IMG/VR virus record: IMGVR_UViG_3300048895_000026 | Location: 1-29,322 of that record | Origin: a virus | Taxonomy: Duplodnaviria; Caudoviricetes | DNA: 29,322 nt | Reading direction: 5' to 3' (one strand) | In this document: positions 1 to 29,322 of the stretch, piece after piece | Numbering within the stretch: the first letter of the stretch is position 1 | Layout of the letters: each line of letters opens with the position of its first letter | Notes under the pieces: model-generated | Database searches by the model: none | Told to the model about the DNA's origin: nothing | The model's input: the letters and a program-made list of their open reading frames with translations, nothing else | Position numbers and translations under genes: made by a program

Positions 1-717
1 AGTACCATTTGCGCTAAACCAAGGAAGTTCGCCGATATTATTCTGGCCAGAACTTGAAGTAATAAAATCATCTTTTAATGTAACAACTGAATTAGGTAAA
101 AAACTCGATGGAATAGCTCCCCATGAAGGAGGGGAACCTGTAGTAGCTGTTAAAACTTGTCCCGTAGTTCCATTTGCCAACCAAGAAGGAACTCCTGTGG
201 CGCTAGAAATCATTGTCCCATTATTTGCGGCCGTAATTTCTGAAACAGTATTTGCAGCCGATGAATAAAGAACTTGATTGATTGTAGTCGTTGCGGGATA
301 TGTAGCAGTCGAAAAAGCAGGATCTGCACTTGATCCAGCAGATTGTAAAACTTGTCCAGATGTTGCAGTTGGACCAACTTTTGTTATTGTTGCTGTGCCT
401 GCACCAATTAATACAGAATGGTTTGTCAATCCTGTTAATTGTGCTGTCAACGTACTGCCAGAACCAACAGTTGTTAAACTACCAGTTCCTAAAATATTCC
501 AATTTCCTGACGATGGACTTAATGCACCACCAGAATTACCAGTAATGGTTTGCCCAATTGCTCCAGATGCGCTTATAGTCGGGTTACCTGAAACACCATT
601 ACCATTTGTAATAGTAACGCCGGTACCGGCGGTCAATGTACAGCCTTTGAATAAATTTATCCCATCAAAAGACTGTAAACCAACTTCGGAAATATTGAGT
701 GAATTTGCTGCTGTCAT
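1..717 (-). CDS. Tail fibre / receptor-binding protein, 3' end outside the window (not in ORF track)
   Basis: ATG at 717 with AGAGG SD; open frame to position 1: MTAANSLNISEVGLQSFDGINLFKG...GTTGQVLTATTGSPPSW. G/T/S-rich fibre repeats; N-terminus shared with 727..1428. Confidence 0.8.
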   Translation of the reverse strand, partial: MTAANSLNISEVGLQSFDGINLFKGCTLTAGTGVTITNGNGVSGNPTISASGAIGQTITGNSGGALSPSSGNWNILGTGSLTTVGSGSTLTAQLTGLTNHSVLIGAGTATITKVGPTATSGQVLQSAGSSADPAFSTATYPATTTINQVLYSSAANTVSEITAANNGTMISSATGVPSWLANGTTGQVLTATTGSPPSWGAIPSSFLPNSVVTLKDDFITSSSGQNNIGELPWFSANGT

Positions 718-726
718 AGAACCTCT

Positions 727-1428
727 TTAAGCTACTTTAAAGCCACTAAATATAGATGCTGGAGTAAATGCACTTGCAGATATAGCCCCACCATTAAGTT
801 GAAAATTACCTGTTCCGTCTGCAAGAGGTTGAACTTTAACAGTATCTCCAGCGGTCATCTGCATTGTCCATGCAAAACTATTGATTGCTGAAGCTACAGT
901 AAGTTGAGCGGCTCGAAATGATTGTACACTACCTGTAACTGCCATCAAAAACTGTGTCGTACCCACAGCAGTTACAAAAAATAAAGTACATGAAAATGAA
1001 TAAAATCCTGTTGAAGGAGCTGTAAAAATTCCCGTTGAAGTATTATATCCTGAACCTACATTTACAACCGTCGTATCAAAAATAACTACATTTGAGGTAT
1101 TATTTGATGCTGGGTAATTTGTGGTAGATGCGGATAAATAAGCTTGAAAATATGCGCTTGAACCTCCTCCACTCGCTGGTGAAGATGTCCAAATAGAGCC
1201 GTTACTTGTTAATACATTCCCATTTGCTCCAGGCGATGTTAATCCTGTTCCACCTAATGCCGTACTTACTGGACTTATCAATGCTAATGTAGGATTTCCA
1301 GAAACGCCACTACCATTACTAATAGTAGCGCCTGCGCCCGCTGTAAGCGTTCTACCCTTAAATAGATTTATTCCATCAAAAGATTGGAAACCTGTTTCGC
1401 TAATATTTAGACTATTTGCTGCTGTCAT
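727..1428 (-). CDS. Short tail fibre / receptor-binding protein with C-terminal C1q-like domain
   Basis: C1q-type signature YFQAYL...VIFD...NVGSGYNTSTGIFTAPSTGFYSFS...MQMTAGDTV; GNVLTSNG fibre motif. Confidence 0.75.
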   Translation of the reverse strand: MTAANSLNISETGFQSFDGINLFKGRTLTAGAGATISNGSGVSGNPTLALISPVSTALGGTGLTSPGANGNVLTSNGSIWTSSPASGGGSSAYFQAYLSASTTNYPASNNTSNVVIFDTTVVNVGSGYNTSTGIFTAPSTGFYSFSCTLFFVTAVGTTQFLMAVTGSVQSFRAAQLTVASAINSFAWTMQMTAGDTVKVQPLADGTGNFQLNGGAISASAFTPASIFSGFKVA

Positions 1429-1437
1429 ATATTCTCT

Positions 1438-1965
1438 TTAAACAACTGTCCAAGATCCCATTGACTCGACTGCATGCCAAGTAAGGTCCGATAATTTAAA
1501 AACCAACCCTAACATACTACCTTGAACATTCGCTGTTGCTGTACCTCCTAAAATTGATATTTGACCACCAACTTCAATTCGTTGATCTGCCGGAGCCTTT
1601 ACAGTTACTACAGAAGGTAAAGTTAAAGAAACATCAACATAAAAAATGATCGTATTTCCTAATACAAGAGCTGGAGGCCCTAAAGTAGAAGGTAAAGTGC
1701 CTGTTAATGCGACATTACAAAAATAACCTTTCTGCACTTCTGCTGTAAAATCTCCATTTTCTTCAACCCATGCAAATCCATCATTTTTTACATTAATTGT
1801 AACTGTCCCTGTTCCCACATTTCCTGTGGTCGTTGCGCCAATGCCACCAGCAACATTTAATACATTTGACAATGGGATTACATTCGCCCCATCGTCTGTA
1901 TGAAATGTGGTAGGCACAGATGGAGGCAAAGAACCTGCGCTTACGCCTACAAAAAATTGACTCAT
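1438..1965 (-). CDS. Tail-associated structural protein
   Basis: Likely start MSQFFVG at 1965 (AGGAGG SD) rather than 2007; beta-rich; lies in the fibre cluster. Confidence 0.6.
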   Translation of the reverse strand: MSQFFVGVSAGSLPPSVPTTFHTDDGANVIPLSNVLNVAGGIGATTTGNVGTGTVTINVKNDGFAWVEENGDFTAEVQKGYFCNVALTGTLPSTLGPPALVLGNTIIFYVDVSLTLPSVVTVKAPADQRIEVGGQISILGGTATANVQGSMLGLVFKLSDLTWHAVESMGSWTVV

Positions 1966-1972
1966 AAGCCTC

Positions 1973-2347
1973 CTAACGATATCCGATAATTTGAAGAAAA
2001 GTAGCATGTGCAGCAGTTTTTGCCCAAATTAATTGCCCTTGGGCTACATTAAGAGTTCCTGTTCCATAGCTGCCACCATCATAATGGTTTGTTTGGAAGT
2101 CTACTATCAATGTTCCTAATGGAGGAATAAAATCATGATCGTTAACACCATCTAGACTAATATCAATAGAGGCTGTTGTGCTTGGATTCCAAATTTTAAG
2201 AATCTTTGCTGTATCACTGAAACCTATTGTACTGGCATTTGATTGCGTTCCTGCGCCATTAATAACTTGGTAAGAACCAGTTAAAGAAGCAGGATCAAAT
2301 TGAGCTTTCAAAACACACTGTACTCTACTTAATTCATCTGTTGCCAT
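1973..2347 (-). CDS. Small virion/tail protein (beta-rich), function unknown
   Basis: 124 aa ORF coupled to the upstream stop (TAATG); tail cluster. Confidence 0.55.
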   Translation of the reverse strand: MATDELSRVQCVLKAQFDPASLTGSYQVINGAGTQSNASTIGFSDTAKILKIWNPSTTASIDISLDGVNDHDFIPPLGTLIVDFQTNHYDGGSYGTGTLNVAQGQLIWAKTAAHATFLQIIGYR

Positions 2348-2550
2348 TATTCCCCCTGGATAGGTTCGGGCGACGTTTCTTCTTTAACTTCTGGATCAGA
2401 TTGTTTTGCTGCATTTTTTATATCATTTGCAATTTTGATAATTTCCACACCAAGTTTCTCTAAGTCATCTGCTACTATATTTACATTGCAAAGAACATGA
2501 AATATTTGTTCACCGATTTGAATTGATTTAATTAAAAGTTGATTGAACAT
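2347..2550 (-). CDS. Small hypothetical protein (possible fibre chaperone)
   Basis: Start MFNQLL at 2550 with GAGG SD; directly follows the long fibre gene. The function is a positional guess. Confidence 0.5.
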   Translation of the reverse strand: MFNQLLIKSIQIGEQIFHVLCNVNIVADDLEKLGVEIIKIANDIKNAAKQSDPEVKEETSPEPIQGE

Positions 2551-2567
2551 GTTTTTCCTCGATTTTT

Positions 2568-2584
2568 GGGGGAATTTCACCCCC
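2568..2584. other. GC-rich hairpin after the long fibre gene
   Basis: GGGGG-AATTTCA-CCCCC; no U-tract on the minus (sense) strand, so more likely an mRNA-stabilising stem than a terminator. Confidence 0.4.
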
Positions 2585-2590
2585 TAGTTA

Positions 2591-4957
2591 TTATGTAGGT
2601 CTTACAATAAAATAAGCATATGTAGAAACGTCAGCCGTTTGTGTGCTTCCGGGAGTCCCTAGAATAACACTTGTCACAGTAAAGCTAGTTGCATTGCTAA
2701 TAGTATATGTTAGCTCACCTAATGTTGTAGATGCTGCAACACCTGTTCGAGTTAATATAATAACATCACCTGTTGCAATATTCGTATTGGCTATTGTCTG
2801 AGTACCAGCAGTCAAAACGCCTGTTCCAATAAAATCAGTAACAGCACCACCATTGACAAGAAGTGTTTTAGCTACTGAAGCAATTGAAAGATGTCCACCT
2901 GTTACCGATACATTGCCAGAACCCGACTGAAGGTTTAGAGATGCTGCGCCATTCGTTGTACCGACTGTAACAACGTTTGCTGCTGCACCTGTTCCTATGT
3001 TAATTGTTTTAACTCCAGTACTTGCCGCCACATTAAGTGTTTGTACACCTGTACCACCTGCAATAGTCATAATGCCGGTATTCGCGCCAGTCCCACCAAA
3101 GTTAATAGTTCCTGAGGTAGTTGATGGAGCAAATGTATAGGCTGAAGTAGCAGCACCATCAAGACTAAAGTTGCCTGTGCCTACTAGCAAACTCATGCTT
3201 GCAGCGCCTGAAACTGTTCCTATAGTAACTACGTTAGCAACAGCGCCATTTGCAATATTAACGGCTTTTGCTGATCCTGCACCACTTGCAATATTTACTG
3301 TTGTCGCTCCTGTACCTGCACCAATTGCCACAATATTAGTACCTGAAGAACTTCCAAGCGTAATAGTTCCCGTTTCTGCAGTACCCCCAATTGTAATTGT
3401 GCCTGTAGTAGTTGATGCGCCGATCGTGTAGGTTGATGTAGCAGCACCATCAAGACTAAAGTTACCAGTTCCAACTTTTAAAGCTAAAGAGGCAGCGCCT
3501 GTTACCGTACCAATTGTGATAACGTTATCAATTGCGCCAGTGCCAATATTGACTGTTTTAATACCAGTTCCACCAGTAGCAATAGCAACTGTTTGCGCGC
3601 CTGTTCCAGGAGCAATAGAAATTGTTCCAGTTTGGAGTCCAGTTCCGCCCACTGTAATTGTTCCAGTAGTCATCGCTGTGCCTAGATTAATCGCTCCCGC
3701 TACTTGAACGGCTGCAATATTAACTGTACCAGCTCCAGAACCATTGGCAATAGCTACTGTATTAGTTCCAGAAGATGAACCTAAAATTAAGTTACCAGTC
3801 TGTGCAGTTCCTCCAATAGTAATTGTACCTGTGGTAGTTGCTGCACCAATCGCATAAGTAGATGTAGCTGCACCATTAAGAGCAAAGTTGCCAGTTCCTA
3901 CATTGATATTTACCGCTGTGGCTCCAGTAACATTTCCGATGGTGATCGTCTTCGCAATTGTTGTACCAATAGTTATTGGACCTGTTCCAGAATCGATAAC
4001 AACTGCACTAGCTCCAGTTTGGTTACCAATTGTGACAGTATGAGCAATAGCATTAGTTCCAATGTTGATAGCTCCAGTTCCAGCATTAAGGACTAAACTT
4101 GTTCCACCTGTTGAATTTCCAAGCGTTATTGTTCTTGCTGCTGCACCTGTTCCTATATTGATATTTTGGGCAACAGCATCGTTACCAATGCTAATTACGC
4201 CAGCTGAAGAATTAAGCTCTAAAACTCCTGCGGAATCAATCAAAACTGTATCAGCAGAGTTTAGAACAATATCACCTGTTCCAGTAGAAGTTACTGTAAA
4301 CGATCCTGTGCCTGTGTTCACAGCAACAGCCGTTGCGCCAGTTACATTACCTAGAGTAATTGTTCTTGCTGCTGCACCTGTTCCTATATTAATTGCATCT
4401 GCCGAGGCATCAGCGCCAAGGTTTAGCGCTGTTCCTGCTGTATTGATTGTCGCGCTTGCGGAACCTGTGTAAAGTCCAGAAGATGCTAAGGTAGTGAATG
4501 AACCAGCTCCACCTGTAACAGGAAACCCAGCTGCGATGGCTGCTTTTACTTTTAAAGGAGTCATCGCTGTATTATCATCAGTTCCTGTTGTTGCCTCTGT
4601 ATTGGTAGATAATTGACCGATACCGGATACAGTTTCGCTCCATGCTGGCGCGCCAGCAATAGCTAGATTGTCAGCATAAACCTTAGTAGCTACAGGTTCG
4701 CTATTGTCTGTTAGAATTACTGTCCCATATGTTGTGGTTGTAGCATGATTTCCACCATCAGTATTCCAATTTCCAGCACCCGTTGTTTCATATACAATTT
4801 TAGGATTGACGCTATTGTCTAACCATCTTGTACCAGACGGAAAGATATCTAATGATGTTGGGGCTCTCATTGGATCAAATAGAAATTGAGGATATACGAA
4901 GCCATCAAGATTACTCCCAAAGGCTCCATTTTGAAAATTACCAAGTGACGCTGTCAT
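2591..4957 (-). CDS. Long repetitive tail fibre/spike (beta-solenoid-like)
   Basis: 788 aa, Gly/Thr/Ala/Ile-rich, many INIGTGAAA / TITIGGT repeats; AGGAG SD. Confidence 0.75.
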   Translation of the reverse strand: MTASLGNFQNGAFGSNLDGFVYPQFLFDPMRAPTSLDIFPSGTRWLDNSVNPKIVYETTGAGNWNTDGGNHATTTTYGTVILTDNSEPVATKVYADNLAIAGAPAWSETVSGIGQLSTNTEATTGTDDNTAMTPLKVKAAIAAGFPVTGGAGSFTTLASSGLYTGSASATINTAGTALNLGADASADAINIGTGAAARTITLGNVTGATAVAVNTGTGSFTVTSTGTGDIVLNSADTVLIDSAGVLELNSSAGVISIGNDAVAQNINIGTGAAARTITLGNSTGGTSLVLNAGTGAINIGTNAIAHTVTIGNQTGASAVVIDSGTGPITIGTTIAKTITIGNVTGATAVNINVGTGNFALNGAATSTYAIGAATTTGTITIGGTAQTGNLILGSSSGTNTVAIANGSGAGTVNIAAVQVAGAINLGTAMTTGTITVGGTGLQTGTISIAPGTGAQTVAIATGGTGIKTVNIGTGAIDNVITIGTVTGAASLALKVGTGNFSLDGAATSTYTIGASTTTGTITIGGTAETGTITLGSSSGTNIVAIGAGTGATTVNIASGAGSAKAVNIANGAVANVVTIGTVSGAASMSLLVGTGNFSLDGAATSAYTFAPSTTSGTINFGGTGANTGIMTIAGGTGVQTLNVAASTGVKTINIGTGAAANVVTVGTTNGAASLNLQSGSGNVSVTGGHLSIASVAKTLLVNGGAVTDFIGTGVLTAGTQTIANTNIATGDVIILTRTGVAASTTLGELTYTISNATSFTVTSVILGTPGSTQTADVSTYAYFIVRPT
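3147..3463. repeat. 26-bp exact direct repeat inside the fibre gene (3147-3172, 3438-3463)
   Basis: gtagcagcaccatcaagactaaagtt twice, 291 nt (97 codons) apart. Confidence 0.85.
4128..4390. repeat. 32-bp exact direct repeat inside the fibre gene (4128-4159, 4359-4390)
   Basis: attgttcttgctgctgcacctgttcctatatt twice, 231 nt (77 codons) apart. Confidence 0.85.
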
Positions 4958-5031
4958 AATGACTCCTATAAAAATTTAACTTATACAACTCTTTACTTTA
5001 ATGCAATAACCTATCGAGGATATGTGCAAGA

Positions 5032-5730
5032 TTAACTTAACTTTCTGTAATCATACCCGCCATTGCGAATGAGCTGATAAAAGGAAGCTCCTAAACTTGG
5101 CTTTCCAACCCACCATTTGCCCCACTGATTTTGGCCGTCTGTAGTGGCCTGGCGTGACATATTTTCAAACGATTTGTAAATATTTGCCGGCACGTTATTA
5201 TATTCATAAACAGGGCCTTGGCCAGAACCGCCATTACCCTGGAATTTAACCTTTAATTTCTTCGAATTAGGATCATAATCATAACCGTAAACATTACTAG
5301 AGTTTACTTCTGCGTGTGGTATGCCTTCTTCAGAAACTGGAGGCCTGCCGCTTGGCATCATTTCATGCAATTGAGCAATCGTCTGCTCTAATGCTGAAGG
5401 ATTATTTAGTAGTTGTCTAAGTTCTGGATCGGGGTAAGTTTGCAAATACTCTAGGAATATATCTTCTTTCTGGCCTGCTAGGATCCACATTAGCTGAGCT
5501 GAAGGTGCAGGGGCTGCTTCTATTGGTCTATTTTGGGATTGTTGCTGATCTTCCTCGCCTATTTGTGCTCTTAATATATCAATCTCATCAGTCGCAGCAT
5601 CAATCATATCAGCTAAAGCATCTTGAAAATCATTTTCTAAGCGTTGACCGCTTTGCAAAGTCTCTTGAATACCTGCAAGTATTTCGCCAATAATTTCTTC
5701 AAGTTCGGCAAGTCGCCTTTGCCTATCCAC
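5032..5730 (-). CDS. KTSC-domain protein with helical N-terminal extension
   Basis: C-terminal VNSSNVYGYDYDPNSKKLKVKF...VYEYNNVPANIY...SLGASFYQLIR matches the KTSC pattern; GTG start overlaps the upstream stop. Confidence 0.75.
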   Translation of the reverse strand: MDRQRRLAELEEIIGEILAGIQETLQSGQRLENDFQDALADMIDAATDEIDILRAQIGEEDQQQSQNRPIEAAPAPSAQLMWILAGQKEDIFLEYLQTYPDPELRQLLNNPSALEQTIAQLHEMMPSGRPPVSEEGIPHAEVNSSNVYGYDYDPNSKKLKVKFQGNGGSGQGPVYEYNNVPANIYKSFENMSRQATTDGQNQWGKWWVGKPSLGASFYQLIRNGGYDYRKLS

Positions 5731-6406
5731 CGAAATAAGCCCCTAGTTTCTGATATGCTGCTTGTAATTTAGGGTTTATTTGGCTTTGTTGTCCTTGTGG
5801 TGCTTGAGGCGATTGTTGCATTTGTTGCCCCATTTCTTCCTGACCTTGTAAAGTGGCTTTACTTTGACCTTGATTTACTGCTTTGCCTTCGTAAAGTTCT
5901 CTAATAGACGTAGGGAATGGCTTGCCTGTTTGTTTCTCAATCTGTGAAGTAATTTCTAAGAATTCAGGTCTAATCATTGCGGTTGCTGCTGCATGATCTG
6001 GAGATTTGCCAGCTTGCACTTGTTGCTCAATGAAGTCTTGCAATTCTTGTGAAACTTGACCAATTTCATTTTGTCTATTTTCAGCTTTCTTCTCTTTTCC
6101 GAATTCGGGAAGGAATTCGCTCTTTAAGTAATCTAATCCCGATTGTAAAGATAGGCCTTGAGAAATTCCATGATCGAGAAACTTGCCAAGTTTTGGGACT
6201 ATCTTATCAATCCCTTTTTTAGCTATTTCAAGGGGAATGTACTCATTAAGAAACGGCAATACTTTCATAGCAAGCTGACCACCAGCTATTCCAGTGGCAG
6301 CGCTACCAGCAGTTTCTAACACTGATTTTACATTATTAGAGCGCTCTTTTGATTTCCTAATCTCATTTTCTGTGACTTCTTCATCAGGCCTTAAATAACT
6401 AGTCAT
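5723..6406 (-). CDS. Putative internal virion/ejection protein
   Basis: Helical with a Gln-rich tail; translationally coupled; position typical of podovirus ejection genes. Confidence 0.5.
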   Translation of the reverse strand: MTSYLRPDEEVTENEIRKSKERSNNVKSVLETAGSAATGIAGGQLAMKVLPFLNEYIPLEIAKKGIDKIVPKLGKFLDHGISQGLSLQSGLDYLKSEFLPEFGKEKKAENRQNEIGQVSQELQDFIEQQVQAGKSPDHAAATAMIRPEFLEITSQIEKQTGKPFPTSIRELYEGKAVNQGQSKATLQGQEEMGQQMQQSPQAPQGQQSQINPKLQAAYQKLGAYFGG

Positions 6407-7790
6407 TTGCCACCGACTTTGTAAATGCTGGAAATAAACCTATATCTCGCCAATCTGGAAGAAAGTCACTTACACCGGCATTAATTTCTCTTATTAATCT
6501 TGAATTGGTTCCTAATCTATCCTGATTTTCTCTTAAATAGTCGAAATAAGCGTTCTCATCAAAACCGGGATATCTTTGTTTCATATTTCTAGCAATCGCT
6601 AAAACACTGTCATTAGGGGACATATTTTTAATAAGATCTTCTGTAAAATTTCGAGTCTGTGCAGGCGTTTTTATAGCTCCTACTTTATTCATTAAATTTT
6701 TTACAGGCTCTGATCTGGGATAAGCTATTAATGCAGCACCCCCCTTTGACAATCCCATGCCTTTTTGCTCTGGAGTAAACATTTCATATCCAGTTTTACC
6801 CGTATCCATTCTTAAAAGATTGTAATAATCTTCTGACATTCCCATGTCTTGAAAATTCTTACCAATGTTTATCAAATTTTTTAGAGCCTCTTCTTTCTTT
6901 GAAGGCATCAATCTATCTATTACATCTCTGTTAGCTATTTGTTTTACTCTTCCCTTATCCTTTGCAATATCTAAAGACTTTTTAGAATAATATTCGGCTG
7001 ACTGCTGAGGTGTCATTTTTCCCGTAGCCACTGCATTTCTAGCTTTCTTTTTAATGTTTAACTGCTCTTCTCCACTAAGATCATTAAATGTTTCTTTGCC
7101 TTCTTTCTGCAATCTTGTTGCAAGCTCAGCGTCATATCTATCGTCAACGTCTTTATCTATTCCGGCTTTATAAGCTAATTCTTTTCTATATTCTTCCGGT
7201 GCTTGCTTATAACGCCTCTCCGCATCATTTGCTATTGCCTCGGCTTCATCATAATTTGATGCTAATCCGCTCGATATAGCGTTATCCATTGCGTCAAAGT
7301 GCATTTGTTGAGTAAATGGTCCAGCAGGAAGATATTTCTTTTCTAGAGGATTATCGGTTGCGGCGCCGGTTTGAGCAGTCTCTTGCTCTGCTAATTTTTC
7401 ATTCATTCCCTTTTTAGCCGGTGGCTTTTGTTCCACTTGCTGATTTAAACCCTCCATTCTCTGCTCAAAGGCCGATCTTTCCGGCATTGGGATTTCAGAA
7501 TTAGCGCTAGTTCCTTTATTCGCCCGTCTATTAAGGGCGTCCATCTTTGCTTGATCCCTCAATAGCTTACTTCCGCTTTCTACTATTTGAGGGGTTGATC
7601 CTCTTGCAGATGCCAGTCCTGAAAATTGTTGAAATGGAGTTAAATCCTTCTGCTCTGAAATATTTTTTAAATCTTCGGCTAAGCCTCTTCTTTCAATTTC
7701 TTTAGGCACATTTTCTGCCAGTCTGTTTGCAGCGCCTTTCGCAAAACTTCCTAAAAGGGTTTGCTTTGGTGGCAACATCTGAATAGTCAT
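6399..7790 (-). CDS. Putative internal virion/ejection protein
   Basis: About 463 aa charged helical protein; ATG at 7790 overlaps the upstream TGA; synteny. Confidence 0.55.
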   Translation of the reverse strand: MTIQMLPPKQTLLGSFAKGAANRLAENVPKEIERRGLAEDLKNISEQKDLTPFQQFSGLASARGSTPQIVESGSKLLRDQAKMDALNRRANKGTSANSEIPMPERSAFEQRMEGLNQQVEQKPPAKKGMNEKLAEQETAQTGAATDNPLEKKYLPAGPFTQQMHFDAMDNAISSGLASNYDEAEAIANDAERRYKQAPEEYRKELAYKAGIDKDVDDRYDAELATRLQKEGKETFNDLSGEEQLNIKKKARNAVATGKMTPQQSAEYYSKKSLDIAKDKGRVKQIANRDVIDRLMPSKKEEALKNLINIGKNFQDMGMSEDYYNLLRMDTGKTGYEMFTPEQKGMGLSKGGAALIAYPRSEPVKNLMNKVGAIKTPAQTRNFTEDLIKNMSPNDSVLAIARNMKQRYPGFDENAYFDYLRENQDRLGTNSRLIREINAGVSDFLPDWRDIGLFPAFTKSVAND

Positions 7791-8488
7791 CAATAACCTC
7801 CAAATGTCGGCAAGTTATAATTTCCGCTTGTTTGTGGCTGAACCCCTAATTTTTGCCCTTGCTTTCCATAAGGGCTCGTATTTCGGGTAGAAGCTGTCAT
7901 GTCTTGCCCCGCTTTTATAGAGCTTTGACTTTTTGAATTTCTATAATATTCCATTGCTGCATCTGTAGCAGCTGAGCCAAAACCACCAGCTGCATCATTG
8001 TAGTCATTATTAGGCGAATTCATTGTATTTGTAACTACTGGCTGCAATGATTGCCTTCCTAAGTTGGCAAGTCCCGTAGCCCCTTGCATTCTTAGATTAG
8101 ATCTCATCGCCGCTAGTCTTTCCGATAGATCTGTACCAGCTCCAACCGTTGCATTTTGAAAACCACTAGAACTTAGATTGCCTGATCCCATGCCGGCAAA
8201 CTGCTCTGCAAGATCTGGTATTGTCTGCTCATTAAATTTCCTTTGTTCTGGCGCAAACATTTCCGCAGCATTCTTACTGTCGGGACTCATCAGATCTCTG
8301 TAATAATCCGCAATGTCACCATAAACTCCGCCACCTTTTTTACCCTGAATAGCTCTTTCAAGCTGTCTTTGAGTTTTTCTTTGTGTAGGTGTTAAATTTG
8401 ATACTTGGCGAACGTCATCATCGTCATCGTTATAAAAACCCATGACCTTATCAGCAACCCATAAACCAATTGGAACCATCCAAGCCAT
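7790..8488 (-). CDS. Putative DNA ejection/pilot protein (P22 gp7-like position)
   Basis: Start MAWMVPIG at 8488 (GAGG SD); Gly/Ala/Gln-rich with LAEQFAGMGSGNLSSSG motif. Confidence 0.55.
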   Translation of the reverse strand: MAWMVPIGLWVADKVMGFYNDDDDDVRQVSNLTPTQRKTQRQLERAIQGKKGGGVYGDIADYYRDLMSPDSKNAAEMFAPEQRKFNEQTIPDLAEQFAGMGSGNLSSSGFQNATVGAGTDLSERLAAMRSNLRMQGATGLANLGRQSLQPVVTNTMNSPNNDYNDAAGGFGSAATDAAMEYYRNSKSQSSIKAGQDMTASTRNTSPYGKQGQKLGVQPQTSGNYNLPTFGGY

Positions 8489-8496
8489 AAATACCT

Positions 8497-8970
8497 CTAA
8501 ATTTCTTGTATATATTCGATAAAGCAAAATGCCCTATCAAATATTTGGGGTGAAGTAACTATTATTTGTGTTGTTGTCATCAATACATCATTACCATTTA
8601 TCACTCGAGCGGTTAGAGTGCCAGAATTTGTCCCAGCTACCCACATATCTATAAGCGTAAATCTGAAATCAAACAAAATTCCATGTGCTACACCTGGATT
8701 TACGCCAGCAACCAAAGCACCTAAATCAATAACCTTTCGCAATACTTGCCTATATGGCGCTTGCTCCCCTGTGGGATTAGAAACAGCCGGAATAAATGCT
8801 TTTCCTGTTAAAACTTCTTCATCAAGTAACCAGCCAATTTCTCGCCTATTAGTGACTTCAGATATTTTTTTCAATACCTCTACAAAGAAAGGTTTAGCTT
8901 CTTCCCATGTTTCTGGGACAGCATCATAAACGGGTAAATAAGAATCAAAAAATGTTGAGTCGTTAATCAT
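8497..8970 (-). CDS. Hypothetical tail-region structural protein
   Basis: 157 aa, ATGA overlap with the upstream gene. Confidence 0.55.
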   Translation of the reverse strand: MINDSTFFDSYLPVYDAVPETWEEAKPFFVEVLKKISEVTNRREIGWLLDEEVLTGKAFIPAVSNPTGEQAPYRQVLRKVIDLGALVAGVNPGVAHGILFDFRFTLIDMWVAGTNSGTLTARVINGNDVLMTTTQIIVTSPQIFDRAFCFIEYIQEI

Positions 8971-9647
8971 GATACGCTAGCTATTGCCTCCCAGAAAAAC
9001 CCTCGAAAATCGGTTCCGCTTCCTATCAAATTCCAATCAAATTTTGTAGTACTTGAAGAACTATTTTTATAAGCCAATGTAACTTTATCGGTTGAACCTG
9101 AAGCGGAAACGACTAATGTTAATTGCAAATTAAACAATGTATTTATTGTTATAGGCCATTTAACCGTTCCACTGCTTGACATACCGGAACTAGTAAATCT
9201 GCCATACATTTTAACTAATCCTGGAGATTGGCCCGGCAAGAAAGTCCATCCTGCGGAAAAGGCTGTACCTGCTGTCGGGGGCCCAGCTTGAGGAGTGTAA
9301 TCTTGAACTAAAGTTCCAAATGTTGCAAACTGGGAGGCTAAAACCCTCGTCAATTGATATTCATTACCTGAAACATCAGGGCTATAAAAAAGCTGGCTTT
9401 CTGGTATTGCATTAGATTTAGTATATAAAGTCCCCTCGCCCAAAATTAGAGGCGGAACTGGGGCAACTCCTACAGGATTGGTATTTAGCAATTCAACAAA
9501 TTTATGTTTCCCTGCATTTGTGACCACTGAAAAATTAACGTGGTTCCTTCCAAAGCTATTATCTGCCGCTGTGAAATTGTTCTTTATATCGCCTTGGCTA
9601 TCGCTTAGAAAATCACCAGGCAAAGGAATCGATGGGTCATATGTCAT
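8967..9647 (-). CDS. Tail fibre-like protein
   Basis: C-terminal GWTFLPG..GLVKMYG...GTVKWPI resembles the common LPxGLIxQWG...VTFP fibre tip domain. Confidence 0.55.
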   Translation of the reverse strand: MTYDPSIPLPGDFLSDSQGDIKNNFTAADNSFGRNHVNFSVVTNAGKHKFVELLNTNPVGVAPVPPLILGEGTLYTKSNAIPESQLFYSPDVSGNEYQLTRVLASQFATFGTLVQDYTPQAGPPTAGTAFSAGWTFLPGQSPGLVKMYGRFTSSGMSSSGTVKWPITINTLFNLQLTLVVSASGSTDKVTLAYKNSSSSTTKFDWNLIGSGTDFRGFFWEAIASVS

Positions 9648-9649
9648 TG

Positions 9650-11944
9650 TTAAACTCCTACGGGCAATTGTCGCCCTGCTTTACGCATAAATAAAATCTG
9701 CCCTTCAATCTCTACATGATTGCCTTGTTCCACGCCCACAAGTTGAGCATTTGAAAGCGTCCATTCAATCGTTATGAATGCTCCCCTTGCTGGACAAATG
9801 ACACGCTGCCAATTCTTACTAGAGGTTAGACTGCTTAATTGAACGGTTGGCACGACTGAATTAAAAAATACATCTTCTTGATTTGTGGTTGATCCTTCAA
9901 TCAGGTTCTGAAACTTTCGGTTTACTGGGGCTGTATCGTTATAATCCACATATACATTAAGCGTAAAAGCTCCGTTTTCTGTAGAATTAGTAAGGACGTC
10001 GATGAAGCCAATCTGGATATTTTCGGCCTCTTGAAGATAATTAAACTTCTTGCTGATTATACTAAACCCATCTCGTATGGCGATTCTTCCAATGCTTGCA
10101 TAAGTTCCGGCAGCAACAGGAATGGGAATATCAAAATCATCTGTAGAGGAATTATAGAGATAGATATCAAACGTATCTTTATCGACGATAACTACTCCAT
10201 ATTTTTGATTATTGATAGAAAAGAAGGGGTCAATAGGAGATATTCGGCCAATTTCTATCACTTCATCATTAGCTAGATTATGATCATTGCTTGTAATTCT
10301 AACCGTTGCAAGACCGCCAGTAATATTTTGTATCGCTAAGGTATATGAGTTAGATGTTTGCCAATCTAACAGAAAAACAAATCCCTGTTGATTACCGCCA
10401 ATATTATCCGGTTGACCTGCTTGTCTTTGAAGCCATGTAATGCTTTGAGTTTCCCATGTATGCGCTGGGTCTGGACCGGGAAAATCTGACCATTTAGGGC
10501 TTTTCGTTTGAGTAAACTGACCTAATGCGGTGATCGAATCCGTAAATATTGCCCAGCTATCATTTTCATAGTTATATAGCAGTCTTCTATTAGGAAAAGT
10601 AATTGGATATGGAATATCTTCAGGAGATCCCACAAAGGGGTAGTTCCAAAATGCTAACTTTTCTTGGAAGTCTCTAAGGCCTTGGATTCTTTTAGGGCCT
10701 GCATTTTCATTGTTGAAATTGAAAACAAGATCAGGAATTTTAATATCAATACGTTGGCTCTTAAAGCTATCACATTCAATAATCCCCTTATCACCAACGC
10801 CCATCAAAGACGTATCAAATTGTACAGCGCTAAAGGTGCTTTCAACACCAAGTTCACTATTTACACGTTCAATTTGAAAAGGGGCAATAGATCTCCCTGT
10901 ATATCGAAGTTGCCATGTGCTACTTTCACAATAGATGACAACGTTGTCTCTGACAAAACCCATTGAAACAATGTTTTCGGATGTCGGGATGTCAAGAAAT
11001 CCCCCTCGTCCTCTTATGTCACTTCTCCAAGCTTCTGGATTAACGTTATTAACAATGCCGCTTATATCTGAAAAAGGATTTCCAATTGCAGCCCATCGTA
11101 TGCGTTGGCGGTATTGAACGAATGGCCCGGCGACAGGCCCTTCAAATGTATTGGCTGTAACCATGCGCCCTCTGAAAGGGAACATAAGTAACGCTTTTCT
11201 AAGTATATCTCCTGCTATATTAATTGTAGGCGCAAAGTTTACCCAAGCTATTCCATTCGTATATCTAATAGGATCATTGGCCGAAAAGTTAGTAACCCAG
11301 AAGATTTTTAGATTTCCATCTCCTACCCAGTAATTAGTAGTCCAAAAGAAATCAGAATTTGTGCCGGTCCATGTCGTTCCTGTAATAAACTCTTGCCATC
11401 CGTTAAGATACTTGTAAGCATAAACAGGATCAAAGGCTATGGTGTCTTCTGCATTGATTGCATCGAGTTCACGCATCGTCAAATTCATTACAGGCAGGCC
11501 AGGAAAATAATTAAAGCTTATGGTTGAAGCTATTAGCCCCAGAACTACAATTGATACATCGCCAGTTTGATAATTGATTGTGCCATTAAAACCTGCTGGG
11601 GATTTGACCAAAATACCCTGACCATTATCAGTAAAAGTAGTGGGGCCTACCGTGATTACAACGCTTCCGGCTTCTATTTCTGCTGTTGGTTGATGAGTCG
11701 TGCCTGTAATAGTATAAATATTAAATGCCCAAGTGCCAGCAACAGAATTTCCAATTGCTATATCTGTAAATATCCTTCTTAATCTACCAAGCTCTCCAAA
11801 CCCTTGTTTTCGCTTAATCCTTTCACGCCAAACAAAGGCATTTTCTAAAGTAGGATATGCATCATTTGGGAGGATTGATTCTACTCTTCCTTGAACAAGG
11901 CCCGTTTCACTGCCAGAAATGTAGGTCGGCTGATAACCTGCCAT
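9650..11944 (-). CDS. Tail tubular/nozzle (DNA stabilisation) protein, P22 gp10/T7 gp12-like role
   Basis: About 764 aa, beta-propeller-like (RIRWAAIGNP...W, GGFLDIPTSENIV); follows the adaptor gene; ATG at 11944. Confidence 0.65.
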   Translation of the reverse strand: MAGYQPTYISGSETGLVQGRVESILPNDAYPTLENAFVWRERIKRKQGFGELGRLRRIFTDIAIGNSVAGTWAFNIYTITGTTHQPTAEIEAGSVVITVGPTTFTDNGQGILVKSPAGFNGTINYQTGDVSIVVLGLIASTISFNYFPGLPVMNLTMRELDAINAEDTIAFDPVYAYKYLNGWQEFITGTTWTGTNSDFFWTTNYWVGDGNLKIFWVTNFSANDPIRYTNGIAWVNFAPTINIAGDILRKALLMFPFRGRMVTANTFEGPVAGPFVQYRQRIRWAAIGNPFSDISGIVNNVNPEAWRSDIRGRGGFLDIPTSENIVSMGFVRDNVVIYCESSTWQLRYTGRSIAPFQIERVNSELGVESTFSAVQFDTSLMGVGDKGIIECDSFKSQRIDIKIPDLVFNFNNENAGPKRIQGLRDFQEKLAFWNYPFVGSPEDIPYPITFPNRRLLYNYENDSWAIFTDSITALGQFTQTKSPKWSDFPGPDPAHTWETQSITWLQRQAGQPDNIGGNQQGFVFLLDWQTSNSYTLAIQNITGGLATVRITSNDHNLANDEVIEIGRISPIDPFFSINNQKYGVVIVDKDTFDIYLYNSSTDDFDIPIPVAAGTYASIGRIAIRDGFSIISKKFNYLQEAENIQIGFIDVLTNSTENGAFTLNVYVDYNDTAPVNRKFQNLIEGSTTNQEDVFFNSVVPTVQLSSLTSSKNWQRVICPARGAFITIEWTLSNAQLVGVEQGNHVEIEGQILFMRKAGRQLPVGV

Positions 11945-13242
11945 CAATAACCACCATATCCACCAGGATAACCACCGAACACGGAGTACCCTTGCGTAGA
12001 ATTGAATAGTTGTATATTAGGCTGAAAGATTTCTTCTATTCCCTGACGTTCTAAAACTAAAGACTCTTGACGCATGAATCCTTCTCTAAGCCCTTCAACC
12101 CCATCAAAATCATTACGATCTCTAAGGATCTCCATCGCAGCGATATAAGCTAAATATTGTGCCCATTGGTTTAATATTGGGCTATCTGTAGAGTCATAGA
12201 ATTGTACTGGGGTTAGATATGTCTCTATCTCGACCTTGTGGATTTTTTTAGGAATAGGTCTAATCGTAAACTCATTATTCCAGAAAAGTAGCGCATAAGG
12301 CTTGCCGGGTTGATATTGTGCCACTCGAATTGTTAGCAATGTTCCAGCTGCTAGAGTATTATTTTCAGGCAATGTAAAGTTAAATTGACCTGTGACGTAA
12401 TCCACGCTTCCAATATTTACCGGATTAATTAAGCCTGGGTTCCTGGTATTTACATTATACATGCCAGGACGTGCAGGATTAATATTTTGCACAGGTACTG
12501 ATACAATTGGGTGAGTGGTCATGTATTGAAGATTGCCATTTCCATCATCATTGACAGAGATTGCAAAACCACTGCTATCTACTCCACCTATAGTAACTTC
12601 CTTGCTTAAAAATGGCCCTGGCAAAGTAAAAATGAAAGTTCTATTTGTATTAGCAAACCATGAGCCACCAGAAATGTAGGGCGTAAATAGAGAAGAATCG
12701 GAACCATTTAGATCAAAGTTATCGTCATCAATCTTTGTAACGATCCAATCAGTCCCATTAAGTTCAATTGTACCAAGAAAATCACTGTTAAATGTGATTG
12801 CATCGCCAGTGATTAGTCCATGATTTGAATCTAATATTCTTACTGGGCTTGTACCTATAAGAATTACGTTAGAAACTTCTCCTGTAACGGTAGTAGCTCC
12901 CATTTGAAACTGAGTCGGCCATCTAGGCCAGATATTATAAAATTGATCTCTAAGCTTAAAAAATCCCCCTGGAATGCCATCGACATAAAGAGGGGCTCTA
13001 ACTCCCTGATTAAAGTTTACATCTAAAGGGTAACGATCTCTATAAGGCTCAGTGTAAAACGTGTACACTGAGCGCATTTGATCAAGCTTAATCGCATAAG
13101 GAAAGTCATTAAGAAGAGCATTATTTAAATACTCATCAAGCAAAGCATCAGGCAAAATCGAAACGCTAGAAGATGCGGTCAATCGCCTAATCTTCTTTCG
13201 CATAAACGTTACTGTGGAGTCTCCCGGTGCTACTGCTGACAT
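11944..13242 (-). CDS. Head-tail adaptor (tail tubular A-like) with inserted beta domains
   Basis: Helical N-terminus (MRKKIRRLT...LDEYLN) and C-terminus (WAQYLAYIAAMEIL) typical of adaptors; synteny. Confidence 0.6.
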   Translation of the reverse strand: MSAVAPGDSTVTFMRKKIRRLTASSSVSILPDALLDEYLNNALLNDFPYAIKLDQMRSVYTFYTEPYRDRYPLDVNFNQGVRAPLYVDGIPGGFFKLRDQFYNIWPRWPTQFQMGATTVTGEVSNVILIGTSPVRILDSNHGLITGDAITFNSDFLGTIELNGTDWIVTKIDDDNFDLNGSDSSLFTPYISGGSWFANTNRTFIFTLPGPFLSKEVTIGGVDSSGFAISVNDDGNGNLQYMTTHPIVSVPVQNINPARPGMYNVNTRNPGLINPVNIGSVDYVTGQFNFTLPENNTLAAGTLLTIRVAQYQPGKPYALLFWNNEFTIRPIPKKIHKVEIETYLTPVQFYDSTDSPILNQWAQYLAYIAAMEILRDRNDFDGVEGLREGFMRQESLVLERQGIEEIFQPNIQLFNSTQGYSVFGGYPGGYGGY

Positions 13243-13251
13243 ATAAATACC

Positions 13252-13680
13252 TTAAAATGATACTGGAATCAATTTATGCAAAAATTCGCCTTTCTCATCT
13301 TTCTCTAGTGGTGATTCATTCTTATTTACAGGGGCGCCATCAACGCTAACAAGTCCGCTGCGCTTTGGGATATACTTCGATTCGTCATTGACTTCTTTGA
13401 TAAAACCCATAGGTAGCTCATAGACTTTACCGGGGATCAAATGCCAGATCTGTAGCGGATCGCCTGCATATCTGCAATAAGGTTTAGTCAAACGCTCATG
13501 ACGACCACGGGAATTAAAATATTCAGCTTTGACCATGCGAGCATCTTCTTTCTTCTCTTTCTCTAGTTTTGCTTTGATGTCCGGCTTCATATGTTTAAAG
13601 TCGTTGTTTTCACAGGAGTTAGTCAGTGTATTGATAAGCCCGTGTAGCTCGCCTGAAGCTGTAGCTTGTAGTAGTTCCAT
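13252..13680 (-). CDS. Hypothetical protein in the morphogenesis operon
   Basis: Likely start MELLQAT at 13680 (AGGA SD). Confidence 0.55.
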   Translation of the reverse strand: MELLQATASGELHGLINTLTNSCENNDFKHMKPDIKAKLEKEKKEDARMVKAEYFNSRGRHERLTKPYCRYAGDPLQIWHLIPGKVYELPMGFIKEVNDESKYIPKRSGLVSVDGAPVNKNESPLEKDEKGEFLHKLIPVSF

Positions 13681-13693
13681 GTATTTTCCTGGG

Positions 13694-14095
13694 TTAATTG
13701 CCAATATTGTTTAGGGACTGGAAAGGGACATTATTTGTATTATTATCAAACTCTAGATTCCTAGAGCCATAAGGGGCTATCGTTGCAACCTGATAGTTGT
13801 TGCCTGTAGGGATTACAAAGGAGTCAAATTGTCTAGAGTCTATATCTAGTGTTATGTCATTGACATTGACCGACAAGATAGAGGCTATTAAATTATTAGC
13901 CTGGAACATCCCATAAGTTATGGGAACCATCAAGCGAACTAATTGCTCTGCTTGAAAGCTATTCACTTCCGTTGCTGGGTTAACTGATACCGTTATCATC
14001 ATCGGATAGGCGTTTGTCGCTGCTATCAACGTGAGTGAGCTAGGTATCTGAATAACGCCCGGCAAATATGTATTACGGTAATTAGGTATGGTCAT
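13694..14095 (-). CDS. Small virion protein with one beta-barrel (E1-FCCH-like) module
   Basis: VRLMVPITYGMFQAN...ITLDIDSRQFDSF is similar to the second repeat of 14158..15180. Confidence 0.55.
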   Translation of the reverse strand: MTIPNYRNTYLPGVIQIPSSLTLIAATNAYPMMITVSVNPATEVNSFQAEQLVRLMVPITYGMFQANNLIASILSVNVNDITLDIDSRQFDSFVIPTGNNYQVATIAPYGSRNLEFDNNTNNVPFQSLNNIGN

Positions 14096-14108
14096 CTTAG
14101 CCTATATT

Positions 14109-14144
14109 AAAAAACCATACCGAGTTTTTAATTCGGTATGGTTT
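14109..14144 (-). terminator. Rho-independent terminator after the capsid and decoration genes
   Basis: Minus strand AAACCATACCGAA-loop-CTCGGTATGG followed by T6. Confidence 0.8.
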
Positions 14145-14157
14145 AAACCCGTGAGGT

Positions 14158-15180
14158 TTAATTTTCGAGCTTGTAGGCCATCCAGTTAATTTGGTCCAAA
14201 TTTGCCCCTGCAGGCGATTGAGCGCCCCCAGCGAGGAACATATAAGGAACGAAATTGCCGCTGTGAAATGGCTGCACCTGAAAGTTATACCCAGTTTCAA
14301 CTAGCGTGATCGGATCTTTCGCAGTCTTAGCGCCGGCAGGTGCAATAGTCGCAAATAGTTGCGCTGTTGGACTTGATGCTGAAGTTGGAAATGCGAATGC
14401 TGTGAATGCTGTAGTATCAATATCTACTGTCATTGTGTAGTTAGCAGCAGACATTGCAGTGATCGTACCAGTCAATTGATTGATTTGAGTCATACCAAAG
14501 GACGCTGGAACACTGAAATGCACTTTCATGCCGACGACATAATAGTTAGTAGGATCAACTGAAGTACGCACAACCGCTTGAGTTGCTTGAGTAATCTCAG
14601 TGACATAAAGAAACTGAGGATCAACAGCAGCAAACTTAGAAATACGTCGAGTAAATCCAGCAGTTGCAGCAGCAGCAAAACCAGCAGCTCTAAGACCAAT
14701 CAAAGTATAAGTTGAACCTGAAACGCTAGAAATCTGGAAATTCATTCCTGAAATCTGAAGCATTCCTGTAGTGCCGTAAAACTGAATAATATCATCATTT
14801 GAGTATGTATTAGTCTGTGAGACAACAGCAGGACTTGCAGCGGTAATAGCTGTGATAGCATTAGCAGCTTGCGCTTCAACAACTGGAGCTGATTCAATAT
14901 AAGTAAACCCGTTAGATGCTGTAGCAGTACTAAAAGTATCAATATTGATCGCATTCGTTGAATTTGTCTTTTTCCAACGGATACCATCATTGACAGCACT
15001 TGCGCCTAGTCCGAACTTTTTACCGAACCATTCTGCTTGAACTACTACTCCTGTAGCAGGTGCTAGAGGCATTTGTGTCATATTCCATGTATGGAAATAG
15101 TCGGCAGAAGAGGGAAGATTAATCTTTACTCCTGCACCTGTTGAGGTGAATGAACCACCTGTGATAATCGTAAAAGCCAT
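14158..15180 (-). CDS. Abundant virion protein (possible capsid decoration) with two beta-barrel repeats
   Basis: Between the MCP and the terminator, AAGGAG SD; repeats AITAITAASPAVV...GMLQI and VTEITQATQAVV...GMTQI. Confidence 0.6.
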   Translation of the reverse strand: MAFTIITGGSFTSTGAGVKINLPSSADYFHTWNMTQMPLAPATGVVVQAEWFGKKFGLGASAVNDGIRWKKTNSTNAINIDTFSTATASNGFTYIESAPVVEAQAANAITAITAASPAVVSQTNTYSNDDIIQFYGTTGMLQISGMNFQISSVSGSTYTLIGLRAAGFAAAATAGFTRRISKFAAVDPQFLYVTEITQATQAVVRTSVDPTNYYVVGMKVHFSVPASFGMTQINQLTGTITAMSAANYTMTVDIDTTAFTAFAFPTSASSPTAQLFATIAPAGAKTAKDPITLVETGYNFQVQPFHSGNFVPYMFLAGGAQSPAGANLDQINWMAYKLEN

Positions 15181-15194
15181 AACAAAACTCCTTC

Positions 15195-16163
15195 TTAGCT
15201 TGGGCTAAATGTTGTAGCGTTTAGTCCTGAGATCCAGTTTTGGTTTGTAATCGCACGAGCGATAGCAAACTTAGCATACAACTGGCTATTCTGTGCTACG
15301 TTAGAGACTACCCAAGGTGGACGGTATCCAATAACAGCGGTGTAGTTGTTCTGCTCAATCTTGGCAGCAGCTTCAAGGCCGTACATAGGAATAGTGTAAA
15401 CAGTTCTTCCGAGTGTAGAAATGCCAGGAGTTTTTGCGCCTTTAGATGATACAAAGAAGCGGAAACGGCTAATAGAGCAATACTCCTCAGGGCGTAAGCC
15501 TGCTTGTGAAGGATATGCGTTCTTAAGAAGAACTCCTTGCACTTTCTGAAGGTCATTTGTCAAATTAGTCGAAGCAAGAGCGATAAAGGCGTCTCTTGTC
15601 GGGCCGGTCGAAAACTTATCCATAGCATCGATAGATACAAGCATTGTGCGTGCATCATTGCCGAGCAGGATAGTTTCAATGTTATTGACATCGTTAAGAG
15701 AGATATTGCTTGGTTGATCTCCGTTAGTTCCACCTGTACAGTTAATGTACGATACAGAGGAGCTGAAAAGATCGCGCATTAGCAAGTCTTCTTTCTCACG
15801 AAGCCATTGACCAAGAAGAGCTGTAAATTTGGTTAACGTTTTGGAATTCTCATAAAGAATAACTTGTTCGTTAGTAGTAATAGATTTAGCATAGATTTCC
15901 ATTGTTGCATCAATGTCAGTTCTTTGGGGGACCTCAGAAGCGGGGTCTAGGCCACTTCCATCGAGTTGACCGCCATCGGTAGATAGACGTTCAAAACGGG
16001 ACATTCTTGTAGTCTTACCGATATAGCTTTCAGCGTGATGTAGATCTACACCGAAAGAGTGGATAAGGTTGAACATCGGGGTACTTAACAGGTCCTCCGC
16101 TGCTTGCACAGGCAATTCTGGAGCCATATTGTAGGTATTTGTGATACCTGTAGGAAATGACAT
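15195..16163 (-). CDS. Major capsid protein (N4 gp56-like)
   Basis: 322 aa from ATG 16163 (AAGGAG SD); GKTTRMSRFERL, LGQWLREKEDLLMRD, EYCSISRFRF motifs; synteny. Confidence 0.8.
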   Translation of the reverse strand: MSFPTGITNTYNMAPELPVQAAEDLLSTPMFNLIHSFGVDLHHAESYIGKTTRMSRFERLSTDGGQLDGSGLDPASEVPQRTDIDATMEIYAKSITTNEQVILYENSKTLTKFTALLGQWLREKEDLLMRDLFSSSVSYINCTGGTNGDQPSNISLNDVNNIETILLGNDARTMLVSIDAMDKFSTGPTRDAFIALASTNLTNDLQKVQGVLLKNAYPSQAGLRPEEYCSISRFRFFVSSKGAKTPGISTLGRTVYTIPMYGLEAAAKIEQNNYTAVIGYRPPWVVSNVAQNSQLYAKFAIARAITNQNWISGLNATTFSPS

Positions 16164-16194
16164 GATTAACTCCTTGTCATGTGTATATAAAACC

Positions 16195-16271
16195 AATGGG
16201 TGCGAACCATTTATTCTGCATACGATGACGAGTCGTTAATCAGTCTGAGCTAGCGAAACTCGAGGATCAGC
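16195..16271 (-). promoter_or_regulatory. Three-unit hairpin array in the capsid 5' leader
   Basis: GAGT-TTCGCTA-GCTC, ACGA-CTCGTCA-TCGT and AATGG-TTCGCAC-CCATT, each preceded by (G/A)C(T/A)GA, period about 26 nt. Confidence 0.65.
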
Positions 16272-16278
16272 TAAAATC

Positions 16279-16307
16279 AAGATATGATTATGGACATTAA
16301 TTGTCTA
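16279..16307 (-). promoter_or_regulatory. Possible sigma70-type promoter for the capsid gene
   Basis: TAGACA-17 nt-TATCTT just upstream of the hairpin array. Confidence 0.4.
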
Positions 16308-16895
16308 ATTTATTTTATAGTCTTCATACTCCTTTAAGAAATCTAACGCCCATTTTAATTTATCCTCTACTCGCTGCCCGGCAGGTTGCGAGGTGGACCA
16401 TAATTCTAAGTTTTCAATCCTATTGTCATCTTTGATTCCGTTCTTATGGTGAACATTTTCACCCTTATTTAAGGGTCTTCCTAAATGTTTTGACATAACA
16501 AATGTATGCTCATAGATTCTCCCTCTTTTCTGAGCATTAGGATGGTCAACTTTATTAATGTAAACATATCCATGTGGATCTCTATGCCCGCTTCCGTTTG
16601 GTGCCTTAAATTTTTTAGGGATATTCAGATCAATATTATTTTCAATCCTGTAATCAGTAAATTTTTTATGATTTAAAATCTTTCTATAACATACATGTGA
16701 GCAAAATTTTGCTTTCCATTTTTTACTGAAATAATCAACCCCACAGCATTCACATTTTTTTTTAAAATGATCTGGCGTTATAGTCCCATACTTTTTTAAT
16801 AATCCATAACACGCATAACAGCAATTCTTTGAAGTGCTTCCCGTGTATTCTTTAAGACAATGTTGACATGTTTTTTTCTTGATATTCTCTGACAT
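16305..16895 (-). CDS. HNH endonuclease with two N-terminal Cys-rich Zn-binding repeats
   Basis: YEHTFVM...LGRPL..GENVHHKNGIKDDNRIENLELW; two CxxC...CxxxC-type units. Confidence 0.9.
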   Translation of the reverse strand: MSENIKKKTCQHCLKEYTGSTSKNCCYACYGLLKKYGTITPDHFKKKCECCGVDYFSKKWKAKFCSHVCYRKILNHKKFTDYRIENNIDLNIPKKFKAPNGSGHRDPHGYVYINKVDHPNAQKRGRIYEHTFVMSKHLGRPLNKGENVHHKNGIKDDNRIENLELWSTSQPAGQRVEDKLKWALDFLKEYEDYKIN

Positions 16896-16924
16896 AAACC
16901 ACCTGCGTTTAACCTAATTGAAAA

Positions 16925-16975
16925 GAATACGTCAGCTGCTAGGTAACAGTTTTCGGATGCCTCCTAGACGTATTC
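16925..16975 (-). ncRNA. Structured leader RNA element, copy A (three-way junction)
   Basis: GAAUACGUC-UA-GGA GGCA UCC-GAAAA-CUGU UACCUA GCAG-CU-GACGUAUUC; co-varies with copy B. Confidence 0.7.
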
Positions 16976-16983
16976 GAAATTGA

Positions 16984-17190
16984 CTATTTTGTTTTTTTGT
17001 CCAATTGATATTCCAAAATCTTTATTTTCAAACTCATATCTCTTTTTTCTTTTTGAAGCTTATAGAGATCGTCGGCAATATATTCTTTGTTCCTTATGCA
17101 TTTAGCCCATCCTTGATAATTGTAATAACAGCCAAATGCCAGAAAGATACATGCAACGATTAAATATAGGTTGAATATTTCGTTTTTCAT
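16984..17190 (-). CDS. Small membrane protein (N-terminal TM helix plus coiled coil)
   Basis: LYLIVACIFLAFGCYY hydrophobic stretch; ATGA overlap with the upstream gene. Confidence 0.6.
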   Translation of the reverse strand: MKNEIFNLYLIVACIFLAFGCYYNYQGWAKCIRNKEYIADDLYKLQKEKRDMSLKIKILEYQLDKKTK

Positions 17191-17390
17191 TTTTTCCCTT
17201 CCTTAATTAGCTGCAAAAACTCTGAATGTAATTGATCGGCCCTTGCATTCACTGCATTTATACTCTGCACATTAGATATGATCATAGTGATAAGGATAGC
17301 TGCAATCGCTAAGTTTACACCCACAATTGCTAGAGTATCTGCATGTGATCGAAAGAAATTAGGGCGATGATAATTCTTGTTTCTTGACAT
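17187..17390 (-). CDS. Small membrane protein (TM plus coiled coil), paralogue of 24161..24334
   Basis: DTLAIVGVNLAIAAILITMII...ARADQLHSEFLQLIKEGKK; GAGG SD. Confidence 0.7.
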   Translation of the reverse strand: MSRNKNYHRPNFFRSHADTLAIVGVNLAIAAILITMIISNVQSINAVNARADQLHSEFLQLIKEGKK

Positions 17391-17420
17391 AGTAACCTCT
17401 GTAGTTAATCTGAATGAAAG

Positions 17421-17471
17421 AATACATCAGGCTGTCAGAGGCAGCTTTTCGGAAGCGATCCTAGATGTATT
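17421..17471 (-). ncRNA. Structured leader RNA element, copy B (three-way junction)
   Basis: AAUACAUC-UA-GGA UCGCU UCC-GAAAA-GCUG CCUCUGA CAGC-CU-GAUGUAUU. Confidence 0.7.
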
Positions 17472-17479
17472 GAATAAGT

Positions 17480-17508
17480 AGCATAACCTATCTTCGGATT
17501 TAATTCAA
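17480..17508 (-). promoter_or_regulatory. Sigma70-type promoter immediately upstream of RNA element B
   Basis: TTGAAT-17 nt-TATGCT; predicted +1 falls a few nt before stem P1. Confidence 0.55.
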
Positions 17509-18192
17509 TCCTTTTCTAGCCCTTTCCATCCTTGCCCAGTTTTCAGCCTTTCGATCTTCGGTAAGTCTAGCCGCTGGCATTGCGCTGCCGCCTTGTGATG
17601 TTCCTGGTGTTGACATGGACGCTGGCTTCATCAAATTCCTATCAGCCTTGCTAGAGTCTTTCTGCGAATCTACATTCGGAATGAAACGTTTCACAGCTTT
17701 ATAGATAGCTGACCATTTATCGAAACCATCTGGCATATGCTTAAATGGCACCGCAACTTCTGGATAATGATACTCAAGATAGTCTAAATTCTCTTCACTA
17801 CAGACTTTGTTGAAGTCGGAATAAACAGAACGTAGTTTTTCCGGGTATTGCCTAGCTTCCTGCTGTTGTCTCTCTGCAATGTATGCCTTTTCACGTTCAA
17901 GAATGATCTCTTGAATTCTACGCTCGAGCCTAGCCTCTTCTGATTCGTCTATCTCTTGCGCTTGTTGCGTGGGCTTAGCTGTCATCGCTTCTAATGCCGC
18001 TCTTAATGCTGCTGCCTCTTCTGCTTTCTGCTCTGCTCTCCTGTCGGCCTCTTCTCTTGCCTTGCGTTCATTCTCTCTTTGCTCTCTAAATGCCTTCCAG
18101 TTCGCTTGATTCTCTTCGGATTTAATCGGTGGTGCAGGTTCTGCTTGAATGTTTTTAACTTCTGGGGTATTTTCTGGGGTAGTTGGATTCAC
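17500..18192 (-). CDS. Capsid scaffolding protein
   Basis: GTG at 18192 with AGGAG SD; Glu/Ala/Arg coiled coil; between portal and MCP. Confidence 0.65.
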   Translation of the reverse strand: MNPTTPENTPEVKNIQAEPAPPIKSEENQANWKAFREQRENERKAREEADRRAEQKAEEAAALRAALEAMTAKPTQQAQEIDESEEARLERRIQEIILEREKAYIAERQQQEARQYPEKLRSVYSDFNKVCSEENLDYLEYHYPEVAVPFKHMPDGFDKWSAIYKAVKRFIPNVDSQKDSSKADRNLMKPASMSTPGTSQGGSAMPAARLTEDRKAENWARMERARKGLN

Positions 18193-18208
18193 AAAAAGGC
18201 TCCTGATT

Positions 18209-18487
18209 ATGGTTGAAGCAAAATTATCTAAGACTGTTACTCGCAAAATTAACAAAAAATTACTTGAGAGTCTAGAGAATTACAAAGATATAGTGAAATA
18301 TATGGGGGCTGATCTTCCAGTAGGTTGCTTGTGTCTACCTCAGAAATACGAAAAGAAGTTAATCGAAAACGGGATTCTCAGGATCTATGACCTGTTTAAC
18401 AGAGATCTTACTAAAATCAAAGGGATCGGTAAAGTCGGAGTTGGGTATCTTACAGCCAGCCTTCAGCAGTTCATCCCTATGGGCTAG
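18209..18487 (+). CDS. RNA polymerase alpha-CTD-like / helix-hairpin-helix protein, antisense to the late operon
   Basis: DLPVGCLCLPQKYEKKLIENGILRIYDLFNRDLTKIKGIGKVGVGYL aligns by eye to the alpha-CTD pattern (pI.eL.L....n.L...gI..i.DL.....L.ki.nlG). Confidence 0.65.
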   Translation: MVEAKLSKTVTRKINKKLLESLENYKDIVKYMGADLPVGCLCLPQKYEKKLIENGILRIYDLFNRDLTKIKGIGKVGVGYLTASLQQFIPMG

Positions 18488-18961
18488 GATGTACTCTTGC
18501 TCTGATAGCATATCAATGCCATGCTCATGTCGTATGTATTCCCAGAACTCGCCTTTAAAGAAGGCTACGCTCCACGCCTGCATAGTTTCATAGCGCTTAT
18601 GTACGATGATATTAGTTCCGGCAAGCTCTGCCATTACCGCAGCCGAGGGAAGCACCCATAAACGCCTAATAGTATCCTTGACTTTATTATAAAGAAAGAC
18701 GGCCTGGTTGGGTCTCGGACTTGGAAGATAAAGCCATCCATAATATTTGAACCTCTTTAGATTACTGATCAGCGGATCATCTGCAATTACTCGAACAATA
18801 CAATACTCATCTTCATCAATGATTGGATCATGAAGCTCGATACATTTGCGTATCTCTCCCATCACATCATCAGTCATGGCATGTCCAACCTCACGGCTGT
18901 CATATTTTGTAGTATCAGTCAATGCTTTGTGTGATAGCTCGCCAGCAGTTACTCTAGTCAT
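18359..18961 (-). CDS. Hypothetical phage protein between portal and scaffold
   Basis: About 200 aa; ATG at 18961 overlaps the upstream TGA. Confidence 0.65.
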   Translation of the reverse strand: MTRVTAGELSHKALTDTTKYDSREVGHAMTDDVMGEIRKCIELHDPIIDEDEYCIVRVIADDPLISNLKRFKYYGWLYLPSPRPNQAVFLYNKVKDTIRRLWVLPSAAVMAELAGTNIIVHKRYETMQAWSVAFFKGEFWEYIRHEHGIDMLSEQEYILAHRDELLKAGCKIPNSDFTDPFDFSKISVKQVIDPENPVFD

Positions 18962-19137
18962 CAATAGCCTTTGAAAGTGTTATGCTCAATAGCCTTTAAA
19001 TGTCCTTGAATGAGCTTAAGCAAATCAATAATAGCGTCATTCTCTTTATCGACGTGCGGAACGATGCAAGGCGGTTCTTTAGCTTGCACTTGTTGCAATG
19101 GCAACTCTACATCTTCGAACTTTTTTACTTTACTCAT
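18961..19137 (-). CDS. 58-aa hypothetical protein (not in ORF track)
   Basis: MSKVKKFEDVELP...EHNTFKGY; TGATG coupling at both ends. Confidence 0.65.
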   Translation of the reverse strand: MSKVKKFEDVELPLQQVQAKEPPCIVPHVDKENDAIIDLLKLIQGHLKAIEHNTFKGY

Positions 19138-19358
19138 CAATGGTCACACTCATTTATTTTAATATGTGGCTGTGCTCTATCCTTTCCAGGTCTTGCTAGA
19201 AATGCACCTGCCGGATCGTTGCCGTAACCTCTAGCAAATACAGATTTACCAACATCAATTTCATAATGCTTGTTAGGTTCTGTCGGCCCCCATCCTTTCG
19301 GTATTACGTCTGCATCTTTGTTCTTTGCATAATCTGGGGCGTGATGTTTCTTTTTCAT
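19137..19358 (-). CDS. Small hypothetical protein
   Basis: GAGGA SD; coupled to the downstream ORF. Confidence 0.6.
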   Translation of the reverse strand: MKKKHHAPDYAKNKDADVIPKGWGPTEPNKHYEIDVGKSVFARGYGNDPAGAFLARPGKDRAQPHIKINECDH

Positions 19359-19409
19359 ATATCCTCTAATAAAATGAAGGGATGACTTAAAGCCATGCCC
19401 TTCTATAAT

Positions 19410-19613
19410 TCATGGGTAAGACATTTTATTACGTTTAACATACCCTGCAAGCTCGTTAACAGACTTCTTGAGATGCTCTGGATTGTCCATTTCACCAGTG
19501 CAGTATCTGCCATCTGCAACAGCTGTTTCACCAGCATCCTTTTCCCAATGTTCTCTCTTAAAATTTGGAAGGCCAGCACCTCTTTGAAGTGGGCTACCGC
19601 TATTTTTACTCAT
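19410..19613 (-). CDS. Small hypothetical protein after the portal
   Basis: AGGAG SD, 67 aa. Confidence 0.6.
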   Translation of the reverse strand: MSKNSGSPLQRGAGLPNFKREHWEKDAGETAVADGRYCTGEMDNPEHLKKSVNELAGYVKRNKMSYP

Positions 19614-19622
19614 ATAGTCTCC

Positions 19623-21731
19623 TTAGCCCGTTAAGGCCTGTTGTGGCTCAGGCTGTGCCGAACCTTGATTAACCATGTTACTCTTTGCAATCATTTCTCT
19701 AAAAGCCGGATGTTTGCTTTCTGATCCTTGTGTCATCTTGATCGTCTCTGCCATCTCTAGGTTTTGCCTAAAGTTAGCAAGGTCTAAATCTTCTAACTCC
19801 ACCATTTGACGTACGATATCAAGATCAGCAGCCGTTCGCTTATGTTCCGCACCTGCAAGAATCTCATCAATCTTTGCAAAACGCTCTTGTGTTGATGCAA
19901 GTAGATCTTTTTCTCTAGCCATATCCACTTTTGAGCTAGCGAATGCTTGCATGATCTTTGCATTGTCCATTTTCTCTTTCTGCATTGATTCGGCTTGTTG
20001 AGCTTGCTGTTGCTGTTGAGATTGTTCTTCCATATCTTCAAGCACTTGCTTCTTATTTGTAATAATTGCAGCACGTATAATGGATTTGTCGGCGATGGCC
20101 ATACCAATTTCTTTGAAGTGCAACAGCTGCTGAAGCTCGGTTTGTCTTTGAGTAGCGCTATAATTCCCTTCTTCGAGAGCGATTGAGTATTTTTGGCTAT
20201 GAGATGAGAAGAATCTTGGATCTGCTTCATGGCCAAGAATGTTACGCACTTTACCTTTACTAAAGTTTTTGCGAATTGCCTGTAAACGTATCTTGCCATA
20301 GAGTCGCTGGGTATAGTCCAACTTGTCGAAAATAGTCTGTAGAGTTGTAAGTCCTGCGCCCTGTCTGAGCATTGAAAGGATCCCAGATTTATCATCTGTC
20401 GCACTGCCGAGTAGTTCTTCATTAACCCCCGATATCTTTGTGATGTCTTCAGCTAAGCTTTGCGATAGTTCAAGTAAACTCTGCGGTATTGCAGCAGCTT
20501 CAATCCTTTGTATCTCATTCGGCAAGTGACCAGCTTTAAGCGGTATCAAGAAGCCTTGTCCCGTCTGTCTAAATGCTTTAACATCTGTCACTGCATCAAT
20601 AGGGAATATCCAACCTGAATTAACTTGTGATTGTAGTATCTCAAGTTCAATGATCTTTCGCATGTTGTACAGAAACTGAGGATCTCTCAGGTTCCGAATA
20701 ACTCCCATGCAACGCCAGGCGTAATTTGTAATATCCGGCTCATAATAGCATATAGATGGCACACAAGGATAGCTATCAATACCCAATAGATTCGGTCCAT
20801 CATATACCTCCTTATCACCCAAACTTAGGCATAGTTTCACAGTAGGTACATACATCTTTTTAACTTGAAGCCAAGGTTGTTCGGCTAGCGTGCGTTCCAT
20901 TAGATCGGCTTCATCGTCAATGTCCTGCTCCCATTCCACGCTTTCGCCGGTCTTTGGGTCTATGATCATTGTAGCAAGTCGTGTAGTGCGATAGTGGAAT
21001 TCGTCATAGGTGAATAGATTAGAGAGCGCTAAGTTTTGTAACTCTGCTTGCACAGGGAAACGGCCGTCTTTCATGCCTCCAGGCTTCATTTTGTCTATCT
21101 CTTTAGCATACCCCGGCAATAACTGCTTTGCACCTTCTTTAGATGTCCAACGTCTACGCCATACCCCATTACAATCACTTAGATCTTGTTTGCGGAAATA
21201 CTGATCAATTAGAAAGTTGTTGTAAGATACTGCATCGGTGATTATGTCGCCTGAAATTGGGTCATTGGTATAATCTAAGGACATAAATAACAATGTCATG
21301 CCTGTGTCACATGAGCCCTCGAATGCCTCTGATTGGTATTCTTGAAATCCGTCCCGATCTTCTGACCATCGCATTACTGTGTTAAAGTCATCAGAAAGTG
21401 CGTCATCGGCCTCATGTAATGGAATTGTGATTGTTGACTTACGATTCTTGCGCTGAAAGCCACAAATCATATTGATATGTCGACGAATTAGATTGAAGAA
21501 GTATCGATAAGCGTTTTGATTATTGTTGCCTGAAGACCAGTTGTAAAGAGACTGATCGCCTACTTTGAATCGCTTATCTATGGCCCCCTGAGACCAAAGG
21601 GATGAAGATCCAACGTAGTTAGCCTGGTAGAAATCATCCTTCATCTGCCTTATGTTTTTGGCGTTGGCATCGCCCGGGTCCATGTAACCATTATTGCCTA
21701 ATGAGTAGCCTCCTCGATCATACGAACCCAT
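19623..21731 (-). CDS. Portal protein (P22-like)
   Basis: 702 aa; FNLIRRHINMICGFQRKNR, GVIRNLRDPQ, ISGVNEELLG...SG motifs and a C-terminal Gln-rich helical barrel; follows the terminase. Confidence 0.9.
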   Translation of the reverse strand: MGSYDRGGYSLGNNGYMDPGDANAKNIRQMKDDFYQANYVGSSSLWSQGAIDKRFKVGDQSLYNWSSGNNNQNAYRYFFNLIRRHINMICGFQRKNRKSTITIPLHEADDALSDDFNTVMRWSEDRDGFQEYQSEAFEGSCDTGMTLLFMSLDYTNDPISGDIITDAVSYNNFLIDQYFRKQDLSDCNGVWRRRWTSKEGAKQLLPGYAKEIDKMKPGGMKDGRFPVQAELQNLALSNLFTYDEFHYRTTRLATMIIDPKTGESVEWEQDIDDEADLMERTLAEQPWLQVKKMYVPTVKLCLSLGDKEVYDGPNLLGIDSYPCVPSICYYEPDITNYAWRCMGVIRNLRDPQFLYNMRKIIELEILQSQVNSGWIFPIDAVTDVKAFRQTGQGFLIPLKAGHLPNEIQRIEAAAIPQSLLELSQSLAEDITKISGVNEELLGSATDDKSGILSMLRQGAGLTTLQTIFDKLDYTQRLYGKIRLQAIRKNFSKGKVRNILGHEADPRFFSSHSQKYSIALEEGNYSATQRQTELQQLLHFKEIGMAIADKSIIRAAIITNKKQVLEDMEEQSQQQQQAQQAESMQKEKMDNAKIMQAFASSKVDMAREKDLLASTQERFAKIDEILAGAEHKRTAADLDIVRQMVELEDLDLANFRQNLEMAETIKMTQGSESKHPAFREMIAKSNMVNQGSAQPEPQQALTG

Positions 21732-21791
21732 GTAAACCTACTGTAAAGTAAATAGTTATCTATATCATAAATGGCTATAACGATCAAAGAA

Positions 21792-21881
21792 TCAAAATAA
21801 TTTCATTGCAAGGCAAATAATAGTCATGAACTGACAGAATAAAATAGCTGTAAGCAGAAACCATATGATTGATTCAGGCAT
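21792..21881 (-). CDS. 29-aa hydrophobic peptide (not in ORF track)
   Basis: MPESIIWFLLTAILFCQFMTIICLAMKLF; ATG overlaps the terminase TGA, with a G-rich SD-like run upstream. Confidence 0.45.
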   Translation of the reverse strand: MPESIIWFLLTAILFCQFMTIICLAMKLF

Positions 21882-23161
21882 CAGAAATAACCCCCTGCTG
21901 ACATAGGATTCATATAGCCATAACCTTCGTTCTCTTCGTAGACCTTGCGCCTCAACTGGGCTATAGTTAATGCTTCATCTGGATTGTCAAACTCCCCTTG
22001 TGGGAATGCAGAATAAATTGCGTAGCGCAATGCGTCCAAGCTATGGTCAAGCTTTTTAACTGGCTTATCCTTTCCCCTATCCGCTGCTTTAGGGCACCAC
22101 GAATACGATTGAATATGTTCAATAAGGTTCTTACAACTACGATGTATGACAATATTCTTTCCAGCTATGAACTTTCCCACAGTCTTAATGCCTGGTACAA
22201 CGTCATTCTTTGCGTCTATGACTGGCAAGTCGGCTTGACGCAGGGCAATTTTTAGGGATGCGGCAGCAGGGTCAAGATAAATTGCCGAGACATTTTTATA
22301 ACCGATGAAATCCTTGATGTCACGTACCAGCTCAGCATCAGTCTTAGCTCTTCCAACTTTAGCACTATCATAGTAATATTCCCTTTCAACATGGACCTGT
22401 GGCCATGCATGAGGAGTGATGCCACAGAGTACCGCAGCCGTAGCATTCGTCGTGCCATAATCAATCCCAACAACATAGTAGTTCGGATTTCCATACTCTT
22501 TTTCGTACTCGTTAAGTTTGTCATATGTGTCATAAATTGCTCCTGTTGCTAATGCCCATTCACCTAAGATGTACCGATTGAACCATAGACCGGTATAAGA
22601 AGCTTTAAGCTGTTGCTTATATGCATCATCTAGGGATGGATTGTCATCTAGATTAAATTGCCAATGTGCAAGATCAAGCTTATCATTATCAATGTAATCT
22701 TTCTTGAGAAAATGCGCCGGCCCTTCGGGGTTACATGTTGCAAGTATCTTAGCCCCTGGTACTCGCATACGGGATTCTAGCATCTTCCAGAATGCTTCTG
22801 GCAAGCACGTGGCCTCATCAACGTATGCTAAGGCTAGAGTAGACCCTTGTATTGTACTTACTGCGCTTACATCGGGGGCACCTACAAACCATAATAGTCT
22901 ACCGTATACATTATCCTTTTGTGCCTTCTCTGTAGGTACAGGAAAGCCCATCTGTCTATATAAATGAGTGAGAATGTTACGTTGGATAGATGTTCTATTA
23001 ACGCCAATGATCATGGCCTCGCCTGGAGGCCCATGTTTTAGATCATATATGAAACGTTCGAGGCTTGAGTATGTTTTTCCGCTAGATACAGCACCAACCC
23101 AGATATTGAATCGATGTGTTGCTTCTGAAAAGCTTTGATCTTGTTTAGGACTTGTCGGCAA
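21881..23161 (-). CDS. terL: Terminase large subunit (PBSX-like)
   Basis: Walker A GAVSSGKT, Walker B LAYVDEA, ATCNP coupling motif, nuclease GIDYG and DHSLDALRY. Confidence 0.95.
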   Translation of the reverse strand: MPTSPKQDQSFSEATHRFNIWVGAVSSGKTYSSLERFIYDLKHGPPGEAMIIGVNRTSIQRNILTHLYRQMGFPVPTEKAQKDNVYGRLLWFVGAPDVSAVSTIQGSTLALAYVDEATCLPEAFWKMLESRMRVPGAKILATCNPEGPAHFLKKDYIDNDKLDLAHWQFNLDDNPSLDDAYKQQLKASYTGLWFNRYILGEWALATGAIYDTYDKLNEYEKEYGNPNYYVVGIDYGTTNATAAVLCGITPHAWPQVHVEREYYYDSAKVGRAKTDAELVRDIKDFIGYKNVSAIYLDPAAASLKIALRQADLPVIDAKNDVVPGIKTVGKFIAGKNIVIHRSCKNLIEHIQSYSWCPKAADRGKDKPVKKLDHSLDALRYAIYSAFPQGEFDNPDEALTIAQLRRKVYEENEGYGYMNPMSAGGYF

Positions 23162-23636
23162 GGCGTTCTCTTAGCTTTCTGTTCTCGTCTTTCATGATCA
23201 TATTTTCATGTTTAAGATCGTGAATCTCTTCATAAGGAGATACAAGCTTAGCTTGTTCTTGTTTTGCTTGATGCTCGATGAGAGCGAGTTTTCGTTTAAA
23301 TTCTCTTTCCTCTTTATCTTTTTCGTCTGAATCTTCGCTATTTCTTAAGTCTTTGAAATAAACTCTAGCCCATCTTTGTTTAAGAGATGGTTCGATATTA
23401 GAATCTTTTTTGAGATATTGTAATCCGATAGTTGATAAAGCTTGTTCATAATATGTGACGAATTCAGGTAATTTTCTCATCGCCTCCCAATCTTTAAACT
23501 CAAAGTGTTTGACTCCACAATACCATTGAGAAAGATGCATTGGCTCATTTTTAATAACCCATTCCAGCATGTCCTTACCTAGTTGGATCATTTCATCTGG
23601 AGGAGGTGAAACTGTTCTTGGGGCGCCTGCTACCAT
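23145..23636 (-). CDS. Terminase small subunit (putative)
   Basis: Directly upstream of and overlapping terL; N-terminal GAPR motif, helical. Confidence 0.7.
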   Translation of the reverse strand: MVAGAPRTVSPPPDEMIQLGKDMLEWVIKNEPMHLSQWYCGVKHFEFKDWEAMRKLPEFVTYYEQALSTIGLQYLKKDSNIEPSLKQRWARVYFKDLRNSEDSDEKDKEEREFKRKLALIEHQAKQEQAKLVSPYEEIHDLKHENMIMKDENRKLRERLADKS

Positions 23637-23655
23637 TAATCACCTTATTATAAAA

Positions 23656-23701
23656 CTTATCTAGAGTAGTTATCGAATAGGCGACACTTGCTCTAGACAA
23701 G
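23656..23701. repeat. Long imperfect inverted repeat upstream of the small terminase
   Basis: cttatctagag (23656-66) / ctctagacaag (23691-701) with an inner stem. Confidence 0.7.
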
Positions 23702-23730
23702 AAAAAATTATCAACTTACCAAACGACTTC

Positions 23731-23759
23731 ACGTTAGTCATTACGAATATTTTAATCAA
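23731..23759 (-). promoter_or_regulatory. Possible promoter for the terminase/late operon
   Basis: TTGATT-17 nt-TAACGT, divergent from the plus-strand promoter. Confidence 0.4.
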
Positions 23760-23777
23760 TCTTTTTCATCTTTGCTC

Positions 23778-23806
23778 TTGCGTTAAATAGATCATTTTGC
23801 TATATT
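23778..23806 (+). promoter_or_regulatory. Sigma70-type promoter with extended -10
   Basis: TTGCGT-17 nt-(TGc)TATATT. Confidence 0.7.
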
Positions 23807-23902
23807 GAGACTATCAAAGCAAAGTTCGCTTGATGACCTGTTAACTCAGGCAGGCTTGAGCTGGTGAAGATAAACTTAACCAAACAAAATAGGAAAATTA
23901 AA

Positions 23903-24142
23903 ATGAAAAAAATCAATTCTCTTCAAGATCTTAGACGTTACGTTAGCAATGTTCAATTAACTGAATTTCAAAACAAGCTATATGGATATGAAGATTTTGA
24001 AGATATGGTTACAGCTTATACAGATGAATTTCTTGCATTTCTTAGAGATGAGCAAGGCTTTGAATGGGGTGATGATTTGGAAGATTTCGATATTAGAGAT
24101 CAAGACGAAAGAGCGATTCTTAGAGCCATAGATAAATCATAA
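23903..24142 (+). CDS. Acidic hypothetical protein
   Basis: Likely start ATG 23903 (AGGA SD); 79 aa. Confidence 0.65.
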   Translation: MKKINSLQDLRRYVSNVQLTEFQNKLYGYEDFEDMVTAYTDEFLAFLRDEQGFEWGDDLEDFDIRDQDERAILRAIDKS

Positions 24143-24160
24143 ACAAAATAGGAGGTTAGC

Positions 24161-24334
24161 ATGGATACATTAGCAATCTTATCAATTATCGGGACAGTTT
24201 TAGGCTCTGCATATTACATACACAGAGAGATGCAAGCTGATATGAGATCATTTAGAGAAGAAATCAAGACTCAAAGTGCAAGATCAGATCGTCTTTATGA
24301 AATGTTCTATGAACTATTAAAGGAGCGTAAATAA
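24161..24334 (+). CDS. 57-aa TM plus coiled-coil protein (not in ORF track)
   Basis: AGGAGG SD; MDTLAILSIIGTVLGSAYYI...QSARSDRLYEMFYELLKERK; TAATG coupling to the next gene. Confidence 0.8.
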   Translation: MDTLAILSIIGTVLGSAYYIHREMQADMRSFREEIKTQSARSDRLYEMFYELLKERK

Positions 24335-24525
24335 TGTCTAAAAAAATATGGGCCAAAGGCCGTAAGCAGCCACATTGTACAATTGCTGTATGCAGTGAAT
24401 CTAGAGACATGGCTAATCGATTAGCACAAGAAGCTGGCATGTCGATGAAAGAGTTTATCTACACTCTTCTTGATCGTTATGACATAGAAAGTACGGCTAC
24501 AAGAAATTACTTAAAAAAAATGTAG
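24334..24525 (+). CDS. Ribbon-helix-helix (Arc/CopG-like) DNA-binding protein
   Basis: TIAV strand, then SRDMANRLAQEAGMSMKEFIYTLL helix-G-x-S-helix. Confidence 0.6.
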   Translation: MSKKIWAKGRKQPHCTIAVCSESRDMANRLAQEAGMSMKEFIYTLLDRYDIESTATRNYLKKM

Positions 24526-24531
24526 CCGACT

Positions 24532-24568
24532 AAATGGCCCCCATACCCGTTGTATGGGGGTCGTTTTT
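24532..24568 (+). terminator. Rho-independent terminator between convergent genes
   Basis: GGCCCCCATAC-ccgtt-GTATGGGGGTC followed by TTTTT; possibly bidirectional. Confidence 0.85.
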
Positions 24569-24600
24569 CTCAAACTCTCGGTTAAACCGAATGTTTTTTA

Positions 24601-25719
24601 TCATAATGCCAATTCGGGATCAAACTCTTTCCAATGCTCTAATCTTTTTCTTGCAATTTGACAATATTCTTCGCTTAATTCTATTCCAATTGCATTAATG
24701 CCGAGCTGTTTTGCAGCGATTAGGGTTGATCCTGATCCCATAAATGGATCAAGTAATGTGGGGTTATTTGGAGGGGCTAGCAGTTTGATTAAATAGCGCA
24801 TTAAGGATAGAGGTTTGACTGTTGGATGATTATTTGCTGAAGGTGAACCACATTTATTTTGTGTTTTGGAAGGATCAAAGGATGAATTATTAGAAAAGTC
24901 GTTCATTGTCTTTTTTTCTTTCAAATCCATACCTTCAAGTCCCGCATTTCTTTCGCTTGATGAAGATTTTGCGCAATAAAAGAAGCGTGATGCTCCGCTA
25001 GAATCACAAAAACTATTAGATTGGATAGCTTTATATTTTCCAAATATTGGATTAGATGAATCTTTTTTAATTCTAATATGACCATTACCTTTTGAAAAAC
25101 CGCTCATTTGATCCAGCATTTCGGCTGCCTGCTCGTTCAAGATTAAATTAGCGGCCCATCTACCTTTACTATTATCAGACATTTCTCCGTTTCGTCCTTC
25201 CCCGGTTTTCATTTGATAAATTTTCCCTGTTTCAGAATTAAAACAAGGTTGCGGGACAGATTTTTTTTCTCCAAAGATTCTAGTTGCATCAATATTAATC
25301 CCACCCAATCCCCATTTTTCAACATTCTTAGCATATGTTCCATCTAGCGGCTTCATGCAAATAATGATCGGTTCCCATGCAGGTTTTAGAGCGGTTCCAA
25401 ATCCCTCTAGTCCAAACTTATTATGTGATTTTGGGAATCCCGACCCATATAACCACATAATGCAATCCCTAATTTCCCAACCTGAATCCTCAATCGCACA
25501 TGTAAGCCTATGAAATGTTCTAGTGCCTCCAAAAGCTGCAAGCATTGAACCAGGCTTACAAATTCTTAAAGCTTCCTGCCAATATTCTATGCCAGGGATG
25601 CCATGATCCCATGATTTACCCATGAATTTAAGCCCATAGGGAGGATCTGTACAGACAAAATCAATGCTACAATCTGCCATCTCCTTCATTTTCTCTAAGC
25701 AATCACCTTGTATAATCAA
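24601..25719 (-). CDS. DNA N6-adenine/N4-cytosine methyltransferase (beta class), orphan
   Basis: TDPPY motif IV precedes LDPFMGSGST motif I; HPTVKP; TTG start with AGGAG SD. Confidence 0.93.
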   Translation of the reverse strand: MIIQGDCLEKMKEMADCSIDFVCTDPPYGLKFMGKSWDHGIPGIEYWQEALRICKPGSMLAAFGGTRTFHRLTCAIEDSGWEIRDCIMWLYGSGFPKSHNKFGLEGFGTALKPAWEPIIICMKPLDGTYAKNVEKWGLGGINIDATRIFGEKKSVPQPCFNSETGKIYQMKTGEGRNGEMSDNSKGRWAANLILNEQAAEMLDQMSGFSKGNGHIRIKKDSSNPIFGKYKAIQSNSFCDSSGASRFFYCAKSSSSERNAGLEGMDLKEKKTMNDFSNNSSFDPSKTQNKCGSPSANNHPTVKPLSLMRYLIKLLAPPNNPTLLDPFMGSGSTLIAAKQLGINAIGIELSEEYCQIARKRLEHWKEFDPELAL

Positions 25720-25927
25720 TTAGTTCTCCTGCTCTTTCCAGAATTTCTTTAGCAAGCCATATTGATGTTTCACGTTCTAAGACAAATTGAAATATATCAA
25801 CTTCTTCAGAATCTTCATTGTCTTTTGACATTTCAAATTCAAGTAAGAAAAATTCACCGTCGTCCATCTCACTTATCGTAATGATTTGTGGAGAGATTTC
25901 ATCATCATCTGTCATCAAAATGGGCAC
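25703..25927 (-). CDS. Small very acidic hypothetical protein
   Basis: 74 aa, Asp/Glu-rich, overlaps both neighbours. Confidence 0.55.
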   Translation of the reverse strand: MPILMTDDDEISPQIITISEMDDGEFFLLEFEMSKDNEDSEEVDIFQFVLERETSIWLAKEILERAGELIDYTR

Positions 25928-26292
25928 TCATCTAGGAAAGACATTTGAGCAGGAGGGAGAGCTGGAGTTGCGTATTGAGGCTGTCCTGTTACATATTTAT
26001 ATGAATCCGTAACGTGAGACTCTTTCTTTACTGCTTTATTTTCCCAGCTTCTTGCTTCAAGAAACTCAATAATATCTTCTCGCAGAAATGAGCTATCGAA
26101 TTTAATGCTGTCTCTATATTTCCGCTCGCCGTTAATTGTGACCATTGCAGATATTGGCGACCACATTAGACCACCATTTTTGGTAGATTTTCGCACATAT
26201 GCAAAACGCATTTGTGGTTCAATTTGCAGATAGCAGAGCTCTTTTGTGTATTGGTCATCGGGGAAATATTCGTGTGATATAAATTCAATCAT
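25915..26292 (-). CDS. Putative ssDNA-binding protein (SpoVG/SSB-like)
   Basis: Beta-rich N-terminus, disordered linker, C-terminal DECPF like SSB acidic tips. Confidence 0.45.
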   Translation of the reverse strand: MIEFISHEYFPDDQYTKELCYLQIEPQMRFAYVRKSTKNGGLMWSPISAMVTINGERKYRDSIKFDSSFLREDIIEFLEARSWENKAVKKESHVTDSYKYVTGQPQYATPALPPAQMSFLDECPF

Positions 26293-26477
26293 GCTTCATC
26301 CTCATCAAAAATATTTAATCTTTTTTGCAAATTTTTCAATCCGTTATATATAGAACCGATATAAAATGATGCGCTTGGCAAGTGTTCACCTTCAATATCT
26401 TCTTGTACTTCTAACAAATCTCGACATGCTTTTTTTAAAGTTTCTTTAATGTCATTTAATTGTTTATCTTCAATCAT
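26289..26477 (-). CDS. Hypothetical protein
   Basis: 62 aa, ATGA coupling. Confidence 0.55.
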   Translation of the reverse strand: MIEDKQLNDIKETLKKACRDLLEVQEDIEGEHLPSASFYIGSIYNGLKNLQKRLNIFDEDEA

Positions 26478-26746
26478 TTTTCAACCTCATCAAATAAATG
26501 TCTAATTCCGAACTCATCAATTGCATAAGATGCACAAGAATGCAGCAAACCGATATTGTAGGCAGCTATCATGCCATCATCATTTTCTAGATTTGTCAAT
26601 ATTGCTTCACAAGATTTGTGAATTGAAACCAATAGATCTTTGAGCATTTCATCGTAGTTTGTGATTGTTATTTTATTCACATCTGGAGTTTTTAATAAAT
26701 TTGCATTTATTTTAACTTTTAATTCGTCTTTAGTTGTTGAGTCCAT
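26474..26746 (-). CDS. Hypothetical protein
   Basis: 90 aa, AGGT SD. Confidence 0.55.
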   Translation of the reverse strand: MDSTTKDELKVKINANLLKTPDVNKITITNYDEMLKDLLVSIHKSCEAILTNLENDDGMIAAYNIGLLHSCASYAIDEFGIRHLFDEVEK

Positions 26747-26752
26747 ATATAC

Positions 26753-26890
26753 CTAACATTTTTTCATTTTTGCTTTGTCTATAATTTTGTCGTGTTTTTT
26801 GTCTTCTTTGAGTAAAGACTTTAGTTTTTTGCCTTCTTTTGCTGCATCTTTACTAACTTCTTTAGAAATAGCTTTAATTTTCTTATCCAT
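26753..26890 (-). CDS. Small Lys-rich protein
   Basis: MDKKIKAISKEVSKD...KMKKC, ATG at 26890 just after the RusA stop. Confidence 0.5.
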   Translation of the reverse strand: MDKKIKAISKEVSKDAAKEGKKLKSLLKEDKKHDKIIDKAKMKKC

Positions 26891-26891
26891 T

Positions 26892-27536
26892 TTATTTCCC
26901 TTTAATTTTCTTAAGTTTATCTGCCCATTCATTAGCAAAATCGATCATGAGCTGAGATGCTTCTTTTAATCTCTCTTCAGAAACTTCGTCCCCGCTTTCG
27001 CAATATCTAAAAATAGAGCTTTGAATTCTCTCAACATCACAGGCCATATTTTGTATATCTTGAGGACTGAATGTTTTAAAAACTTTTTCATGTTCTGCGC
27101 TCATTTTAACCTCATATATCGGGGTGATTTCAATAATTGTGCAAGGGTTTTTTGAATATTCTTTGCGGCATGACATTTGCACGATGAAACGATCATCTGA
27201 CCACAGAATTTCGTTGCCACAATCAAAATAAGTTTTACATGTGTTATCTAAATCGATTTTCTTGACCGCTGCTGCATTATAAATTGGAAAATGACTCCAC
27301 CATTGCTTTAATGAAGATTCGGCCTTAGAACTACCTTTCTGAGCGTCTAATTGGAAAATAAGATCTACTCTTAAAGGTTTATCTTCATGCCTCCATTCGC
27401 CGCGCTGTTCAATCATGTCAAGACGTATACGATTCATTTGCTTAACTTGATTGTCATAAGTCGCAATATGACCATGACGAATAAATGACCGATGCCGAGC
27501 TTTTGGGAGTGGATCGCCGGGAATGATTATTCGCAT
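26892..27536 (-). CDS. rusA: RusA-family Holliday junction resolvase with C-terminal extension
   Basis: IPGDPLPKARHR N-terminus; KIDLDNTCK..FD....ILWSDDRFIV catalytic motif. Confidence 0.85.
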   Translation of the reverse strand: MRIIIPGDPLPKARHRSFIRHGHIATYDNQVKQMNRIRLDMIEQRGEWRHEDKPLRVDLIFQLDAQKGSSKAESSLKQWWSHFPIYNAAAVKKIDLDNTCKTYFDCGNEILWSDDRFIVQMSCRKEYSKNPCTIIEITPIYEVKMSAEHEKVFKTFSPQDIQNMACDVERIQSSIFRYCESGDEVSEERLKEASQLMIDFANEWADKLKKIKGK

Positions 27537-27721
27537 TGTATGCCAAATATAACGGTTGCCTCATCAATAATTGCATATCTTTTAGCTTGAAGAATCTTAG
27601 CATTTCGCTCTTCAGCCAATTTATTTGAATTTACGCAATAATCGCAGCGACCAAATATTTTGCTAGGAGTTCGGCCTCGCGCTTTCATCTTCTTTGTCTC
27701 GCAGTAGACGCATTTTTTCAT
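27527..27721 (-). CDS. Small Zn-ribbon protein
   Basis: CVYC...CDYC. Confidence 0.5.
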   Translation of the reverse strand: MKKCVYCETKKMKARGRTPSKIFGRCDYCVNSNKLAEERNAKILQAKRYAIIDEATVIFGIQCE

Positions 27722-27722
27722 C

Positions 27723-27974
27723 TTAAAACTCCTTAAAAATCCATTGTGAATCCATAAAATTGGGCGTAACAGATTTTACCCTTCCTCTTTTCACATAGCC
27801 TAATTCCTCTAGCTTTTGCAACTGCTTTTGAATGTGACATTCGCCGTGAGGTGAAGCGTTCAGGATCTGCTTGATCGTAAAATGCTCGTCGTCTTTATGC
27901 TCCATGCAAAAAATGTATAAAGCTTTGAGAGAAAATAGCACTCTTTCGTCATGGAGGATCTTTTCGTATTTCAT
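27723..27974 (-). CDS. Winged-HTH DNA-binding protein
   Basis: FTIKQIL...IQKQLQKLEELGYVKR. Confidence 0.6.
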   Translation of the reverse strand: MKYEKILHDERVLFSLKALYIFCMEHKDDEHFTIKQILNASPHGECHIQKQLQKLEELGYVKRGRVKSVTPNFMDSQWIFKEF

Positions 27975-28195
27975 TCTTCATCCCTAGAATTAAGACCTAA
28001 TCGGTTATAAATTTGCTTCAGAACTTCAAATTGTTTATGAGATATCTTCGAGCAATTATTAATTTGTTTTTCAATGCTATCAATGAAATCGAGAGTAAAT
28101 TGTGCTCCAACAGTATAATTTCTAGGGTCGTCAAAATACACTTGCAAATCATAAAACAACCCCATTTCTGGATCATCTTCATAAATCCAATCCAT
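27971..28195 (-). CDS. Hypothetical phage protein
   Basis: FIDSIEKQ...ISHKQFEVLKQI pattern; coupled to both neighbours. Confidence 0.55.
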   Translation of the reverse strand: MDWIYEDDPEMGLFYDLQVYFDDPRNYTVGAQFTLDFIDSIEKQINNCSKISHKQFEVLKQIYNRLGLNSRDEE

Positions 28196-29091
28196 TATTG
28201 CCTCTCGTACATTTGATGTTTTTGCATAAGTCTTTCAGCAAATCTAATCGGAGGCATGTCGAGGTCAATTTCTTGCTTCGATTTGCCTACATAAAAAGTA
28301 ATATATTTTTTCCATATTTTAAGCCCACCCCAACCATTCGATTGAGCAAAATCTTTTGCAAATTGGGCATTCGCTTCAATATTGGCATTCAACACAGGCT
28401 TATTTTCATCCAGTAATTTGCTCATGTAAGTTCGCAAAGATCGAGCACCATTATGTTTTGATTCGTTGAATACGTCGATCAATCGTTGCAAAGGATGCGT
28501 CTTTGCCCAATAAGCAAGTTTCTTATCCTCTGCGTCAATAGATTGCGCTTTAAGCCAGTCAAATGCATCACGCTGATCATCGTTAAGTTTCCAACGTTTT
28601 GAAACATCCAAGGTCTCTAAGCGATCTATATCGCAAGCCTCGGTCTCAAGACCTAGGTCTATTGAATATGAAGATAGAGAATTTGGTTTAGAATGTGGTA
28701 TTGCTTTGGCATTTTCGCCACATGGATTGGCATTTTTGCCAGACGATGTGGCAAATTTGCCAATCGTAAACATTTCTTCATTTTCGAAAGCATACCAGAT
28801 AGTTTTATCCATCGCCTTTTTATTGAAATTCCCCATTTTAAGAATCCCAAGTTCTTGAAGTTTATCGGTATAGCGTCTAACTTTATCCGGGTTCCAATAT
28901 GGAAAATGAGCAGCAATTTCAGCTCTGCTTTGATATGTCCATGTGCGCCCCTCTTTAAAATTTCTCTTCAATTTATTGTTGAGATTTATCCAATATTGAA
29001 AATGATGGACAAGTATAGCAAGCTCGATGCTGTCTAATTCTGTCGCAAGATTCACGTCAAAAGAATGGTGTTGCGATGATTGATATGTCAT
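28195..29091 (-). CDS. Phage replication initiator (N-terminal winged helix)
   Basis: HSFDV.LA...AIL.HHFQYWI...EGRTWTYQS...FPYW...GNFNK..MDKT.WY; contains internal iterons. Confidence 0.75.
   Translation of the reverse strand: MTYQSSQHHSFDVNLATELDSIELAILVHHFQYWINLNNKLKRNFKEGRTWTYQSRAEIAAHFPYWNPDKVRRYTDKLQELGILKMGNFNKKAMDKTIWYAFENEEMFTIGKFATSSGKNANPCGENAKAIPHSKPNSLSSYSIDLGLETEACDIDRLETLDVSKRWKLNDDQRDAFDWLKAQSIDAEDKKLAYWAKTHPLQRLIDVFNESKHNGARSLRTYMSKLLDENKPVLNANIEANAQFAKDFAQSNGWGGLKIWKKYITFYVGKSKQEIDLDMPPIRFAERLMQKHQMYERQ
28707..28762. repeat. Three palindromic iterons (candidate replication origin)
   Basis: TGGCATTTTCGCCA (28707), TGGCATTTTTGCCA (28728), TGGCAAATTTGCCA (28749); exact 21-bp period. 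Confidence 0.8.
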
Positions 29092-29294
29092 TCTTTCACC
29101 TCAACTAAGTAGCCAATATCTACTAATTCGGATTGAATTTCTTTTGAAAATCTATCTGGTGAAAGATCTTTATCAGCTTCAAGCATTGCATATGCCCCTA
29201 CTGATTCAAGAGAAACAAGGACATTGAGAATGATACGTTTATCTAACATCACGATAGAGTTAGATTCTTCAGATCTAATGATTGATATGGTCAT
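29088..29294 (-). CDS. Small hypothetical (degenerate wHTH-like) protein
   Basis: SLESVGAYAML...ELVDIGYL; ATGA overlap with the initiator. Confidence 0.5.
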   Translation of the reverse strand: MTISIIRSEESNSIVMLDKRIILNVLVSLESVGAYAMLEADKDLSPDRFSKEIQSELVDIGYLVEVKE

Positions 29295-29322
29295 GGGAAA
29301 CTTTCCTTTCGAGAAAGCTTGC

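Follow-up and report, generated by a model that had tools for sequence, protein, structure and literature searches.

The window, i.e., the whole 29,322-nt stretch of DNA analysed here, is a linear virus record that is ~78% complete, and profile matches showed that it encodes a terminase, a P22-like portal, RusA and a methylase. Two copies of a structured RNA leader, copy B and copy A, are located on the minus strand between a flanking gene ending at 17500 and the probable capsid gene starting at 16163, each ahead of a gene referred to below as its cargo (Table 1). The flanking gene had no match in Pfam or PHROGs and, by position only, would be the scaffold gene. Across 80 loci with close capsid relatives, the gap between the flanking gene and the capsid gene varied from 116 to 2,289 nt and changed in content; judged from these loci, the capsid-upstream gap is an insertion hotspot.

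Table 1 Features of the two leaders and their surroundings in the window
Feature	Position	Strand	Basis or match
Left flank, conserved gene between portal region and capsid gene	17500..18192	-	Present in 76/80 capsid-relative loci
Candidate promoter TTGAAT-17-TATGCT before copy B	17480..17508	-	8/12 consensus; -35 within last codons of upstream gene
Copy B core, three-way junction, int-alpA member	17421..17471	-	Rfam match and fold
Copy B site 1 UCAGA, predicted decoy, pairs with 3′ part of loop	17409..17413	-	Sequence and family covariation
Copy B site 2 CAGAGG, over SD of 67-aa gene	17396..17401	-	Sequence
Copy B cargo, 67-aa protein with hydrophobic segment	17187..17390	-	No family (Pfam, PHROGs)
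68-aa protein, N-terminal hydrophobic segment, overlaps stop of preceding gene	16984..17190	-	No family
Copy A core, three-way junction, int-alpA member	16925..16975	-	Rfam match and fold
Copy A site 1 UAGGU, predicted decoy	16912..16916	-	Sequence and family covariation
Copy A site 2 AGGUGG (G-U pairs included), SD of HNH gene	16899..16904	-	Sequence
Copy A cargo, 196-aa HNH endonuclease	16305..16895	-	Pfam HNH_3 E 5.9e-10; PHROG HNH E 1.5e-22
Right flank, probable major capsid protein	15195..16163	-	26% to annotated major capsid protein, E 8e-8

Every part that the initial annotation had described was recovered in place on the minus strand. Copy B is laid out as P1 (8 bp; 17471–17464/17428–17421), UA, P2, GAAAA, P3 (4 bp) and CU, with the P3 loop CCUCUGA at 17441–17435 and the cargo AUG at 17390; copy A has a 9-bp P1 (16975–16967/16933–16925), the loop UACCUA at 16945–16940 and the HNH AUG at 16895. 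Folding of the 52-nt cores predicted the three-way junction for both, as had been described, with z −1.77 for copy B (12 of 200 shuffles as good) and z −3.04 for copy A (2 of 200). In the pseudoknot-free minimum-energy fold of copy B with its leader attached, P1 is lost and the P3 arm is paired to the Shine–Dalgarno (SD) sequence (z −0.61). The only matches in the window of a covariance model trained on a set including both copies were copies A and B. The promoter proposed before copy B is present at 17508–17480, and at 8/12 only it fell below the threshold of a consensus scan; likewise, the U-rich runs reported after P1 exist, with 5 T in 8 nt in the window copies, and no terminator was called at either copy. 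Upstream of copy A no −10-like hexamer was found, and this copy starts 9 nt past a stop codon, so that it is probably reached by read-through.

Database comparison retrieved 14 proteins for the 67-aa cargo of copy B, itself included; a 54% relative in locus L247 likewise sits after an element, and the best value against the Protein Atlas (0.82) serves as a lead only. The 68-aa protein has a 94% relative in L242. The copy A cargo is likely a free-standing homing endonuclease.

The leader of the capsid gene (window 16272–16195, minus strand) contains three tandem hairpins with YUCGY(C/A) loops, each after a CUGA/CAGA-like word. In 65 distinct capsid leaders (window plus 68 of 80 capsid relatives, L242–L320), 125 such hairpins were counted versus 18.4 (maximum 31) in 200 shuffles, and their stem sequence varies with pairing kept. 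They had no Rfam match at E up to 1 and are possibly an uncatalogued protein-binding or antitermination RNA; a second type of capsid leader, without the YUCGY repeat, occurs in other relatives. Elsewhere in the window, a 788-aa Gly/Thr/Ala-rich repeat protein (2591–4957, minus strand), probably a tail fibre, is the source of the largest direct-repeat families, and three small ORFs at 23864–24525 (plus strand), directly upstream of the terminase genes, are oriented against the remainder of the genome. One of these ORFs (57 aa) has a hydrophobic N-terminus and resembles the small genes of the insertion hotspot.

Assignment to the int-alpA family

Both copies belong to an already catalogued Rfam family, int-alpA (RF02996). 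Copy B scored 36.7 bits over 17471–17408 against a cut-off of 35.8, and copy A scored 36.8 bits over 16974–16912 in a 111-nt search, having been filtered out in larger searches; model positions 1–71 were aligned in both, and both margins were ~1 bit. The initial annotation had assigned the RNA to no named family and had set an Rfam match against its novelty; with both copies passing the gathering cut-off, the RNA has a name and its novelty is lost, by about one bit. Among 20 chosen homologue loci, 13 passed the RF02996 cut-off and none matched C4, and among 20 loci sharing the P2 of copy A, 5 passed and 3 more scored below it. The family is thus wider than its Rfam model, since many members score under the cut-off. 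It is also common: single patterns have matches in about 1,800 to 4,300 viral stretches, and ~44% of the loci found with the first pattern held the full element. The junction P1-UA-P2-GAAAA-P3-CU-P1′ was supported by pair counts on 60 members, which are partly circular because members were picked for P1 and P3. Its bases, which had been described as identical between the copies, are conserved across the family and not invariant: the apparent invariance was an artefact of the first patterns, and GAAAA was present in 63 of 112 elements when it was not selected for.

Rfam types RF02996 as 'Gene; sRNA'. The family name would imply a setting in phage or prophage-like DNA close to integrase or alpA genes; the record is a phage contig, but neither cargo is int or alpA, and integrases account for 3 of 95 homologue cargo genes. 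The motif reportedly originates in the 224-motif survey of Weinberg et al. 2017. A term search did not find 'int-alpA' in the main text of PMC5737381, as far as the text covered extends; in the excerpts covered, int-alpA appears in PMC12370729 only as genome annotation, and in PMC13612085 the term denotes genes. The literature search, in which few subscription papers were covered, returned no functional study of int-alpA and no account of two-site pairing, part of which the supplement of the 2017 survey may describe.

Other families were considered and rejected. The likeness to P1 C4 and P4 CI that had been suggested does not extend to membership: C4 (RF01695) gave no match to either copy at E up to 10, nor any at the cut-off in the 20 homologue loci, and an upstream target is lacking. 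IsrK gave no Rfam match. A metabolite riboswitch was set aside, as the junction GAAAA occurs in only 63 of the 112 elements chosen on UA, P2 and G, and the cargo is mixed and non-metabolic. The small RNAs of P22 (PMC13397905) were dismissed as a counterpart, as the element is absent from P22.

Covariation of the loop with two downstream sites

Set 1 was collected from 442 sources with a descriptor (P1 of at least 5 bp, UA, P2, GAAAA, P3 of at least 3 bp, CU) and comprised, among the matches listed, 101 distinct elements. Besides the window, their sources were 53 of 121 viral loci in one scan and 4 of 120 in a second, 36 of 120 genome loci and 6 of 80 loci with capsid relatives; the same descriptor gave 0 matches in 1.35 Mb of doublet-shuffled loci. 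The genome matches listed came from Proteobacteria, Planctomycetota, Acidobacteriota, Nitrospirota, Chloroflexota and one actinobacterial MAG. The loop was not used in choosing the other two sets: set 2, chosen on UA, P2 and G, contained 112 distinct elements, of which 81 had an unbroken P1 of at least 5 bp, and 58 distinct loops; set 3, sharing the copy A P2, contained 121 loci, with 90 distinct elements, 62 parsed, and 47 distinct loops. Kinship was handled in the covariation counts only by keeping distinct loops.

Analysis of set 1 revealed a Watson–Crick match of at least 5 bp between the loop and its own next 45 nt in 84 of 101 elements, compared with 21.6% of 10,084 swapped pairs, and a second non-overlapping match in 60 of 101, compared with 3.5%. 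The summed matches were 557 versus 397±8.9 for the best site and 457 versus 327±6.3 for the second, and 0 of 100,000 permutations were as high. In set 2, the best site was found for 56 of 58 loops (swapped, 23.6%) and the second for 37 (3.7%); for the 43 loops outside set 1, these numbers were 41 and 28. In set 3, the corresponding numbers were 37 of 47 (18%) and 18 of 47 (2.5%), and at 4 bp they were 47 and 43 (swapped, 56% and 23%). The permutation test and the two replicate sets agree with the earlier proposal, made from the two window copies, that the loop changes together with both downstream sites; by this comparison of sequences, the two-site loop match is real and non-random. No second site of at least 4 bp was found in 18 of the 101 set 1 elements, and one element (L028) was mis-parsed. 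Loop targets showed no cognate excess upstream, in three 45-nt blocks to 135 nt (means 3.70–3.77 versus 3.69–3.79 swapped), nor past +45 (22/99 versus 15.7%; 18/99 versus 16.3%). The loops are hypervariable, with 19 distinct loops among 22 elements with identical P2.

As for the window copies, foreign leaders matched the copy B loop as well in 4% (best site) and 2% (second site), and the copy A loop in 11% and 4%, respectively. The copy B loop together with one stem base (17440–17434) also has a 7-bp match, GUCAGAG, over the start of the copy A HNH gene (16893–16887). Matches of 7 bp occurred in 1.3% of swapped pairs, and this one is one of six within-locus cross pairs; it could reflect chance or cross-regulation.

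Two sites of at least 4 bp plus an ORF were present in 81 of the 101 elements, and 77 were classed as canonical, i.e., with both sites before the start codon and site 1 within 16 nt. In these canonical cases, the distance from the junction to site 1 was 16.0±2.3 nt and that from the end of site 2 to the AUG was 6.9±2.4 nt; the gap between the two sites was more variable (sd 4.1). Site 1 pairing reaches the 3′ strand of P3 in 71 of 81, an abutment that we take to be the geometry of an H-type pseudoknot. The two sites share 4–5 loop nucleotides in 63 of 81, so that one loop cannot hold both, in line with the mutually exclusive pairing of site 1 and the SD suggested earlier. The finer assignment, in which the 3′ part of the loop serves site 1 and the 5′ part the SD, survived as a tendency: 50 of 81 were shifted 5′, whereas 21 were in the same register and 10 were shifted 3′.

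The best anti-SD match was overlapped by site 2 in 62 of 77 and by site 1 in 0 of 77, a count that may be favoured because start codons were chosen with an SD score. An anti-SD match of at least 4 was present in 71 of 77, and in 13 of 77 after masking of site 2; in both window copies, site 2 covers 4–5 nt of the SD. Helix energies, taken as stacking sums with no pseudoknot loop terms, were stronger for site 1 in 43 of 77, equal in 21 and weaker in 13 (p 0.005). Of the window copies, B has its stronger helix at site 2, and in A the two helices are about equal. A simple timer with site 2 always the stronger helix was rejected, being true in 13 of 77; so was strand invasion of P3 by site 2, an idea prompted by the copy B fold, as 79 of 84 show none.

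A −10-like hexamer was located 12–23 nt before the junction in 42 of 98 elements (other bins, 6–10; shuffled, 23.4±3.8, maximum 37), which suggests that P1 often starts the transcript. The linker after P1 was 42% T and 6% G, and only 32 of 101 elements had at least 5 T in the 8 nt after P1. In stems, G-U exceeded A-C (40 versus 14; 141 of 200 parsed), which indicates that the element works as an RNA on the transcribed strand. At the base of P3, where the final base of J2/3 faces the initial base of J3/1, A·C was counted in 93 and G·U in 27 cases versus 4 and 4 (145 parsed from 200), and this exchange suggests an extra wobble pair. At three loci (L005:1557–1640, L008:1419–1490 and L072:1419–1490) the start of the element lies no more than a few bases from the 3′ end of a tRNA, so that tRNA processing could make its 5′ end; other elements (L047, L369, L394) come after a terminator-like hairpin.

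Cargo genes and mobility of the leader

In L242, whose capsid protein is identical to that of the window, copy A and the HNH gene were jointly absent, and in a contig of run X3 the site was likewise empty, at 16981. The insertion, which consists of copy A and the HNH gene (window 16981–16290), is precise, with an overlap of 3 nt where the empty site (L242:4850–4880 and run X3) joins. In run X4, a contig matched the copy A leader into the start of the HNH gene and diverged at 16882. Comparison of orthologous HNH genes (68–72% identity) revealed that their loops differ and that the sites match their own loop: the genes of L243/L577 (68% to that of the window) have the same P2, loop CAUCCUGA and sites UCAGG and CAGGA, and those of L319/L637 (70%) have loop UACUCUG and sites CAGAG and AGAG. 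In L642 (about 859–923, minus strand), a near-copy-B leader precedes an HNH gene 72% identical to the copy A cargo, which suggests that leaders have been swapped between cargo genes. The window thereby adds a clean case of a leader that travels together with its gene and of orthologues whose loops have changed.

With model R1, the element was detected in 10 of 80 loci with capsid relatives, and L319 was added by eye. Among more distant HNH relatives R1 detected it in 1 of 80, and among relatives of the 67-aa protein in 0 of 6, numbers to be read with the fact that R1 can miss divergent copies, as it missed L319. An obligate link between leader and cargo was rejected on these counts; on the loci compared, the leader is portable, not obligatory. 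The portability put forward in the initial annotation is borne out by one scaffold lying ahead of unrelated cargo and by the joint absence of leader and HNH gene in L242.

Among 95 homologue cargo ORFs, many of which end at the locus edge, 34 had a Pfam match: 15 HNH/GIY-YIG/NUMOD, 7 DUF1376 (which we take to mark replication proteins), 3 HTH_36, 3 integrases and one each of AntA, Rha, Dam, a regulator domain, DUF551 and a glycosyltransferase. Comparison of 21 Pfam-negative cargo ORFs with PHROGs added 4 HNH, 2 replication initiators and 1 primase. Of cultured phages, Enterobacter phage Tyrion (L442:2504–2555) and Salmonella phage BIS08P22 (L443:2500–2551) contain the element and P22 does not; related copies were found in 55 of 5,426 E. 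coli genomes, several ahead of DUF551 genes. The Tyrion, BIS08P22 and E. coli copies are tractable test systems.

Candidate modes of action and comparison with known systems

The reading to which we lean, with modest confidence, is that the int-alpA leader acts as a cis translational switch, in which decoy pairing keeps the SD open and loop–SD pairing closes it. Site 1, transcribed ~13 nt ahead of site 2, would capture the loop first as a pseudoknot (ON), and the loop would later exchange to site 2, covering the SD (OFF). The relative strength of the two 4–7-bp helices would set the amount of protein, and tight, short-lived output is predicted for copy B with its stronger site 2. Such a portable module might have been picked up by DNA-acting phage genes to limit their dose. 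The comparison fixes which pairings are selected, not the timing of their formation. Excerpts of PMC3014915 describe phage homing endonuclease genes held down by RNA structures that sequester the ribosome-binding site. On thermodynamic grounds alone, the cis model would have most members ON and would need a trigger, because site 1 is stronger in 43 of 77, and a cis-only role fails to explain the loop diversity, because each change needs three matched mutations.

Those two points bear on a second reading, possible but doubtful, in which the leader makes its own trans repressor in the manner of C4 and CI: site 1 would neutralise the loop in cis, and P1-trimmed, ~50-nt RNAs with a free loop would bind site 2 of later transcripts, giving a burst and then shut-off, with the loop sequence as specificity code. 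This would supply the trigger that the cis switch lacks, and it is consistent with the −10-like hexamer ahead of the junction in 42 of 98, with the mostly stronger helix at site 1 and with loops that are hypervariable while the scaffold stays constant, and that differ between orthologous genes too. However, a duplex of only 4–7 bp is short for trans binding, there is no general terminator after P1 (32/101), and no upstream target of the CI kind was found. Precedents, according to excerpts of the sources, are c4 with P1/P7 heteroimmunity (PMC12197685) and the short form of IsrK, which acts on its own long form (PMC4825925). In its broadest version, which we likewise regard as rather unlikely, int-alpA would be a widespread reprogrammable self-timing repressor, the cis decoy letting a new gene be translated, trimmed free-loop copies silencing in trans, and the 5–6-nt loop serving as a fast-diversifying address code. 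Each nuclease, initiator, integrase and antirepressor gene would then get its own RNA-only feedback and immunity channel.

An attenuator had also been suggested earlier; transcription attenuation, with the junction and U-run terminating and loop pairing deciding read-through, appears improbable. The linker after P1 is U-rich and G-poor and a U-run is part of the Rfam consensus; nevertheless, just 32 of 101 elements reached at least 5 T in 8 nt, terminator calling gave none at the window copies, and site 2 tracks the start codon. Moreover, the sites would not yet be made at the termination point, because both lie downstream of the U-run. Quite improbable, too, is the opposite polarity, in which the site 2 pseudoknot would activate translation as in IncI1/IncB repZ and site 1 would keep the gene OFF. 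Precedents that require a pseudoknot for initiation are described in excerpts on repZ (PMC8053102) and timP (PMC11228461), replication initiators are among the cargo, and 13 of 77 members keep an anti-SD match of at least 4 with site 2 paired; yet pairing at site 2 takes away the SD in most members (from 71 to 13 of 77), including 4–5 nt of it in both window copies. A DNA-level role, in which the cargo protein would recognise the loop and sites as three short repeats for operator binding or recombination, is highly improbable: much cargo binds DNA and the leader and HNH gene move as one, but the excess of G-U over A-C in stems on the transcribed strand (40 versus 14), the wobble exchange at the P3 base, the tie of site 2 to the SD and the unrelated cargo on one scaffold all argue against it.

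If the cis switch is correct, it would explain how nucleases, initiators and integrases are kept in check by phages and their selfish genes with no need for a protein regulator, and a 50-nt natural scaffold with a swappable loop would be at hand. The added value here lies in a quantified design of decoy plus SD, and the two-site covariation gives three short sequences with predicted effects.

Relative to RF02996, the fold and junctions of the window copies are the same, and the consensus tail AgGG complements the loop CCuU and corresponds to site 1. However, the 71-position model ends at site 1, short of site 2 and the start codon, its printed structure is without the loop–site pairing (pseudoknots may just not be printed), and the window cargo, an HNH endonuclease and a small membrane protein, is unlike the int and alpA of the name. 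In int-alpA, one loop has two alternative 4–7-nt targets, unlike c4, which we assume to use two separate antisense segments. As described in parts of PMC8198154, PMC12197685 and PMC4825925, the c4 RNA of P1/P7 (RF01695) and CI of P4 are, like the window RNA, located just upstream of the controlled gene, and their loop complements the ribosome-binding region and sets specificity. Complementarity of the loop to the ribosome-binding region of the next gene was found here as well and is common to these RNAs; P4 CI, in the excerpt of PMC4825925, pairs with upstream seqA and downstream seqC, whereas int-alpA had no upstream excess within 135 nt. IsrK of Gifsy-1 is likewise a 5′ RNA that serves as a leader and possibly also as a short trans-acting form, but it activates and carries its own terminator (PMC4825925, in part), and Rfam gave no IsrK match here.

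The hairpins of T4-type homing endonuclease genes (I-TevI, mobE, segB), according to portions of PMC3014915, resemble the proposed cis switch in that an RNA structure likewise would limit translation of a homing endonuclease. They are simple hairpins, and that of I-TevI is relieved by a late promoter inside it, whereas here there is a junction plus a decoy and the candidate promoter is upstream of the whole element. In repZ (PMC8053102) and timP (PMC11228461), as far as the excerpts describe them, a hairpin loop likewise pairs with the downstream leader as a pseudoknot, with alternative conformations. Their pseudoknots allow translation, a separate antisense RNA acts to block them, and the repZ pseudoknot leaves the SD available; in int-alpA, by contrast, the second pairing covers the SD, with anti-SD matches of at least 4 falling from 71 to 13 of 77 on masking of site 2.
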